IMG/VR virus record: IMGVR_UViG_3300023106_000010
Coordinates: 1 to 64,000 of that record
Source of the DNA: a virus
Direction: 5' to 3' (one strand)
Length of the DNA: 64,000 nt
Positions 1-64,000 of this stretch are shown here, piece by piece. Numbering within the stretch: the first letter of the stretch is position 1; every line of letters starts with the position of its first letter. Under the pieces are notes generated by a model. It saw only the letters and a program-made list of their open reading frames with translations. It had not been told where the DNA came from and searched no databases. The translations under genes and the position numbers were made by a program.

Positions 1-3
1 ATC

Positions 4-576
4 ATGAAACTCTCAGAAGCAATCGACCGTATCAACAAAGACGACATTGACTCGTGTTATGATATAGAAGTATTTAATAGTGCTTTAGGTATGAACTGTT
101 ATGCTTATGACAGCATTATTAAAGAACGTCTTAAGTATGCATTCCTGACTAAATGGTTGTGCACAGATACATGGGTTGGCGTGCGAGTGTATTTCCTTGA
201 CGGTATTGCGGTTGCTGTAACGAGTCAGACAGCACGTAAGAATGATGAGGAGGTAGAGTTTATCAGTGCTAGTGATGCAGAACGTATGCAAAGGTTCCTG
301 TTAGAACTGTCTCAAGTGGAGCAGCCTAGCTTCAGTGTGTGCAACCTTGACGAAGAGATTGGAGAATTCTACACTGTGGCTTATGGTAGTCAACTACTGA
401 CCAAAGAAGGTTATTACAACGGCTTTAAGGCAACTGTACAGAAAGAGTATGATAGTATGGCAGACATTAAAAAGTGGTCGGTGATTGAGATTTTATACAA
501 TGACGGACAGAGTACAATCTTTAAAGAGATTCCTTTGAGCGAGTTTAAGATTCCTTTTAATGTGGTTAAAGAATAA
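4..576 (+). CDS. hypothetical phage protein (190 aa)
   Basis: Long ORF co-directional with its neighbours; no recognisable motif. Confidence 0.7.
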   Translation: MKLSEAIDRINKDDIDSCYDIEVFNSALGMNCYAYDSIIKERLKYAFLTKWLCTDTWVGVRVYFLDGIAVAVTSQTARKNDEEVEFISASDAERMQRFLLELSQVEQPSFSVCNLDEEIGEFYTVAYGSQLLTKEGYYNGFKATVQKEYDSMADIKKWSVIEILYNDGQSTIFKEIPLSEFKIPFNVVKE

Positions 577-577
577 C

Positions 578-760
578 ATGACAAAATACAACAATTTCAT
601 AGAAGCACTAAAACAGCTTTGCATAGAACATGACGTACAGCTTGATACAGGCTATGACGGCTGTGCAGTGTACGATATGGAAACAGAGGGCTATTCGGCA
701 GGAATGGCCTTTAGTCAGGACATTGTGCCTTATGATGCTACAATTTTGGATGATGAATAA
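578..760 (+). CDS. hypothetical protein, paralog of 56275-56478
   Basis: MTKYNNFIEALKQLCIEHDVQLD resembles MTTKFDNFKAALEALCEEHGVMLD; ATG at 578 follows the previous stop. Confidence 0.65.
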   Translation: MTKYNNFIEALKQLCIEHDVQLDTGYDGCAVYDMETEGYSAGMAFSQDIVPYDATILDDE

Positions 761-763
761 CCC

Positions 764-792
764 TTGACAATCCCCTCACAACACTGTAGAAT
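764..792 (+). promoter_or_regulatory. sigma70-type promoter
   Basis: TTGACA-N17-TAGAAT; spacer contains CCCTCACAAC. Confidence 0.8.
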
Positions 793-824
793 AGCCTCAT
801 ACATTCATTATTTGGAGAAAGATC

Positions 825-980
825 ATGATTACCAAAGAACAAGCAACCATTCTGAAAACTCTTATCATCGAAGAAAAGAAAGCACAGTTTCAAAGCGACA
901 TTAGCAATAAACATTACTCTGACTGGATTTGCGCATCTCAAAAGGTTGAAGATTACATTAACGAATTGACTAGTGAATAA
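825..980 (+). CDS. small hypothetical protein (51 aa, below ORF-track cutoff)
   Basis: GGAGA RBS then ATG; MITKEQATILKTLIIEEKK...; directly downstream of a promoter. Confidence 0.6.
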   Translation: MITKEQATILKTLIIEEKKAQFQSDISNKHYSDWICASQKVEDYINELTSE

Positions 981-1034
981 ACGACAGCCTAACAAATAGG
1001 CTTGCCGAGGAATGTTTTAATTTGCGAGGGATGT

Positions 1035-1373
1035 ATGTATTACAACTTATTTCTAGACGATGAACGACTACCAGAAGATGTAACATGGATCGATTACGGC
1101 AACATTGGTTGCTGGCATACCATCCGCACATTTGACCAATTTAAACAGGCTATTGTGCATTGCATGCCTGAGTACATTTCTTTCGATCATGATATACAAT
1201 GCTTTGATGTTGACAACAATCAAGAATACACTGGGTATGACTGCTTAAAATGGCTTGCATACTATTGTCAACAATACGATTATATGATGCCTGTATGTTT
1301 CTTCCACAGCAAGAATCCTGTAGGTGTAAAGAATATGGAAAGTTATTATAAATCCTATAAGGCGCAAGAATAG
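1035..1373 (+). CDS. cyclic-phosphate-processing receiver-like domain protein
   Basis: Motifs LFLDDER, ISFDHD, TGYD and HSxNPVG typical of this phage receiver-fold family. Confidence 0.7.
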   Translation: MYYNLFLDDERLPEDVTWIDYGNIGCWHTIRTFDQFKQAIVHCMPEYISFDHDIQCFDVDNNQEYTGYDCLKWLAYYCQQYDYMMPVCFFHSKNPVGVKNMESYYKSYKAQE

Positions 1374-1523
1374 GATGATAACAATCCTCTGGACAGAATC
1401 CGACATACCAATAACATTCAAGAAACGTTATATGTTCTGGCGAGAACAATGCATGTGTGACGTGTTGACAAGCGGCTTTCTGGCGTTGTTGGGAATGATG
1501 AATAAGCCTATTAGGGAATCAAA

Positions 1524-4500
1524 ATGACTTATGAAATTGAGCCTCTTACAAAAGAGGAAAAGAAGTGGATTAAAGACTTTCAAAAGCTTATGGATAAATG
1601 TCCGTCTAAGCGTTTTGGTTGCTACACCACAGGAGATTGCAATCTTGCAATATATGATAAACCTGTGTTCGACTCTGTTAGAGAAGAAAGTAGGCGCTAC
1701 GAAGAATTAGATGATGTTATTGTACATCAAGAAATAGGTACAATTCTAGACGAAGTATTTATGCCGTTTCAGGTTGACGGTGTGGCAGGTTGATATGCAA
1801 TCACGTAATCAACGAGAAGGCCACTATGCCGGATACACCCGTTGGCACGGAGGACATCATTACAGGCGTAAATTCTTCGTTCGTACAGCTACAATGACAA
1901 AGTGCGGAGCTATTGTTGTAAAACGGCACAACAAATAATTGTACATTTCTCTTGCGTTGGTGCGGAAGATATGAGATGATGTGTCTATCGGTAGCGCAAG
2001 CGAACGACAAGCGAAGCGCAGAATTGGAAGTGCAGAGGTAAGCACCGAACGATTGGAAGCAAACACACAACAGGAGGAACAAAATGCTCAAGTTCACAAT
2101 AGCTAAGAAAACTTGCAAATGCTTCCTGTGTGGTGCAGAAATCAAAGAAGGACAGAAAGCACAATGGTTCGAGAAAGTTTCTACAGGTCATGGTGAGTGG
2201 TCCGGCAAAGCTTACAATCGTACACAATGGAAATTGATCTGCGAAAGCGGCTGTGGTGATCGTTTGCACGCCAAAGAGTTACTAGCTAAGACTACCAAAG
2301 AACAACAAGATGCTCATTTCTTGATAGCTCAACTGAGGTCCATAGCTACACCAGAACAGGATATTATTAAGATGATTGACTACTACGCGCAGAAGGGTAT
2401 TGTCGTATCATGACCACCCTAATCAAATACCTACAGCAACACTCTATCAACGTCCTCTCCGCGCATGAGGGAAAGATTGTTGTAGAGGCTGTTTACAGCA
2501 AGGATGGAGTAGCATTTTCGCAAGAGGAAACTATTGAGGCTGATTTTGGGGCTGTGCGGGATTGGCTGGGATACTAGCGCAAGCTAGTCTTTCTCTGATT
2601 TACATTCGATCAAGTATTAAGGATAAAATCATGAATACATACAAAATTGTTGTTAAAGATACCGGTGAAGAACTGCGAGTTTTCTACGGCGATGTCTACC
2701 TTGACGAGTGTCTCTCTACTTGGAGACGTGTCATTGGTAAAGAGATTATTGCTGTTCTTGTAAAAGGGTAGAAATAGCTTGCATTCCCTCACAACATAGC
2801 GTATTATTCTTTACATGGGCTGAGGCAATGTGCTGAGGCGGAATGATTCTTAGGAGAAATAACATGCAAGTCAAGATTACATATAATAGCAACGATAACG
2901 CAATCTTCACCGGCGTAACGAGTATTGTCGAAAAGAGCGACGGCTACGGCAGCAAAGTTTATTCTTTGTACAGTGCTGAAGGATTGCTGTATAGTATTGG
3001 CGACAGTCAGATCAAAACTATTGAGATTGTATGAAAATTCGTTGGTATGATGATGACCAATACGTTACCGCCGAAACTGTTGAATCTAGTATGAAAGGAA
3101 TTCCCATGTTCAAACAAGGTGACATTGTGGTATGTGTTGACGATGAAGATTCAGAGGCTAACGCTCTGTGCGTAATGCCTCTTTTGCAACACTTGGCACA
3201 ATACACTGTAGAAGACTCTGAGACATTCTTTGTCAAGCTGGAGGGTGTTCAGGGTGAGTGGCATGAGACTAGGTTTGTTTTGGCTGAGGAGGATGTATGA
3301 GCAAAATAACGTTTAAAGGAGATATGACGCCTCCTAAGTACGAACATGGTCAAGCTGTGCGCTACCTTAGTAGCGATGGCGTAGTACAGCACAGGAAGCA
3401 TTCTAAGGACACTAATAGCTGGAGTTATGGCGTTGTGTTCGGAGGAATGCTAGGTTTGCAATGGATGAGTGAGGAGCATGTTAAGGTTTGTGCTGTCTCA
3501 GAATAACAACATTCAATTTATTTGAAGAATTCTCTTGTGTTCTTTGTGGATGGGTGTATACTTAATACATCGAGCAAGCAAACACAAACAGGAGAAAATC
3601 ATGAACGTAATCGAACTCTTCAAAGACATCAAAAGCGAATGCCTCACTGAAGTAAAATCCGCTGCTGTCACTTTCTATAGTGACGTACGAGGACTAACGA
3701 TTCGACAGACATTCTACGTCTACCCTGATGATTCCATTGTTAGTCTTATGTCATTCGACGGTGGTTATGAAGTTGTTAGCCTTAATAACGAAGAGTCCTC
3801 TATTTTCCGTCATCTCAATCAAAGCTACTTCTACCTATAATGAAAATCATCAAAATGAACTATAGCCGTAACCCTTGGAGGCTTGTAACCTCTGAGGGAA
3901 TGGAAGTGTATATTGACACTCCTATGAAGCATCCGTCACTAGGGGAGACTATTATAAATGGGCCTGTGTGCGGAGCGACTAAAGCGGATTGCCAAGAAAT
4001 TGCTTTGAGTATGTTGGAGCATTTTCTTAAAAGGAAGTAATCTTCGTTGTAAGAACACAACATAACAAATAATTACGCTCATGTGCAAATAATGCTTGCA
4101 TGTGGGCTTTGTTACGTATATAATTACTACATCAACTAAGGAGAACAACATGATTAAGACTTGTAACGGTTGTAGGGCCATGGAGACATCACAATACAGT
4201 AAGTGTTTGCTAGGGTACAAACTAGATGTTGTTAAGACCCTATTGGGAGTTCAAGTAGGGTGTAAGCCTAGTGGTGGGGATTGCCCTAAGCCTAAGAACA
4301 ATGATGATCTGTGTTATTACTTGTTGAGGAAACATCAATTATGACTATTACAAAGAACATCGGCTACGCATACCCTACTAGCCCTCTCGCTAAAGAGCTA
4401 GGCTATGGTCCTGTAGGCTGCTGGTACATAGCCCTGTATGACGATGACAATCCCATCAAGAACAATAACGTATGCGCAGCGGCTGAGAAGAGGGAAGGAC

Positions 4501-4571
4501 TGATAAGCCTTGTTCCAGCCTTCGCAGGTAGTCATGTTGCATGGGGTAAGTACAGTATGCATAAAGAATAA
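1524..4571 (+). other. cluster of small early-type hypothetical ORFs (e.g. 1524-1793, 2084-2413, 2631-2771, 2864-3034, 3031-3300, 3297-3506, 3601-3840, 3840-4040, 4150-4344, 4341-4571)
   Basis: Tightly packed + strand ORFs with GGAG/AGGA RBSs and interspersed promoters (2779-2807, ~3535-3563, ~4096-4123). Confidence 0.7.
2779..2807 (+). promoter_or_regulatory. sigma70-type promoter
   Basis: TTGCAT-N17-TATTAT; spacer contains CCCTCACAAC. Confidence 0.6.
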
Positions 4572-4598
4572 CCATTGAGGATAGGTACAACAGAACAC

Positions 4599-4626
4599 AG
4601 AGGCCACCCTATGAGGTGGTCTTTTG
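4599..4626 (+). terminator. intrinsic terminator ending the early + strand cluster
   Basis: AGAGGCCACC-ctatga-GGTGGTCTTT hairpin plus T run. Confidence 0.75.
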
Positions 4627-5500
4627 CTATCTAAAAGTATCGTAATATAGTACTTATAGTAGTCTCACACAGTACCTCTTATTGTGCCTAAAATATAGGC
4701 AGCTATCATACACTATAGTAAGTGTTATACCTGACCAACACACTGCCTAATTATTGTGCAGTATTAAACCCACAATTCCCACCCGAATCCCCTCGCATCT
4801 TATCGCGCAGAACATTCTCATTAATAACCAACGAGTCATTAATATCCTACAATGTTGCTACAAGGTAACGCTCTCAACTGTTTCCAAGAAGCATTATGTT
4901 ACAGCAGAGTAACAATTAGCAGCCTGATAACATATCGAGCAGGGATTATTCAGCAGAGGGGTTGTGAGGGGCTGTATGGGCAAGCATAGGTGACATATCA
5001 AAGCGGCAGAATGGGAGGCTCTGAGAGGGTGTAGAGGCTTGATTACAAAGGGATTATAGGCGGCAGATAAAGCGGCAGCTATCACGAATAGACATGCAGA
5101 TTATGAATGACCAGATGAGAATCATTCCTATCCTATAATCATTTGAATAGAGGGAGGACGGCTGCAATAGGTGGTTACGAGGGTAAACTACTGTACGAAT
5201 ATACAGATATTTCGTTGTCTTAGTAGCAACACTACAGCCACCGTGCGGCAGGTTTAATACCACTTGCGCCTATGACCATTTCCAAAGACACTCTCAACGC
5301 ACCAAAATTGTGCAAAATAATCCTGCCAATAAGGCGCAAATAAGCTCAGATATTCTGCAAATAAGCCCTATCTAAGAAATAGAAATAGGGACTCTTTCAA
5401 AAAATTATTTTCAAAATTTCCTGTAAATATTCTTGCACAATATAGGAAATCTCTGTACAATCTCTACATCGAGAATGAATTACTGGAAAGAGATAAAATC
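4627..5500. other. ~0.87-kb non-coding region (candidate origin, res or packaging site)
   Basis: No credible ORF; phased GC(A/C)AATAA repeats; C-rich then G-rich segments; inverted repeat over the recombinase promoter. Confidence 0.45.
5433..5461 (+). promoter_or_regulatory. promoter of the serine recombinase, overlapped by an inverted repeat
   Basis: TTGCAC-N17-TACAAT; ATTTCCTGTA (5416-5425) / TATAGGAAAT (5441-5450). Confidence 0.55.
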
Positions 5501-6175
5501 ATGACAAAAGTGTATGGGTATTTGAGAATTAGTACGAGCAATAAAAATCAGACTACTGATAACCAAAAGAAAGAAATTCTTGATGCTGGCTTTGCTGTGA
5601 GTGAGTGGTTCTCCGATGACGGAGTGTCAGGCACTGTAGATGCGTTCTCTCGCCCAAAGTTCAAACAGATGATTGAGAAGTGCGAAGCAGGGGACACAGT
5701 GGTCATCGTGAAAATTGATAGGCTAGGGAGAACGTCTGTTGACACTTTGCAAACTATCAAGCAAATCAAAGAAAAGAAAATCTGCTTAGTGGTCATCCAA
5801 CTGGGTAAGATGGACATCACCAGTTCTGCTGGCAAGATGATGATTACGATGCTTACTGCGGTGGCTGAGATGGAACGAGACATGATTGTAGAGAGGATTC
5901 ATGCTGGATTGGAACGTACTAAAGCACAAGGAACCAAACTAGGTCCACCTTTGAAGTTGACACCAGAAATCCTTTCAAGTATGATTGAAGATAGAAAATC
6001 TGGTGCCAAGCTGAAAGACATAGCACTAAAGCACGGCGTTCATTCTAGCTTAGTTGATCGCAATGTAAAGCGATGGGAGGGGAAGATGCCCGAATATTTG
6101 AAAGAGCACGAGCGGAGGGAAGTACAATATCAAGCTTCGTTTCAGAAGAGGGTGAATGGGTCTGCACAAAGTTAA
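5501..6175 (+). CDS. small serine recombinase (resolvase/invertase family)
   Basis: YGYLRIST catalytic Ser motif, DRLGR, AEMERDMIVERIHAGLERTKAQGTKLG, C-terminal HTH. Confidence 0.93.
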   Translation: MTKVYGYLRISTSNKNQTTDNQKKEILDAGFAVSEWFSDDGVSGTVDAFSRPKFKQMIEKCEAGDTVVIVKIDRLGRTSVDTLQTIKQIKEKKICLVVIQLGKMDITSSAGKMMITMLTAVAEMERDMIVERIHAGLERTKAQGTKLGPPLKLTPEILSSMIEDRKSGAKLKDIALKHGVHSSLVDRNVKRWEGKMPEYLKEHERREVQYQASFQKRVNGSAQS

Positions 6176-7397
6176 CTAGGTTATCAAAATCTTCCGAACT
6201 GACTGCCTCTTCACGGAAACCAGAGATGTTCTGAGAGCAGATTTCAAAATTATGGAAAATTTTACTCTCTACTGCCAAAGTCTTCTTCCCAGAGAAGTTG
6301 AAGATTCTTTGCTCAGTAATTGTGTAACCATATTTGTAAAGCTCTGATACGTGTCTTTGCAGCCTTTTCTCAATTTGATTTGAAATACCATAACCTGTGA
6401 AATTGCCGCCCTCACCTTCTATTTTGAGAATGTATAAGCTACCGGGTAAACTTGTCTTATACCCACCGCCTACCCTGCACAAAGGACATTGTATTTCTCT
6501 CGTTTTCATAGTAAGCACACTGCTATCAAAATTGCCATGATGCTCGCAGAACATTTTAAATTTCAGTTTACTGGTATGTTGCCAGTTGTTTTTCTCGTGG
6601 AATCCTACAAAAGAGTAATGAGCTTTTTCAGGTGAACTGAGGTGTTGTTCTATTTGAAAGCGCCTTTGCTCGACAGAATAGATAAAGTGTTCGCCACATC
6701 TACAGGGTAAGTTCCCTTTCTGTAGTTGTTGTGCAGTTGTTTCAAATACACCTGAACACAAACCTTGCTGTACATATTCATCCTCGCTACAAATACCGCA
6801 AGTCATCGCCCACTTGTTTCCAGTATTGTGACCTTCAAGACTAATCTTTCTCTTTTCAGGCGTCCTCCAGAATACGGAACCTTCTGGATACCTTTTCAAA
6901 GCTGTTATATTTTCAATGATAAGTTGTTCATCCACAGTTCGACGTTCGGATATAAAATTCTTTTCACACTCTATGCACATCCCTTTGTACCTACTGCCAA
7001 GAATCACATGTACGTCAACTGTGTTCCATATAGTATTATGCACAGTGCACCGCAAAGTCAATCTGGTGTCCACTCCACGGTAAGGCTCGGCGAAGCCTAT
7101 AAGTTCTAAATTGAAACCCTTCTCAACAATTCTCCTACGAATCCTTAACAACATTTGTTCCGGGCTGTATTGGTAAGCTCCACATCCACAAGGTTGAATT
7201 CCTTTATTGAGATTCCCTGACGTAATAGTGAATACACCGTCTCCAAACATCTCATGGTCTTTTGAGCAGATAGAGCACTTTATGTATAGCATTCTCTTAC
7301 CACCAACTCCTGCTTTAGTATCCACATCAACTACTTCCAACTGCTTGTGTTTTCCAAAAACTTCTCCGATGTAACTTTCAAGACTTCTCGACGCCAT
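6045..7397 (-). CDS. multi-zinc-ribbon protein with C-terminal GIY-YIG/T5orf172-like nuclease (putative homing endonuclease)
   Basis: Repeated CxxC...PCxC modules; LYILKI...GYGISN..EKRL..H at the C-terminus. Confidence 0.65.
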   Translation of the reverse strand: MASRSLESYIGEVFGKHKQLEVVDVDTKAGVGGKRMLYIKCSICSKDHEMFGDGVFTITSGNLNKGIQPCGCGAYQYSPEQMLLRIRRRIVEKGFNLELIGFAEPYRGVDTRLTLRCTVHNTIWNTVDVHVILGSRYKGMCIECEKNFISERRTVDEQLIIENITALKRYPEGSVFWRTPEKRKISLEGHNTGNKWAMTCGICSEDEYVQQGLCSGVFETTAQQLQKGNLPCRCGEHFIYSVEQRRFQIEQHLSSPEKAHYSFVGFHEKNNWQHTSKLKFKMFCEHHGNFDSSVLTMKTREIQCPLCRVGGGYKTSLPGSLYILKIEGEGGNFTGYGISNQIEKRLQRHVSELYKYGYTITEQRIFNFSGKKTLAVESKIFHNFEICSQNISGFREEAVSSEDFDNLVNFVQTHSPSSETKLDIVLPSARALSNIRASSPPIALHCDQLS

Positions 7398-7607
7398 TCA
7401 CATCTCCCTCAATTGTTGTAAAGCATCCTCAAGAATCTTGATGGCCTTCAGTTTTGTAGTTACTTCTGCCTCTATCACAAGTTCTCCCTTGCACACAGAT
7501 ACTAGGTTCTTCCTACACCAAGCCTCAGAGCAATCTAGTTGGTCAGCGATTTGTGCGTAGGTGTATCCTAACTCCCGAAGTTTTGTTGCTTTAAGTTTAT
7601 CTACCAT
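7398..7607 (-). CDS. small HTH DNA-binding protein
   Basis: LRELGYTYAQIADQLDCSEAWCRK; own promoter TTGACA-N16-TATAAT at ~7663-7638. Confidence 0.7.
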   Translation of the reverse strand: MVDKLKATKLRELGYTYAQIADQLDCSEAWCRKNLVSVCKGELVIEAEVTTKLKAIKILEDALQQLREM

Positions 7608-8587
7608 AACTTCCTTTCTTTATCTATATAAGGTCTATTATATCAGAATTCTGTGTATTGTCAATGGGTAACTCCTGCCCGACTTAATCGCATGCGATAC
7701 TCACATAAAATAAAAGCCCTCCGAAGAGAGCCTCTGTTACTTCCCAACCTTAAAAGCATATAACAGACAAATCACCCAGAATTGCCAGCTATTGTAAAAC
7801 ATGATATTTGCTGTGCCTAGCGTAGCTCCCATTAGGATAGGTTGCCAAGCATGTTTTAGAAATTCTTTCATCGAGGATTCTTTCTACGTTCAGGAATCTG
7901 AGGCTTAGGAAGCTTGCTATCCTCAAAAACATAGCTGCCATCAGCAATAGCATTGGCCTCAGAAATCATCCTACGCACGAGTGCCAGTTCGTCCTCAGAC
8001 AACTTACGCTTACGAGAGAAGCTTCCGAAGAGGGCTTGGAATAAATTCTTAAACATTGAATACCACCAATCTCTCCGGGAAATTAATAGCGACCTTGCTA
8101 TCGTCAAGATAAATCTTACCGTCTTTGATAAGAGTAACAGTTCGCTTCTCAATGAAAGGGCTTCGACCAAGCATCTTGGGTTTCAGCACAACATCTCCTG
8201 CAATGATGGTCATACCAAACATGTCATTCATCGCCAACCTCCACTTCATACATTGTATAACAATCCCTAGGGTCATAAGCATTCATAGACTCTACACACT
8301 CTTCTGCCTTACGCTGCGAGTGAAACACCATGTAGGGTTCGTCACAGCCATAGCTGCCCCAGCGGTCAACCATTACTAAGTACATCATTGTTCTCCCTTC
8401 ATGACAGCAATAAACTCCACAAGCTCCTGTACACTCACATAACTAGGACAAGTGCAGAGGCTTGTCATGTGCCGTATTTGCTTCATAAGTGCATCCTTCT
8501 CTTTCTGCACAGCGTCTTTTTCTGTCAACATTATACTCTCCATAAGAAAAGCCCTGAAGCCTTTCGGACATCAGGGCAATGAACTAA

Positions 8588-9271
8588 TTATACGGCAGGG
8601 TTCTCAGGCTTGTCAAGAGCTTTAGAGGGAGTTTTCTTGATGCGTGGCTTGCGTTGTGCTTTTTGTGCTTGCTTCTGCATTTCAAACATCTTGGCTTGCA
8701 TCTTCTCAATACGAGCAGTAGCACGTTCGCACCACTCTTCCGGCCCCATAGCAATGTCTACCCCTTTCAGCATTTCCTCAATCTCGTAATCCGACAAGAA
8801 GAACTGGTAATGGTTGCGGAAGATTTTCTCCATGTGTTGCAGAGAAAAGGGAGCTTGCACCTTAACCTCGTTGAAGTTGCCGCCGTAACCAAGACTGCCA
8901 TTATGGAAAAGTGCTTCAAAGTCTTCTGACAACTCAAAACTGTCTCCAGCAAGAAGCAGCAGAGTAGCAGCAGAGGCATTGGAACCTGTAGCGCAAATAT
9001 GTACAGTACCTTCCGTCTTGTTGATACCGTGGAGCAAGCTACTAATGGCCGACAGATTTCCACCCAAACTACAGAGGTTGATAACTAATTCGTCTTCTTC
9101 TCGCATGTTGTTCAGGACAGTGACAATCTGGGAGAATTGTGCTGGAGAGTTGATGTAGCCGAAAAGGTCTGCTACATAGGTGCCATGTTTTGCGGGGAAA
9201 AATTGCACTTGGATTTCTTCATGCATCTCTTCAGTGTAGCTGCCAGCTTTCTTTGGTTGCTGTTTGTTCAT
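8588..9271 (-). CDS. ClpP-family protease-like protein
   Basis: INLCSLGG, ASAATLLLLAGD (catalytic Ser), LFH (catalytic His); terminator-like hairpin at 8548-8578. Confidence 0.8.
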   Translation of the reverse strand: MNKQQPKKAGSYTEEMHEEIQVQFFPAKHGTYVADLFGYINSPAQFSQIVTVLNNMREEDELVINLCSLGGNLSAISSLLHGINKTEGTVHICATGSNASAATLLLLAGDSFELSEDFEALFHNGSLGYGGNFNEVKVQAPFSLQHMEKIFRNHYQFFLSDYEIEEMLKGVDIAMGPEEWCERATARIEKMQAKMFEMQKQAQKAQRKPRIKKTPSKALDKPENPAV

Positions 9272-9272
9272 A

Positions 9273-10076
9273 TTAATCCTTCAAATGATAATAAACTTTA
9301 GACAATGCTTTGACTACACCAGATCGCTGAATGTCGTCCAATGTGTATCGCACAACACCAAGATCGTTATGAATAACCTTCAGATCATTGTCATCCAAAT
9401 AATCAGGCTCGTTCTCTTTGACATTATCCAGCATGTTCATAAGTTTGGTCAGTCCAGAGTTGTCCTTAGCAGCGGCCTGACGCTCATCGCCTGTGAAACA
9501 AACTTGACCACCTTTGCCGATACGAGTAAGGAGCATTTCATACTCTTGGAAAGTCAGACCTTGTGACTCTTCACAGATTACGTAGACATCTTCAAAAGAG
9601 TGGCCTCGAAGGTGCTCTACAGCTTGATATTCAATGATGCCTTTATCAAGACAATACTGAGTGTAGCCTTTACCGAGGAATTTCTCCAAGTGGTTGACTG
9701 TCTGCTTGAACCATACTGAGAGTTTTTCTTCTGCTGAGCCAGCTAACATTCCGATGCTGTTACCAACATAGACAACAGGGCGAATGAGCATAATCTTCTC
9801 GATCTTCTTTTGCTTCAGAAGACAAGCAGCATGGTAAGCAGCAACCATCGACTTACCACTACCCGGAGCACCGATAGCCCACACAGCACTGCGACCTTCT
9901 TGCAAGTATTTCAATTGACGGTGTTGATTAGGGGTAGCGGGTACAAACTTTGGCAGGGGTGCTTGGATGGATGTTTCGATTTCCAGAGCGTTTTCAAGAA
10001 ATTTAGCTTTAGTCTGAGGCTTAGCCAAATCATGTTCAACTTTAGTACGACGGCTTGCTACACGTTGTTTGCTCAC
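9273..10076 (-). CDS. phoH: PhoH-family ATPase
   Basis: GAPGSGKS Walker A, LIRP, HLRGHSF, EESQ, LLTRIG, GDERQ, IQRS; GTG start with AAGGA RBS. Confidence 0.92.
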   Translation of the reverse strand: MSKQRVASRRTKVEHDLAKPQTKAKFLENALEIETSIQAPLPKFVPATPNQHRQLKYLQEGRSAVWAIGAPGSGKSMVAAYHAACLLKQKKIEKIMLIRPVVYVGNSIGMLAGSAEEKLSVWFKQTVNHLEKFLGKGYTQYCLDKGIIEYQAVEHLRGHSFEDVYVICEESQGLTFQEYEMLLTRIGKGGQVCFTGDERQAAAKDNSGLTKLMNMLDNVKENEPDYLDDNDLKVIHNDLGVVRYTLDDIQRSGVVKALSKVYYHLKD

Positions 10077-10215
10077 GTTATTTCCTTTAGTTTTATTTCT
10101 CAAAGAACTTCTACCTCAAAATCAGTACATTGTGCAAACTCTTTCTTACAGCCAATACAATTACCACAACACTCAGAATCCTGTTCCAGTTGTTTCAAAG
10201 TCCATTCCATTACGT

Positions 10216-10482
10216 TCATTGTGCAGCCTTATTCTGAGGTGGACGACCAGCCTTCTTTACAGGAGGTGTAATTGCAGTGGATTTAAAGAAATCATTATCT
10301 GGGCCTTTTGGTTTCTCAGGAAACACTTCAGCATGTTCATCCTTCACAAGAGTTACTTCGTAGTACACAAAGTGTGCAACAGGGTAATGATTCTCGTCAA
10401 TCTCCCATCCTGCACGAAGATGGTCTTGCACTTCTAGCATAAGCACAGCAAAGTTTGGGTTAGTGATAGTTTTAGACGGCAT
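10216..10482 (-). CDS. hypothetical protein with AT-hook-like C-terminus
   Basis: AGGAG RBS; ends in KKAGRPP. Confidence 0.55.
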   Translation of the reverse strand: MPSKTITNPNFAVLMLEVQDHLRAGWEIDENHYPVAHFVYYEVTLVKDEHAEVFPEKPKGPDNDFFKSTAITPPVKKAGRPPQNKAAQ

Positions 10483-10919
10483 TGTCGTTCTCCTGTGGTT
10501 GATAGCATGGTGGAATATAAAAGACGCTGTGGTAAAGGTTCTCAGCCTCTTCTTGTGCTTCATACTCTTGCAAGAATTCTTCAATCTCTGACATCAAGCT
10601 TTGCCTCCATTAATAACAGCCAAGACAGGCTTATAGTACGCTTCCATATTAGTGTGCAACAGAGACATCACTTCGTGAATAGCCATTTTGTGATCTTCTG
10701 CGTCTTGTACAAAGATTTGGTGAAGCTTCTTGGCATTACCTTTGGCAGTCTGCATGTTATCGGATACGACGGACAGTGTTCAGAGCAATCACATAAGTTT
10801 GCCCGAAGAAGTCTACGCAAGTTTTACCTCGTAGGTTGGCGTAAGTCAGGATTGCCCAGTATTTGATAGTTTTGTACATCTTTCTCCCCTTGTTGTGCAG
10901 AGCAAGCTGTCTGCGGTAA

Positions 10920-11092
10920 GATCATACTATTCTTCAGAATTACTGCTGTCAAGCATTTATTTCTGAGAATTCTTAAAGTTCATAAGTCTTATTGTAGCAC
11001 AGAAATCACCGTTGTCAAGCAGTCAGAATGACAACTATTAGGAGTGTTAACATTTTGTCACCTCTTGACACACAGCATTTCTGTGTTATTAT
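10920..11092. promoter_or_regulatory. divergent promoter cluster (two leftward, one rightward)
   Basis: Minus strand: TTGACA-N17-TAGTAT (~10952-10924) and TTGACA-N16-TACAAT (~11018-10991). Plus strand: TTGACA-N16-TATTAT (11065-11092). Confidence 0.7.
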
Positions 11093-11127
11093 ATGTTCTA
11101 ATAGAGAACAAAGCAAGGAGGATTTAC

Positions 11128-11451
11128 GTGGCAGTAGCTAAAAAAGATGAAAATAGGGTGATTAAGCCTCGCAAGACACCGACAGCACTAATGAAGATTA
11201 TTAAGGCGCTAGACAAGGCTTCGTTCACAGCAGTAGCGAGGCTGGAAAAACTTTGTGACAGTTCTGATGAGAAAATTGGCCTAGACGCAAGTAAGGCAGT
11301 GTTGAGTCTGCGAGATGACATGGAGAACAACGCTAAAAAGATAGAGTTGCAGAGAATGATAGTTGAGCAAAAGCTGGGCAAGGGAATACAAACGGAAGAT
11401 GAGGATGATACCCCTACTGTCGATTTTGAGCAGATTCAGGAAATCTCTTGA
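11128..11451 (+). CDS. probable terminase small subunit
   Basis: Small helical protein, GTG start after AAGGAGG, first gene of the rightward late block upstream of terL. Confidence 0.55.
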   Translation: MAVAKKDENRVIKPRKTPTALMKIIKALDKASFTAVARLEKLCDSSDEKIGLDASKAVLSLRDDMENNAKKIELQRMIVEQKLGKGIQTEDEDDTPTVDFEQIQEIS

Positions 11452-11476
11452 CAGGTGTGAGAATTGTGCGTAGAAT
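11448..11476 (+). promoter_or_regulatory. sigma70-type promoter driving the RNA array
   Basis: TTGACA-N17-TAGAAT; the -35 overlaps the terS stop codon. Confidence 0.8.
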
Positions 11477-11491
11477 GGTTGTATTGTAAAG

Positions 11492-11579
11492 AATCTGATG
11501 GACGCTACCTGAAGATAGATGGCTGCACTCTGTTTCTACGACAGAGGAAATTATGCAACGGTAAGAGTCCGAGTAGATT
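11492..11579 (+). ncRNA. candidate structured RNA or leader
   Basis: Nested helices AATCT/AGATT, GGAC/GTCC, TACC/GGTA, TGCA/TGCA, CTCTGT/ACAGAG. Confidence 0.4.
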
Positions 11580-11618
11580 GTGCCAGAGATGGCTTACTTA
11601 GATAGACAGGAAGATACT

Positions 11619-11861
11619 ATGTTTTTGAAGATTATGAGTGACGATGGCCTTGCAGATAAAGATTATCGCAAGAAGTTCAAGATGATTGAAGTTGTTCAAT
11701 ATGAGTTTTACAAATCTTTTGGTGAGGGTCTTGCAGAGTCTTTCCCTTGTGTTCGTTATACAGATGTCATTGGCAGAGAGAGTTCTTCGGCCATTGACGG
11801 TAATGTGTATGTGATGAACGATCAAGGCAAGACCATTGAAAGCTGGTCGCCTAATACGTAA
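11619..11861 (+). CDS. hypothetical phage protein
   Basis: AGGA RBS, MFLKIMSD...; C-terminal YVMNDQGKTI motif seen in small phage proteins. Confidence 0.65.
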   Translation: MFLKIMSDDGLADKDYRKKFKMIEVVQYEFYKSFGEGLAESFPCVRYTDVIGRESSSAIDGNVYVMNDQGKTIESWSPNT

Positions 11862-11867
11862 AGTTTT

Positions 11868-11960
11868 GCCCACTTCCCATAGCTGGCCGATTGGGCTACC
11901 CTTGTAAGGTAGAATAAGTGTAAACTAACGTCGTGGGTTCAAATCCTACAGTGGGCACCA
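11868..11960 (+). tRNA. trnT: tRNA-Thr(UGU) with unusually long variable region
   Basis: GCCCACT/AGTGGGC acceptor, CTACC-CTTGTAA-GGTAG anticodon arm, GGTTCAAATCC T arm, encoded CCA. Confidence 0.8.
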
Positions 11961-11973
11961 AGTTATTACAGAA

Positions 11974-12214
11974 CGTGTCGGAACTTATCTTTCAGAACGG
12001 GTTAGCCAGCAACGTACACAACGCTACGGACGACTGGAGACTAGTGACTATATCTAGCGAGGGGCTGATAACCCCGGATATAGTTTAAGCCCTAGTATCT
12101 GTATCTAGGCACCATAAAGAAATGAAGGGACGCCTTCTAAAGTCTTCGGAGTGCAAACCTCTGGCCTACAGCAGTTCGTCTGTCTGTAGCTGTTAAGTTT
12201 GACACGGAGCACCA
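11974..12214 (+). ncRNA. unidentified ~240-nt structured RNA (RNA-A)
   Basis: At least 8 nested helices closed by CGTGTCGGAACTTA/TAAGTTTGACACG; ends in ACCA. Confidence 0.65.
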
Positions 12215-12219
12215 ATTGT

Positions 12220-12500
12220 ATTGAAGTAGTATTTAGCAGGAGCGATGTGGGAAGCAGACACATTAATCAGGGAAACGAGACTTCGTTCGGTGAGACCGCG
12301 TAACGATATTGTCTAGCGAAATAGCGGGATTGGATACTCTCTGAGGAGGCCAGAAATGGTGTTACCCCTATGACAGTGGATACGGTTAGGTTGGAAGTCC
12401 AAGCCATTGACTAGACGGAAGGGTAAAACGAGGCGTCGTCACACGCCTATTGTTCCTTTGCTAGAGTAGCGCCTAGCCTCCTGCTAAATACTACTTCAAT
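12220..12500 (+). ncRNA. unidentified ~280-nt structured RNA (RNA-B)
   Basis: Perfect 23-bp terminal inverted repeat, internal hairpins with GNRA loops, predicted pseudoknot. Confidence 0.7.
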
Positions 12501-12507
12501 TTTCAAA

Positions 12508-12583
12508 GCGGGATTAGCTCAGTTGGTAGAGCGATATCTTTCCAAGTTATAGGTCGTCGGTTCGAAGCCGTCATCCCGCTCCA
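12508..12583 (+). tRNA. trnG: tRNA-Gly(UCC)
   Basis: GCGGGAT/ATCCCGC acceptor, AGTTGGTA D loop, TTTCCAA anticodon loop, GGTTCGAAGCC, TCCA end. Confidence 0.93.
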
Positions 12584-12584
12584 G

Positions 12585-12657
12585 AATGTTTCCAGCTTCG
12601 CTCCTTGGTGTGAATCCTCCTCTCCGGGTATCTGAGTTGAGCGAAGCTGGAAGTGTT
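12585..12657 (+). ncRNA. candidate small hairpin RNA with CCUCCU in its loop
   Basis: Perfect 14-bp stem TTCCAGCTTCGCTC/GAGCGAAGCTGGAA with a 35-nt loop. Confidence 0.5.
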
Positions 12658-12837
12658 TTGTATAAGGTTTAAAGCAAAAGTGATGATTTCTAATCGTTTT
12701 TGAGCAGAAATATACATTTTAAAGCATTTGTTATGTTCATAAAAGGTGGTTTTGAATATTAACAAGTTGTGGAGAGGGTGCTTATGTGAGCACTAAGTTG
12801 CAGAGCAAGGTATAGCGTGGCGTCTGCACAAGAACAT

Positions 12838-12923
12838 GGAGAATGACTGGCGAGTGCCAGAGCGAGATTTGAAACCTCGCGGCTGAGAAATCGGTCTGGG
12901 GGCGGCACCTACTTTCTCCGCCA
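12838..12923 (+). tRNA. trnS: tRNA-Ser(UGA) with non-canonical D and T loops
   Basis: GGAGAA/TTCTCC acceptor, G73-CCA, TTTGAAA anticodon loop, long variable arm GGCTGA-GAAA-TCGGTC, T loop GGCGGCA. Confidence 0.75.
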
Positions 12924-12932
12924 ATATTTATG

Positions 12933-12967
12933 GACAGGCTTTGCTAGAAATGGCAAGCCTGTTTTTG
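12933..12967 (+). terminator. intrinsic terminator closing the RNA array
   Basis: GACAGGCTTTGCTA-GAAA-TGGCAAGCCTGT then TTTTG. Confidence 0.75.
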
Positions 12968-12994
12968 TCGTTACTAAAATAAAAGAGGAGTCCT

Positions 12995-14416
12995 ATGGCT
13001 GCTAAAGTTAGTCTTGGTCCAAGCTCTGAGACACACAGAAAGTTTTTAAACTGTAAAAGTGATTATGTAATTTTTGGCGGCGGCGCTGGCTGCGGAAAAT
13101 CACACCAAGCATTACTGCTAATCCTAAAGTACATGAAAGACCCTAATTTCAGGGCAGTATTTATCCGCGAAACTTCTACGCAGCTTTCTCAGGCTGGTGG
13201 ATTGTACCAAGAAGCTGTCGCAATGTGGAGACAATTTGGAGCGGTGTTTAAGACACACCCTCAGATGACCGCAACATTTCCATCCGGCGCACAAGTGCAG
13301 TTTAAAGTTTGTGGTGCAGACCGTGATATCACCAACTACGACGGTGGACAGTATTCACTAGTTGTTTTTGATGAAGCACAAAATCACACACAGGTACAAG
13401 TACGTTATCTTGAGTCTCGCATCCGCTCTAAGGCCAAAGGCCCACACCAACTCGTAGCCACTTGCAATCCCCGGTATAATTCCCACTTGATGCCATTTGT
13501 AGAGGCTTATCTTGATCCAGTGACAGGTATTCCTCGCCCAGAGATGTCAGGTGTAGAACGCTTCTATGGTTCCTACGAAGGTACATTAGTATTTGGTGCG
13601 TCTCAAGAAGAGTTGAATACGAAGTATCCGGGTATTCAGTGCCAATCTTATACGTACATCGCGGCTACTATTAAAGACAACCCGATCATGAATAAGATCA
13701 ATCCGGGCTATGTAAAGCGTCTGGAAAATCTTAAACGTGTAGAACGTGAGCGTCTGTTACTTGGATCGTGGTTTGCTAAAGAATCCACGGCAGGTTACTT
13801 CAAGCGCGAGTGGGTTGAGGAAATTGACAGTGCTCCGAATAACATAACAAATCGTGTACGCGGTATGGATTTGGCAGGTAGCTTACCTTCTGAATCTTAT
13901 CCAGACCCGGATTGGACAGCTTCTGTCATGATGTCGCGTACTGCTGACGGTTTCTATATTGTAGAGCATGGAGAAAGATACCGCAAGCTAATTAATGGTG
14001 TTCTGGAACAAATTGTCGAGACTGACAAAAAGGATAAGAGTTTCGGACTAGAACCTGCTGTTTACACGCCTACGGACCCCGGCCAAGCAGGCAAGGCTGC
14101 AAATATGTTCTTCATTAAGTATCTCGTAGAGAATGGCGTAGATGCCAGAACAGAGGTTAGCAACACCACTGGCAAGTTATCTAAGATGCAACCTTTCTTG
14201 TCTCTTGCCGAAGCTGGTTTGGTGAAGGTTGTCAAGGGAGAGTGGACAGAAGCTTGGTACAACGAGCTTGAGGATTATGTTGACGGTAATCGCCAGCAGA
14301 AGGATGACTATTGGGATGCCACCGGGACAGCAGCTAAAGCGTTGATGAAACAAGTAACAATCCCGAGTTTTGTCATACCTCAATTCACGCAAGCTAGTCC
14401 AATTCCGACTATCTAA
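12995..14416 (+). CDS. terL: terminase large subunit
   Basis: GGGAGCGKS Walker A, VVFDEA Walker B, ATCNP coupling motif, GMDLA and KDDYWDA nuclease motifs. Confidence 0.95.
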   Translation: MAAKVSLGPSSETHRKFLNCKSDYVIFGGGAGCGKSHQALLLILKYMKDPNFRAVFIRETSTQLSQAGGLYQEAVAMWRQFGAVFKTHPQMTATFPSGAQVQFKVCGADRDITNYDGGQYSLVVFDEAQNHTQVQVRYLESRIRSKAKGPHQLVATCNPRYNSHLMPFVEAYLDPVTGIPRPEMSGVERFYGSYEGTLVFGASQEELNTKYPGIQCQSYTYIAATIKDNPIMNKINPGYVKRLENLKRVERERLLLGSWFAKESTAGYFKREWVEEIDSAPNNITNRVRGMDLAGSLPSESYPDPDWTASVMMSRTADGFYIVEHGERYRKLINGVLEQIVETDKKDKSFGLEPAVYTPTDPGQAGKAANMFFIKYLVENGVDARTEVSNTTGKLSKMQPFLSLAEAGLVKVVKGEWTEAWYNELEDYVDGNRQQKDDYWDATGTAAKALMKQVTIPSFVIPQFTQASPIPTI

Positions 14417-14460
14417 GTAAAATAAATCGCTATTATATCATAGAAATCTAAGATTGCCTA

Positions 14461-14488
14461 TTGACAACCAACGGAATTATGATATAAT
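14461..14488 (+). promoter_or_regulatory. promoter for the head genes
   Basis: TTGACA-N16-TATAAT with TG extended -10. Confidence 0.7.
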
Positions 14489-14518
14489 AGCCACTAATTA
14501 AGAAGGAGAGCGCCCACT

Positions 14519-16021
14519 ATGGCTGATACAACAACGCCATCTGGCGATAATTCCGCAGCAGCTTCCCCCGACGAAGGCGTAACAATTCCTCGAATGGCTC
14601 TTACAGAGCAAGGTTTTGTGGGATTAAAACAACGCAACGGTCACATCTATTCTGAGTCTAACACAGTATTTCAATACCCGGCCTTCACCAAAACAGTAAA
14701 TGAAATTCGCAACAACCCTACGGTTGGTGGCGCAATGAATGTTTATCGTATGATGATTTCAAGGGTTAACTGGCGAGTAGAACCTCCTGCAAATGCCACT
14801 GAGCTTGAAAAGCAACGAGCTAAAATAGTAGCATCCATGATGGATGACATGGAAGGTAGTTGGAAAGGATTTATCGAAGAAGTTGTCCCATATCTGGAAT
14901 ATGGCTTTGACATTCACGAGAAAGTCCTCCGTCGCCGATTGCTCCGTAACGGATCAAAATACAATGACGGAATTGTAGGTATTCGTAAGCTTGCCCCTCG
15001 CAATCAAGACACTATCTGTAAATGGAATTTTGATGACACTGGTGCGTATCTGCTAGGTGTTCAGCAAGACATTTCAAATGTGGAAGATGCTGTTAGGTTT
15101 TCCAATAGAAAAGACCCGATGACAGGTTTGGTGAATATTGAACGAGAGAAGTTCTTGTTGTTCACTGCCTCTGGAAACAAAGGCAACCCTCAAGGAAATT
15201 CTATTTATAAGTCAATCTATCTTGCGTTCAAAACCTTGACGCTACTCCAAGAGAGTGAATTGATTGGCACTGCAAAAGATGTCCAAGGTATTCTAAAGAT
15301 CACTATCCCTCCTAAGTATCTGGCACCGGATGCAAGCGCAGCAGATAAAGCAGTAGTAGTAGCCTTCCAGTCGATTATTGATAATTATAATCTAGGTACT
15401 CAACGAGGTTTGCTCGTACCTAACGTTACAGATGACCACGGAAACCAAATGTTCACATATGAGCTTATGGAATCCAAAGGTAATTCTAAATACGACATTG
15501 AAAACATCATCACACGCCTCCAGTCTGACATTCTTTCTGCACTTAGTGTCGATGTTTTGAAGATGGGTGCAAATGGCTCTGGTAGTTTCAGCTTAGCTGA
15601 AAGTAAGACATCAATTCTTGCATTGGCTATTGACTACAGATTGCGTGAAATGGCTTCAACTCTGAATGAAGACCTGATGCGTACTATATACGCTGCTAAC
15701 GGTTGGAGTCAAGATAATCTTCCTAAGTTTGTCTACGAAGATATCGAAGACATTGACCTTGCCGAGTTCGCCAAAGCAATCCAACAAATTGTCAGTGTGA
15801 GTGCAATTGAGATTGACCGTCCATTTATGAATCGTGTTCGCAGAGCACTAGGCATCCCAGAGCGCCCTGAAGACGAGCCTGTAAGTAAGGACGAACTTCC
15901 TGCAACATTGGCTGCTGTGGAAACAAACGCTGCCGAAGGTATGACAACCGCAGGACCGGGAACTTCTAAAAGTCCTATGGGTAAGGGCGATGCGGGTACT
16001 GATAATGCAAACAACAAATAA
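14519..16021 (+). CDS. portal protein
   Basis: 500 aa after terL; YGFxxHEKV, GNPQGxS and GSFSLAESK motifs of the DUF935-like portal family. Confidence 0.85.
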   Translation: MADTTTPSGDNSAAASPDEGVTIPRMALTEQGFVGLKQRNGHIYSESNTVFQYPAFTKTVNEIRNNPTVGGAMNVYRMMISRVNWRVEPPANATELEKQRAKIVASMMDDMEGSWKGFIEEVVPYLEYGFDIHEKVLRRRLLRNGSKYNDGIVGIRKLAPRNQDTICKWNFDDTGAYLLGVQQDISNVEDAVRFSNRKDPMTGLVNIEREKFLLFTASGNKGNPQGNSIYKSIYLAFKTLTLLQESELIGTAKDVQGILKITIPPKYLAPDASAADKAVVVAFQSIIDNYNLGTQRGLLVPNVTDDHGNQMFTYELMESKGNSKYDIENIITRLQSDILSALSVDVLKMGANGSGSFSLAESKTSILALAIDYRLREMASTLNEDLMRTIYAANGWSQDNLPKFVYEDIEDIDLAEFAKAIQQIVSVSAIEIDRPFMNRVRRALGIPERPEDEPVSKDELPATLAAVETNAAEGMTTAGPGTSKSPMGKGDAGTDNANNK

Positions 16022-16030
16022 AGGGGCTTC

Positions 16031-16879
16031 ATGAAAGCACATAAACTTCAGAGGCTTCTTTCTAGTATTTATGGAAAACCTCTACTTATTAGCAAGACAG
16101 GTTTTCAGTCAATTTCTGGCTATCTTCAATCTCGTAATGCAGAGTTGATGAAGTTCCCAGAAGAGGATGAATCTAAACTAGTACCTGCCCCAGCAATGGA
16201 TGAAAACTCTGGCGTGGGAATCATCGAAATTCGAGGGCCACTGACATACCGCACAACGGGATGGGAAGCATTTTGTGGCGGGTATTCCTATGAGATGCTT
16301 CTTGAACAAGCTGAAGAACTGATTGAAAGTGGCGTAAAAACTATTGTCATGGACTGTGATTCAGGCGGTGGCGAAGCATACGGATGTTTTGAGTCAGCTA
16401 ACGAGCTTCGCAAGATGTGCGATGACAATGGCGTGAAACTTCTGGCGTATGTAGATGGTTCGGCCTGTAGTGCGATGTACGGCATTGCATGTGTGGCAGA
16501 TGAGGTCGTCTCCAATCCTTTCTCAGATGTAGGTTCAATCGGCGTACTGATTGCCTTGTACAACGATAGCAAACACCTTGAGCAAGAAGGCTACGAGCGA
16601 ATTTACATCACTGACGGTACGGATAAAGTTCCATTTGATTCTGAAGGCAATTTCAAAGATTCCTTCCTAGAAGAGTTGCAAACTCGTGTTGCACAACTGG
16701 GGGATGAATTCAGAAGCCATGTTGCGGCATATACAGGCTTGTCAGTTGAAGCTTTGAAGAGTACACAAGCTAGAGTCTACAGTGCACAGGATGCTTTGTC
16801 AATGGGCCTAATCAACAAAATTCAAACACGTTCGGAGTTTGTCTCCTACGTACTTTCTAACCAAGGAACAGACGAATGA
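16031..16879 (+). CDS. prohead protease, S49 (SppA) family
   Basis: DSGGGE, ACSAMY, VGSIGV motifs. Confidence 0.9.
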   Translation: MKAHKLQRLLSSIYGKPLLISKTGFQSISGYLQSRNAELMKFPEEDESKLVPAPAMDENSGVGIIEIRGPLTYRTTGWEAFCGGYSYEMLLEQAEELIESGVKTIVMDCDSGGGEAYGCFESANELRKMCDDNGVKLLAYVDGSACSAMYGIACVADEVVSNPFSDVGSIGVLIALYNDSKHLEQEGYERIYITDGTDKVPFDSEGNFKDSFLEELQTRVAQLGDEFRSHVAAYTGLSVEALKSTQARVYSAQDALSMGLINKIQTRSEFVSYVLSNQGTDE

Positions 16880-17388
16880 AATTTCTAGATCGTTTTAAAA
16901 CCGCAGCCAAGCCTGCACAACAAGAAGGAGACACCGAAATGTCCCAAACCACGGAGGTGGCTAACTTGGCTGCTGATGACAAAACTGTAGAACTGAGCGC
17001 TGCTCTTACTGCAAAAGAAACTCAACTGGCTGAAATGCAAGAGAAATTTGCAGAAATGGAAGCTAAGCTGAACGCAATCGAAACCGAGAAAGCTTCTTTG
17101 GCTGCACATGCTAAAGCTGTTGTAGCGGCATCCCGTAAGGAAAAACTGGAAGCTGTGCTTGGTACTGAAGGTGCTGCCCCTGTTCTGGCAACTCTGGAAA
17201 ATGCTGACGATGCGACTTTCAACACCATGTACGCGGCTTTTTCTGCAAATATGGATGTCGAATCGAAGTCGAAAATGTTTAAAGAAGAAGGCGTAGCAGC
17301 AGAGGTGAAAACTCCTGTTGAAGAAGCCGACACTGCAACCCGCCTCGCAGCAAAAATTGCTGCTCAATATAATCCTGAAGGAAAGTAA
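16876..17388 (+). CDS. probable capsid scaffold protein
   Basis: Acidic coiled-coil between protease and decoration protein; second RBS and ATG at 16939. Confidence 0.65.
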   Translation: MKFLDRFKTAAKPAQQEGDTEMSQTTEVANLAADDKTVELSAALTAKETQLAEMQEKFAEMEAKLNAIETEKASLAAHAKAVVAASRKEKLEAVLGTEGAAPVLATLENADDATFNTMYAAFSANMDVESKSKMFKEEGVAAEVKTPVEEADTATRLAAKIAAQYNPEGK

Positions 17389-17390
17389 TA

Positions 17391-17810
17391 ATGACTGTTA
17401 TCGCTACTGAAACCCAACACTACAGCAATGTTGTGAAACGTGAATTTGAGCCAGAGTGGGGCTACTGCAAGAAAGTAGTTACACTGAATGGTCCTGCTGC
17501 TACTCTGCCAATCGGCTCGGTTCTGGGTCTGGTTACTGCCACTGGTAAGTACAAGCTGATGGAAACTTCGGCTGCTGATGGCTCGCAAAATCCATCGGTT
17601 GTTGTTGTTGGTGATGCCACTGGTCGTCCAGTTTCAACCGTTGTTGCAGCTAACACTGACACTAAGTTCTTGGTCATGTATCGCGGCCCTGCTGCTGTCG
17701 CTGACGCTTCGCTGACTTTCGGTGCAACTGTTACTGCTGGCGCTGTTCGTACTGCTCAACTGCTGGCACTGACTACCAACTCTGGTATCGACGTTCTGAC
17801 CCAAATCTAA
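17391..17810 (+). CDS. head decoration protein (lambda gpD-like)
   Basis: GSVLG...TGKY...ADGSQ motif; immediately before the capsid gene. Confidence 0.8.
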   Translation: MTVIATETQHYSNVVKREFEPEWGYCKKVVTLNGPAATLPIGSVLGLVTATGKYKLMETSAADGSQNPSVVVVGDATGRPVSTVVAANTDTKFLVMYRGPAAVADASLTFGATVTAGAVRTAQLLALTTNSGIDVLTQI

Positions 17811-17876
17811 TAGTTGTCTTTGACAACACAAGCCCCTCACGGGGCAATTCTCTCTGACAATTAAAGGAAATAAATA

Positions 17877-18911
17877 ATGCTGATTCGCAGCCCTCTCAAT
17901 AACTTCGACGTAGTTGATCTGACGTCCGCAGTTCGTAATATGCCAATCCAGTGGGGTACTTTTAACCAACTGGGTATTTTCTCGGAAGAAGGCGTTGCCT
18001 CCGACACCGTGATGTTCGAAGAAACCACGATGGATGGTGCTCTGATTGTTGACCGTGTTCGCGGTGAAAAGAATCTGGTGAGCAAAGACCCAACCCGTAA
18101 GTTGCACACCTTTGCGGTTCCACACTTCCCGCTGGACGATCACATTTCGCCAAAAGACCTGCAAAACAAGTCGGCTTACGATAATTTCAATGAAGTCGAA
18201 CAACTGGATGCCGTCCGTATGCGTAAACTGGACCGTATGCGCCAGAATCATGACTGGACCCTGAACAAAGCTCGCGCACAAGCGCTGTTCTCAGGCACTG
18301 CTTATGCTCCAAATGGTACCATTGTACAGGACTGGAATGCAGAATTCGGCGTGACCCGTACTGCGGTTGATTTCCTGTTTGGCACTTCGTCAGGTCAAGT
18401 TCTGGCAGCTATTGAACAAGTTATCCAAGCTGTGCAAGACGGTATGGGTGGCAATGGCGTGTTTGATGGCATCATTGCTCCAGTTGATACGGCGTTCTTT
18501 AATGCTCTGATTAAGCACCCTTCGGTTGTTCAGGCTTATCAGTATCAGCAGAACGTTCAAGCTGGTCTGGACCCTATTCGTGGCCGTTTGGCTGCTGGTG
18601 GTAGCCCTCTGCCACGTGGTCGTGAGTTCTACTACGGTGGTATCACTTTCCGTGAAGTCCGTGACTCGTACAACGGCACCAAGATTGTTACGGCTGCTGA
18701 AGGTGTTGCAGTTCCACAAGGTTCAGACATGTTCAAAACCTACTTCTCACCAGCAGAACGTTTCGGTCTGGTGAATACCCAAGGTGAGAAGATGTACGCA
18801 TTTGAGCAAGCAGCACCTAACGGCACTAAAATTGATATCGAAACTGAATCGAATCACATCTCGGCCCTGCTGCGCCCACAAGCTGTTGTTCGTCTGTATA
18901 GCTCGAACTAA
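17877..18911 (+). CDS. major capsid protein (lambda gpE family)
   Basis: 344 aa; PHFPLDDHI, ESNxxxxxxRPxAV; strongly biased codon usage. Confidence 0.9.
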   Translation: MLIRSPLNNFDVVDLTSAVRNMPIQWGTFNQLGIFSEEGVASDTVMFEETTMDGALIVDRVRGEKNLVSKDPTRKLHTFAVPHFPLDDHISPKDLQNKSAYDNFNEVEQLDAVRMRKLDRMRQNHDWTLNKARAQALFSGTAYAPNGTIVQDWNAEFGVTRTAVDFLFGTSSGQVLAAIEQVIQAVQDGMGGNGVFDGIIAPVDTAFFNALIKHPSVVQAYQYQQNVQAGLDPIRGRLAAGGSPLPRGREFYYGGITFREVRDSYNGTKIVTAAEGVAVPQGSDMFKTYFSPAERFGLVNTQGEKMYAFEQAAPNGTKIDIETESNHISALLRPQAVVRLYSSN

Positions 18912-18998
18912 TGTAAATGAAGTTCCCGGATAAATACCGGGCCTTTACCTGTACAATTTTGCATGGTATAATGTGAGATTGTACTAATAAAGGAAAAT

Positions 18999-19676
18999 AT
19001 GCAATACAAAATTTGTAAGACTTGCCTAGAAGAAAAAGAAATCAGTTGTTTCCACAAAAATCGTGACTCGCATTTAAGCATCTGTAAAATGTGCAGAAGT
19101 GCTAAGCGAACTGGGGAGTATGCTGATGACCCCATTCTAAGAGAAAATACAGCAAAGAAGCAGAAAACCTACAGCGATAACAATCGAGATAAAGTACGGA
19201 AGTCGAATAACAAAGCCTACCTCAAACATCTAGAAATTCGGCTAGCTAACGCTAAAGATTACTACGACGTAAACAGGGAGTCGATCCTCGCCTACAACAA
19301 GGCAAACCGTGAAGCTATATCCGCAGCAGGGGCTAATTATCGACTAGTAAATAGGTCAAAGATTGCAGCAACCAACAAAGTTTGGCGAAAGAATAATAAG
19401 CATAAATTAGCTCAAAACCAAATGAAACGAGTGGCTGCTGAGAAACAAGCCTGCCCTTTGTGGGCGGAAGATGAGTGGGATAAATTTCTTGTAGAAGAAA
19501 CATACCATCTATCCAAGATTCGTACAGCAGTAATTGGTATAAAACATAATGTGGATCATATCGTGCCATTGACATCTGATAAAGTTTGCGGCCTTCATTG
19601 TGCAAGTAATCTGAGAGTCATGGAAAGGTTGGCAAACATATCTAAAGGAAATCGCCACTGGCCTGACATGTGGTAA
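18999..19676 (+). CDS. HNH homing endonuclease
   Basis: N-terminal CxxC...CxxC; HNVDHIVPL...VCGLHCASNL...N.SKGN. Confidence 0.85.
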   Translation: MQYKICKTCLEEKEISCFHKNRDSHLSICKMCRSAKRTGEYADDPILRENTAKKQKTYSDNNRDKVRKSNNKAYLKHLEIRLANAKDYYDVNRESILAYNKANREAISAAGANYRLVNRSKIAATNKVWRKNNKHKLAQNQMKRVAAEKQACPLWAEDEWDKFLVEETYHLSKIRTAVIGIKHNVDHIVPLTSDKVCGLHCASNLRVMERLANISKGNRHWPDMW

Positions 19677-19688
19677 CAAGGAGAATTA

Positions 19689-20189
19689 ATGGCAGCTATA
19701 GACCCTACCACAAATTTAGGTAAAGTAAGGCTTCGAGTGGCAGATTTTGGAGACATTCCTTACTTGCCAGATAATGTTTATACTCAGACTTTAGCGGACA
19801 ACGACCAGAATATCGCCGCCAGCGCAAGAATTTGTGCAACATACATTCTCGGCACACTGGCCTTTAAGACTCATAGGAAGATCGGCTTAAGTTTGGAAAT
19901 CTGGGCAGGGGAGGCTTTTACGGCTTATAAGGAATTCCTTCTGTTGACAGTCACGAATCCTAATTTTGCAGACTACTCCCCTTTGCCGTTACAGTCGCTT
20001 GCGCCCGATAGTCGAAACAAGCTGGTTGATTTTATTAACGATTTCAACAATAACTACTACTCAGGTACGCAAAGTCAAGCAATGGCATTAAGCGCAGATG
20101 TTGGCCCTAATGATGGTAGCAGGTATGGTCCACTAGGTGATATCTCTACTTCGACAACTAACTATGGCAATGGTTGGATCGCACCATGA
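19689..20189 (+). CDS. head-tail connector/adaptor
   Basis: GKVRLRVAD..D....LPD motif; post-capsid position. Confidence 0.65.
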   Translation: MAAIDPTTNLGKVRLRVADFGDIPYLPDNVYTQTLADNDQNIAASARICATYILGTLAFKTHRKIGLSLEIWAGEAFTAYKEFLLLTVTNPNFADYSPLPLQSLAPDSRNKLVDFINDFNNNYYSGTQSQAMALSADVGPNDGSRYGPLGDISTSTTNYGNGWIAP

Positions 20190-20584
20190 GTTCAGCAGAT
20201 GATTTCGACCGTATGATTCGTGACTTCATGAACGATGACATTTTGTTCGCCACTTATCACCAATACAGCAATCCAGTCTATGACACCACAACAGGTGAAA
20301 ACACTGTAACTCAAATTGACACATCCGTACAATGCATCATCCTAGACTTCAACAGAATGTCTAACGGACTGTCCTCAAAGTTTGGTACAGAAATCCTCCA
20401 AGGAGATAAAGATTTCTACATGTACCCAACAAATAAAGCTGACCCTTTAGCTACTCCGATTGTCCCTAATCCTACATCTGACCGAATCACCGTTAGCGGG
20501 ATTACTTACAAAATTGTAAACATGAAAGAGTGTAATCCACAGATGAACGCTCCACTCTTATACAACCTAATGCTGCGCAGATAA
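20186..20584 (+). CDS. head closure/stopper protein
   Basis: YDTTTG, GTEILQGDK, ends LMLRR; synteny. Confidence 0.65.
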   Translation: MSSADDFDRMIRDFMNDDILFATYHQYSNPVYDTTTGENTVTQIDTSVQCIILDFNRMSNGLSSKFGTEILQGDKDFYMYPTNKADPLATPIVPNPTSDRITVSGITYKIVNMKECNPQMNAPLLYNLMLRR

Positions 20585-20596
20585 TAGAAAGAAATA

Positions 20597-21295
20597 ATGG
20601 CCCAACAAAAACTGATTGATGTTTCAGGAAGTTTATACGTTCCGGTTGTTGCACTAGGAGATTCAGCAGGGTCTACTACCAACGGGGCAAATGTTACTAT
20701 TGCGTCTCTAGCCTACCCATCGTCAACTGGAAACAACTCGACAGCACAGTTAGCATCAAACGCAACCTTCACAGGCGCTATTGAGACTATCCTCAACATG
20801 CAAGCCGCACAGATTGAAGTTGTCTCCGACCAGCCTTACACACTTACTATTAATCAGTTTATTGATGCTGCCGGTACACGTCAGTCAGGATCAATCGTAT
20901 ACTACAAAGCCGCTAACGTCCCTACAAATATTAATGTAAGCTTGCCGGGTAATTACTTCCAGATCACTGTAAAGAACACTGGAGCATCCACCACAACCAC
21001 TCTTAATATCAACACGACGTTCGGTATTATGAATAGTGTGGATGACAAAGGCAATCACCCAGTATCTGAGCGGTCAATCACAGGTGTGCAAGCAATTACA
21101 GTCGGTACAGCTTACCCAGAAGCTCGTCAGTTGCTTATTAATTGTACAGTGGCTGGTAATGTATCCGTAACGTTTACTGACTCTACCACATTGGTTATTC
21201 CTGTAATAGCAGGTCTTACTATTCTGCCTTGGGCCGTTACGGCAGTCAATACAAGTGGAACTACAGCTACTGCAACTTACGCAAACTTGAAATAG
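20597..21295 (+). CDS. putative accessory virion protein (beta-rich, Thr/Ser/Ala-rich)
   Basis: Composition and position within the neck genes. Confidence 0.5.
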   Translation: MAQQKLIDVSGSLYVPVVALGDSAGSTTNGANVTIASLAYPSSTGNNSTAQLASNATFTGAIETILNMQAAQIEVVSDQPYTLTINQFIDAAGTRQSGSIVYYKAANVPTNINVSLPGNYFQITVKNTGASTTTTLNINTTFGIMNSVDDKGNHPVSERSITGVQAITVGTAYPEARQLLINCTVAGNVSVTFTDSTTLVIPVIAGLTILPWAVTAVNTSGTTATATYANLK

Positions 21296-21302
21296 GGATA
21301 TT

Positions 21303-21557
21303 ATGTTACCAGCTTCTGTAATTCCAAGTGCGATAAAGAGTTTTGCCACAGGTACTTCCACTCCAACTGGCGCAATTACTACAGTGTTTACCATCCCTCA
21401 CGGGTTAGGAACTTCACCAGCATTTGCACAAGTTGTAGGTAAGAATCTGTTATCAACAGCTTTGTTCACAACCACTTGGGACGCCACAAACATCACTGTA
21501 ACTTACCTTACAGCGCTTACTGGAGCATTGTCACTTGGTTGGGTTGCATACGCTTAA
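21303..21557 (+). CDS. small beta-rich fibre-tip-like virion protein
   Basis: FTIPHGLGTSP...WVA motif typical of fibre C-terminal modules. Confidence 0.5.
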   Translation: MLPASVIPSAIKSFATGTSTPTGAITTVFTIPHGLGTSPAFAQVVGKNLLSTALFTTTWDATNITVTYLTALTGALSLGWVAYA

Positions 21558-21563
21558 GGGCTA

Positions 21564-21591
21564 TTGACACACAGCAAAACTGTGTTATAAT
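21564..21591 (+). promoter_or_regulatory. promoter for neck/tail genes with a palindromic spacer
   Basis: TTGACA-CACAGCAAAACTGTGT-TATAAT. Confidence 0.75.
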
Positions 21592-21614
21592 ATCTTCTAA
21601 TAAGAAAGGAGCCT

Positions 21615-22061
21615 ATGTCTCTTTCTCAAGGAATAAGTAAATTTGCCACAAAGGCGACTATACAGGCTTCTGCTAGTACAAACAAGATTGTTGAAGATTA
21701 CTTCATCAAGCACGTAACACTCTCCCCTCAAGAACCCACAGCAGCTTATGCTAAAGGATTGCTAATCAATTCTTGGTATCCTACTATTGGTAAATCGTAC
21801 AGCACAATTATTGGTGGTAACACTAATATGTCTGGGGATGACAGTATTGGCAGGATTAGAGGTATGTTAGCACAGAATCCTTTCTGGGGCCATGACAATA
21901 CTGTGACGCTTTCTAACAACGTCTCTTACGCTTATCGCGCAGATAAAATTGGTTGGCCTCGTGGACTAGATGCTACAACAGGCTGGAAATGGACAGGTAA
22001 TGTTGGTCCCTACATGATGACAAGTTTAGCTAAAGCATACATTATGAGGCTTGCACCATGA
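21615..22061 (+). CDS. neck/tail completion protein (HK97 gp10-like)
   Basis: G.L.NSW, LSNNVSYA motifs; synteny. Confidence 0.6.
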   Translation: MSLSQGISKFATKATIQASASTNKIVEDYFIKHVTLSPQEPTAAYAKGLLINSWYPTIGKSYSTIIGGNTNMSGDDSIGRIRGMLAQNPFWGHDNTVTLSNNVSYAYRADKIGWPRGLDATTGWKWTGNVGPYMMTSLAKAYIMRLAP

Positions 22062-22468
22062 CGATTCGTTCAGAACTTGAAACTAGATTAAAAGCTTTAG
22101 CAGATGCACAAGTACCGCCAGTGCTGATTGCCTTCGAAGATTTATCCTTCACAAAACCCACTGACGCCCCATTCTTTGAATGTGTAATAGTTCCAGCAGC
22201 TACTGTCAACGTAACAGTTGACGGTAATCGTATCAGAGAACTCGGAGTTATGCAAGTGAATGTTTGGTATCCGAGTGGTAAAGGTGCTGGTAAAGGTGAA
22301 GCTCTTGCTAACAAAGTTATAGCCCACTTCCCTGTTGTTCCTATTTCTGGAACGGTTGTTATTACACAAACACCTTTTAAATCTAGGGCAATCAAGGATG
22401 AGAGTGGCTGGAGAATTGTTCCTGTCACAATTAATTATCGCCAAGAAGGCGAAGTAATCGCTACATAA
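22058..22468 (+). CDS. tail terminator
   Basis: GVMQVNVWYPSGKG...VPVTINYR; precedes the tail tube. Confidence 0.75.
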   Translation: MTIRSELETRLKALADAQVPPVLIAFEDLSFTKPTDAPFFECVIVPAATVNVTVDGNRIRELGVMQVNVWYPSGKGAGKGEALANKVIAHFPVVPISGTVVITQTPFKSRAIKDESGWRIVPVTINYRQEGEVIAT

Positions 22469-22494
22469 CGTAGCTCCCATATTAAGGAAATCAA

Positions 22495-22851
22495 ATGGCA
22501 GCAGTAATTAACACTTCAAAGAGTGTACTGGGTTCTGTAACTCCAGTGCAAATCTCTTTGGCAACTTCTGGTGACACTCTCACCTACGTCCCTAACGCAG
22601 CACAAGAACTGATTCTTGTTAATACCAGTGCTTCACCAGTCGTAGTTACGATTGATGGCGCTTCTGGTACTACTATCCCAGTTCCTAATACTGGGGGTGC
22701 AACGTTCTCGGTAGCTGCTGGATACACCGTCTCGGTAGCTGCTAGTTCTACTTCTATCGTGATGCTAGATACGATTAGCAACTTCCTTTCTGGTGTTGTG
22801 GCAATTTCGGCAGCAACTGGCGCAGTGGTTAAAGCTGCTGTCATTCAATAA
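22495..22851 (+). CDS. putative virion structural protein
   Basis: Strong RBS, beta-rich, between tail terminator and tail tube. Confidence 0.55.
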   Translation: MAAVINTSKSVLGSVTPVQISLATSGDTLTYVPNAAQELILVNTSASPVVVTIDGASGTTIPVPNTGGATFSVAAGYTVSVAASSTSIVMLDTISNFLSGVVAISAATGAVVKAAVIQ

Positions 22852-22868
22852 TTTAAAGGAACAATAAA

Positions 22869-23336
22869 ATGGCAACTCTCGCATTTCCAAGTGCAGGTTC
22901 TAAGCTGTACATCTGCACCACTAACGCACCTCCTGCTACTTTCGATGCCGCTGGTTTCGGCGCACAAACTTATGTAGAAATCAAAGAACTGACTAACATT
23001 GGTGTTATCGGTGAAGTCGCTTCGCTGATTACTCACGAGCCTGTCGGCGATCCTTATGTCTATAAGTTCAAGGGTAACTATAACACAGGTCAACTGACCC
23101 TGCAAGGTGCTTACGCCCCTACCGATCCCGGCCAAGCTAAACTGCTGGTAGCTCTGCAAGACCCACTGGTTTACTCGTTCAAGCTGACCATCGGTGGTGG
23201 TACTACTGGTACTCCACAAGCAACGCTGTACGTGCAAGGTCAAGTTATGTCGGCACCTATCAATGTTGGTTCTGTGAATCAGATTACTGCAATTGATAGC
23301 ACCGTCGAACTGTCAGGCAAACTGATTAAAGCGTAA
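22869..23336 (+). CDS. major tail tube protein
   Basis: KFKGNYNTG...DPGQ motif; high-expression codon bias; followed by a terminator. Confidence 0.85.
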   Translation: MATLAFPSAGSKLYICTTNAPPATFDAAGFGAQTYVEIKELTNIGVIGEVASLITHEPVGDPYVYKFKGNYNTGQLTLQGAYAPTDPGQAKLLVALQDPLVYSFKLTIGGGTTGTPQATLYVQGQVMSAPINVGSVNQITAIDSTVELSGKLIKA

Positions 23337-23344
23337 TACAAATA

Positions 23345-23378
23345 GCCACTTGGGTAGAAATACTTGAGTGGCTTTCTT
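23345..23378 (+). terminator. intrinsic terminator after the tail tube
   Basis: AGCCACTTGGGTA-GAAA-TACTTGAGTGGCT then TTCTT. Confidence 0.75.
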
Positions 23379-23473
23379 ATCTAGTAACACTATATCAGAA
23401 CTTACACAAGTAAGTCAATATAAATTTCTAAGCCAATTGTGGCGAAGAACAATCTACCAAAGGAAATAATATT

Positions 23474-23875
23474 ATGGCAACTTTTAACCTGAAGTCCCTG
23501 CAACTGGCAGACACTACTATTGTCCATCTGAAGAATGCTGATGGCTCTTACCTGTACGCTGATGAAGCTGAGAAAGAGCCTCTGGAAGTAGAAGTGTTCG
23601 GTCGTTCTTCGAAACAAATGCGCAACTACCTGATTGCTGCTGAGAAGAAAAAAGCTAAGCGTGGCAAGCGTACTGCAACTCCAGAAGAAGCTCAAGAAGA
23701 CAACGCAGAGTTTTTTGCTGCAATCACCAAATCTGTCAAGAACTTCGATCTGGGCGACGGTCCTCTGACCACTCAAGATGACTTCAAGAAGATGTACCTT
23801 GATCCTGCACTGTACTTCGTAGTCGATCAAATCTCGGAAACCTTGGGCGATTCTGAAGTTTTTATGCAGAAGTAA
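23474..23875 (+). CDS. tail assembly chaperone (G)
   Basis: Position between tail tube and tape measure; ends ...EVFMQK. Confidence 0.8.
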   Translation: MATFNLKSLQLADTTIVHLKNADGSYLYADEAEKEPLEVEVFGRSSKQMRNYLIAAEKKKAKRGKRTATPEEAQEDNAEFFAAITKSVKNFDLGDGPLTTQDDFKKMYLDPALYFVVDQISETLGDSEVFMQK

Positions 23876-24414
23876 GAGAGAACCTCTCCCAATATGTCCG
23901 TCACAGTGCTTGGCTCAACGCCACTCCAGAAGGACAAAAGGGGGAGCCTAAATCTCGCAGAGAACAACGTGTGCAGGGTGATCCTATACTGGAACCTCTA
24001 CCACTATCCAGCTACGAGGAATATCTAGTAAGTCTTTGGAGAGAAGCTGGAACAGTCTCACAAAAAGGTATGGGCATTGATGCTCTTGACTGGACAGAGC
24101 TTATAGCGTGGTCAGAAAGATTCTACTCAGATACTCTTATAGAGTGGGTAAGAAATCCTGACAATAAACGTCATAAGCCTGTCCCTTTGCTTATCAAGTA
24201 TTGCACATTACCAGATGTAGATTTACAAATCATTCGTCAGATGAGTCAAGAATACTGTTGGATGTCACAAGAGGCAACAGACCCTCGCTGTGCTTGCCCA
24301 ATTGACGTTGAAGAACTTGAGATGAGTGAAGAACAGGAAGATGACGCAGTAGAAGATGTGTTGGCTAGCTTACGTGCTATGGGCTTCTTAGGTGAAGATG
24401 GACAGAGTTTATAA
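23857..24414 (+). CDS. tail assembly chaperone T segment, reached by -1 frameshift
   Basis: -1 frame open from 23857 (..YVRHSAWLNATPE..) with no good own start; GTT TTT slippery run at 23858-23863. Confidence 0.7.
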   Translation, partial: SFYAEVRENLSQYVRHSAWLNATPEGQKGEPKSRREQRVQGDPILEPLPLSSYEEYLVSLWREAGTVSQKGMGIDALDWTELIAWSERFYSDTLIEWVRNPDNKRHKPVPLLIKYCTLPDVDLQIIRQMSQEYCWMSQEATDPRCACPIDVEELEMSEEQEDDAVEDVLASLRAMGFLGEDGQSL

Positions 24415-24422
24415 AGGTTGCC

Positions 24423-25337
24423 ATGAGAAAATTTAGAAATACTGAGTCATTTATTCGAGATTGCATAGCGATTCATGGTAACAAATACACATACGAAGAT
24501 ACTGAATTCGTAAAAAGAAAAGACAATGTAGAAATCAATTGTGTAAAACATGGTAAATTTGAGATAAAAGCCGACAACCTACTGTCTGGAAAAGGTTGTA
24601 TGAAGTGCGCTGTCGAGAAAAGGGCAGATTTGCGTCGGGATACTACTGAAGACTTTATAGAAAAATCTAGAAAAGTACACGGCGACAAATACGATTACTC
24701 TATTTCTGTTTATGTGCTGGATGATGTGCCTTTGAACATTCGTTGTCCGATTCATGGAGATTTTAGTATGACTCCTGACGCCCACAAACACTCCCAAGGT
24801 TGTTCAAAATGTGCAAACGTCTCTAGGTCTAAGAAGCATTCGGATACGTTAGAAGACTTTGTAAGGAAAGCGAAGTTAACACATGGGGATAAGTACATTT
24901 ACTCTGAAGTGGATTATGTTGGGTCTAAGAGCAAGGTAAAGATAATTTGTCCGTCTATTGGACATGGGGCTTTTTATCAACAACCCGATAATCACATTGA
25001 AGGACAGGGTTGTCCTATTTGTCAACCGGGTGGGTTCAATAGCAAGCTCATGGGGTATGTTTACGTTCTTCAAGCAGGTAATATTACTAAAGTGGGCATC
25101 ACGAACAAATTACCAGAGCAACGCTGCAAGAAAGTTTCGGATTTTAGCAAAAAGAGTTTTGAAGTAGTTACTAGCTATCATCTGGAAGGATGTGAAGCGA
25201 GGAGATTGGAAAAGAGTGCACTTCTTTGGTTGGCAGAAAATTACGAAAAACAAGAGGACAAATTCAACGGCTCAACAGAGTGTTTTCTTGATGTAGATTT
25301 AACAGCCTTGATATTCAAGATTGAGCAATTAAAATAA
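24423..25337 (+). CDS. zinc-ribbon repeat plus GIY-YIG/T5orf172-like homing endonuclease
   Basis: Three HGxKYxY...CxxHGxF...GCxxC repeats; YVYVL..KVGIT..R..GSTECF. Confidence 0.8.
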   Translation: MRKFRNTESFIRDCIAIHGNKYTYEDTEFVKRKDNVEINCVKHGKFEIKADNLLSGKGCMKCAVEKRADLRRDTTEDFIEKSRKVHGDKYDYSISVYVLDDVPLNIRCPIHGDFSMTPDAHKHSQGCSKCANVSRSKKHSDTLEDFVRKAKLTHGDKYIYSEVDYVGSKSKVKIICPSIGHGAFYQQPDNHIEGQGCPICQPGGFNSKLMGYVYVLQAGNITKVGITNKLPEQRCKKVSDFSKKSFEVVTSYHLEGCEARRLEKSALLWLAENYEKQEDKFNGSTECFLDVDLTALIFKIEQLK

Positions 25338-25345
25338 GGATCGAC

Positions 25346-28300
25346 ATGGCTGCGGATATCACATCACTTGTAATTTCTGTTACATCACAAGGTATTAAGG
25401 AAGCATCGACAGCTTTGTCAGGTCTTGGTACGTCTGCTGCAAACGCAGAGAAGCGTATTAACTCTCTTATCGAAGCTACAAAGCGTCTGAACACCATCAA
25501 TGAAACTGCTGCAAAATCCTTTGTAAACGTAGCCGACAAGATGCGTGAGCAAGATAAACTGCTATCAAATATGGCAGCTAATTCTCGCACATCGGCTCGT
25601 GGGGTACAAGACTTGGCAGCAGCTATGTTGCTCTTGTCTACATCCCTCAACTTGATGAATCAGAACATTGTGCGTACAACTGTCTCAACACGCGCTCACA
25701 ATGAATCTATGCGTGAGGCACACGCCCTCGCACGCGGCTTGTCAGGTTCCTTAGGTGCTCTGTGGCTGACGTATGGCAACCTTGCTGGTATGTCTGTTGG
25801 TGTGGCTATTGGTGCTGGTCTGAAGGGTATTATCAGTGTTGGTAAGGATGTCGAGAACACTTTGGAAGGTATTCGTGTTCGTGCAGGGGAATCCCGTGAA
25901 TCGATGATTCAAGTTGCTGAAGCTGTAGAACGAATTGGTAAAGGTGTTTATGGCCCACAAGAAGTTGCTAAAGCGTTCGAGACTCTTGCTCTGGCAGGTT
26001 TGAAGGCTAAAGAATCAACTCTTGCAATTGGTGCTGCGCTGAACTTAGCTACAGCCGGTGGAACAAGTATTGAAAAGGCTGCTGAATCTCTCGTAACGAT
26101 TGGCACAGCAGTAGGTGCAACAGCTAAGAGTTTTGACATGCTGGCAGATGGTATTACAGCAGCAGCTAATAGCTCTCTGGCATCTGTAGACAGTATTGCT
26201 GAATCAGTGAAACGTGCATCCGTAGTTAATAAATTGTATGGTGCAAGTTTTGACGATATCTTGACACAAACTGCTGCATTGGCACAATTAGGTATTAAGA
26301 ATACAGCAGCAGGTACGGCTATTGTCAATTTCTACTCCAACTCGCTAGGTCAAACTGAAAAGTCGAAGAAAGCCCTTGACGCATTGGGAATGTCCTTCAC
26401 GGATTTGAACGGTAAAGCTAAACCTGTTGTAGATGCTTTTGAAGAGTTTACTGAGAAGCTGAATAAATTCGATTTGAAGTCACAGCAGACTATCATCAAT
26501 GACATTTTTGGCGAACGAGCTTTGCGTGATGTCGAGGGTTTGCGTGACGCTGTTAATCGCTCCGCAGACGATACAGCAACGTATAGCAACAAGCTCCGTG
26601 AGATTCAAGGACAGATTGCTGAAGCAGCGGGTACAGCGGCCCTGCAAAGTGTGCAGCTTGGTTTGACTACTTCTAAACAAATGGAATCTGTTGGTAACAC
26701 TCTGAAAACTAGTTTGTCAGCAGCTTTCACAGAGGTCGCGCCGACGATTAAAGAGGTGTCCGATAGGCTGAAAGAAGTATTAGGCTCCCCTGAGTTTGTT
26801 CGTAGTATTGCAAACATCGCTACAGGTATTGCCAACCTGACCGCATTCTTGGTCGAGAATTACAAAGCAGTTGGCTATGTTGTTGAAGGTTTCTTGTTGT
26901 GGAAAGGTATCACTCTCGGTGCTAATATGTTTGAAGCTATGGCACGAGGATTGACAGGCGTTGCTTCTGCAATGGGATTTGTGACGGTGGCAACTAATGG
27001 TGCTGCTGTAGGTACAGGCGCTCTTGCAACAGCTTTGAGATTCCTTCCGGGTATTGGTTTGGTGCTAACTGGCTTAACCGCCGCTTGGGCGCTGTACAAC
27101 CTGCACTCAGGCAAAGCAAAGGATGTCGCTCAACAAACTGCTGACACGTATAATAAAGACTTTCTGAAAGCTTTGAAAGAAGAGGCTGAACGTCTTGAGA
27201 AGACTAACGAAGTGATTGCGTCTGGTACTTCTATCAAGGAGGCTGATGCTGTTGCTACTCGTGAACTGGCTATGGCTAAACTCCAAGAGACTAATGCTGA
27301 CGCCGTCGCAAGTGCTCAAAAGACTCGTGACGAAGCCGCTGCTGCCCTCAAGGCTAAAAAGATTATCAATTACGCTTACGACGACAAGAGTAGCAAAGAA
27401 GCTAAAGCGTTAACTGCTGCACAGGATACACTCAACAAAGCAACAGAAACTTATAGCCAAACTATGAGTGATGCTGTGATGTTGACTAATCGTGTTGTGG
27501 AGGCAAGCAAGATAAAGAAAGCAGCTTATGCAGCAGAAGCGTTAGCAGCAGAGCAAGCAGCCAAAGCTGCTGCCGGTAATTTAAAATTTGGTGGAGCTAA
27601 ACCAGACAAAGCTGCTGTCAACGACGCTTACGCAGCAGCCATCACATCGCTTAATAACAAAATCAAAGCTGCCAAGAAAGATATGCAGAACTTTGACGAC
27701 AAGCTTAACGATCAATTCAAAGCTGGCGAGATGGGCAAACTGCAAGTCATTCAGTCTTCTGCTGAAAATCAAATCGCAGAATATGAGAAAATTGGTAAGA
27801 CTATTCAGGATCAAATTGACAAGGCTTCTAAAGGTAAGAATAAAACTGCTGACGTAGAGAAATTCTCAGGTTTGCAGGAAGCTAATACAGAAGCCATCGA
27901 ACAAGCCAAGCGTAAACAGGCTCAAGAGACTTCTGTGTATATTAGTCAACTTCGTCAAGATAGTAATAGAGAAGCTGTTAAGCAACTCGAAGAAGAAGGC
28001 AACTACGTATCGGCAGCAGCCCTTCGCTGGAGTACCGAGTATTCTCCAGCAATTCAAGCTGTACAGAAAGACTACGAAGCTCTTGGCGATAAATTCCCTG
28101 AGATTGGTGAGCGTCTGAAACAATTGGAAGCTACGCAGGAATCCTTTATGGATGCTGCTCGTGTCAAAGAGTTGTCCAAAGAGTATAACGTGTTGGCTCT
28201 TGAAATTGCTAACACTCTGAAAGGTGTACAAACTGCTTCTGAAGATCAAGGCTTAGTTGCCATGTGGACAGCAGCACAAGATGCTACAGAGAAATACAAA

Positions 28301-31300
28301 GCTTCTTTGCCGGGATTAGCAGCCCAACTCGAAAAGCTGAAACGCTTTGCAATGGCTGATGACGCTTCCACAGGTGATAAGAAAGCCTACGAAGAGGCGT
28401 TGTCTCAGCAGACTTCTTTGGCTGAGAAATATAAGACAATGTGGACAGGTGTGGGTAAGTCTATCTCAGACTCCTTGGGAGACGCCTTCGGTAAATCTGG
28501 TAAAGCTGCTGGAGACATACTTCAGTCGATTGTCAAATACAATAATACCGATAACAAGTCAATCGAAGCTAAGAACAAACTCTACGGAAGCATGGCTGGT
28601 GCAGCTAAGAACTTCTTCAAAGAAGGCTCTACAGGTTACAAGGTCATGGCTGCTGCTGAGAAAGTGTTCCGTGCTATCGAGTTGGCGAACATGATTAAGT
28701 CGTTGTTTGTGCACGAAGCTATAACTACCGCAAAAGTAACTGGAACTGCTATTGGTCAAGTGGCTGAAACTTCTGAAGTTATTGCCGGTGAAGCTGCTCG
28801 TAACACCGCCAAAGTTCCGGGAGTGTTTATGTCGTTCATGAGTGCACTTGGTCCATGGGGCGCTGCTGCGGCTGCTGTAGCTATTGCTGCTGTGCTGGGT
28901 GGCGCTTTCAGTGGAGGAGGCGGAGGTGGTATGTCTGCTGCTGAACGTCAAGCTAAACAAGGTACAGGTTCTGTACTGGGCGATGATTCAGCTAAAAGCG
29001 AAAGCATTGCTAAATCCTTGGAATTGATTCAACGTGACTCAGGCTTAGGCTTGGTACACTTCAAGTCAATGGATACTTCGCTGAAAGCTGTTGTTGCAGG
29101 ACTTGGCAGCTTGGGGGCATCGATTGTTCAATTCGGTGGCGTCAATGATGTATCGAAACAAATCGCAGAAGGCCAATCTAGCGGATTCTTTAGTAAGCTT
29201 GCTACTTCTATTTTCGGTGGCAAAACCACTGTGCAAGATAGCGGTATTTCGTTTGGTGCAGGTACTGTTGGTAGCATAGGTACCAGTGGTGTTAACGCAC
29301 AATCCTACAACGATATTAAGAAATCTGGTGGATGGTTTAGTAGTGACAAGTATCGCACAGAAACTAAAGATTTAGGGTCAGATATTAGTGGTAAGTTTTC
29401 TGACATTATTAGTAACATGGCTAAAACAATCACTGCTGCGGCTGACATGATTGGTATCGGTGGATCAGCTTTCAATGAACATCTGAAATCCTTTGTAGTC
29501 GATCTGGGTAAAATCTCCCTGAAAGATTTAAAAGGTGATGAAGTTACTGATGCACTGAATGCTATCTTCTCTAAACTTGGCGACGACATGGCAATGTTTG
29601 CTGTGGATGGCCTAAAGAACTTCCAGAAGATTGGTGAAGGTTATCTCGAAACTCTGTCACGAGTTGCTAATGAACTGATTCAGGTGCAAGATGTGTTTGC
29701 TGTACTTGGCAAGTCTATGACTTCTACAGGCTTGGCGGCGATTCAATCCTCGCAAAACTTTATTGATTTGTTCGGTAGTATTGATAAGCTGACAGAAGCT
29801 ACAAGTTATTTTGTTGAGAACTTTTTGACAGATGCTGATAAGTTGAAACCTATCCAAGAATCACTGACCAAAGAGATGAATCGTTTAGGTTTGTCGTCAA
29901 TTGACACTGTAGAAGAGTTCAAGAACCTCGTGCTTGCACAAGACTTGAATACTAAAGCTGGTCAAGAGATGTATGCAAACTTGATGAATGTCGCTCCTGC
30001 ATTCTTGGCTGTTTCAGAGGCATCAACTAAAGCAGCAGAAGCAATAGCTGACCTCGCTAACAAGCGTCTGGACATGCTCTTGACAATTGCTGAATTGGAA
30101 GGTAATTCCGCCGCAGCTACATCCATAATTGCTCAGCAACGTTCTATTGAATTAGCTGCAATGGACGCCTCACTTCGCCCTCTGCAAGAACGTATCAATT
30201 TCTTGAACGACGAAAAAGCTGCCACCGAAAAGTCTAACTCTTTACGAGACAAAACATTGTCGTTGAGTCTAACTCTGGCAAACTTGGAAGGTAATACTGC
30301 TGCGGCTACTGCTATTGTAGCACAACAGAGACTGATTGAGTTGGCAGCTATGGACGCTTCTCTGCGACCTATCCAAGAGCGCATTAACTTATTGACAGAT
30401 GAGAAAGCAGCAGCTACAGCAGCGGCAGATGCCATTAAGAAGAATATTGATGCTTTGAAAACCACTGCTCAGAATGACTTTAATGTTCTGAGTAAAGCAC
30501 TCACCAAAGCAAAGAATGATGCTCAGGTTGCGTACGATGCTCAAGCAGCTATTATTAATGCTCAAATTAGTTCTCTGGAAACTGTGCGCAATGGTATTAC
30601 TGAGTTGAGTAATGCGTTGGATAGTACTCTGGACTCTATGCTGGACAATGCTGCTCTTGCAATGACTCGTGCTCAAGCTCAAGCGAAGTTGGATGAAGCT
30701 CTTAAAACTGCACGTACCACTGGTAAGCTCCCTTCCGCAGCAGACTTAAAAGATACGTTGGCAACTCTTGCGAAAGACCCAGCAGACTCGTTTAGCTCTT
30801 ATGCAGATTACATTAAGGATGTTGGTATTACAGCAGGTAAAGTTTCTAACTTAGCGGATATAGCTAAAGGTCAAGAGACAGCGGTGGATAAACAAATTGC
30901 TTTAGCTCAGAAGCAACTGGATGTCGCTAAAGATACTCTTGACAAAGAAATGGCTAAGTATGACATGTTGCTGGCTTTTGAACAGCAGCAGCTTGACGCG
31001 ATGAATGGTACGACAGTTGCTGTGCAAAATTTGACAGCGGCTTTGGTTAATTTCAATTCATCTGTACTGGCTGCTACAGCCGCTCAAGCTGGTCAGACAG
31101 GTTCTAATGGGAAGCCAATTACTTCTGTGAGAGCAACTGAAGATGACATTAAGAACCTGTACAAAAATGTGCTGGGTCGGGAAGGTGATGCTGGTGGGCT
31201 GGAGTATTACAAGAAACTTGCTAGCGAGGGCTACACAGCATCCCAGTTGTCTCAGTTTTTTATGCAGTCTCCTGAGTATCTGGCTAAGCATCCTGACGGT

Positions 31301-31564
31301 AGTCATGCTGGTGGATTAGATTATGTGCCAAAGGATAACTATATTGCTCGTTTGCACAAGGGCGAGAAAGTTCTTACGGCACAGGAAGCTAAGAAGTCTC
31401 GTGACGGTGGTAGTGAAGATATGATTGCCACTGCTGTAAGTGCTGCTTGTTCAGCCACATTGGAAATGCTTGATCCATTGGTGAAAGATGTTAGCTACAT
31501 GAAGAAGTTGTTGCAGAACTCTTCTCCAGATGGCAATAGCATTCAAGTTACGATTGTCTCCTAA
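25346..31564 (+). CDS. tape measure protein (2072 aa) with C-terminal DUF4214-like domain
   Basis: Longest ORF, Ala-rich helical, TP901-type core; LYKNVLGREGDAGGLEYY...FMQSPEY; HAGGLDYVP...LHKGEKVL. Confidence 0.92.
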   Translation: MAADITSLVISVTSQGIKEASTALSGLGTSAANAEKRINSLIEATKRLNTINETAAKSFVNVADKMREQDKLLSNMAANSRTSARGVQDLAAAMLLLSTSLNLMNQNIVRTTVSTRAHNESMREAHALARGLSGSLGALWLTYGNLAGMSVGVAIGAGLKGIISVGKDVENTLEGIRVRAGESRESMIQVAEAVERIGKGVYGPQEVAKAFETLALAGLKAKESTLAIGAALNLATAGGTSIEKAAESLVTIGTAVGATAKSFDMLADGITAAANSSLASVDSIAESVKRASVVNKLYGASFDDILTQTAALAQLGIKNTAAGTAIVNFYSNSLGQTEKSKKALDALGMSFTDLNGKAKPVVDAFEEFTEKLNKFDLKSQQTIINDIFGERALRDVEGLRDAVNRSADDTATYSNKLREIQGQIAEAAGTAALQSVQLGLTTSKQMESVGNTLKTSLSAAFTEVAPTIKEVSDRLKEVLGSPEFVRSIANIATGIANLTAFLVENYKAVGYVVEGFLLWKGITLGANMFEAMARGLTGVASAMGFVTVATNGAAVGTGALATALRFLPGIGLVLTGLTAAWALYNLHSGKAKDVAQQTADTYNKDFLKALKEEAERLEKTNEVIASGTSIKEADAVATRELAMAKLQETNADAVASAQKTRDEAAAALKAKKIINYAYDDKSSKEAKALTAAQDTLNKATETYSQTMSDAVMLTNRVVEASKIKKAAYAAEALAAEQAAKAAAGNLKFGGAKPDKAAVNDAYAAAITSLNNKIKAAKKDMQNFDDKLNDQFKAGEMGKLQVIQSSAENQIAEYEKIGKTIQDQIDKASKGKNKTADVEKFSGLQEANTEAIEQAKRKQAQETSVYISQLRQDSNREAVKQLEEEGNYVSAAALRWSTEYSPAIQAVQKDYEALGDKFPEIGERLKQLEATQESFMDAARVKELSKEYNVLALEIANTLKGVQTASEDQGLVAMWTAAQDATEKYKASLPGLAAQLEKLKRFAMADDASTGDKKAYEEALSQQTSLAEKYKTMWTGVGKSISDSLGDAFGKSGKAAGDILQSIVKYNNTDNKSIEAKNKLYGSMAGAAKNFFKEGSTGYKVMAAAEKVFRAIELANMIKSLFVHEAITTAKVTGTAIGQVAETSEVIAGEAARNTAKVPGVFMSFMSALGPWGAAAAAVAIAAVLGGAFSGGGGGGMSAAERQAKQGTGSVLGDDSAKSESIAKSLELIQRDSGLGLVHFKSMDTSLKAVVAGLGSLGASIVQFGGVNDVSKQIAEGQSSGFFSKLATSIFGGKTTVQDSGISFGAGTVGSIGTSGVNAQSYNDIKKSGGWFSSDKYRTETKDLGSDISGKFSDIISNMAKTITAAADMIGIGGSAFNEHLKSFVVDLGKISLKDLKGDEVTDALNAIFSKLGDDMAMFAVDGLKNFQKIGEGYLETLSRVANELIQVQDVFAVLGKSMTSTGLAAIQSSQNFIDLFGSIDKLTEATSYFVENFLTDADKLKPIQESLTKEMNRLGLSSIDTVEEFKNLVLAQDLNTKAGQEMYANLMNVAPAFLAVSEASTKAAEAIADLANKRLDMLLTIAELEGNSAAATSIIAQQRSIELAAMDASLRPLQERINFLNDEKAATEKSNSLRDKTLSLSLTLANLEGNTAAATAIVAQQRLIELAAMDASLRPIQERINLLTDEKAAATAAADAIKKNIDALKTTAQNDFNVLSKALTKAKNDAQVAYDAQAAIINAQISSLETVRNGITELSNALDSTLDSMLDNAALAMTRAQAQAKLDEALKTARTTGKLPSAADLKDTLATLAKDPADSFSSYADYIKDVGITAGKVSNLADIAKGQETAVDKQIALAQKQLDVAKDTLDKEMAKYDMLLAFEQQQLDAMNGTTVAVQNLTAALVNFNSSVLAATAAQAGQTGSNGKPITSVRATEDDIKNLYKNVLGREGDAGGLEYYKKLASEGYTASQLSQFFMQSPEYLAKHPDGSHAGGLDYVPKDNYIARLHKGEKVLTAQEAKKSRDGGSEDMIATAVSAACSATLEMLDPLVKDVSYMKKLLQNSSPDGNSIQVTIVS

Positions 31565-31590
31565 CAGATTTAATCGTTATTGTAACACAA

Positions 31591-31617
31591 GGAAGGGCTT
31601 CGGCCCTTCTCTTTTTA
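31591..31617 (+). terminator. intrinsic terminator after the tape measure gene
   Basis: GAAGGGC-TTCG-GCCCTTC then TCTTTTT. Confidence 0.85.
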
Positions 31618-31626
31618 GGAGAATAC

Positions 31627-34014
31627 ATGGACGTAATCGTTCCAACTAAATTAGCAGCGAGTGTTTTTACAAGAGCCTCTATTGCCTCTTTTTATAATAG
31701 CACTGCTGTCTTGTCGTATGCTGCTGTAAACGTCCCTCGGGCAAACTATGACCCTACTAATCTCAGTAACCAACCTACTCCTCTTTTTGAGAGCAATACT
31801 ACTAACCTAACTCCTTACCCAGAAAACTTCTTGTTTGGCGGGGATGCTAGTGGAGTAGCAACAAGTGTAAACAATGCCACTTGCGAATATAATTGCAGCG
31901 TGGCCCCGGATGGTAGATTCTTCGCAGATAAGCTAGTAGAGACTGCAAGCAATACAGTACACGGCGCGCTTATGGGGGGGTTTTCCGCAGGTGTGAATAC
32001 GACTTACTCGGTATTTGTCAAAGCTGGAGAGCGAACTAAGTTTCGTTGGGATGCTGTACCAACAGGCGGTTCTGGTATTACAGACTCGTGGGTATTTGAT
32101 CTGGTCGCAGCAACAGTCACAAGGTCAACGACAGGTGCTACAACAGCTATTATTACGCCTGTAGGTAACGGTTGGTATCGTTGCTCGATGAGCGGAGCAT
32201 CAGCTTTGATCGATGCTACTAATTTTAATATGATGTCTGGCACGAATGTAATTTACACAGGTAACAGAACTTCTGGGATGTACTTGTGGGGCTTTCAGGC
32301 TGAAACTGGTTTGGTGCCCACGAGTTATATTCCACCTACTTACACTTTCACCAGCCGTGCTGGTACTACTGCCACTTATATTAATTCGGCAGGAAACATT
32401 ACCTCGGCAGCAGCTAACGTTGCGAGGATGCATTATATCGCAGATAATTTGAGCTTAGCTCCGCGACTATTATTTGAACCTGCTGCGACTAATTTGTGTT
32501 TGCAGAGTTCTGCGTTTAATACCTCCCCTTGGGTTGCACAAGCCGGCCTAACAATAACTGCAAACTCAACGATTGCACCTGATGGGACAGCCGTAGCTGA
32601 AACCATTACAGACCCTTCCGCAGTTGCTAATGCTTACGTAGGGCAAGACATCACAGTTGCTAACAACAGTGCAGGTTACGTACTTTCGGTTTTTGTTTTG
32701 AAAACAGTAGGAGCAACAACGTTCCCTTGTCTGGAGTTGGCTTTAGGTGGAGGTAGCCCTCAGATTGCAGGAGGTGTTGTTATTGACACTAATGCTGGGG
32801 CTATCCAGAGATATGGGACAAGCACGTCAGTCGTATACGGGCGAGTAGATTCTTGTAAAGACTATTGGAGAATAAGTGTCGGTATTTACAATAATAATGC
32901 AGGAAACACTGTGGCATCTTGTAAGGTTTATCCCGCTGTAAACACAAACGGCTCGACTACTTTTAATGTAGCAACAACAGGCTCGGCAATTATCTGGGGT
33001 GCTCAACTAGAAACTACTAACACAGGCTTCGGAACATTCGGAACAGCTAACCTGACACGTACATCCTACATCGCTACAACCACAGTCGCTGTAACTCGTA
33101 ATGCTGACATTATATCAGCTACAGCAACAGATCGTGCAGCAGATACTGTGGACGCACAAGGTATGTATTACACGAACATTCCTGAGAATGATTTCCCTGT
33201 GTGGAGTGGAGCTACAACTTACGGCATTGATGTATCTGGTAGCAATTCAGTAATCTACAAACACGTAAAGTATGCATCACTACAAGCGTCCAACACCAAC
33301 CACCAACCAGATATCAGCCCTACATGGTGGTCTGTTATAGGCTCCACAAATGCTTATGCGTTAATCGATACACAAGTTGGTACGCAAACTTCCACTAACT
33401 CTGGCAATCACATTCTGAGTTATTTCACAGGTCCAACTCAATCTAGCATTAGCTTGATTAATGTCTCAGCAGATTATATCACGGTAAAGGTATTTTCAGG
33501 TGGTGTGCAAATGTACACTAACACTGTGGATTTTACTGGAGGTTCTTCAGGAGTACCAATTACAGATTACACTATTACAGGACTTACCCCATATATTAAT
33601 GGTGTTATATCTCTGGACGTGTATGCTGATAACATCAAACCAGCTATTGGTAACTTCGTAGTAGGTACTAAATACTACTTAGGTTCAACTGAGACATCCC
33701 CAACAATTGGTATTGTTGACTACTCTGTCAAGACAATTGACGCATTTGGTAATCCTACACTTACAAAGCGTGGTTATGCCAAGAGAATGAATACTAAGCA
33801 ACTGATGGACGATTCTACTGTCGATACTGTTGCAAGGCTTATGTCGCAGATTCGGGCTACTCCTTGTGTGTGGAATGCTAACACAACAATGAGAAATCTC
33901 ACAAGTAATGCCAAGACATCTTTGATTGTCTATGGGTATTATAAGGATTGGGAAATTAGTGTTGATTATAAGTCTATTAGCTATTTGACGTGTAGTATTG
34001 AGGGACTTATCTAA
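31627..34014 (+). CDS. tail tip/distal tail protein with two inserted beta-rich, carbohydrate-binding-like modules
   Basis: Short N-terminal and long C-terminal tail-protein segments (IVDYSVKTIDAFGN...IEGLI) flank two FT(S)RA...E..TNL...WGxQxE..TSYI repeats. Confidence 0.7.
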   Translation: MDVIVPTKLAASVFTRASIASFYNSTAVLSYAAVNVPRANYDPTNLSNQPTPLFESNTTNLTPYPENFLFGGDASGVATSVNNATCEYNCSVAPDGRFFADKLVETASNTVHGALMGGFSAGVNTTYSVFVKAGERTKFRWDAVPTGGSGITDSWVFDLVAATVTRSTTGATTAIITPVGNGWYRCSMSGASALIDATNFNMMSGTNVIYTGNRTSGMYLWGFQAETGLVPTSYIPPTYTFTSRAGTTATYINSAGNITSAAANVARMHYIADNLSLAPRLLFEPAATNLCLQSSAFNTSPWVAQAGLTITANSTIAPDGTAVAETITDPSAVANAYVGQDITVANNSAGYVLSVFVLKTVGATTFPCLELALGGGSPQIAGGVVIDTNAGAIQRYGTSTSVVYGRVDSCKDYWRISVGIYNNNAGNTVASCKVYPAVNTNGSTTFNVATTGSAIIWGAQLETTNTGFGTFGTANLTRTSYIATTTVAVTRNADIISATATDRAADTVDAQGMYYTNIPENDFPVWSGATTYGIDVSGSNSVIYKHVKYASLQASNTNHQPDISPTWWSVIGSTNAYALIDTQVGTQTSTNSGNHILSYFTGPTQSSISLINVSADYITVKVFSGGVQMYTNTVDFTGGSSGVPITDYTITGLTPYINGVISLDVYADNIKPAIGNFVVGTKYYLGSTETSPTIGIVDYSVKTIDAFGNPTLTKRGYAKRMNTKQLMDDSTVDTVARLMSQIRATPCVWNANTTMRNLTSNAKTSLIVYGYYKDWEISVDYKSISYLTCSIEGLI

Positions 34015-34050
34015 ATGTATTTTAACGTAGCACTCTTGAAAGGGAATATT

Positions 34051-34125
34051 ATGAACACTGCTCCACGTATGACAGGAGGAGGAACCCCACCACCTCCGCC
34101 TCCTCCAAAGCCTTCTAACAAATGA
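34051..34125 (+). CDS. poly-proline micro-ORF MNTAPRMTGGGTPPPPPPPKPSNK (24 aa)
   Basis: AAAGGGAA RBS-like sequence; seven Pro codons with varied third positions; stop overlaps the next start (ATGA); in-frame upstream ATG at 34015. Confidence 0.6.
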   Translation: MNTAPRMTGGGTPPPPPPPKPSNK

Positions 34126-34520
34126 TATACCTAGCCCTATTCATTCTCGCAATATGGTGTAGTAGGGCTAACCAAGGTGCTATGTGGATGACAGTGGTAA
34201 TTGGAATAAGCTGGTCAGCACATTATCCCTTGAGCTTGATGACAGACAGAAGTGCATGGTTCATGATTGTGTTCTTTGTAGACATGTTTATCATCTACGC
34301 AGCCATTGCTGTCTGGCGTCAATCTTCGTTACCAATCATAGGACTGTCCTTCATGCTATGTGTTGGACATCTTATTGATTGGCGGTACGAGACAGACCCT
34401 GTGTACTACCAGATTGCGAATTATTTAGAATACTTAGAGATTATCAGTTGTATAATCTTTTCACCAGTTGTACTAGATTTTATTAAACAAAGGATTAGAT
34501 ATGCCTTCAGGGGAATTTAG
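34122..34520 (+). CDS. multi-pass membrane protein of unknown function
   Basis: About 4-5 hydrophobic segments, basic C-terminus. Confidence 0.7.
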   Translation: MIYLALFILAIWCSRANQGAMWMTVVIGISWSAHYPLSLMTDRSAWFMIVFFVDMFIIYAAIAVWRQSSLPIIGLSFMLCVGHLIDWRYETDPVYYQIANYLEYLEIISCIIFSPVVLDFIKQRIRYAFRGI

Positions 34521-34863
34521 CTGGATGTTGTCAGGAGCTTTATTCCTCTTGACAATCTTATTCGGAACGGTCTGGTATTTTATCAGGTCCGAGGTTCAAA
34601 GCCTTAAAGATGCCGATGAACACAACAATGACAGGTTCCTCAAAATCGAATCTAAACTTGAAAAAGGATTAAGCGAGATGAGGGAAGAAGCGAAGCACAT
34701 GGTGGAGAAATCCCAGCAACGTGCAGATAGAGACATTGAACTGCTCCGCTCTGACATGCGCGACCAAATGGCACAAATGCGTGAAGCCTTGCGCAGTACG
34801 GAACAGAATATTCTGAACCAACTTAATTTGTTGTTCAGAGCCAATAACATCGGCAGCAATTAG
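34501..34863 (+). CDS. single-TM plus coiled-coil protein (holin/antiholin-like)
   Basis: N-terminal TM then charged coiled coil; just before the endolysin. Confidence 0.55.
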   Translation: MPSGEFSWMLSGALFLLTILFGTVWYFIRSEVQSLKDADEHNNDRFLKIESKLEKGLSEMREEAKHMVEKSQQRADRDIELLRSDMRDQMAQMREALRSTEQNILNQLNLLFRANNIGSN

Positions 34864-34965
34864 TAATACACAAGCCCACGTAAGATTTATCTTAAAAGAT
34901 GGGCATTACAACTATCTCGTGCGTTGTGCACGCGTAAGTTTATTAGTCTACCAAAGGAAAATATT

Positions 34966-35526
34966 ATGAACAAAGAAGAATTGATTGCAACAGCAACACG
35001 TATTGCTAAGAAGTTTATCCGCCCTACCGAAGAACTCTCCCTTGTAGCTTATCCGGACCCTTACAGCGCATTGGGTAAAGCTCTTGAGAACAACCTGAAA
35101 TCTCGTGCGTATCGTGACGGTAAGTTTGTCATTCCGAAAGAATGGGAGAAGCTATCACCTGAACCAGTAACTATAGGGTACGGAGCTACCTTCAAAGGAC
35201 TCAAGCTTGGCACTGTATGGGCGCTAGAACAGGCTGAGAGCGATTTGGATCAACAAGTGAGGGTTCGCATTGAGCAAGTTCTCAAAGCCGCTCCTACGCT
35301 GCTCAAACGCTCACCTGAGAAGCTTGCTGCGTGCGTATCGCTTCAGTTCAATATCGGGCAGTCAGCCTTCGAAGAATCCACTCTGGTGAAGCTGCTGAAT
35401 AAAGAGGACATGGTAGGTGCTGCTGAACAGTTCCCTCGTTGGAATAAAGTTAAAGGGCAAGTATCAAATGGCCTGACCAATCGTCGCAAGGCTGAGCGAG
35501 ATTTGTTTATCTCTGTGAAGGGGTAA
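34966..35526 (+). CDS. endolysin, GH24 (T4-type) lysozyme
   Basis: E..L.AYPD...TIGYG, FNIG, F.RWNK..G.V..GL..RR.AE. Confidence 0.92.
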   Translation: MNKEELIATATRIAKKFIRPTEELSLVAYPDPYSALGKALENNLKSRAYRDGKFVIPKEWEKLSPEPVTIGYGATFKGLKLGTVWALEQAESDLDQQVRVRIEQVLKAAPTLLKRSPEKLAACVSLQFNIGQSAFEESTLVKLLNKEDMVGAAEQFPRWNKVKGQVSNGLTNRRKAERDLFISVKG

Positions 35527-35528
35527 TT

Positions 35529-35798
35529 ATGAAGTGGGCTACCATTAAGCGTTGGACGCTCGATATCTTCACTGAGGAGGATGGCCTCACAATTGACCCT
35601 GTACGTGCAGGGGCTGTAGGAGGTTCCTTCTACGGCTTTGTGTGCCACGCGTATCAAACCTTCTGGCAGCACGTACAATTTGACATGCTATCCTTCTCAG
35701 GGGGCTTGGCAGCTATTCTAGGCGTGCTTGGCATGTACCTGAAGACTAATAAGAAGCATGTGTCAGAAGCTCCTAAAGAGGAGAACGGTAATGTTTAA
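35529..35798 (+). CDS. probable holin (2 TM)
   Basis: Two hydrophobic segments and a charged C-tail, between endolysin and spanins. Confidence 0.6.
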   Translation: MKWATIKRWTLDIFTEEDGLTIDPVRAGAVGGSFYGFVCHAYQTFWQHVQFDMLSFSGGLAAILGVLGMYLKTNKKHVSEAPKEENGNV

Positions 35799-36168
35799 TC
35801 TCATTGGATGGCAAGCTAAGCTAGCTGAATACTTGATTGTGATTGCTGTGCTGTGTGGAGTATTTTATGGAGTTTACCACAAAGGTGGTGAGGATGCTCG
35901 TTCAGAGATTGCAGAAGAACAAGCTAAAGCAGACAAGGCACAACAAGATAAGTACAATCTTGTTTCCCAGAAGTATGAGGATTTGAAGAATACGAGGCAA
36001 CAGAATGTCAACACCATCACCAAGGAAATTACTCACATTATTGATAAGCCTATTTATAATGTGCAGTGTATCGATGACTCAGGTAGGATGCTCATCAACG
36101 ATGCCCTCGCGGGACGTGCAGCTACCAAGCAATCTGGTACAACCGTGCAAGCCACTCCAAAGCCTTGA
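35791..36168 (+). CDS. i-spanin (Rz-like)
   Basis: N-terminal TM, coiled coil, KPIYNVQCIDDSG. Confidence 0.8.
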   Translation: MFNLIGWQAKLAEYLIVIAVLCGVFYGVYHKGGEDARSEIAEEQAKADKAQQDKYNLVSQKYEDLKNTRQQNVNTITKEITHIIDKPIYNVQCIDDSGRMLINDALAGRAATKQSGTTVQATPKP

Positions 36169-36283
36169 GGGAACAACTGGAGCGGACTTGACACGTAATA
36201 TTATCGCCAACTCTCAGATTTACTGGGAGTGTGCTGACAGCAAGCAAGCGCTGATTGATGCTGTTACAACAAAGAACAAGTAG
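36005..36283 (+). CDS. o-spanin (Rz1-like lipoprotein), overlapping the i-spanin
   Basis: Signal peptide ending VG-CSS; LPSNLVQPC..L; Y.EC. Confidence 0.75.
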   Translation: MSTPSPRKLLTLLISLFIMCSVSMTQVGCSSTMPSRDVQLPSNLVQPCKPLQSLEGTTGADLTRNIIANSQIYWECADSKQALIDAVTTKNK

Positions 36284-36329
36284 TATGTACAGATGTCCTT
36301 TTCGGTAGAAAAGACTTACCCACTATCCT

Positions 36330-36950
36330 TCACAGGACGTGGGCTTTTTGTTGCCCATGATCTTCAGTATATCCAGCACCAAAACTATTCTGTAAAGATA
36401 TCATCTTTTCCCTGTAACTCACGGCCAGATCGAAAGCTGTCTGATATCCATAAGTCAGAATTCTGAAGGACTTAGATACTCTTCGCCCAAGCTTGACACA
36501 GTGCCAACTAGCTCTCCAATAAAGATACCCTCGGAGATTAGCTAGCATGACGCCATTATGACCAGAAGTATTTCTAGGATTTATTGTTCTGTTGCGGGAA
36601 TTAATTGCATTCTCGACGCAGCGAAGATTCTGAATAGAGTTGTTCTTTTTGTTTCTGTCTATGTGGTCTATCTGAAAACTTGGAGATATCGGGCCATTTA
36701 CTAGTTGCCAGATAATTCGGTGGACTTTATATACTTTATAATTTATACCGACAACAAAATACCCAGCCTTTTCTACACTACCTGCCACATCTCCCGGAGA
36801 GCATAAAACCCTCCCTACTCCCTTACCGCCCCTGCGCTCCACCTTCCATCGCAAACAACTTGGGGAGGTTTCGTCGTAATAGAAATATTTATTAAATTCT
36901 TCTTCCAAACTAATCTCCAACAATAAAAGCCCCTTTCGGGGCAGTTGCAA
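36330..36950 (-). CDS. HNH homing endonuclease with AP2-like C-terminus
   Basis: HRIIW...IDHIDRNKKNN.I.NLR; paralog of 50891-51661; true start uncertain. Confidence 0.85.
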   Translation of the reverse strand: MQLPRKGLLLLEISLEEEFNKYFYYDETSPSCLRWKVERRGGKGVGRVLCSPGDVAGSVEKAGYFVVGINYKVYKVHRIIWQLVNGPISPSFQIDHIDRNKKNNSIQNLRCVENAINSRNRTINPRNTSGHNGVMLANLRGYLYWRASWHCVKLGRRVSKSFRILTYGYQTAFDLAVSYREKMISLQNSFGAGYTEDHGQQKAHVL

Positions 36951-36959
36951 TTTAAATAT

Positions 36960-37334
36960 TTAGTTAAGGACTTCTTCAAGTTCTGAGAACAATTCAGCCT
37001 TCTCAAGAACGTCCTCAACTTTATCCTTTGCACGCGAAGACAAATACTGCTTCATCTGTGCTGGTTTATAGTCAGTCCCTTTGACCATTGCTTTAACAGC
37101 CAAACCAATATCAGTCTTCAGGTCTTTAATCTCCCGCACCAACTCAGGTTCTTTGTCTTCTGTGAAAGCTTTCATTTCCTCTTGGATAGCTTTGATTTCA
37201 GCCTTCTTCTGAGTTAGGAAAACTTGGTCAGCTTCCCACTCTTTAAGTATCTGAGACTTGGTGTCCAAAGTACGCAGACTAGGGAGAACTTCTTGCGCGT
37301 AGGTTTGCAGGGTTACGTTTTGGTTCATTGTCAT
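36960..37334 (-). CDS. helical protein, possibly a T4 DsbA/GapR-like DNA-binding protein
   Basis: Coiled coil with acidic C-terminal helix; resemblance only. Confidence 0.4.
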   Translation of the reverse strand: MTMNQNVTLQTYAQEVLPSLRTLDTKSQILKEWEADQVFLTQKKAEIKAIQEEMKAFTEDKEPELVREIKDLKTDIGLAVKAMVKGTDYKPAQMKQYLSSRAKDKVEDVLEKAELFSELEEVLN

Positions 37335-37583
37335 TCCTTATTTAGTTTTAAATTGCACAGCAAAAGATTTATACAGAGCTTGCACGCCTACACAAAGCAC
37401 CCAAGTGTAACAAGCAAGGCACATGAAGCCGATTACAATAGTTGCTCCAGCGAATAGCATGAAGAGTGCTAGGGCTGCTAGTGGTACACTCACAACAAGT
37501 GTCAGAAGTGTTTTAATTGTGTTCATTGTTTCTCCAAATTGAGAACTACCATTTTTACAAGTAGTTCTCAAGGTTGTCAAGGG

Positions 37584-38582
37584 TTAAAAGTCATCCCAAC
37601 CTTCAACGGCAGTAGAGTGCGAATACTCGGTCACAGAACTCTCAAAGAAGTTCTCCTTTTTGCTGTGATCCAAATGAGCATAGGGGTTGACAGAAAATCC
37701 CTTGTACAACACACCAAGACCAACAACCTTCGCACGCTGATTAGCCATCCACTTCACATACGACTCCGTAGACTGTTTAGAGATACCAAGAATGTTGTCG
37801 CCATAAATCTCATGGCCCCACACAATCTCTTGTTCAACAGCTTCCCGAATCACTCCCTCCAACATCTTCATGTCATCTTCATCAAACATATCTTTGATAA
37901 GGAAGTTCATAAACGACACATGAGTGACTTCATCGTTTTCAATATACTTGATAATCGCAGCAGGTTCAACAAGCTTATTACGTGAAGCTAACTGATAGAA
38001 CAGATTGAATCCATTGTAGAAGTAAATACCCTCTAGAACGAAATCTGCTGCCAAGGCCAGCTTATAGTTGTCCTGAGTAGGATCGTCTGCAAAAGCCTGA
38101 TAGAGCTTTGCAATCGTCTTATTACGCTCAAGCAGCAGTGGGTTAGTTCGCCAGTAATTGTATATCTCCTCACGTTCCAAGTTAGGGAACAACTCTTGAA
38201 GAATGTATTGGTAGCTTTGGCTATGCACCAATTCTTGATATGCTTGCACAGTGAAGAGTGCGCTTACTTCTGGTGCTGTGATGTAATCCGAAAGCATTGG
38301 TAAGTTATTCACTTGCATAGAGTCCAGAGCAATCAGGAAGCTTAGGGTGTTCTTCACAGCTTTCATCTCAGCTTCAGTAAGCTCTTTCAGCGTCGTCTTA
38401 GACTCTACCAAACTAACCTTCTGCGGCAACCAGAAGTTATTCTGCATAATGTTCAGAAGGTTAGTAGCCCACTTGTACTTGATACTATTGAGGTTCATGA
38501 TACCGGTAGAGTTACCACCAACAATCAGACGATCACCAGTGGCATCACTACCGTGCTCATTGAATACTTTCTTGTGTTCCAT
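37584..38582 (-). CDS. nrdB: ribonucleotide reductase class I beta subunit
   Basis: FWLPQ, D, ExxH..Y, LEGIYFYNGF, DEVTH, ENFFE..VTEY. Confidence 0.95.
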   Translation of the reverse strand: MEHKKVFNEHGSDATGDRLIVGGNSTGIMNLNSIKYKWATNLLNIMQNNFWLPQKVSLVESKTTLKELTEAEMKAVKNTLSFLIALDSMQVNNLPMLSDYITAPEVSALFTVQAYQELVHSQSYQYILQELFPNLEREEIYNYWRTNPLLLERNKTIAKLYQAFADDPTQDNYKLALAADFVLEGIYFYNGFNLFYQLASRNKLVEPAAIIKYIENDEVTHVSFMNFLIKDMFDEDDMKMLEGVIREAVEQEIVWGHEIYGDNILGISKQSTESYVKWMANQRAKVVGLGVLYKGFSVNPYAHLDHSKKENFFESSVTEYSHSTAVEGWDDF

Positions 38583-38596
38583 TAAATCCTTTCAGG

Positions 38597-40795
38597 TTAT
38601 CCGGCACACGCAGCACAGTCCGCTTCAGCTTTCTGCAATGTCGCATTCTTCTTAATGCTGCGAATATAGTAAATCGTCTTGCACTTCTTCTGGTGAGCAT
38701 AATGAATTGCATCGTACAAATCTTTAGCGGTGAAGCCTTCTTTATTCTGGTCTAGAATGAGTTCCATACTGCAACCAGTATCAATAAACTTTTGAGCCTC
38801 AGACACATAATCGATAATCTCAATCGGAGAGTGCTTAGAGAACGTTTTGCCGTAGCAGATAGGATTTTCTTTTAAATACTTTGCAGCCACGAGCAAACTT
38901 CCATTGCCGTTGCCCTCGGCAAAGAAGCCCGAATACACCGGAAGCACGCTAGCGGAAGCATCTTGATAAATCGAAGTGCTGGTGGTAGGTGCAGGAGAAG
39001 TCAGTTGGCTGTTGCGCATACCATATTTGTCAATCTCTTTTTGCACGTCCATCCAAGCAATCTGACTCTCACGGCTGTTACTTGCAAAATACTCAATCTG
39101 CTTACCGTTCTTCCAATCCGAGTTCTCGAAAGCGTCGAAACTACCAAACTCTTTAGCGAGTTCAACACTCTCAAGGATAGCATTGTATTCTATAACCTCA
39201 CTCAAGTCACGAATCTCTTTGATGCTCTTAAAGTTCAACCAGTTCTTAGCGAGGTAGTCATGAAGGCCCATCTGCCCGATTCCGATTGTTCGGTAAAGGT
39301 TATTGTGGTCTTGGTTGATCTGGTCAGGAGATTTCGTCAAACTGATTCCATAATCAAGCATTCGAGTAGCGATGCGAGTTACCTTAGCCAAATGTTCGTG
39401 ATCCCGGATATTCCCTAGATTAATGGAACCTAGATTACAAACATGTCCTAGCACGTCTGGGAGAACATTAGAGAACGACTCTGTGCACAAGTTCCCACAC
39501 ACAATACCGTAAGCTTGCTTGTCACCCTTGTTAGGATTACGACGATTCATCTCGTCAGTGAAAGCAATGTAAGGCAAGCCACTATCAAACTGAGAGCGCA
39601 TGATGATCTTCATCACATCTTTGGCTTTCAATTCTTTGGCAACCTTCAACTTACCGGCATAGAATGCTGCTTCGATCTTCTCGTAAGCTTGCTCAAACTC
39701 TTCGCACCACATACCACGAATATCAATACCAAGTTTCTTCTTAACTTCAAACGGGCAGAAGGTGATATAGTTCTGATTGGCCTTATCGCGTTCCAAAAAG
39801 AAGTCAGGCATCGTTACTTGCGGGAACACATCAAATGACTTCAATCGCAAGTCACCGTGTTCTGTTTGCATGTCCAAGAAGCCTTGAATATCATTGTGCC
39901 AAACTGGCAGAGCACAAGTCACAGCACCCGCACGCTTGCCGCCTTGATTGACTGCCACAGCAGTATCATTAATAATTTTAACCCACTGAGACACAGGTCC
40001 AGCAGCATCTTCCGCTCCACCTACATCACTGCCTTCAGCACGCAGATAACCAAGGAATACTCCAACACCTCCGCCTTGTTTACTGATACGAGCAATGCGC
40101 TTTACATTATCAAAGATCGATTCCAAGTCATCTTCAAGAGCAATAATGAAGCAAGAAGCAATGTTACCACCTTTACGCAAGTTAATCATGAAAGGTGTAG
40201 CAAGAGAGAACTCACGATTACTCAGCACGTCATAAAACTCTTTGACTCGTGCAATACGTTTCTCTGGCTTCTCAAATTGACCAAAGCGCATTGCATTACC
40301 CATATGCATGTGCTGGTTCAATTCAAACTTACCGAGATACTTCTTCTTGGCAGTTACCAGAGACGAGTGAGAGTGCTCCAAGTCGCGGCAGTGGTCAATG
40401 TAATTACCAAGCTCGTTAATCTCGTCTTCGGAGTACGTGTCAAGAATGTCCTTGTGCCACTCGCCCTTCTTCGTGTTGTACTTGACAACCTCTAGGAAGG
40501 TCTTGCCACGCAGCTTGTAGTTGGCCCACATGTCAGCAGCAAGGGCTTTGCCTGCCACGTTCAGCCACTCAGGCTCCTGTGGCGTAGCAAGCTGTTTGGC
40601 GTGCTCGATAATGTTAGCTTGGATAGCAGATGTCTTGATACCGTTCTTGATAAACTGGTCAATACGAGCCTCCAAGGCAAGAGGGTTGGCACCAGTGTTG
40701 CCCACTGCATGAGCAATAGATTGCTTGATCTTGATTACATCGTAGGGAACTTTGACACCATCTCGTTTTTCTACAAATACATTTTTAGCAGTCAT
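38597..40795 (-). CDS. nrdA: ribonucleotide reductase class Ia alpha subunit with ATP cone
   Basis: VEKRDG ATP cone, ASCF, GNLCTE, CNLGS, PAPT, YY, terminal CxxC. Confidence 0.95.
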   Translation of the reverse strand: MTAKNVFVEKRDGVKVPYDVIKIKQSIAHAVGNTGANPLALEARIDQFIKNGIKTSAIQANIIEHAKQLATPQEPEWLNVAGKALAADMWANYKLRGKTFLEVVKYNTKKGEWHKDILDTYSEDEINELGNYIDHCRDLEHSHSSLVTAKKKYLGKFELNQHMHMGNAMRFGQFEKPEKRIARVKEFYDVLSNREFSLATPFMINLRKGGNIASCFIIALEDDLESIFDNVKRIARISKQGGGVGVFLGYLRAEGSDVGGAEDAAGPVSQWVKIINDTAVAVNQGGKRAGAVTCALPVWHNDIQGFLDMQTEHGDLRLKSFDVFPQVTMPDFFLERDKANQNYITFCPFEVKKKLGIDIRGMWCEEFEQAYEKIEAAFYAGKLKVAKELKAKDVMKIIMRSQFDSGLPYIAFTDEMNRRNPNKGDKQAYGIVCGNLCTESFSNVLPDVLGHVCNLGSINLGNIRDHEHLAKVTRIATRMLDYGISLTKSPDQINQDHNNLYRTIGIGQMGLHDYLAKNWLNFKSIKEIRDLSEVIEYNAILESVELAKEFGSFDAFENSDWKNGKQIEYFASNSRESQIAWMDVQKEIDKYGMRNSQLTSPAPTTSTSIYQDASASVLPVYSGFFAEGNGNGSLLVAAKYLKENPICYGKTFSKHSPIEIIDYVSEAQKFIDTGCSMELILDQNKEGFTAKDLYDAIHYAHQKKCKTIYYIRSIKKNATLQKAEADCAACAG

Positions 40796-41381
40796 ATTTC
40801 TCCAAATAAATTTCTCGTGTTTCTGCAAACTCTTTATATTCTTCCATGGTCTTCAAAGCACCGGAGCTATTATATACCGGACCTCGAATACTAACAAGAA
40901 TATCATTCAACTCTGCAATCTTCTTTTCTTCAGCTTCCCAGTCTTCTTCCAACTGGTCCTGCGGGAGTACCGCCCGGTCTTCCTGCCAATCTAAGCTGTC
41001 GTTATCATTAAGATATTCTGCCCAGTCTCTAGTTTTGAAAGACAGTTCAGCTATTTCTGTCATTTTAGACGGGTCGGAAAAACTCGAAATAATCAACCTT
41101 TCTGTAATACCTGCCAAGTAACTGTTTCGATACTCAACATCACAGCGTACCTCCCCACACAACCTGTATCCTGTGACAACTTTGTTTTGCAAGTTGCGGT
41201 GCTTATTTGCAAAGTATGCCATAGGATACTCTACATCAATGCCAATCTGGTGTGCATACTTTGCAACGAGTGGATCGTTTTCAATTCTCACAATGTCGAA
41301 TTCCGACATTTCTGAGAGTTCTGTGATTAGTTGTAAATCTGAAACTGAGATGCAAATCATTCTTCCTCCTTGTACTTCCAA
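40785..41381 (-). CDS. hypothetical protein
   Basis: ORF in operon context; no motif. Confidence 0.6.
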   Translation of the reverse strand: MEVQGGRMICISVSDLQLITELSEMSEFDIVRIENDPLVAKYAHQIGIDVEYPMAYFANKHRNLQNKVVTGYRLCGEVRCDVEYRNSYLAGITERLIISSFSDPSKMTEIAELSFKTRDWAEYLNDNDSLDWQEDRAVLPQDQLEEDWEAEEKKIAELNDILVSIRGPVYNSSGALKTMEEYKEFAETREIYLEKYDC

Positions 41382-41956
41382 TTTTCTAGTGCAGTAATTA
41401 CCCGCGCATCGACCAAGAACTCTCCAGACCTCAACCTTTCAGTCCACCTCAAAGCCTCATCTTGTTTCGCAGATTTGTAAGCACCGAATGCTTCTTGGTA
41501 CGTTCCAAAATTACCTAAATATTTTCTGCCAATCCCATCTTGATTGACTCTAGCCATAAATTTCCCATGATTCTTCGCAACGCCTGTGGGATAAGGACCA
41601 ACACTCGAAGCTGACAGAAAACTGTTGAGGCTTGTAGGCACAAGTACGCAGAACTTTTCACCGTAGACTTTGTTGCCGGGAACGAGGATATCTTTGTCTA
41701 AGTCGTATTTAAGCTCCCCATAACCCACCTGTTTACTGTACCAATCCGCAAAGTATTGAAAGTCTAAAAATTCTTCAGATACAGTGCAACCAATATAAGT
41801 GGGTCGTTTTTTGTGATATTTACTTCTCTCTACACAACGAGATTTCATATCTTGCCAAGTCTGATTTGCTTTAGTCTTGTATTGAACCCCGTTGACAATA
41901 TAGGTTGAAATCCACCTCCCAGAAGAATCTTTCGCATCTGGTGCAAGAAGTGCCAT
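41357..41956 (-). CDS. HNH-related homing endonuclease with AP2-like domain
   Basis: W..M..RC...Y.GCTV...F..W...LDKDIL...Y...C.LVP..LN; YLG.F.T..EAF.AY. Confidence 0.75.
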   Translation of the reverse strand: MALLAPDAKDSSGRWISTYIVNGVQYKTKANQTWQDMKSRCVERSKYHKKRPTYIGCTVSEEFLDFQYFADWYSKQVGYGELKYDLDKDILVPGNKVYGEKFCVLVPTSLNSFLSASSVGPYPTGVAKNHGKFMARVNQDGIGRKYLGNFGTYQEAFGAYKSAKQDEALRWTERLRSGEFLVDARVITALENWKYKEEE

Positions 41957-42324
41957 CAGTAGGCCTTCCCACCAGCAGCCTCACGAGACTCTTTCTTGTG
42001 ATCCTGACGATTCTTATTATACTCCATCTTCTCCACAACAGCACCGCCCAAGTCCATGTTGTAAGCTCCCGCCAAATCGCAAATACGAATCAGAGCGTCC
42101 GCCAACTCCACTTCTCGCATATCTCGGTGAGGTAGCTTATCATCAGGACAATCTTTGCGATCACCTTCCATTGCTTCAGAAATCTCACTGTGAATCAGAC
42201 ACAGTTTATTGGAAAAACACATTGGGTTCAGGGTTGTGCTGTTACCCTCTTTGTCGGTCCACCAACCAGCATCGAAAGAAGCTTTGTGGCATGCGTCTAC
42301 TACGTTGTTAATTTCAATCTTCAT
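41956..42324 (-). CDS. MazG-like NTP pyrophosphohydrolase
   Basis: LIHSEISEAMEG.RK, EVELADALIRICD, KMEYN..R. Confidence 0.85.
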   Translation of the reverse strand: MKIEINNVVDACHKASFDAGWWTDKEGNSTTLNPMCFSNKLCLIHSEISEAMEGDRKDCPDDKLPHRDMREVELADALIRICDLAGAYNMDLGGAVVEKMEYNKNRQDHKKESREAAGGKAY

Positions 42325-42576
42325 AATACTCCTCAAATGGATTTTCCAAATCTAAACTTACTAACCAAATCTTTAATCCTTCTGTCAAAGGCAGAGCAAC
42401 ATTATACTTGAAAGCTTCCCCATTCACAACAATATCTTCAACACTAATAACTACAGTATTATCAAAATCAAAGATTGTTGGAAATGTCTGGTGATTCTTT
42501 ACAAGTGCTACTCTGCCATAAGAAATTAGAATTAAGGAGATTGGCAATCCCACTAATGGCACTTGTAGTTGTTTCA

Positions 42577-43449
42577 TCACAAACTCATTGCTTCTAAAAT
42601 AGGGACACCATCAATAATCAGACTAGTGCCAATAATAGGACGTTTCAAATTAGTGTTGTTGTACGCAAACGCATAACTGTCATCTGCAATCAAACAACCG
42701 CTGTTCATTGCAAAGAACAAACCATTAGGATTGGCCCAATACTTCACACCAAAGCTCTCATGGAAGTGGCCGCACACATGGCTCATAGACATCGCCTGAG
42801 AAGTTTTAATTGCTTCAGCACTCTTGCCATGGTGAATGTAAACCTTTTGACCGTCTGGAAGGTCGATTGTTAGATCGTGTACCCACTGCCAACCATCGCC
42901 AACTTGTAACACTTCATTGTAGCTTTTCAGGTAGTGTCGAGGGATACCGTGAGCCTTCGACTTACGGAACACCATGCTACCATGATTACTGTCGATAATG
43001 TCCATCACTGGGAACAACTCTTCAATCTGTTTGATGATTGGCAGTGCAGCACGAAGCTCATCACCAGCACTCATCAAATCCGGGTCGCTGTCGTGAAAAC
43101 TTAGTGCATGTTTGTCAAGCTCATCTCCTAGACAAATCACTCGTGTAGGATTATAACGTTCCTTCAGCATCTTCAAGAAGGGGATAGTATTCGGATGATG
43201 ATACGGAATGTGCATGTCAGAAATGAACAAAATACGAGAATTGTCATGACTCTGTTTAGGTGCAGGTTCGTAATATTTCTCGTCAATACTATAAACCTCA
43301 TCCAACTTCAACTCGGAGAAATAACTACGAAGCATATCACTCACTGTGCTTTTCGGCTTATTTACTTGGATGGCAATATCGCGCCATGACATCACACCAG
43401 TGTTTGCCAACTTAACAGCATCTTGTTCCCACTCTTTGTTATCAATCAA
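42577..43449 (-). CDS. calcineurin-like metallophosphoesterase with N-terminal HTH
   Basis: SDMH, GDELD, SNH, HHG, GHFH motifs; SWRDIA..VNKPKSTVSD HTH. Confidence 0.85.
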   Translation of the reverse strand: MIDNKEWEQDAVKLANTGVMSWRDIAIQVNKPKSTVSDMLRSYFSELKLDEVYSIDEKYYEPAPKQSHDNSRILFISDMHIPYHHPNTIPFLKMLKERYNPTRVICLGDELDKHALSFHDSDPDLMSAGDELRAALPIIKQIEELFPVMDIIDSNHGSMVFRKSKAHGIPRHYLKSYNEVLQVGDGWQWVHDLTIDLPDGQKVYIHHGKSAEAIKTSQAMSMSHVCGHFHESFGVKYWANPNGLFFAMNSGCLIADDSYAFAYNNTNLKRPIIGTSLIIDGVPILEAMSL

Positions 43450-43715
43450 GCTTATTCTCCTTAAAATCCTTAGCCACTTGCTTCAAAGTATCCAACAGTT
43501 CTGTATTAGTTCTCATTTCGACCATATCACTAACATTGAACACATTATGGTGAGAACAATCGTGCAGCTTTGTTGTGTATCCATCGGTAGGGACGTAAGC
43601 CAAACCACTTGCATACGTAACAGCTTTGCCATAAGTGGGGTCAAGCTTCTCAAGATACTCCACTCGTCGTTTCAACTCTGCAATTTCTCGCTGTGCATCA
43701 AACACTACTGTTTTA

Positions 43716-44267
43716 TTATTCATCACAACCTTTCTTAGCAAATATTTCATCAAGTGCCTTACGTCTCTGTTCAGGATTCTTACAAACATATCCATGTTCA
43801 TCCAGCAGAGCTTGCATTATACTCTTATTGGCAGGTTTCAGCAAGGAAATCTTCTCTTTTTCTATGCGAGCTTCCTCGAAAGAAATTCCCTGCTTATCTG
43901 CCACCGTATGAATATCGTGACAAGTTTTATCCAGTATGCGGAAATTTTCTACCTCGCAATAAAGATTATTAGCGAACGGCCCAATATCCTGAATAGTCAG
44001 AATACTTCCTGCACTCACCGGGAAATGATCGGCAACGCAATCTTTCATCTTGAACCACTCACCACAGATAGCGCACTGGTATTCCCACTTCTGCTGTTTG
44101 TTCGGGCCTTTGTAAGCACGTCTAGCAAGCTTGAATGCTTCAGCACGAGGAGGCCAGCGAAGAGATTTAGAGCGGAGTGCTGAACGAATCCAAGCTAGGT
44201 AAGCACTCTCTGTCATTGTTCCGCCACACCTTACCAGAGGCTCTTTAGGCTTCTTTACGGCCATCAA
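43716..44267 (-). CDS. HNH endonuclease (possibly a core replication/resolution nuclease)
   Basis: WIRSALR, CAIC, DH, N...L.KTCH. Confidence 0.75.
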   Translation of the reverse strand: MMAVKKPKEPLVRCGGTMTESAYLAWIRSALRSKSLRWPPRAEAFKLARRAYKGPNKQQKWEYQCAICGEWFKMKDCVADHFPVSAGSILTIQDIGPFANNLYCEVENFRILDKTCHDIHTVADKQGISFEEARIEKEKISLLKPANKSIMQALLDEHGYVCKNPEQRRKALDEIFAKKGCDE

Positions 44268-45184
44268 ACAATACCCTCAATATTCAACGTAAAGAATCTA
44301 CCCTCACCTTCCTTGCCAGCTTCATCCAGAGTTTTCAAAGCATCCATGACAGCCACAACTTGCTCATCGGAGTAGCAGATGTATGGCATGTCTTCTTGGC
44401 TACGATAAACCTTATAAACCCCCTCCGAGATAAACACATCATGACCTGTGCCAGAGGTGAAGTTTTTGATGGATTCCAGAAGAGTGTTAGAGGCTTCTGC
44501 CAGTTCTTCTACAGCTTTCTGAGCTTCGTTCATACCAACAAGTTCAATTTTAAACTCAAGAATACTAGCGTCAATCTTGTCACCTTTTTTGTACTCAACA
44601 GCCTTAGTATACTCAGCAATCAGCTTATCAGCATCTTCCCCAATAGAGTAATCAGGATCACGAGAATAACCGCCAGCAGAAGGGCTACTAGTGTAAAGAG
44701 CATCTTCAGATTGCCGGCACAGGATGTCTTCAAATTTATCTGCAAAGGTTTCTGGAGACATGAAAGTACCGATATACTTATTTTCAGGAGTTTTATAAGT
44801 CTTGTCAAGCTGTCGAATAATTCGTTTAAGTTCCCCTTCAGGTTCACCAAAGTAGCTGTCATTGTAGCTCATGCAACCAGTGTACATGTTGAGTTTGTCG
44901 ATACATTGACGAGTAAAATCACCATTCAAATCACTCTCCTCAGATGCAACATACTTCTCTCCGTATCTGCTAGTTTTGATTACACTGTGGTCAGTTATAA
45001 CAACCTCTAGCGAATACTTCTTCAACACTTCCAATTGGCCCTTCGTAATCGTGACTGTTTCTTTCTCGCCGTCATATTGGAGGCTGTAGTAGTAATAACT
45101 AATAGGCCAGACGGTTGCCCATTGTCCTTGGGAGTTTTTAATGCGGGTAGTGTTAGTGTTCAATTTTAAGTTTCTCCAAAACAT
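44264..45184 (-). CDS. hypothetical protein
   Basis: 306-aa ORF in operon; no motif. Confidence 0.6.
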   Translation of the reverse strand: MFWRNLKLNTNTTRIKNSQGQWATVWPISYYYYSLQYDGEKETVTITKGQLEVLKKYSLEVVITDHSVIKTSRYGEKYVASEESDLNGDFTRQCIDKLNMYTGCMSYNDSYFGEPEGELKRIIRQLDKTYKTPENKYIGTFMSPETFADKFEDILCRQSEDALYTSSPSAGGYSRDPDYSIGEDADKLIAEYTKAVEYKKGDKIDASILEFKIELVGMNEAQKAVEELAEASNTLLESIKNFTSGTGHDVFISEGVYKVYRSQEDMPYICYSDEQVVAVMDALKTLDEAGKEGEGRFFTLNIEGIV

Positions 45185-46145
45185 TCTTCACAATAAACCG
45201 ATCACCATCCCAGCGAGGCATGAACGCACAGTCAGCATACATCTGCCAGATTTCCATCCAATCTTTAGTGTGCAGAGAATCATCCCAAGCACGATAGGTG
45301 GTAGGCTCTGGATACCAATACTTGTACTGATTCATAACAACTACAGCAGCTTCCTTGTCTGTGGTGCAATCCTTCAGAAGCTCATAAGCACCTACATCTC
45401 CAAACTTTACTTTAGCAAGCTCGCATGGCTTGTACGCGTCAACTGGATCACCAAACATGAATTGGAACCAGAGGAATGCTCGCCCTTTACCTTTGATGAT
45501 TTTCTCATAAGTAGGATCACCATTCTTTTTCTTCTTACCAGTATCACGGAGAATTAGAGTGAGTGCACCATACCCTTCAATCAACTCCGGTTCGTCCATG
45601 GTATCCCAATTATACAGCCAACCGGGACCATGATTGGCATCTTTGTCTGTGCTGGCCTGAATTACCACTTCACCATCTTTATATCCCTGATAAGCATACG
45701 CCACCAACACTTCATCAGCCTCGCCTACTGCCGTCTCCGCATTGTGAAACTTAACAAGATATTCTTTAGCTTCTGCAAGATTAATAGGCTTACCAGAATC
45801 GCTGCGAGTGTTCTTATACTGAGAGGGTAGAGGAATACTCTTGCGGAAATTGTCATCTCCAGAAATCACAATATGATAGCTATCCGCTTTGCACGCCTCA
45901 ATAATACTGTTCAGCTTACTCTTGATGGAACGCAGAGTATTTGCAATTGGCTCTGGCTTCCTCACAGCTTCCAAGTCATATTGGTCTGCCGCATCAGACG
46001 CCCACTCTTTAAACTTTGTTGCTGTATCAAACTCATACTTATCAAGAGTTTCTTTGTGTGTGGCAATTACGCTACGCTTCTCTGTTACGGCTGCACATTT
46101 GAAAGCCAGAAGGTCGCCATCAATTACTGCTAATCGGCCAGCCAT
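45153..46145 (-). CDS. 5'-3' exonuclease (T7 gp6/FEN-like)
   Basis: IDGD, NFR, YK..R, EADE, DKD, GDPVD, G.VGA. Confidence 0.88.
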   Translation of the reverse strand: MAGRLAVIDGDLLAFKCAAVTEKRSVIATHKETLDKYEFDTATKFKEWASDAADQYDLEAVRKPEPIANTLRSIKSKLNSIIEACKADSYHIVISGDDNFRKSIPLPSQYKNTRSDSGKPINLAEAKEYLVKFHNAETAVGEADEVLVAYAYQGYKDGEVVIQASTDKDANHGPGWLYNWDTMDEPELIEGYGALTLILRDTGKKKKNGDPTYEKIIKGKGRAFLWFQFMFGDPVDAYKPCELAKVKFGDVGAYELLKDCTTDKEAAVVVMNQYKYWYPEPTTYRAWDDSLHTKDWMEIWQMYADCAFMPRWDGDRFIVKNVLEKLKIEH

Positions 46146-46146
46146 C

Positions 46147-46923
46147 TTACTCTCCCTTCAACCAGAGAATATCATCTTTCTCAAAGTCTTCGTTCTCCAC
46201 AACTTCAATCCCGACTTTAAGCAGCACATCATAAGCATTACCCGGCATTGCTTCATTAGCACAACTCACAACAATGTCAGGCTTCTTCTTGTACAGTGCC
46301 ATAGCTGCATCGATAGAGAAAGGAACTTCGGTATCAATCAGAGCACGCTCACCGTATTGACCACCGATAGCTGCTGCCAGATCATCCCAAGAATTCAGTT
46401 CTACTTTGTGTAGAGCCAAACCAATTCGCAGCATGTCAGCACGATTGATCTTGTATCCACGATCTTGATACTTCAGCACTCGCAGCAAGCTACCGAATGG
46501 ATAACGAGTGCCCGCATGGAAACTCATATGACGTTGTGCAGCATGTTTAAAGAAGTCTTCTTGGAATACAAACTCTTCTTTGTCAATGTCGTATGCACCC
46601 ATGCAAACAGTGAAGTCGAATGCATCAAATACATTTTGTACTTCTTGGAAGAAATCAAACAACATGAATTGAATGATAGCTCCATCACGATTACCAAATG
46701 TAATGGCCCTATCTGTAGCAGCCAAGCACCACATTCCATCATCGTAAGCATTACCTACCGCAGTAATAAAATCTTTCTGAGTCTTGAAGTAGAAGTCTAC
46801 ATCGTTGATTGGTTGTGCTGTGAATACGCTGGTGATTGCTCCACCAGCTACAAATGCACCTTTAGGCCAAGTGTAACCGGAAGCGTCTTTAATTTGTTTT
46901 AGTTCTTTTGCATGTTGGGTCAA
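46147..46923 (-). CDS. nucleotidyltransferase-superfamily protein (CCA/polyA-polymerase-like head)
   Basis: VAGGAI...NDVDFY, FDFT motif, R..KY..RGY; TTG start with AAGGAG RBS. Confidence 0.7.
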   Translation of the reverse strand: MTQHAKELKQIKDASGYTWPKGAFVAGGAITSVFTAQPINDVDFYFKTQKDFITAVGNAYDDGMWCLAATDRAITFGNRDGAIIQFMLFDFFQEVQNVFDAFDFTVCMGAYDIDKEEFVFQEDFFKHAAQRHMSFHAGTRYPFGSLLRVLKYQDRGYKINRADMLRIGLALHKVELNSWDDLAAAIGGQYGERALIDTEVPFSIDAAMALYKKKPDIVVSCANEAMPGNAYDVLLKVGIEVVENEDFEKDDILWLKGE

Positions 46924-46987
46924 TATGTTCTCCTTGGTAAACAAAAATCCCCACACCCTTTCGAGTGCAGGGACAATTTAGTTAATG

Positions 46988-48046
46988 CTAAAAAGGCGAA
47001 TCTTCGAGGTCACTGTCGTCCACAGGAGCTTGTGGCTTCTTAGGTGCAACAGCTTTAACAACCTTTGGAGTCTCAACAGCAGCCTCGCCATCTTCAGGCT
47101 TCCCATTAGGGAACTTGGTGCGAATCTCAATCAAGTCTTTGTCCGATTCTTGAATCTTCGACAGAATCTCTTTAGCCTTGTTGATGATTTCTTTCTCACC
47201 ATCTTCACCGTTACGTTCTACAACCGCAGCTTGCATCTTACTACCTTGGTACTCTTCAGCCAATACGATTTTCCGTACGTCAGCCATTCGCAGCAAGTCA
47301 AACTTAGCTACACCACCCAGTTCTTCTTTCTCTTCCAGAATATCGTCATCATCGAAGTTGACAGACAGTGCTTTAATCAGAGCCTCTGGTGGAGTCATGC
47401 TCTTGAGCAAGGGGACAGGACTCTTAAGTTTCGTATTCACATACGTCTTATCATCCTTCTTTTCAACTTTGACATTGACATCAAACATGAATGGCTTGCC
47501 GACCAGTTGACCGATATCATTCAGCTTAGGGTTTTTATACTCTGGGCTAAAGATTACTTCACCAACCTTCTTGCCGTCCTCATACTTCACAACGTTAGCA
47601 ATCTTGTAGAACTGCGACGTGGAAGCCAGTACCCAAGCTCGCCCTTTGATGTACGCATTGGTCTTTGGGTCACGAGGTGCAACAGTGGTAAAGTTCAGAC
47701 CATCAGACATGCCGCGATTGACAGGGTGCAGCGGCAGACGAATATTCTTGACTCCAATATCACCTTCATAGTCGTGAGTTTGGTCCAGCAGGTCAACGTA
47801 GCAAGCAATCTTCTGCTCCACAGCGTCAGGCTTAGGCCAGATGATTTTATCATTACCCTCTTCGTCTTGCTCCCGATCACCAGAGTTAGTCTTAGCAAAC
47901 TTAGGCTGCTTCTTATGACTGCCCAAGTCAACCAGCAGTCCAATCTGCACAGCTTGCAAACCGTCTTCTGGAATGATTGGTACAAATTCCTTCTGCTCAC
48001 CAGCAGTGGTATTACGTTCAGGTGCATTAATATTGCGTGGCTTCAT
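46988..48046 (-). CDS. probable single-stranded DNA-binding protein
   Basis: LVDLG.H OB-type motif; acidic C-tail ending DSPF; terminator at 46943-46973. Confidence 0.65.
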   Translation of the reverse strand: MKPRNINAPERNTTAGEQKEFVPIIPEDGLQAVQIGLLVDLGSHKKQPKFAKTNSGDREQDEEGNDKIIWPKPDAVEQKIACYVDLLDQTHDYEGDIGVKNIRLPLHPVNRGMSDGLNFTTVAPRDPKTNAYIKGRAWVLASTSQFYKIANVVKYEDGKKVGEVIFSPEYKNPKLNDIGQLVGKPFMFDVNVKVEKKDDKTYVNTKLKSPVPLLKSMTPPEALIKALSVNFDDDDILEEKEELGGVAKFDLLRMADVRKIVLAEEYQGSKMQAAVVERNGEDGEKEIINKAKEILSKIQESDKDLIEIRTKFPNGKPEDGEAAVETPKVVKAVAPKKPQAPVDDSDLEDSPF

Positions 48047-48109
48047 TTGTTTCCTTTAGTTTATTTACGTGCTAAGTCAGCACAGACGTTTGTTGATACA
48101 CAACAATTA

Positions 48110-48186
48110 TGGAACCACCGGAGGAAATCGAATCCCCTTAAAGTCCGTGTAGAAAACGGATGCATAGTCCAGTCTGCCACGGTGGT
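48110..48186 (-). tRNA. trnR: tRNA-Arg(UCU)
   Basis: Reverse complement: ACCACCG/CGGTGGT acceptor, TCCGT-TTTCTAC-ACGGA anticodon arm, GGGGA-TTCGATT-TCCTC T arm, TCCA. Confidence 0.85.
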
Positions 48187-48193
48187 ATTGTTA

Positions 48194-48270
48194 GTGCCTC
48201 TATGTGACCAAGAGGACTTTACCGGAGACTTGTCACGGCTTCGTAAGGCATCGCCCATACTACGTCACAG
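48194..48270 (-). ncRNA. candidate pseudoknotted RNA at the 5' end of the tRNA-Arg/SSB transcript
   Basis: UGUGAC/GUCACA, CGUAG/UUACG, GCCG/CGGU and a crossing CCUCU/AGAGG helix. Confidence 0.5.
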
Positions 48271-48277
48271 AACAGTT

Positions 48278-48306
48278 ATTATACAGATTCTTCTAACAAT
48301 TGTCAA
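48278..48306 (-). promoter_or_regulatory. consensus sigma70 promoter
   Basis: TTGACA-N17-TATAAT on the minus strand. Confidence 0.88.
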
Positions 48307-48629
48307 GCTTTATTTATTCTCAGTAATCGCATACAGAACAATTGCAATTAGCCCAAGCCACATAAGTGTTTCGACAATGATGTTCATTAGTTCTTCTCCA
48401 CAGTGATGATACTAAAACCTCTGTCCTTCAGAATCTTACGAGCATTGCGCAAGGACTCAGCGAATTCTTCAGCTTGCTCTTTTGTCAGGAAGAACTCTGA
48501 CTCGTCTTGTAAATCTGCCAAGCTGCTAAGTTTCCTTGCACTGACCCAATTCACTCGATAAGAGTCAAAGACAACAATCTCTTTAGTGTTGTTAGTCTCT
48601 GGCACAGCTTTCTTTTTAAAGAAGATCAT

Positions 48630-48839
48630 TTAGTCTCCCTTGCTGAACCAGCGTCGGATAACATATTGTCGTCCCAAGCTGATGAATGTGTAGATAATAC
48701 CAATAATGATGTTGTCATGAATTGACACGTTATACCCAAACATAGGGAACACAACAATATTAGCAATGAAGTTAATGCTGTAGCCAACAGCAATGTTAAT
48801 CCAAGCCTCTTGCCAACTACGCTTCTTACTTTGTGCCAT
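48630..48839 (-). CDS. small 2-TM phage membrane protein
   Basis: QSKKRS..EA..N..VGY...R.Y.IRRWF family motif. Confidence 0.7.
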   Translation of the reverse strand: MAQSKKRSWQEAWINIAVGYSINFIANIVVFPMFGYNVSIHDNIIIGIIYTFISLGRQYVIRRWFSKGD

Positions 48840-49284
48840 CTTGGTCTTTCAGGTAGTAGTGCTTTGGTTGCTTGTCAGAATGTAGTTCGTGCAAACTTTT
48901 CACAATCGGTGAGAGCTTTGCAATCTCTTCTTGATAGCCTTTAAACTGTGGTCGGTCATCTACGAGAGTTCCAGCAGCACGAGCACACAACAGGATATCA
49001 ACATTTGCCAGAATAGCGCCAAAGTGAGGCACACCATCAGCGCTGTCAACTTCCTCGCCGCTCATCCACTTGTCAAGATGTCGTCGGATAGCGTCAACGT
49101 AGATAGAAGCGATTACAGGCGTTGCTACAAAATTGGACAGACCGTACTTCAGCTTACCGTTCAGCTTGCCCAATGAGCCGTACGCTGTGCCTAATGGGCT
49201 GAACAGCGACAAAGGAATACTTGACTGCCCATGGATTTGTTTAGGATTAGTTTTAGATGTGTCTTCAACCAGTTTTCCACCCAT
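48826..49284 (-). CDS. DUF5664-type dATP/dGTP diphosphohydrolase domain protein
   Basis: TNPK, G..KYG..N, Y.DA..RH...W..GE..D...G..H. Confidence 0.8.
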   Translation of the reverse strand: MGGKLVEDTSKTNPKQIHGQSSIPLSLFSPLGTAYGSLGKLNGKLKYGLSNFVATPVIASIYVDAIRRHLDKWMSGEEVDSADGVPHFGAILANVDILLCARAAGTLVDDRPQFKGYQEEIAKLSPIVKSLHELHSDKQPKHYYLKDQDGTK

Positions 49285-50890
49285 ATAATCAATCTCCCTT
49301 GAAAGGCTTGTACAAAGTGTTACGAGTCTCAAACTCACCAGTTTCTTCGTCAAATGCCACAATAGCACTCGTGTAGACAACTGGAAAGTCGTTCAAATAT
49401 GCCGCAGGATGATCCACAGTAGTAATTGTCACGCTCTTGCCAATTTCAAAATCGTTCCACCTAGCAGTGTAATGCACAACAGGCTTCACACGTTCTTTGT
49501 TCGTTGTCACATCTGAGTAGTAAGCTAGTTCATTATTGTATTCCACTTGATTCTCCTTAAATTAAGCTCTCCTGAGCTAATGTGAACATCTTATAGACAA
49601 TTCTTACTGCTGTCAAGACAATTCTCAATCAATGCCAATTTCCTTGCACATCCAATCCAAACTCTTCAGAACGCCCCTTCGTTGTGTGTAGATGTCGTGC
49701 GAGGAGAAGTGAGAAATTCCTTGCTCGTTTAGCCAGTCCAGCAAAGTAAAGGCACGATATTCTCGTATCTCGTAAGCTTCATCTTCACAAGGAAGCATAA
49801 CACACTTTGGTAAACGTGCAGGAACTTTGTAGGCTTTGGGAAGCTTGATTCGTATCTTTGCACGTTCTCCCCTGTTGTCGGTACGAGGAGGTTCATTCAC
49901 AAGAAGGTCAATACAGATTTGTACAATTGGTAACCAAGGAGCTTTCTTGGGGATTGTCCATGTTTTAGGTTTTGTCATAGGCTGTAAGTTTTGCTGTCAA
50001 GTCTGCTAACCTAGAATAATATTCCCTGTCATCAATTTTCTCAGCTTCCCACAAATCTGTCAATACTGATATAGCATCCCTGTAATCTTGGTAGTGCATC
50101 ATTGTTTGCTCTCCTTCTCTGCAAGCCATTGCTCATGCAAAGCGTCTAGTTCGTTTTCCAATTCATCCTCAGTCATGTCATATGTGCGATAGATTTCTAG
50201 GAGTTCTTTTTCTCGTGTGTTGTATTCTTCAAGAGTCATTGTTCCTCCTCCACCAATTTAACATCACTCAAATCTTCTGGCAGATAAGCTACATCATCCA
50301 TCCAGTCATAATCTGGTTCAGGACACTCTACAAAATATCCAAGTTGCTTCAGAAGTTCTCTCGGATTGATTCGATGGTCTTGTACGACAAGCTTACCATC
50401 AATGTAGATGCCTATCCAATCGTCTCCGTTGTCGATGATAGTTGCTGTTTTCATTGTTCTTCCCAATACATTTCCAACTGTCGTAGTTTTTCTCTGTATT
50501 CTTTGTCAGAATACTCATCAGCAGCCCACTTTTCATATAGGTGTTTTAGCTGCCATTCATAGTCGTCTCTTGTCATTGTTCAGTTTCCTCTTGTTGTGTT
50601 CGCCTTGCGGCTGTGAGAAAGGCTTTTGGAATTCGCTGCCATTTATCGCCGTTGTGTACGTAATCACTCTCAGAGCTTTGCTTACAGCAAAATTGCTTTG
50701 TGTTTGTAGCCATTTTCTTCTGCGTCCTCTTCATCGTTTGCATAACCCTCACTTGGATCATCTCCGAAATAAATTATCGAAGGTGATTGTACTTTCTCTG
50801 GAGATTGTCCGTGGTCGCAGTAACCGTAGACGGACAGTTCCAGTTCTGCTTTGGATAGCAGCTTCAGTTGTGCTAGTAGTTCTTTTGCTT

Positions 50891-51661
50891 TCATGTTCCG
50901 TGCCTTTCAGTGTATCCCGCTCCAAGAGCGTTAAGTTCTTCAATCATTTTCTTACGGTGTTCACAAGCCATTTCAAACGCTATTGCATCACCTAATTTAG
51001 CAACAGGGAAGCATTTACATGATTCTGTATTATCGATGTTTCTCCAAACCGCAACATAATAATAGTAAGGATCACCTTTTCTATCTGTATTGGTTTGATA
51101 CTTTACACCAGACACTCCTGTTGAATTGTTAATATTCTTCTTTGCGTTTCTGGCATTAATTACTCTTGGTACAAGTCTAAGATTCTCAATTTTATTGTTT
51201 GTTCCATCTCCATCGATATGGTCAATAAACAAATCAGAATCAATTTCTCCATGAAATAAAACCCACACCACACGGTGAGCACTGCTCTTTAAACCATCAA
51301 TATTAATCTTCCAATATCCTCCGTGACAACTTCCAACCACATCTCCGGGATAACATTGCACCTTTAAATTATCCTTACCAGAGTATCGAAACACTTTCCA
51401 TCTCAGACCACTAGGACTTGTTTCGTCATACTCTACAATTTCTGACAAATGATTATACTTAACATTCTCCCTACGGATATTCACTTCTGGGTTAACGAAC
51501 TGACCCTTTCTTAGTTTTCCACCCGTAGTCTGTACTTCTGTTGAAAAGTTATCAAAAACTATAGTGATATCGGAATACAGATTGTATTTTGTTACAGTAC
51601 ACCAACCACAATTATTTGACAGAAATCTATCACCTACTTTAATATTTGGTTTCATGCTCAT
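50891..51661 (-). CDS. HNH homing endonuclease with AP2-like C-terminus
   Basis: HRVVW...IDHIDGDGTNNKIENLR; paralog of 36330-36950. Confidence 0.85.
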   Translation of the reverse strand: MSMKPNIKVGDRFLSNNCGWCTVTKYNLYSDITIVFDNFSTEVQTTGGKLRKGQFVNPEVNIRRENVKYNHLSEIVEYDETSPSGLRWKVFRYSGKDNLKVQCYPGDVVGSCHGGYWKINIDGLKSSAHRVVWVLFHGEIDSDLFIDHIDGDGTNNKIENLRLVPRVINARNAKKNINNSTGVSGVKYQTNTDRKGDPYYYYVAVWRNIDNTESCKCFPVAKLGDAIAFEMACEHRKKMIEELNALGAGYTERHGT

Positions 51662-51909
51662 TCAAATGACTCCAATTTCTTCAGAAGTCGAATCTTGGCT
51701 GCACGTTTACGAGCTTCAATAATCTTTTCTACAATTTCTGTGTGACCTTTGTTTTTATGATAGGTCAACATTTGACTTACAGACTGACTTGTGACAGTTA
51801 ACACATGTTCAACAACTTCTTCTACACTTGCTTCTGAATATTTCATGGACAATATCTCTGGTTAAAGAAACATTATACCATGAACTATATGATTTGTCAA
51901 GCTGTTTAT

Positions 51910-53982
51910 TTATACAGTAGTCAGAACTAACTTCTCAGCTTCGGCTACGTAGTAGTCATAATCAATGTCACCAACAAAGTCTTCAATGTTATTACAAGTC
52001 TTTACCATGTATTCAATGTCGATGCCAAAGCGGCGTTCCTCACCACCTTCTTCAGTTGGAGGCATGATCTTCACAAGCTTTCCACCAGTCTTGCATGGAT
52101 AGTAGCGGCAAATGTTCTGTTGAAGTGTCTCATTTTCTTCCGCATCAATAATCACCAAACGACTACTGCGCGGAACCTTCGTTCGCAACATGAAGTCAAA
52201 CTTCTCTTTGTGAGCCATAATAAATTCACGCACATCCGTTCCAAACAGCATCTTCGCTTCTGCTGCCATTGGAATGACCAGTGAAGAGTGGTTCTTGTGC
52301 CAACCTAAATCTTTGTACTCGTAAGCACCTTTGTTCTTCAGCTTACCATTTGTGTAGTGCGCAATATAATTATTCACGTCTCGGATATACATTGCTTTGT
52401 ACTCAGCATACTCCAAATCAAGCTTAACCTGTTTCTGCCAGTCTGCACAAATCTGATTGTATTGCTCACGAGAAGTACGTTTCATCTTCACAGTGATGCC
52501 ATCGGTGTTGACTTGAATAATCTGCAAACCTTCAATGTCCATCAATTTCTCGGCTAACAGGCACAATGAAAGCTGACCATTGATCGTGATCTTCATAGTG
52601 TATGCAGAGTCGTAGAACACACTAAACTGATTGTTGCTATCGCCGTACACACCGTTCAGAGCTAGCTTCAGCATTGCATTCTCAGCAGATGCCTTTGGAT
52701 AGCTTTTACGCTGTTCATAAACGTCCTTGTAAATCTCACAGAACTTCTTGCTCAAGTGTTCTGGATAGACATTGTTGCTGATAGCAATGTTTGGATACAT
52801 TGAGGAAACGTCAGCATCAATTACTTCGTGCTCATCATCCTCTCGTACAATGGTTGTGGACAAGCTACCATGAATCCCACCTACACCGAAGTCAAAGCGG
52901 AAACCATTAATAACTACGTTCAGAGTTTCGGCAATCTTCCACTTGAAATAATATGAGTGCTGGAATTCGCCTTTCTTCTTTGCTTTCAGTTGAACCTTGT
53001 CAACCCAGCCACATGGATGTTCTCGTTTGAATTCATCATACTGAGCACGAGTCGGTTCACCTGTCTTACACTTCTCTTTCTTGACAATCATCTCAGCGTA
53101 TAGTGCAACGTCACCAAGTTTGTGTTCTTCGATATCTGTGAATACACCTTTGGTTTCTTTGATAACCTGCTTAGCCAACCATTGATGAACTGCGATAAAC
53201 TCAGGGCGTTTGAAGTCGTAATAATCAAACAAACAATCTCGAATCTTGATATACGGACGAATAGTTTGAATCAATTTCTTCTGACGACCAACCATCTTGT
53301 GTGTTTTGATACCAGCTTCTTGTAATCGCATCGTGAAGAAGTCTTTGCCGATCTTCGTATCATTGTGATTCATGAAGTCTCGGTTATACTTCTCCGTCAG
53401 TTGAGTTCGGAAGTCCACCATCGGCTTGCTATGATGATAGAAGTTGTTTGTACAATAAACGTCATGTCCATTGTACTTCACAAGCACATCAATCTGTTCG
53501 TGTGACAACTCCATACCAACAGGAAAAGGCAAATCCTCAATGTTAGGTTCACGCATATTAAACTCAAGCATCTTTAGACTTGTCATCTTCGCTTTGTTGT
53601 CGAAGTGATGAATCTTGAACAGATCAACCTGCTTCACATATTCTTCTTCAGCAGGAACAGTGTGTGCAAACCCGCCCTCTTTGACAGACGCAATTTGTTC
53701 CATTGCCCAACCATAAATCATTCGTGCGAGTTCTTCACCGTCTTTAGGAAGACGATTGCGATTCTCAATGATCTTGTGTAATACAGGGTAATCAAATCCT
53801 TTATTGTTGAATCCTACCATTCGATCACCCTGCTTCTTGAGATAATCTACACAAGCAAGTACCCGATGGATTTCGTTCTTACGACCACTTACTTCAAAGG
53901 TGTTAGGAAACTTTCCATCTGTACGAACAATACAGAAAGTAAAGCAGTTAGGGTAAGTCTCGCAGTCAAACGTCCAATCCAT
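51910..53982 (-). CDS. DNA polymerase, family B, with 3'-5' exonuclease
   Basis: DCETY, FNNKGFD, DVSSMYP, KLALNGVYG, NTDG. Confidence 0.93.
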   Translation of the reverse strand: MDWTFDCETYPNCFTFCIVRTDGKFPNTFEVSGRKNEIHRVLACVDYLKKQGDRMVGFNNKGFDYPVLHKIIENRNRLPKDGEELARMIYGWAMEQIASVKEGGFAHTVPAEEEYVKQVDLFKIHHFDNKAKMTSLKMLEFNMREPNIEDLPFPVGMELSHEQIDVLVKYNGHDVYCTNNFYHHSKPMVDFRTQLTEKYNRDFMNHNDTKIGKDFFTMRLQEAGIKTHKMVGRQKKLIQTIRPYIKIRDCLFDYYDFKRPEFIAVHQWLAKQVIKETKGVFTDIEEHKLGDVALYAEMIVKKEKCKTGEPTRAQYDEFKREHPCGWVDKVQLKAKKKGEFQHSYYFKWKIAETLNVVINGFRFDFGVGGIHGSLSTTIVREDDEHEVIDADVSSMYPNIAISNNVYPEHLSKKFCEIYKDVYEQRKSYPKASAENAMLKLALNGVYGDSNNQFSVFYDSAYTMKITINGQLSLCLLAEKLMDIEGLQIIQVNTDGITVKMKRTSREQYNQICADWQKQVKLDLEYAEYKAMYIRDVNNYIAHYTNGKLKNKGAYEYKDLGWHKNHSSLVIPMAAEAKMLFGTDVREFIMAHKEKFDFMLRTKVPRSSRLVIIDAEENETLQQNICRYYPCKTGGKLVKIMPPTEEGGEERRFGIDIEYMVKTCNNIEDFVGDIDYDYYVAEAEKLVLTTV

Positions 53983-54553
53983 GTTTCAGACCTTCCACAA
54001 CACGGATACAAACATCAAGGATTTCTTCATCATTCATTTCTCCGCGTAATAAATTCACTTGCCAAATAACAACTCGTGTATTCTCTTTAGTATATCCTTT
54101 TGAAGAGTCTCGTCTGTCGATACTTGGTGCAAAAGGATTCTTTTCATATTTTGGATGCTGTGACAAGTCAAATGGTAGATGTGTTATTTCACAGAACCCG
54201 GATTTGAGTTTATCTTCGATCCAATTAACAGTAAGATCAAATTCTTCGTATTTTACTGCTCTGCGTGTAGCACTTTTGTAAAGTGTTTTTGCTCTACCAC
54301 TGATACTTTTGTAGAAATCAGCGCTTCTCTTTTGGGAAGCTTCTTTGACTTCAGGGTTTTCTTGTCGTTTCTTCTCTCGTTCTTGTCGTTTGTGTTTGTA
54401 TTCAGGATTATCAGAATATCTTTTTCTATTATACTCTAACACACACGCCTTACAAACCGAATTTCTTCGATGATTTCCATCTTCAGATTTTTCGACAACG
54501 TAGAAATCTTCTTCATTTTTCTCTGTATTACACTTGCTGCAAACTTTACTCAT
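53966..54553 (-). CDS. HNH-type homing endonuclease
   Basis: N-terminal CxxC..CxxC; PSIDRRDSSKGYTKEN; own promoter at 54609-54584. Confidence 0.8.
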   Translation of the reverse strand: MSKVCSKCNTEKNEEDFYVVEKSEDGNHRRNSVCKACVLEYNRKRYSDNPEYKHKRQEREKKRQENPEVKEASQKRSADFYKSISGRAKTLYKSATRRAVKYEEFDLTVNWIEDKLKSGFCEITHLPFDLSQHPKYEKNPFAPSIDRRDSSKGYTKENTRVVIWQVNLLRGEMNDEEILDVCIRVVEGLKHGLDV

Positions 54554-54630
54554 AACACACCTTCTATGACGTTGAAAGCAGTATTATATCATAAAGTTGC
54601 AGCCTGTCAAGACTGTACGGATATACAGTA

Positions 54631-56250
54631 TTAATCCGAACTACTCTCAAACAGAATTACTTCCCACGTATCTTCGTCAACACAAAACTCGTCACAATTA
54701 CCAAGATTACTCCAAGGTCGATTCTTCAGAACTGTCAGACGGACAAGTCCTCGTTCTCGATTTGGCAAAATCTGTGGTTCAAGTCCAAGAATGATAAATG
54801 ACAATTGTTCTAGTGCAGCGGAACCGCGTAGAAGCTCTTTATTTACTTTTACCCAGAATGCTTCATCTTCTTTACCTTTTGGAGCTTTAAAGATGTCATC
54901 CGAACGTTTGATGTGTGACACAGCAATAATACAGACATCGTTAGCTGCACAGAATGCTGCCAGTTCTGTCATTACCATGTCAAGCTCTTTACGCTCGTTT
55001 GCAATGTCTGACCCGCTGATGACGACAGAAAGATGGTCCAATATGATGTAACCACACTTCTCAACCAAGTGCATTGTCTTGATCTTGGACATCAGTTCTG
55101 TGATTGGCAGACTACCAAAGTGGTCAAGCATCACCAAACTATCGTTGTCCACAATCTTGTCATAGGCTTCTTTGATTCGCTCACGAGTTGCACAAGACAA
55201 CGGATCATTCTTGAACTTATTATAGTTCACTTTCAGTTCACCCGCAACCATTCGTTGCAAGGTTTCTACCTTATTTTCCTCAAGGTAAATCATACCAACT
55301 TTTTCACCAGCTTTCAAGAAGCCGGATGCAAAGATGGATGTCACAGTCGATTTGCCCACACCAGATGGGCTTGTCACAAGAACAAGCTCTCCCTTGCGGA
55401 AACCATGAATCTTCTTCATGAGCTTAGGGAATTCATTGATGTACAAACCTTCTTCACGAGGTGCAATCAATTCTTCAAAACTAATATCAGAAGCCTTGAT
55501 AATCTTCTCAGCACTATAAGGACGCTTGTTGAATTGCACCAACTTTGCCAGATCGTCAGACTTACCAGCTTGAAGCATGTCCGAAGCATCTTTAAACTCA
55601 TCAGGAGCCGTCACAACGAACAGACTCAGTGGTGTACCAATCAGTGCACCAGCGACTGCTTCACGAGCTTCATGGCCCTTCATAATCCCTTTTTGACGTT
55701 CCGCTGGAGTGCAGTAATCGTCATCGAAGAAGATGCAGAGGGAATCAAAGTTCTGGATAAAGGATTCATTGTGTAGAGTTGCCTCTACAGCATTAGCAGT
55801 TCCAAGTGGAATACTAACAACAAAAGGTTCCATGCCATCAAACTTGGTCCCTTTAACTTGGTCTTTCATAGACTGAAATACGCTCAGACAGTCAAGCTGA
55901 CCCTCTGTGTAGACAAGCGCATTCTTTTTTCGTTGAATCGATTCAGCAACATCCTGTCCAAATAGGCGGTTGCTGATATTAACAGAACCAACACTCGTCC
56001 AATGATACTTCTCAGACTTGTCTCTCGTCAAGTCCATTTTGGAGAACCCGACTACTTTTCCTTTTTGATTATACGAAGGGAAATAGAGTGCTTCCAGATT
56101 ACCGTTGTTCACATAACCACGTACGCCAAATCGTTCACAGGTTTCTTTTCGGATATTACGCTGTGGAATATCAACGAACGGATATTTACCAATATCTTTT
56201 AGAGTTTCTTTTGGTACAAACTCGCTACCGCTTTCATTATCATCACTCAT
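54631..56250 (-). CDS. primase-helicase (T7 gp4-like), lacking an N-terminal Zn-binding domain
   Basis: TOPRIM EGQLD and FDDD, KDASD, SPSGVGKST, YLEE, LDHLS, LRGS, KNR; ATG at 56250 with AAGGAG RBS. Confidence 0.92.
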   Translation of the reverse strand: MSDDNESGSEFVPKETLKDIGKYPFVDIPQRNIRKETCERFGVRGYVNNGNLEALYFPSYNQKGKVVGFSKMDLTRDKSEKYHWTSVGSVNISNRLFGQDVAESIQRKKNALVYTEGQLDCLSVFQSMKDQVKGTKFDGMEPFVVSIPLGTANAVEATLHNESFIQNFDSLCIFFDDDYCTPAERQKGIMKGHEAREAVAGALIGTPLSLFVVTAPDEFKDASDMLQAGKSDDLAKLVQFNKRPYSAEKIIKASDISFEELIAPREEGLYINEFPKLMKKIHGFRKGELVLVTSPSGVGKSTVTSIFASGFLKAGEKVGMIYLEENKVETLQRMVAGELKVNYNKFKNDPLSCATRERIKEAYDKIVDNDSLVMLDHFGSLPITELMSKIKTMHLVEKCGYIILDHLSVVISGSDIANERKELDMVMTELAAFCAANDVCIIAVSHIKRSDDIFKAPKGKEDEAFWVKVNKELLRGSAALEQLSFIILGLEPQILPNRERGLVRLTVLKNRPWSNLGNCDEFCVDEDTWEVILFESSSD

Positions 56251-56650
56251 TCTGCTCCTTTTTTCGTAGCCCAATTAACCCTCCGCATCCATCCCAAAAT
56301 TCAACTCCCAACTACCTGTCTCATCCTGAAGATACATATCCTCATTACAAAACTTGTCATTCGGATTATAAGGATTATCCCAAACAATGAGATTCTCATT
56401 CCCAGCATCAAGCATCACACCATGCTCCTCGCACAATGCTTCCAAGGCAGCTTTGAAGTTGTCGAATTTAGTTGTCATTCTCTCACCAAGTTTGTTGAGG
56501 CATTCAAGCATGCTGCCAACTCATAAAACTGCTGAGCAACATCTTCCATGGTAGTGTGCTTATCCACGTAAGCTAATTCTGACTTAACGCCTTGTCGCGA
56601 CACGTAGAACACCTCAACACTCTGGTCATCATATTTGATAATAATTTCAC

Positions 56651-58012
56651 TCATTTCAATCCCTTCGCAGCAGCAAGAATGCGTTCACAGTCTTCCAAGC
56701 TGTCAGCAACATTTTTATCATGTCGTTCTTCAAGCCACACTGGCAAGAACAAGCTCTTAGTATCCCGATCCCGCTTGCTGATGATGTCGTTAGCCTTCAC
56801 TGTCACAATCTGACCAATCATAACATCACGATTCATCCAGAAGTATTGACGAATAATATCTGTGAAGCCTGTACCTACATCCGTCACCAGTTTACCACAA
56901 CTACTCTTCAATTGCAATGCACCCATCATACCAGAAGCCTTACCAGTGCCTTCTGCAACACCTGTGATTTCCAAGTCAATCTCAAACTCAATCTTTAGTT
57001 TCACACAATCCTTACTCGTGCCGTCTTTCCAAATGAAGTCAGGAGTTTTGAGCACAGCACCTTCCAATCCTGCCGCAGTGAATTTAGAATAAATCTCGTA
57101 AGCTTCTACCAGAGTTGCAACTTTCTCCGTATGCACCTTCTCGACATTAACCACTTTGTTGCTAATCACCAAGTTGCTGAGACTCGCTAAACGATAGCTG
57201 TAATCCATATTACTCTTACCAGCCTTAAACTCTTCAACTTTCAAGTAGTCCCAAGCAAACATCTTGAAGATGAAATTGTCATCAACGTCACCACCCTTGA
57301 GAATACTGTTAAGCATTCCATTGCCGGTTTGACGGTCTAGAACATCTTGCTTGCCATCGTATTGAGGATTCGTGAATACCAACAACTCACCAATCAACAC
57401 AGCACCATCAGGAACACCCTCAGCAAGCTTCTCAGCGAACTCTTTAGGATACTTGCTACCTGCACGAGTGATCGCCTCTGGAGCCTTGCCAGCCTCTTTG
57501 ACAAGATACAGGAAGCTCCCATCACATTTCTCTTGCACATACATCAGAGGAAGCTTGGAAAACTTCTCTTTAGCTTTTGCATCAAGCAGGGAGCAACGTT
57601 GATAAGGCACTGAGAAATATAAATCAGGCCAAGTTTTCAGCACCATCGTGTCACCTACCGAAGCGCCTATGGATCGGTCAATCATAAGCTTGGTAAGTTC
57701 TTGACCTTCACCATTCAAACTGTGGTGAATCATACTCAGAGTAGCAATCGCCTTGTTGCCTGTATCTTTTCGTTCAGCCAAGTAACCAATCATCTGGTCA
57801 ATTGTTTCCTGACCAAATTCCTTGCTAGGAGAGACAGCGAGAGTTTTCGCGGGAACAATCTTCTTCTGATAATAATTAATACCCGGATCATACGTTACCC
57901 GCATAAATTCCTTGAACAACTCGTTGTCCTTGTGCTGCATTAGAATGGCTTGCTTGTTCAGATTACCCTGAGCTTCTTGAAGGCTCTTTACAATATCATA
58001 CAGTTTCATCAA
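56651..58012 (-). CDS. ATP-dependent DNA ligase
   Basis: EKCDG, GEL, EGAVLK, KLK, VGTGF, SLFLP..R.DK. Confidence 0.93.
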   Translation of the reverse strand: MMKLYDIVKSLQEAQGNLNKQAILMQHKDNELFKEFMRVTYDPGINYYQKKIVPAKTLAVSPSKEFGQETIDQMIGYLAERKDTGNKAIATLSMIHHSLNGEGQELTKLMIDRSIGASVGDTMVLKTWPDLYFSVPYQRCSLLDAKAKEKFSKLPLMYVQEKCDGSFLYLVKEAGKAPEAITRAGSKYPKEFAEKLAEGVPDGAVLIGELLVFTNPQYDGKQDVLDRQTGNGMLNSILKGGDVDDNFIFKMFAWDYLKVEEFKAGKSNMDYSYRLASLSNLVISNKVVNVEKVHTEKVATLVEAYEIYSKFTAAGLEGAVLKTPDFIWKDGTSKDCVKLKIEFEIDLEITGVAEGTGKASGMMGALQLKSSCGKLVTDVGTGFTDIIRQYFWMNRDVMIGQIVTVKANDIISKRDRDTKSLFLPVWLEERHDKNVADSLEDCERILAAAKGLK

Positions 58013-58626
58013 ATCTCCTTATGTGCTGGATCATTCCGTTCAACACCACGTTCAACCAAATCCCAATCGTAGTCTATCAGATAATTGTGAGCATTGCCAA
58101 CTCTATTGTACTTATTCTTGGAAACAGAAATCTTCACAAATGTCCTGAAGCCCTCAGTTGTTGGATTAGCTACACGATGCACAATGGTGTTGTCAAGCTT
58201 TAACAAACTGTTCGCAGGATATATCCTGATGTTCTCAACCTTAGCTTGCTCAGTCATCTGCTCCATAGAAACACTGTGATCTTCACTTAGTTCAAACTCT
58301 TGCACACAGAACTCTGTTGGGTAGCTGTCACTCCACAAGAAATTAATATCGTCCGTGCCAAAGCCATCTATGTGCCATCCGGGACGATTCCAGCTACAAT
58401 TTGGCCCTGTGAACAAGTGCTTGGCTGTCAAGTAGATGTAGTGGTCACAGTAGTGTAAAGCGCTTGGTAACGCCTTCGCAATGATAGGCCAGAAACATTT
58501 CAGATTGTCTGGTATCATCCAAGGTCCGTCAGGCAAAGCAATCAGCATGTCCTGAACGAACATCATCTCAGATGGCTTGACAATCACTTGTGCTATTTGT
58601 TCAGGTTCTTTGCTGAATACTTTCAT
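58009..58626 (-). CDS. 2-oxoglutarate/Fe(II) dioxygenase-like protein
   Basis: NRPGWHxD ... H ... RTF(V)K pattern. Confidence 0.6.
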   Translation of the reverse strand: MKVFSKEPEQIAQVIVKPSEMMFVQDMLIALPDGPWMIPDNLKCFWPIIAKALPSALHYCDHYIYLTAKHLFTGPNCSWNRPGWHIDGFGTDDINFLWSDSYPTEFCVQEFELSEDHSVSMEQMTEQAKVENIRIYPANSLLKLDNTIVHRVANPTTEGFRTFVKISVSKNKYNRVGNAHNYLIDYDWDLVERGVERNDPAHKEI

Positions 58627-58729
58627 GTTACTATTTCTCCATCAACAGCAACAAGAACCCAATCAGAAAGATATACCACGGAGCTTCGTATGCGCAACAC
58701 ACAATAAATGCAAATAGTGCTACCATGAT

Positions 58730-60993
58730 TTAACTCCCATAATTACAAGCATCATTGAACCGAACAAACTCTACAGTTGCTGCAATATTATCCGCAGTGA
58801 GTGATAGTCGTGCAAGCTCCCTAGCCATCTCATCAGGAGTGCAGTTATCCACTCCCTTCAGAACAAGCTTCAGCTTCTTGGTGAAATAGTCTGTGTCTAG
58901 GCCATAGGAGTTACGCATAACAACCCTCCTCGGCATCATGTGCCTCGGTCAATCGAACGAAATCCTCATGTTGATATGCAAAGGTTAGCTCGTCAAGTAG
59001 CTCTCGCTGATTACGTTCCAAGAGGTGCAGCTTGCGCAACTCCTTCTCAGCACTCTTAGTGTACCGCAAGTATGCCTCGTCATCGCTCTTGCCACACTGA
59101 CGGAAATCCTTCAGAATGTCTCGATATGATTGATACGAAATATTATGCAAATCGATCTGTTGGCTATTGATTGCGATGATCGATTGTAGGATGCTAGACG
59201 AGAGGCTCATACATTTCCTTTGCACAATTGCTTCAGTGCTTGTTGGATTTTGACATAACCTTTCAACTCCGCACGATGTTGCTTCATAATTTCATGTACA
59301 GAATACTCTAGAGTCAGATAACCTTTTTCATCAGCTTCAGCTTTGCGTTGTCGCAAGTAGATAATTTCATCCTCAATGAATTTGATAATTTTCTTGTTCG
59401 TACTCAGTTGGCTCTGAATTGCTGCTAGATGTTTCATAATTTCTCCTTATTTAATAACAGCAATACGTGCTTGAATACACTTACCATTCATATAATCTTT
59501 GTTCGGAAGATTGCCCAAAACTCGAATACATTCCTCACTTGTTGCAAACTTTTCAATAACTACAGGGTTGTTAGCATTATAACCACCTGCTGTAATCAGA
59601 AGCCATACCAGAATTGTGCTCATAATTTCTCCTTAGTTGTTCGTAACGTCATTGTATAGCAGTTGTCAGGGTTGTGTCAAGCTATTTAGGATGCACAAGA
59701 TTGGCCCCTACCCACACGACCCCTGCAATAATCCCTGTCAGAGCTAACGTAACTAACACTTGTCCTAGTTTTCCAAGATATATCTGCCAAGCACAGAAGC
59801 AGATTATTGGAGAAGACATTAATACGTACCCTATAAATTTCTTCATTATTCATTTCTCCACGGTATGTAAGTATTCACCACAACCCTCGCAGTATTCTTT
59901 GTTCAATTCCTCAATATCATGCTCTTTGCCACAGAAAACACAAACGAAAACTGGAAATTCTATCGGTTTGAGTTTAGTACAAAGATAGTCTTCTTGGGAG
60001 TATTTGTCGTACTTAGCTGAAACGTTGCTCATCTCGTTCTTTCATAGCTTCTTTTACAGAGTCAATAACAGCTTGTGTCACTTCCAACTTCAACTTCAGA
60101 TGTTCGTTAGACAGATTACCTTCTTCATCAACCATTTGCACCATGAGAGTGATTGTTGGTGTGTTGAATCGTGAGAGCCAAAGCTCAGGTTTATTTATGC
60201 TCACGGATTCTCCAACAAAGCTTTCAGGCTAACATTATTTCTTCCAATCTGTAGCGATAGACGGCTTAGGTTGATCTTTACGATGTTTCTTTACAATCTT
60301 AGGCTTCTTGTAAGCACTCAGTAATCCTTTGAAATACCTCTGCTCCAGAACATATTTTGCAAGTTCTCCCTTCAAATAGCTCAGAGCATTGTGATACTTG
60401 TATTCATCTTCCAACAAACCACTAGCATCACATTCACGCTTCTTTTGTCGATAGTATTCAATGTGTTGTTCTAGAGCTTGGATTTCAATCTTGTTTAGAA
60501 AAATCCGTCGAGTTAATACTGCTTCTGTCATGCTGTTCTCCTTAATTGTTCGTGTAAGTATTTTACGCTGGTTTGTGAGAATTGTCAAGAAAATCGTCAT
60601 CATCTAGAACATCATACAAAACTTGATCTTCCTTAAATTGATTATCGAAAGCTTGACAAATCAACGAGTAAGTATTCTTAGATATCTTGCTATTGTCACC
60701 TGTGATTTTGTTGAACAAGTCTAGATAATTTTCATAGTCAAAGTCTCTCGACCAAGCATCACATTCTATAGTGCTCCAAATTGAATCGCTCATCACTAAT
60801 CCTCATAATATGGAAAACTTACTTCACAGCATTTGGAACAAACTGTCATGGTATTGTTATGCAAACCATAAGTTATAGATTCGTAAGGCTCGTGACAATA
60901 CCCGCACAGAAGCAATCCACGAGGGCGTGTCTTGTTGCAAAGATAATCCTCACCACTGTATTCGTCAAAGATTCTGTTTACGTTCATTTCCAA
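58730..60993 (-). other. cluster of small hypothetical ORFs including two paralogous pairs
   Basis: Minus-strand ORFs with RBSs; promoters at ~59680-59651 and ~60588-60560. Confidence 0.65.
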
Positions 60994-61646
60994 GTCTCAT
61001 CAGCAATAGGAAAAGCCTGATTCACAGCTTCTGCGATTAGCCGAGCAAGCACGACGTGTTCTTCTTGAGTAACACCTTTTTCAAGACGTACCTGCAAATA
61101 ATGGCACCAAGAACGAATTGTACCATTCACATATGCACGAGACATTGTCAGCCCTTCGGGTAGAATCACTCGACAAACTTCCTTGGCAATCCCTGCTTCC
61201 AGAGCAAACTTGTAGCGGTCTTTTACAATATCCAAGATTTCGTGTTGAATATCTTCCCACACTCGTTTCAATACTTCGTCATCCGTGTCAATACTATTCT
61301 GACGATTTTTGCTATCTTGCATACGCAGATCACGAATACAGAAAGCTTTCTCCAGAGAAGTCACATCAGCATAACGCTGTGAGAATTCTTGGAAACTAAA
61401 GCTGCGATGGCGCAGTAACTGTCGCATAATATCTCGTGGGGCCGAAACCTCCACCACGGCATTAGCCATCTCTAAAGGACTCCAGTGACTGTGCTTCACA
61501 AGGTACGACAGCAGCTTGTCAGCCGTATCCATGTTCATTTGATTGGATGGATTGCTCACTCGTGCACAATACGCGATGAGTTCTTTAGCATCTTCAATAC
61601 CTTCTACTACAGGTTTAGTTACAGCGATTAGTTTTGCGTTCAGCAT
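60984..61646 (-). CDS. thyX: flavin-dependent thymidylate synthase
   Basis: HWSPLE and the RHRSFSFQEFSQRY signature. Confidence 0.95.
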   Translation of the reverse strand: MLNAKLIAVTKPVVEGIEDAKELIAYCARVSNPSNQMNMDTADKLLSYLVKHSHWSPLEMANAVVEVSAPRDIMRQLLRHRSFSFQEFSQRYADVTSLEKAFCIRDLRMQDSKNRQNSIDTDDEVLKRVWEDIQHEILDIVKDRYKFALEAGIAKEVCRVILPEGLTMSRAYVNGTIRSWCHYLQVRLEKGVTQEEHVVLARLIAEAVNQAFPIADETWK

Positions 61647-61825
61647 TTATCAATCTTTCAAATCAGAATATTCACAGAGGTCCAACTTTACAGCCAACTC
61701 TTTCAAGCCGCTATTAGCACCATCGATATAATCAGAGTTAGCTCCCGCCAAGAACATTACTTCTCGGTTCCTGTCAAGCATATCCAGAATTGTTTCCAAG
61801 AGGAATGCCTTATACATTGTTGTAC

Positions 61826-63983
61826 TCATTCTTCTTCCTCATCTTGTTCAGGCTCATCCAAACCTTCGACACAGTACATAGAGTATTCGCCATCACGACA
61901 ATCACCACGAGGGTCCATTGATCGCTCTGTGCCGAAAGCATCTTCACAGGCCATTTCATTCAAGCCAATCTCCAGAGCTTCTGCAATAGTGTCTTCCCAA
62001 TCTTCGTCCTCATTCATTGCCAGAAGATTTTCCAATACTTTCTTGTTGCGTAGTTGTTGTTCAGTCATGGTCGTTTCACTCCCATGCTAATCTTCACGTT
62101 GTTCAGCTTAGTAATCAGATTTCCTCCATGTAAGGATCGCAGTCTACACTACGAACCCTCTTATTACAATGACGAATATCACCTTCAAGGTCAACTGAAA
62201 CTAGTTCAGCTTCATCGAAATCTTCAGCCTCGATTACAACTCGATATTCACAAATCCATTTAGCCATTATTCTCATCCTTGTAATCTTCAACACATTCTT
62301 CGCACATGCGATTAACATACTCAGAATGCAATGATAGCACAACATCAGGGTCCGTCATAGGATTACTCACCAACCCTCCTGTAACACCCATGTAAACTTC
62401 TGGAATGTTGCGAATCAACACTGAGAAATCAGAAAGCTCTTTCTTCAGTTGCTCTACATCGATTGAGCCATCTGGCAAAACTAGGATTTCTTTCCAGAAT
62501 CGGTCCCAGCATTCTTGTGGGTCTTCTTGTTTACGCATCACCAAGCCACATCCACAACAATAGCTTCCACTTCAGATAGATCATAGTTGTCCACTAACCA
62601 TTGTGCGAAGTTGCCCTCTTCAGGTTCAAGATATTCCTTGTCGAGAATAATAGCAGTGTCATTATGAATCCGCCAGTCTTGGTCATCAAAGAACAACTTG
62701 GAGATTTCACCGGGGAAATTGCATCGCTGTAGCATCAAAACTTTTTGTACTTTGCTCATACATCCTCCACAGCCGAATGCAACTGCCCACTAACATTCTT
62801 CAAATCCTCAAAGCTCTCAAGAATCTCGTACAAGATACCAAAAGTCTCCTTAGAATTCTCTACACTCGTACCAAGAATATTTGCTGTGAACGTCACAGGA
62901 TAGAGTTGCACGTCGGCTACAGCGGCTTTCTCTCCCAACATCTTACGATATTCCTCAGCCTCACGCTGTTTACGTTCTAGCATACGTTGTTCAAAATGGC
63001 TCATACACCCTCTCCAGTGACTTCCATCAACATCTGCACAACAATATCACTCGTGCGCTTAGTGTAAGCCTCCAGACACCAAGCAGCTTTGAAGACATTA
63101 TTAACATACAATTCAACAATATCTTCTGATGGATTCTCTACAATCTTATAATCGTTCATACATTCTCCTCAATAATTTCTACAGGGTCTACGGGTTCCGC
63201 AGGTTCTTCTTGCTCAACAAGCACAGGAGGCTTTGCCAATTCCTCATTACGTTGAGCTTGCAACACTTGAATAAACCACTCACGATTTTTGTATTGTACA
63301 CCAGTTGCCACTTCTGTGTAAATACCACTTGGGTGAGAAATGTAGTCTACCCCTACAGCACCGTGTATAGTGATGGGCGTGGGCACTTTTGTTGTGGCAA
63401 GATTGAATTGGTCCACTTGTACATCCCAAGCAATGATGGAATGCTCCGTCACTTGAATTGTTGGCGTGGACTTGTCTACGTGTACGGCGTAGTAATCTGG
63501 TAGTGCGGTGATGATCATTGATTCTCCTTAATTCTGTAGTAAGTATTTACATCCCAGCTAGGATTTCCCCAAGTGTTATGTTGACGAGGAAGGTCTTCCC
63601 AAGGCATATAAAGATTATGCCGATATTGAATTTCTAAACCGTTTGCCCAAGCGATGATTATTTCTTTGTGTGGATGTTGTTTCACGCTACTCTCCGAATT
63701 TCTTGATATATCCGTTACTCAAAGCTTCATAGAATTTGTTAACATAACTCTCGTCATAGAGAGCTTGAATTTCATCATAATGGTCGTAGCAGAACTTCCT
63801 AAACCACCCTGAAGAAATGCTTGTACTTAACTTCATCTGAGCCATGTCAAAAGCCCATTTACGATTTACATCTGGAAACGGGTGAATACTTCTCTCCAAG
63901 CTTAGCACATACATTTCTTCCAACGCTGCGTAAAGCTGAATCTCTTTAGGTAAAGTAAAGAACATGCTCTTAGACGTAAACAC
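61826..63983 (-). other. cluster of small acidic hypothetical ORFs (61826-62068, 62115-62278, 62260-62544, 62538-62759, 62756-63004, 63156-63518, 63687-63983)
   Basis: Abutting or overlapping minus-strand ORFs typical of phage early regions. Confidence 0.65.
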
Positions 63984-64000
63984 CTCTGTATCATCAGGCT

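Follow-up and report, generated by a model that had tools for sequence, protein, structure and literature searches.

A structured RNA gene in a phage tRNA operon is probably a distant homologue of T4 rnaD

The question raised by this locus is what the stretch between two tRNA genes 5′ of terL encodes. We addressed it in a window of 64,000 nt, the whole stretch of DNA analysed, which was taken from an 86,910-base viral record (IMGVR_UViG_3300023106_000010); the phage, of about 87 kb, is not T4-like. The first-pass annotation had placed here a single structured RNA of about 240 nt (RNA-A, 11974–12214), closed by a helix 11974–87/12194–206 and ending in ACCA, and had offered it as a stable RNA processed with the tRNAs, possibly a decoy for anticodon nucleases, a CBASS-type RNA sensor or a packaging-associated RNA. 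ARAGORN called tRNAs at this locus at 11868–11960 and 12508–12583 only. The features of the locus are listed below, where A1 and A2 are the two parts into which the stretch between tRNA-Thr and RNA-B is divided in the following analysis.

11448–11476, plus strand: sigma-70-like promoter TTGACA-17-TAGAAT with 11 of 12 hexamer matches, heading the RNA operon
Between the promoter and tRNA-Thr: 93-aa ORF of a phage family of unknown function (protein family match)
11868–11960, plus strand: tRNA-Thr(UGU), ending in GGCACCA and with a long variable region (ARAGORN; Rfam tRNA, 48.2 bits)
11961–12113, plus strand: A1, a putative insertion between tRNA-Thr and A2, with local hairpin arms 12047–54/12077–84
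12114–12214, plus strand: A2, a predicted rnaD-like structured RNA gene of 101 nt (92 bits to the family model R1, covariation, match to the T4-like model R2; see below)
12215–12505, plus strand: RNA-B, the next structured RNA (z −3.95, 0 of 200 shuffles equally good)
12508–12583, plus strand: tRNA-Gly(UCC) (ARAGORN, Rfam)
12995–14416: terL
14519–16021: portal gene

For comparison about 300 loci were fetched, which are given L-numbers here (L296, for example, is JG004 22657–24883). The promoter sequence at 11448–11476 was also present in the relative L291. When the locus was compared with a collection of cultured phages, the tRNA-Gly part was the sole match, and megablast of 8 kb gave none. 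The tRNA-Thr(UGU) that heads several arrays is 83–93 nt long with an extended variable region, which is unusual for a threonine tRNA (window 11868–11960; L291 427–512; L005 1542–1629; L031 9061–9143), while other relatives carry a normal version of 74–76 nt. A leader motif (AGAAUCUGA, 4–5 nt, GCUACC) recurs at the starts of units in these RNA operons (window 11490–11509; L285 847–866; L299 3422–3440 and 3698–3715), occurring once in the window against 0 expected by chance.

All helices listed for the 241-nt model were present in the sequence. ACTATATC/GATATAGT is a perfect 8-nt inverted repeat, the closing helix occurred in both the MFE and the centroid fold of the 241 nt, GAAGG/CCTTC (12124–12137) and CTACAG/CTGTAG were both found in the MFE fold of the 3′ part, and ACCA was confirmed at 12111–14 and 12211–14. 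The fold energy of the whole, however, was no better than chance (z −1.34, 22 of 200 shuffles equally good), and the opposite strand of the same stretch gave z −1.44. Folded alone, A1, the 5′ 153 nt, had an MFE z of +0.35 (124 of 200 shuffles equally good), and A2, the 3′ 101 nt, was thermodynamically unexceptional at z −1.47 (13 of 200). The joint fold of A1 and A2 with the closing helix reached −72.9 kcal/mol against −65.0 for the domains folded apart, a gain of 7.9 kcal/mol, and the best local A1–A2 pairing of −19.8 kcal/mol was reached by 80 of 300 shuffles of A1. In these models an interaction between A1 and A2 is possible in the window, though no more than chance would give.

Comparison with relatives gave different results for the two parts. 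Relatives whose TerL is 66–72% identical have variable tRNA arrays in the corresponding position, and only 12109–12214 of RNA-A found a match in them. Pattern scans combined with R1, the covariance model of the A2 family, gathered 23 distinct sequences from viral and metagenome contigs, comprising 22 in the model alignment and L299, which was added through a neighbouring-protein search. Strict patterns matched 13 and 16 viral contigs and 19 metagenome contigs, 11 of the latter scoring with R1. A loose viral pattern returned 116 rows, mostly chance, among which L118 and L134 were the only new real members, and a T-variant pattern returned 13 rows and no new member. In the genome-contig scan none of 120 among the matches listed showed by eye the upstream hairpin and linker of the family, a count with no bearing on absence.

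The MFE fold of the window's 101 nt was exactly the family consensus. From 5′ to 3′ the layout begins with a single-stranded AGAAA leader, a short hairpin and an AAG linker, which are followed by a near-invariant stem GUCNUCG/CGN′GCAC with a bulged C and a U·G pair. Inside this stem lie a GA internal loop, a freely covarying inner helix and a variable distal hairpin. In the window these parts are as follows.

12124–12137, plus strand: H1, a 5-bp hairpin with an invariant GACG loop (GAAGG/CCTTC of the 241-nt model); 5 of 5 pairs covary and 99% of cells are paired
12142–12148, plus strand: 5′ strand of P1, GUCUUCG, followed by unpaired GA; invariant within the family, with its partner at 12205–12212
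12154–12158, plus strand: 5′ strand of P2, CAAAC, with its partner at 12197–12201; 9 of 9 inner-helix pairs covary
12166–12189, plus strand: distal hairpin CUACAG...CUGUAG, which varies in sequence and length across the family
12197–12201, plus strand: 3′ strand of P2, GUUUG, bases also used by the closing helix of the 241-nt model
12205–12212, plus strand: 3′ strand of P1, CGGAGCAC, with one bulged C, followed by CA (MFE fold, stem-pair table)

Across the 22-sequence alignment 91.3% of cells were paired against 66.4% in shuffles, and the covariation score was 0.667 against 0.171 (0 of 500 shuffles as high), falling to 0.07–0.155 when the 3′ partners were slid, the alignment having been fitted to the R1 structure so that these pairing and covariation counts lean towards that structure. 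The stem CUUCG/CGGAG was invariant within the same set. On this comparative evidence, 12114–12214 is a predicted gene for a small, non-decoding structured RNA and the only conserved part of RNA-A.

Of the pairings in the 241-nt model, GAAGG/CCTTC and the helices inside 12114–12214 covaried, whereas the closing helix and CTGGAGACT/AGTCTTCGG were not conserved. The latter two occupy bases which the A2 family pairs otherwise, and the closing helix, by sharing 12197–12201 with the 3′ strand of P2, competes with the conserved fold. In L118, L134, L283, L291 and L275 the A2 element stands directly after a tRNA without the 5′ part, so the partners of the closing helix and of CTGGAGACT/AGTCTTCGG are absent there. 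The proposal of a structured RNA thus survives for the 3′ 101 nt, as a conserved RNA gene, and fails for a single unit of about 240 nt, whose 5′ 153 nt have neither a homologue nor significant structure.

The A1 stretch is bounded by a 7-nt direct repeat, GGCACCA, at 11954–60 and 12108–14, and the internal ACCA (12111–14) thus repeats the tRNA-Thr 3′ end. Homologues of A1 were found neither in the roughly 300 fetched loci nor in the phage collection. L291, the relative most similar at this position, keeps the upstream gene end, the promoter, the long-armed tRNA-Thr, the downstream tRNA-Gly and the post-tRNA hairpin, and there the rnaD-like RNA follows tRNA-Thr immediately, with no A1 between them. 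We also considered A1 as a decayed copy of tRNA-Thr, tRNA-Gly, A2 or RNA-B, and rejected this, the alignment scores being reached by 171, 50, 242 and 184 of 300 shuffles, respectively. These sequence comparisons lead us to read A1 as an insertion specific to this lineage, placed at the 5′ edge of the A2 gene.

In other relatives the 5′ border of the A2 element is occupied by short, unrelated hairpin elements, and some T4-like phages have a small ORF at the 5′ border of rnaD; judged from these arrangements, the border looks like an insertion hot spot. HNH genes adjoin the element in L035, L293, L285, L287 and L279, and no HNH match was found among the 9 neighbouring ORFs scanned in the window. 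L285 (1009–1809) and L281 (3935–4045) share an identical rnaD-like element, with an HNH gene ending exactly at its 5′ border in L285 and tRNA-Thr plus a spacer in that place in L281, and the HNH gene therefore looks like a homing-endonuclease insertion. A functional partnership between HNH gene and element was dropped in favour of such an insertion beside conserved sequence, considering that the L281 element lacks an HNH gene and that none lies by the window element.

In its wider context the element was always on the strand of the flanking genes, usually in the head/packaging module and usually upstream of terL, and an ARAGORN tRNA lay within about 200 nt of it in 17 of 23 members. Its immediate neighbours differed among loci. 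In L283, L134 and L118 tRNAs tightly flank it on both sides; in L118 and L275 it lies between scaffold and capsid genes, not before terL; in L035 it comes right after a TTGACA-17-TATAAT promoter; and in L032 it directly precedes an ORF start. The genome of the window phage has one copy. With R1 it was found in none of five related viral genomes, of which four are 90% complete or more, and the element is thus accessory and dispensable.

Several further observations were made in the arrays of these relatives. At the RNA-B position of L291 (623–709) lies an 87-nt element with a 12-bp closing stem followed by ACCA and, by eye, a T-arm-like hairpin loop TTCGATT. A second uncatalogued small element, starting with UCUACGCA and ending near UGCACUU, was seen in L010 (2209–2290), in L005 (1724–1790), in L034 (about 400–468) and twice in one contig in L019 (2853–2930 and 3104–3170). 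Its closing stem shows a compensatory change between copies, GCAC/GUGC versus GCAAGC/GCUUGC. The terL match extends over 1638–1714 nt in L008, L010, L011, L012 and L013, compared with about 1416 nt in other relatives, a difference in length that suggests an intron, intein or insertion in these five. In L299 an ORF at 3811–4253, Dps/ferritin-like by eye, lies inside the tRNA/RNA operon, just 5′ of a tRNA-Thr-like sequence not called by ARAGORN and an rnaD-like element. The tRNA array of JG004 (L296 22657–24883) has four unannotated gaps of 213–412 nt with no R1 or R2 match, and these gaps may hold other RNA genes.

Known RNA classes were searched over the same ground. In a scan of the whole window with Rfam 15 only tRNA reached the threshold; GOLLD, ROOL, Y RNA, phage pRNA, self-cleaving ribozymes and HEARO were not matched, and RNA-A has no Rfam family. 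Over 11400–12800 at E ≤ 10 the sole match within 11961–12214 was a 14.3-bit lncRNA on the minus strand. Group I introns, HEARO, ribozymes and pRNA were set aside, none being listed in these scans, and no packaging-RNA family was among the 9 matches of the 11400–12800 scan, which gives the suggested packaging RNA no support. A small ORF from the AUG at 12122 was likewise rejected: of the 22 aligned members 13 have AUG there, 2 have GUG and 7 have no start codon, and the stem changes were compensatory, not synonymous. The G of this AUG pairs with C24, a pair that becomes U-A in 3 members. A pseudoknot of the GACG loop with CGUC or GUC elsewhere and pairing of the AGAAAUG leader with the 3′ flank were both dropped, the partners being absent or not conserved by eye; a kink-turn in the stem and CsrA-type GGA sites were also dropped by eye.

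As for likeness to tRNA, neither a cloverleaf nor an acceptor stem with T-arm was found in A2 by ARAGORN or by the models of the Rfam tRNA clan, which had no match in 11961–12214 at E ≤ 10. A single-stranded 3′ NCCA is not a property of the A2 family either. ACCA occurred only in the window, L038 and L274 of 23 members, and in A2 half of it, the A and the first C, is paired in P1; among T4-like rnaD genes it occurred in 2 of 6. The tRNA-like CCA end therefore fell away as a defining feature. There is no support for a packaging role or for tRNA mimicry of A2.

The setting of the locus resembles that of the two stable RNAs of T4, and the T4 tRNA region was therefore compared. The order there is tRNA-Arg, rnaD (species 2, 119 nt; NC_000866 71053–71171) and rnaC (species 1, 139 nt). 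R2, a covariance model built from six T4-like rnaD genes alone, was run on window positions 1–50000 on both strands with filters off (100 kb) and gave its best match at 12116–12214 with 26.4 bits and an E value of 7.7e−5; the runner-up had 12.1 bits. R2 also matched L291 (28 bits), L283, L134 and L299 at the exact coordinates of the element, with cross-family scores of 15–28 bits, and at E ≤ 1 gave no match on 6 of 10 family loci (L118, L035, L279, L282, L275 and L278). Conversely, the top match of R1 on T4 66000–76000 (filters off, 20 kb searched) was at 5053–5173 of that segment, compared with 5054–5172 for the annotated rnaD, with 12.6 bits and an E value of 0.049. R1 gave no match in Felix O1, JG004 and T5, and it missed T4 when default filters were on; R2 had no credible match in the arrays of JG004 and of relatives.

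A MAFFT alignment of 20 family members and 5 T4-likes contained 18 invariant columns. Pair 32–118 of the shared stem was U-A in 20 of 20 family members, G-C in 5 of 5 T4-likes and never unpaired, so this single compensated change tests a stem that is otherwise frozen. A scan for intermediate forms with further compensated stem variants gave 3 rows, all of them chance matches in coding-like, GC-rich DNA. Considering the two-way model matches, the matching ends, the compensated stem pair and the shared setting, we regard 12114–12214 as, with good probability, a distant homologue of T4 rnaD.

These comparisons make it most likely that A2 is a stable, non-decoding RNA excised together with the tRNAs. 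A2 would be transcribed from the promoter at 11448 within the tRNA operon 5′ of terL, and the cuts that mature the flanking tRNAs would release it. In several members tRNAs lie within a few bases on both sides, so that tRNA-maturing cuts would free the element. Once released, A2 would be stable in the manner of T4 rnaD. Stem and linker stay frozen in two very different groups of phages, with every other helix covarying, which points to sequence-specific recognition by a conserved partner; the stem, internal loop and hairpin would then form a platform read in that way. The partner would most likely be a host protein or RNP, and the RNA an accessory, host-dependent factor, perhaps a decoy, a regulator or a processing aid. 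The earlier idea of a stable RNA processed with the tRNAs thus holds in spirit for the 3′ 101 nt, as an rnaD-type homologue in a tRNA operon, and does not extend to all 240 nt; the roles as decoy or CBASS sensor are speculative. A bolder version, rather doubtful at present, takes rnaD-type RNAs as one ancient superfamily across unrelated phages, both T4-like ones and those of 80–90 kb with a tRNA array before terL, whose platform binds a conserved host factor and gives a role in host range or counter-defence, with the 153-nt insert gating the fold in this phage as a lineage-specific anti-helix.

Other explanations account for part of these data. A cis-acting element on the operon transcript, serving either as a signal for tRNA processing or stability or as a put-like antitermination RNA through which RNA polymerase would read on into terL, would fit the constant strand, the usual position 5′ of terL, the promoter directly before the element in L035 and the ORF start directly behind it in L032. 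We nevertheless consider it unlikely, since processing of the tight tRNA flanks in L283, L134 and L118 would detach the element from the transcript, the homologue in T4 is, according to its annotation and PMC9697503, a separate RNA that is stable and accumulates, and the copies in L118 and L275 lie between scaffold and capsid genes rather than before terL. Slightly less probable still is one RNA of about 240 nt closed by 11974–87/12194–206, in which the two halves would cooperate; the 5′ half might, for instance, be a switch opening the conserved inner helix. The presence of the closing helix in MFE and centroid and the 7.9 kcal/mol gain of the joint fold speak for it, yet z was only −1.34, the 5′ half has no homologue and a z of +0.35, its best duplex with the 3′ half was equalled by 80 of 300 shuffles, the closing helix destroys the covarying P2, and L291, L283, L134, L118 and L275 carry the 3′ element without the 5′ half.

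The likeness to T4 rnaD could itself be convergent or due to chance, making A2 an independent new RNA family. Low cross-family scores (12.6 and 15–28 bits), differing hairpin and internal loops and the lack of intermediates in the stem-variant scan would be expected on that account. Against it stand reciprocal best matches that meet the annotated ends within 1 nt, the 18 invariant columns, the bulged C and U·G at the same position in stems that differ by one compensated pair, and the same genomic setting, and we judge the coincidence to be about as improbable as the 240-nt RNA. By far the least probable is a tRNA mimic with a functional CCA end, either aminoacylated or a decoy for anticodon nucleases or CCA-dependent enzymes. 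The element sits among tRNAs, and both the window copy and T4 rnaD end in GCACCA, but it lacks an anticodon loop, a T-arm and a cloverleaf, it goes undetected by ARAGORN and the Rfam tRNA models, ACCA is present in just 3 of 23 family members and 2 of 6 T4-likes, and the A and first C of ACCA are taken up in P1.

A2 is thus best described as a probable new and distant branch of rnaD-type RNAs in phages unrelated to T4. The abundant small RNAs rnaD and rnaC of T4 were recognised about 50 years ago, and no function has been assigned to them since (PMC3014915, PMC9697503); RNAC and RNAD come from the T4 tRNA region with roles given as unknown in PMC3014915, and they behave as late RNAs according to PMC9697503. 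Rfam 15 had no match to T4 rnaD. By blastn, 735 phage records contained rnaD-like sequences; nearly all of them belong to phages of enterobacteria, and in the 40 records listed of these 735 the region was mostly unannotated or lay under a ‘hypothetical protein’ CDS. The literature searched gave no description of rnaD relatives outside T4-like phages. The 2023 IMG/VR catalogue of 10,006 candidate RNAs (PMC10690425) may include the A2 motif in its supplementary tables.

A distant branch of this kind separates the frozen bases (leader, AAG linker, stem and GA loop) from the free ones (hairpin stem, inner helix and distal hairpin). This split offers a concrete target for mutagenesis and pull-down in T4, a phage with easy genetics. 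A recent report on a T4-like phage evolved on a semi-permissive host agrees with it, one SNP common to all lines being located in rnaD (PMC12685909). For annotation, the “gaps” in phage tRNA arrays can contain rnaD-type genes.

Among known systems, GOLLD, ROOL and bacterial Y RNA (YrlA) are non-coding structured RNAs that are often found beside tRNAs in phages. They differ from A2 in being several-fold larger or in having a tRNA-like domain that A2 is without, and none appeared in the 11400–12800 scan at E ≤ 10. The phi29 prohead RNA is likewise a phage-encoded structured RNA, and the first-pass annotation had drawn the link from the position of A2 adjoining terL; in contrast to it, A2 lies in a region with no Rfam match to that RNA, and some members of its family stand between scaffold and capsid genes. 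Pseudomonas phage JG004 resembles the window phage in having a tRNA array directly 5′ of terL and the portal gene. T4 rnaC (species 1) follows rnaD as RNA-B follows A2, a likeness in position between RNA-B and rnaC; rnaC contains a canonical T-arm, which A2 lacks, and is weakly tRNA-like, with a sub-threshold 17.5 bits to tRNA-Sec.

The closest comparison is with T4 rnaD. The T4 RNA is longer (119 nt versus 101 nt), has a 7-nt hairpin loop (GUCGCUA) in place of GACG, carries G-C in place of U-A at one stem pair and CGGCG where the A2 family has CGGAG, and its internal loop contains three additional unpaired A on the 3′ side. A2, for its part, is parted from the upstream tRNA by the 153-nt insertion, and it belongs to an 87-kb phage with its array before terL, whereas the T4 gene is far from the terminase genes. 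In both, nevertheless, an AGAAA leader, a hairpin, an AAG linker, a 7-bp stem with a bulged C and a U·G pair, a GA loop and a variable distal part follow one another in the same order (T4 MFE fold), the window and T4 copies both end in GCACCA, and the gene lies in a tRNA operon on the tRNA strand, right after a tRNA and before a second structured RNA.

Follow-up and report, generated by a model that had tools for sequence, protein, structure and literature searches.

Why would a phage set a 24-codon reading frame with seven consecutive proline codons directly ahead of a membrane-protein gene, between its tail fibre gene and its lysis genes? The window analysed here, a 64,000-nt stretch of an 86,910-bp genome, poses this question. 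From a comparison of two independent loci and some fragments, we find that its micro-ORF is a genuine micro-gene, conserved as part of a phage module not described before. Probably it serves as a built-in coupler of translation or as a small partner protein, because a distant relative, locus L241, has the same pair of genes but lacks the seven-proline run.

A proline-rich micro-ORF at the head of a lysis cassette

The micro-ORF runs on the plus strand from an ATG at 34051-34053 to a TGA at 34123-34125 and encodes MNTAPRMTGGGTPPPPPPPKPSNK. Its stop codon shares an ATGA with the ATG at 34122 of the gene for a 132-aa multi-pass membrane protein, an arrangement that an earlier note on this DNA had described and whose coordinates we confirm. 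Proline accounts for 9 of its 24 residues, against 3.0% in the genome's long ORFs (binomial P = 2e-8), and the seven consecutive codons at 34087-34107 (CCA CCA CCT CCG CCT CCT CCA) form the sole run of at least five CCN codons in the genome. The features discussed below are as follows.

28912 to 28930, unstranded: inverted-repeat partner arm in the tape-measure gene, Gly6 codons T GGA GGA GGC GGA GGT GGT
31627 to 34014, plus strand: tail fibre or tail protein gene, 795 aa (phrog_5939 tail protein, E = 5e-55; phrog_6278)
34015 to 34050, plus strand: spacer, or optional 12-codon N-terminal extension of the micro-ORF, in frame with the fibre gene
34039 to 34056, plus strand: micro-ORF translation start region (AAAGGG, AATATT, ATG, AAC)
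34051 to 34125, plus strand: micro-ORF, 24 codons and TGA; L241 counterpart, by position and composition, at 5881-6000
34076 to 34107, plus strand: local 8-bp hairpin, in which GGAGGAGG (Gly3 codons, Shine-Dalgarno-like) pairs with CCTCCTCC (last Pro codons)
34089 to 34107, unstranded: inverted-repeat arm in the Pro tract, 19 nt, perfect; no L241 counterpart
34122 to 34520, plus strand: 132-aa all-helical membrane protein of an undescribed family; start overlaps the micro-ORF stop (ATGA)
34501 to 34863, plus strand: 120-aa protein that combines an N-terminal transmembrane (TM) helix with a long coiled coil; its gene overlaps that of the 132-aa protein
34864 to 34965, plus strand: gap of 102 nt with a weak hairpin at 34919-34935; locus L001 has an HNH endonuclease gene inserted here
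34966 to 35526, plus strand: endolysin (phage lysozyme; PF00959, E = 9e-27; phrog_7)
35529 to 35798, plus strand: 89-aa holin candidate, so named from its position alone; charged tail and two hydrophobic stretches
35791 to 36168, plus strand: Rz-like i-spanin (phrog_1152, E = 6e-17), with a Shine-Dalgarno AGGAG before 35791
36005 to 36283, plus strand: Rz1/LysC-like o-spanin, overlapping the Rz end (phrog_2425, phrog_456)

The micro-ORF has a normal Shine-Dalgarno (SD) sequence (SD-like AAAGGG; anti-SD duplex -5.3 kcal/mol), and the 12 nt at 34045-34056 (AATATTATGAAC) recur without a mismatch in the start region of the endolysin (34960-34971). An in-frame ATG at 34015, directly after the fibre TAA at 34012-34014 and in the fibre's frame, would give a 36-aa form. 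Read-through of the fibre stop into the micro-ORF is unlikely, since L241 has three in-frame stops in the untranslatable 33-nt spacer between its fibre gene and its micro-ORF. A -1 slip inside the Pro tract would lead to a stop at TAA 34116-34118, 3 nt 5' of the 132-aa ATG, which rules out a frameshift fusion into the 132-aa frame.

The earlier note had placed the micro-ORF beside a complete set of endolysin, holin, Rz and Rz1 genes. Family matches bear out the endolysin, Rz and Rz1, whereas the 89-aa "holin" is named by its position and two hydrophobic stretches only and has no family match in profile searches; its L241 counterpart lies at the same place and has the same length (25% identical, E = 0.03). 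The Rz-like gene has an alternative start at 35758, and the Rz1/LysC-like protein scores 25.2 bits against PF23793 LysC, under the cut-off of 27. The coiled-coil gene with a single TM helix overlaps the 132-aa gene by 20 nt, in agreement with the earlier description. Its 120-aa product gives sub-threshold matches only, among them phrog_736 (E = 7e-5, no single stretch passing by itself), and has homologues on 85-86-kb contigs. We rejected its assignment as ElaB/YqjD/DUF883, JGI's name for a 77%-identical homologue: DUF883 appears at E <= 1 in none of seven homologues searched against Pfam, and a DUF883-type protein has a C-terminal membrane anchor whereas the TM helix here is N-terminal. In the window the membrane genes are attached to the tail-fibre gene, and the 102-nt gap separates them from the endolysin.

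An AF2 model of the 132-aa protein (pLDDT 87.9) has six helices. The protein belongs to no family in Pfam, PHROG, PADLOC or NCBIfam, and its 41 aligned relatives match 0 PHROG families and give single scattered Pfam matches, all at E > 0.007. Holin, antiholin and lysis-regulator profiles in Pfam and PHROGs match neither it nor the 89-aa protein, and match the 120-aa protein only below threshold. In structure searches, neither the PDB nor BFVD yielded a match to the model at E <= 0.001; the top BFVD entries are phage proteins without a name (TM-scores 0.53-0.69), and matches in the ESM Atlas are to unnamed viral clusters only. Complex prediction with the 132-aa, 120-aa and 36-aa chains scored 0.01 against a mark of 0.32, which is evidence neither way. 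Homologues comprise nine close sequences and 82 representatives at E <= 1e-3, and the family, of about 80 sequence clusters, is seen only in uncultivated phages.

Searches for further loci encoding homologues of the 132-aa protein found none in viral contigs (queries A1, A3 and P0096) or genome contigs (queries A1 and A3), and a scan of metagenome contigs gave the near-identical L001 only; query P0028 alone yielded L241. There was no match when the window's 132-aa protein, P0022 and P0049 were compared with cultured phages by tblastn, P0008 with plasmids, the 120-aa protein with phages and IMG/VR, or the DNA of 33900-34900 with phages by blastn. The endolysin relatives L003-L006 were too distant for comparison, and Limnohabitans phage DC31 was set aside as a relative, having a fibre domain alone in common and no synteny.

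The same device was also sought by pattern in IMG/VR. The peptide pattern P6-K-P occurs in at least 116 stretches; among the matches listed (81, at 80 loci), 31 lie in complete open frames of at most 70 codons, and none of these combines a start with a coupled multi-TM gene. Seven prolines followed by 3-18 nt and ATGA gave 80 matches among those listed, 74 of them out of frame; behind none of the 6 in-frame matches listed is there an ORF of more than 17 codons. These small samples of exact patterns indicate only that the exact form, a Pro run with a coupled gene, is not common in IMG/VR. In the literature we found no paper on a proline-rich micro-ORF in a phage lysis cassette; in the portions of 10.1101/511675 available to us, "proline-rich" is used solely of the antibiotic Onc112.

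The gene pair in a distant relative

The DNA comparison covers two independent loci, the window and L241, together with L001, which is near-identical to the window, and metagenome fragments. Complete at 77,271 bp, the L241 phage shows 27% identity to the window in its tape measure, 28% in its TM protein, 29% in its coiled-coil protein (6396-6752) and 27-31% in its fibre; the L001 version of the coiled-coil protein is 62% identical. The L241 gene order is one or more fibre genes, a 39-codon ORF, the TM gene, the coiled-coil gene, an endolysin of another type, the 89-aa gene, Rz and Rz1. In both phages the module thus comes immediately before the endolysin, holin-like, Rz and Rz1 genes, and all three of its parts are seen at three loci, two of them independent.

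The 39-codon ORF of L241 (5881-6000) contains TGGG, seven prolines and PPVKP, and it too is enriched in proline (7/39, P = 1.6e-4). It has a strong SD (TAAGGA, -6.2 kcal/mol) and its TAA abuts the ATG of the TM gene, which has a weak SD of its own (-3.3 kcal/mol). The earlier note had suggested checking whether a short GGG..P(n) ORF lies upstream where the membrane protein has homologues. A TGGG-containing, Pro-rich ORF is indeed present in L241 and, with the ATGA overlap, in the near-identical L001, but the consecutive prolines are absent from L241, which has a single PP and no run. On these sequences the Pro7 run is lineage-specific, and the pair of micro-gene and membrane gene is conserved without it.

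Fragments add two further views of the region. A diverged contig from an aquatic run reads AAA CCT AAG TAA-TG (K P K stop) before its TM gene, in the same frame and with the stop overlapping the start. A second aquatic-run contig keeps 34039-34076, that is, the start region and first codons, but not 33958-34038, and its flanks are unlike those of the window. The contact between stop and start at the TM gene is therefore ATGA in the window and L001, TAA-ATG in L241 and TAATG in the aquatic-run contig. Stop/start overlaps are common among ordinary phage genes and by themselves are no proof of regulation.

Proposed translational coupling and its alternatives

The start of the 132-aa gene has no Shine-Dalgarno: its anti-SD duplex is -0.1 kcal/mol, compared with -5.4 to -8.0 at other nearby genes, and the longest SD match at the TM-gene starts of both the window and L241 is 3 nt. 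Seven of nine other starts tested lie between -5.3 and -8.3 kcal/mol, the exceptions being the L241 89-aa gene (-0.1) and the TM genes themselves. An SD match of at least 4 nt is found in 125 of 169 ORF-based gene models, a genome background that is inflated because each gene start was chosen to maximise its SD. The 132-aa start is nevertheless genuine, as judged from its conserved N-terminus: M1, L6, A10 and R15 are invariant across 10 close sequences, and the first helix and N14 are kept in 41 aligned members of the family. An internal AAGGTG lies 5' of Met21 and Met23 and could allow some independent initiation, in which case the protein would lack its first helix.

The combination of an SD-less start, a conserved N-terminal helix and a normal micro-ORF SD argues for termination-reinitiation coupling. 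We propose that ribosomes initiate on the micro-ORF at its ordinary Shine-Dalgarno and ATG, and that translation of the 132-aa gene would fall mostly to ribosomes restarting after they complete the micro-ORF, since this gene lacks its own ribosome-binding site and has its ATG inside the micro-ORF stop. The proline-rich stretch would be slow to translate and, as apparently expanded to seven consecutive prolines in this phage, could serve as a throttle or delay on the number of ribosomes reaching the membrane gene; pausing on the last Pro codons would, in addition, leave the ribosome sitting over the membrane-gene ATG, which lies 15 nt further on. At the head of the lysis cassette, the 132-aa and 120-aa membrane proteins would have an accessory role, most plausibly in the timing of lysis. 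We give a probability of roughly 0.45 to this reading, in which the micro-ORF is a translated small gene forming one unit with the membrane gene in a coupled, proline-throttled, lysis-timing module. Across the two loci a strong stall is not a conserved feature of the module, because Pro7 is absent from L241.

Coupling might instead merely ensure co-expression, if the product of the micro-ORF is a small proline-rich protein of the cytoplasm whose role is to bind or regulate the 132-aa and 120-aa proteins or some other target. A pure relay ORF would require no particular sequence, and in both micro-ORFs TGGG precedes a Pro-rich stretch with PP(x)KP at its end, features kept where the neighbouring membrane protein has fallen to 28% identity; the TGGG codons (ACA GGA GGA GGA in the window, ACA GGT GGC GGT in L241) differ only synonymously. 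Yet the similarity of the two peptides is mostly compositional and not significant beyond composition, in that 124 of 2000 composition-preserving shuffles reach their local alignment score. Neither length (24 vs 39 aa), net charge (+3 in the window, acidic in L241) nor proline spacing is conserved, and neither membrane protein matches a known polyproline-helix binding domain. We consider a partner protein unlikely but a real possibility.

Less probable again is that the module serves a purpose other than lysis. The cor and llp genes adjoin receptor-binding genes in T1- and T5-like phages, and the membrane proteins of the window might be superinfection-exclusion or receptor-related proteins tied to the tail fibre, with the micro-ORF as their coupler. 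In the window the trio follows the fibre gene without a break (TAA-ATG), a gap with a hairpin precedes the endolysin, L001 has a homing-endonuclease insertion in that gap, and family searches linked the trio to no holin or antiholin. In L241, by contrast, 24 nt separate the coiled-coil gene from the endolysin, the micro-ORF stands behind its spacer with its own SD, and the trio stays with the lysis genes despite the different endolysin type. The 132-aa protein, moreover, matches no defence or exclusion model, and the 120-aa protein shows weak matches only (LeoB/LeoBC, E 0.004-0.009). An exclusion role is, in our judgement, unlikely.

The earlier note had proposed, as one of two models, a leader that senses EF-P or Pro-tRNA and gates translation of a lysis regulator. 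In its strict form, Pro7 would sense EF-P activity or prolyl-tRNA and link host translation to synthesis of the lysis module, or would impose Rho-dependent polarity on the cassette upon stalling. Its coupling anatomy holds up, in the SD-less or weak TM-gene start and the normal micro-ORF SD, and the seven consecutive Pro codons do lie 15 nt 5' of an SD-less, overlapped start. EF-P loss is reported to cause a strong drop in expression of polyproline mRNAs with Rho sites (PMC5021804), and mgtA and mgtB are reported to be controlled by EF-P via proline codons (PMC6460261, PMC5299641). The RNA of 34056-34163 is C-rich and G-poor (C minus G up to 21 in 78 nt) and ranks with the four highest windows in the 36-kb block of plus-strand genes; a Rho-loading bubble is present but not unique and largely a by-product of the CCN codons, and we rejected it as a distinctive element. 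The regulatory RNA expected of a leader did not appear: 33995-34150 shows no more folding than its shuffled versions do (z = 0.14; 111 of 200 are at least as stable), no alternative structure or Rfam match was detected in the micro-ORF region, and there is no terminator-like site within or after the micro-ORF, promoter- and terminator-like sites occurring at the shuffle rate. Since the consecutive poly-Pro stall site is absent from L241, EF-P sensing is, on two independent loci, unsupported as the family's conserved mechanism. It may operate in this phage, and the strict model is on balance quite unlikely.

Could the ORF be no gene at all? The earlier note had taken the varied wobble positions of the Pro codons as a sign of selection on the peptide. 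That argument fails because the tract is strand-symmetric: the minus strand reads seven glycines, equally good as codons and varying just as much at their third positions. Over 19 nt, at 34089-34107, the tract is also the exact reverse complement of the tape-measure Gly6 codons at 28912-28930 (P ~ 4e-4 from codon usage), and the 8-bp hairpin, seen in MFE folds, spans the Pro7 codons. Three GGA codons in a row have P = 0.009, the minus strand has a mirror ORF, and a 36-codon open frame has an estimated chance of ~0.1 in this composition. A nucleic-acid element or relic, such as an inverted copy of the Gly6 codons or the hairpin itself, is still a very unlikely account: the L241 counterpart has a strong SD and the same composition but neither the inverted repeat nor the hairpin (its GGG is GGT GGC GGT), the 132-aa gene has no other means of recruiting ribosomes, and the micro-ORF start region is identical to the endolysin's. 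The inverted repeat may be the origin of the Pro7 run, with the ORF still real.

The second model of the earlier note, a released or exported extracellular peptide sensed by the 132-aa protein to tune lysis, we regard as highly improbable: a small peptide gene does adjoin a multi-pass membrane-protein gene, but the 24-aa product has no hydrophobic stretch, signal peptide, double-glycine leader or Cys, is poorly conserved relative to the needs of a ligand-receptor pair, down to its net charge, and has no transporter or protease gene in its cassette. Comparison with known exported signals, arbitrium AimP or a double-glycine pheromone, was rejected for lack of a leader and of any AimR-like or transporter gene nearby.

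Known systems and biological meaning

Several known systems resemble parts of the coupled module that we favour. The Salmonella mgtL and mgtP ORFs (and the mgtQ uORF) of the mgtA and mgtCBR mRNAs are likewise very short, Pro-codon-rich ORFs directly 5' of a membrane-protein gene, and in these leaders as in the micro-ORF, translation speed could set downstream expression. EF-P dependence of the mgtA and mgtCBR operons is documented (PMC6460261, PMC5299641, PMC8092293). The mgt leaders act via alternative RNA stem-loops and transcription attenuation or unmasking of a ribosome-binding site, whereas the link here is a stop/start overlap; they are 5' leaders, whereas the micro-ORF lies within a phage late operon, and there is no sequence relationship. 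A short ORF immediately upstream of the membrane gene is found in both of our independent loci, as a 24-codon ORF that overlaps it in the window and a 39-codon ORF that abuts it in L241; across these two loci proline-richness is kept, but the run is not.

The lysis gene L of phage MS2 depends on ribosomes terminating in the coat gene. MS2 L and the 132-aa gene would thus both encode a lysis-region membrane protein without its own ribosome entry, made by a proposed restart after an upstream frame, and in such a scheme the protein's level would be kept low and tied to upstream translation. MS2 is, however, an RNA phage whose upstream frame is a major structural gene, where here there is a dedicated Pro-rich ORF of 24-39 codons, and the 132-aa protein has only a putative lysis-timing role. 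P2 LysA, P1 LydB and T4 RI and RIII are accessory lysis-timing membrane proteins, and the module proteins are like them in being small membrane proteins in or at the edge of a lysis cassette, beyond its holin, endolysin and spanins. No similarity to these proteins was found for the module proteins by sequence or profile, and we know of no coupled Pro-rich micro-ORF 5' of LysA, LydB, RI or RIII. Lambda Rz1-type o-spanins are small proline-rich proteins of lysis cassettes, as the micro-ORF product is very small, proline-rich and encoded in one. Rz1 is, in contrast, an outer-membrane lipoprotein with a signal sequence and a lipobox Cys, both of which the micro-ORF product lacks, and the window has a separate Rz1/LysC-like gene at 36005-36283; we rejected an o-spanin role on these grounds.

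Lysis timing is a central trait in phage fitness, and most accessory genes of lysis cassettes are uncharacterised. The module described here joins a micro-gene to a five-to-six-helix membrane protein that has no name in Pfam, PHROGs, PADLOC or NCBIfam and to a membrane-anchored coiled coil. If the micro-ORF does set ribosome flow, it would be a compact, natural and dedicated coupler ORF in a DNA phage, and its Pro7 form could link the host's translation state to lysis. A bolder version, which we think quite unlikely, would make the micro-ORF a translation-speed gate: production of a lysis-timing membrane complex would hinge wholly on ribosomes completing the proline-rich peptide, and the host's proline-translating capacity (EF-P, prolyl-tRNA, translational health) would set when or whether lysis is committed, with Pro7 as the extreme setting of a device tunable across an uncultivated 77-92-kb phage lineage. 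Functional ORFs of 24-39 codons are missed by annotation pipelines, and a conspicuous poly-Pro run can be a lineage-specific elaboration of such a gene rather than its conserved feature.

Genomic setting of the lysis cassette

The phage record is 86,910 bp long with 42% GC, the window being its first 64 kb. Because its ends repeat (genome positions 1-126 and 86765-86890, 126 nt exact, followed by one mismatch and further identity), the record is probably a complete genome that is circularly permuted or has terminal redundancy, although it is entered as linear in IMG/VR. Two leaf-litter metagenome runs, one of them possibly the source, contain near-identical DNA, and an aquatic run contains diverged relatives. 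The genes that concern us run from the tail genes to the lysis genes:

Upstream of the tail-fibre gene: tape-measure gene, 2072 aa
31627-34014: tail-fibre gene, 795 aa
34051-34125, plus strand: proline-rich micro-ORF, 24 codons
34122-34520, plus strand: 132-aa membrane (TM) protein
34501-34863, plus strand: 120-aa coiled-coil protein, overlapping the end of the 132-aa ORF by 20 nt
34864-34965: 102-nt gap before the lysozyme gene
First gene after the gap: phage lysozyme (endolysin; PF00959, E = 9e-27)
After the endolysin: 89-aa protein with two hydrophobic stretches
After the 89-aa gene: Rz-like spanin (phrog_1152, E = 6e-17)
Overlapping Rz: Rz1/LysC-like gene (PF23793, 25.2 bits, just below the cut-off)

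The fibre stop directly meets an ATG (TAA-ATG at 34012-34017). No family matched the 89-aa protein, which is a holin by position only. Directly after Rz1, a minus-strand ORF of 206 aa (36330-36950) shows motifs that resemble HNH on visual inspection; it may be a further mobile endonuclease, placed where the lysis cassette gives way to the ribonucleotide-reductase genes. The tape-measure gene is separated from the fibre gene by a GC hairpin followed by a T run (31591-31610), which is terminator-like and may reduce how much transcription enters the fibre gene, the micro-ORF and the lysis genes.

A proline-rich micro-ORF abutting a membrane-protein gene

The micro-ORF starts at ATG 34051 behind an SD-like AAAGGG, and its frame stays open to TGA 34123-34125, giving the product MNTAPRMTGGGTPPPPPPPKPSNK. 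Its start region, AATATTATGAAC (34045-34056), is identical, letter for letter, to that of the endolysin gene (34960-34971). As the earlier note described, seven consecutive proline codons occupy 34087-34107 with exactly the codons listed there, and the stop overlaps the start of the 132-aa ORF in an ATGA, with the ATG at 34122. Nine of the 24 residues are proline, against 3.0% across the genome's long ORFs (P = 2e-8), and this is the genome's sole run of at least five CCN codons.

The same note took the varied wobble positions of the run as a sign of selection on the peptide, an argument that fails on two counts: the reverse strand has GGN codons with equal third-position variation in a mirror ORF, and the 19 nt of 34089-34107 are the exact reverse complement of the tape-measure codons for six glycines (28912-28930). 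The arms of this inverted repeat lie 5158 nt apart (P ~ 4e-4 under the genome's codon usage). It could be a copied patch, or could serve long-range RNA pairing inside the late transcript; that it records how the proline run arose is speculation. The three glycine codons are all GGA (P = 0.009), forming GGAGGAGG, which pairs locally with CCTCCTCC. Neither the inverted repeat nor the GGA-run pairing occurs in L241, the distant 77-kb relative described below; we read these nucleotide-level features of the Gly/Pro tract as lineage-specific.

Within the tape-measure gene, at 28921-28933, GGAGGTGGT followed by an in-frame ATG (a Met after GGGGGG) resembles a strong ribosome-binding site internal to the gene and could yield a C-terminal tape-measure fragment. 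The phage also encodes tRNA-Thr(UGU), tRNA-Gly(UCC) and tRNA-Arg(UCU) (11868-12583 and 48110-48186), with an inverted repeat of about 20 nt just upstream of tRNA-Gly (exact 16-mers at about 12220-12241 and 12478-12500); GGA codons, of which the micro-ORF has three, are read by tRNA-Gly(UCC).

The 132-aa protein has nine close homologues (44-99% identity), and a profile search returned 82 cluster representatives at E <= 1e-3, 38 of them at E <= 1e-10 and nearly all about 130 aa long. Long contigs carrying family members are, where their size is recorded, 77-92 kb, as is this phage. In an alignment of the window protein with 40 of the profile-search hits, from which the short or fragmentary P0029, P0031, P0046 and P0053, the 874-aa P0033 and all hits ranked after P0057 were left out, Y95 never varies, and N14, P36, H83 and E103 hardly do. 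No fitting family was found in Pfam, PHROG, PADLOC or NCBIfam; an AlphaFold model has six helices (pLDDT 87.9), and a structure search with it gave no significant neighbour. Since the family keeps the first helix with its NR motif, translation very probably does begin at ATG 34122. No Shine-Dalgarno sequence precedes this start, whose duplex with the anti-SD is worth -0.1 kcal/mol; the corresponding values for the micro-ORF and neighbouring genes are -5.3 to -8.0. An SD match of 4 nt or more precedes 125 of 169 ORF-based gene models, a figure inflated by the choice of starts that maximise SD; the background rate over all ATG triplets is 23%. At 34173-34190, an AAGGTG before Met21 and Met23 marks a possible internal start, which would give a product without the first helix.

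Conservation of the module in relatives

Most scans for DNA homologous to the module gave nothing, and one with the family member P0028 reached L241, which belongs to a complete phage genome with terminal repeats, 77,271 bp long. Its tape measure is 27% identical to that of the window, its fibre 27-31%, TM protein 28%, coiled-coil protein 29% and 89-aa protein 25%; its endolysin is unrelated. Gene order matches: fibre (two genes), micro-ORF, TM gene, overlapping coiled-coil gene, endolysin, 89-aa gene, Rz and Rz1. Between the fibre genes and a 39-codon micro-ORF (L241 5881-6000; strong SD TAAGGA, -6.2 kcal/mol) lies a spacer of 33 nt that contains three stops. The micro-ORF ends in a TAA immediately followed by the ATG of a 141-aa TM gene with a weak SD (-3.3 kcal/mol). 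The peptide, MKLTLDTGGGHIPTGHAPVLPVEPPVKPLKPEDLENTED, has 7 prolines in 39 residues (P = 1.6e-4, with the proline frequency taken from the window genome) and runs from TGGG through a Pro-rich stretch to PPVKP, TGGG ... PPKP being the window's counterpart; the two sets of TGGG codons (ACA GGT GGC GGT against ACA GGA GGA GGA) differ only synonymously. Because 124 of 2000 composition-preserving shuffles reach the alignment score of the two peptides, conservation concerns the position of the ORF, its coupling, its composition and a pair of short motifs, with no long alignable sequence. The expectation that a short ORF of glycines followed by a proline run would directly precede membrane-protein homologues was thus borne out in L241 for the abutting, TGGG-bearing, Pro-rich ORF, but not for the run, which is reduced to a single PP.

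Aquatic metagenome contigs were aligned at 80% likeness or more. A 344-nt contig, to which a loose end was assigned by arithmetic (114 + 170 + 50 + 10 = 344), aligns from 34121 on; the ten unlike letters before this point read AAA CCT AAG TAA-TG, that is, K-P-K-stop in the micro-ORF frame with the stop overlapping the ATG. Another retains 34039-34076 (start region and first codons), has no match to 33958-34038, and its alignment ends where the Gly/Pro tract starts. The latter would fit, if thinly, a conserved 24-codon form with a variable tract.

L001, a leaf-litter metagenome locus, is uninformative on the micro-ORF, which is identical there, since the locus as a whole is 99% identical to the window's. 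The 120-aa gene shows 62% identity between the two, and a 202-aa HNH-endonuclease-like ORF (L001 2714-3322) lies between the coiled-coil gene and the endolysin, at the window's 34864-34965 gap; a homing endonuclease seems to have inserted here and co-converted its flanks. P0108, homologous to the 120-aa protein at 77% identity, carries the JGI label 'ElaB/YqjD/DUF883 family membrane-anchored ribosome-binding protein'. The label looks unreliable, because none of seven homologues matches DUF883 in Pfam at E <= 1; ElaB/YqjD/DUF883 proteins moreover have their membrane anchor at the opposite end.

A proposed coupler and throttle for the membrane-protein gene

By sequence comparison, two distant phages share a small, Pro-rich ORF with a normal start, at whose stop a TM gene apparently lacking its own ribosome-binding site begins. 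That the micro-ORF is real, translated and coupled is a narrower claim that we hold with considerable confidence. Our overall reading, that it is both coupler and throttle for the membrane-protein gene, is tentative (probability roughly 0.45). We propose that termination and reinitiation would bring ribosomes to the membrane gene, and that prolines would slow them on the micro-ORF because proline, as described in PMC4176338, is a poor peptidyl donor and acceptor, runs of at least three stalling ribosomes unless EF-P acts. The ATG lies 15 nt beyond the last proline codons, so that a ribosome paused on them would sit over it. Too much of the throttled protein, made from a strongly expressed late operon, would probably be harmful.

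The main rival, in which the peptide is a small partner of the membrane proteins, strikes us as rather unlikely. The earlier note's leader model, a strict sensor of EF-P or prolyl-tRNA, has in its favour the anatomy of coupling between a short ORF and a membrane gene; we rate it low, as improbable, because conservation does not extend to the proline run and neither an attenuator structure nor a terminator was found at the locus, but of the possibilities for this one phage it would be the most interesting. The note's peptide ligand, exported to a membrane receptor, is very improbable, as the product has no export signal and its charge and length are not conserved. For the two membrane proteins themselves we favour a role in lysis timing, since the trio heads the lysis genes in both phages; superinfection exclusion, with which the attachment of the micro-ORF and membrane genes to the fibre gene in the window is consistent, seems doubtful.

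In the mgtL and mgtP leaders, too, a membrane-protein gene follows a short ORF rich in proline, but the micro-ORF has no sequence relationship to them, and the alternative stem-loops or attenuator of that class were not found in its region. The MS2 lysis gene is expressed by reinitiation, a logic closer to that of the module. The accessory lysis proteins P2 LysA and T4 RI/RIII resemble the window's membrane proteins in position only. IMG/VR scans with two exact proline-run patterns gave no further example among the matches listed, which were small samples, and a literature search found nothing similar described for phage lysis cassettes. The pairing of micro-gene and membrane gene is real, conserved and undescribed, whose run of seven prolines is specific to this lineage. 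As a module it is new, and its putative function can be tested in reporter systems.
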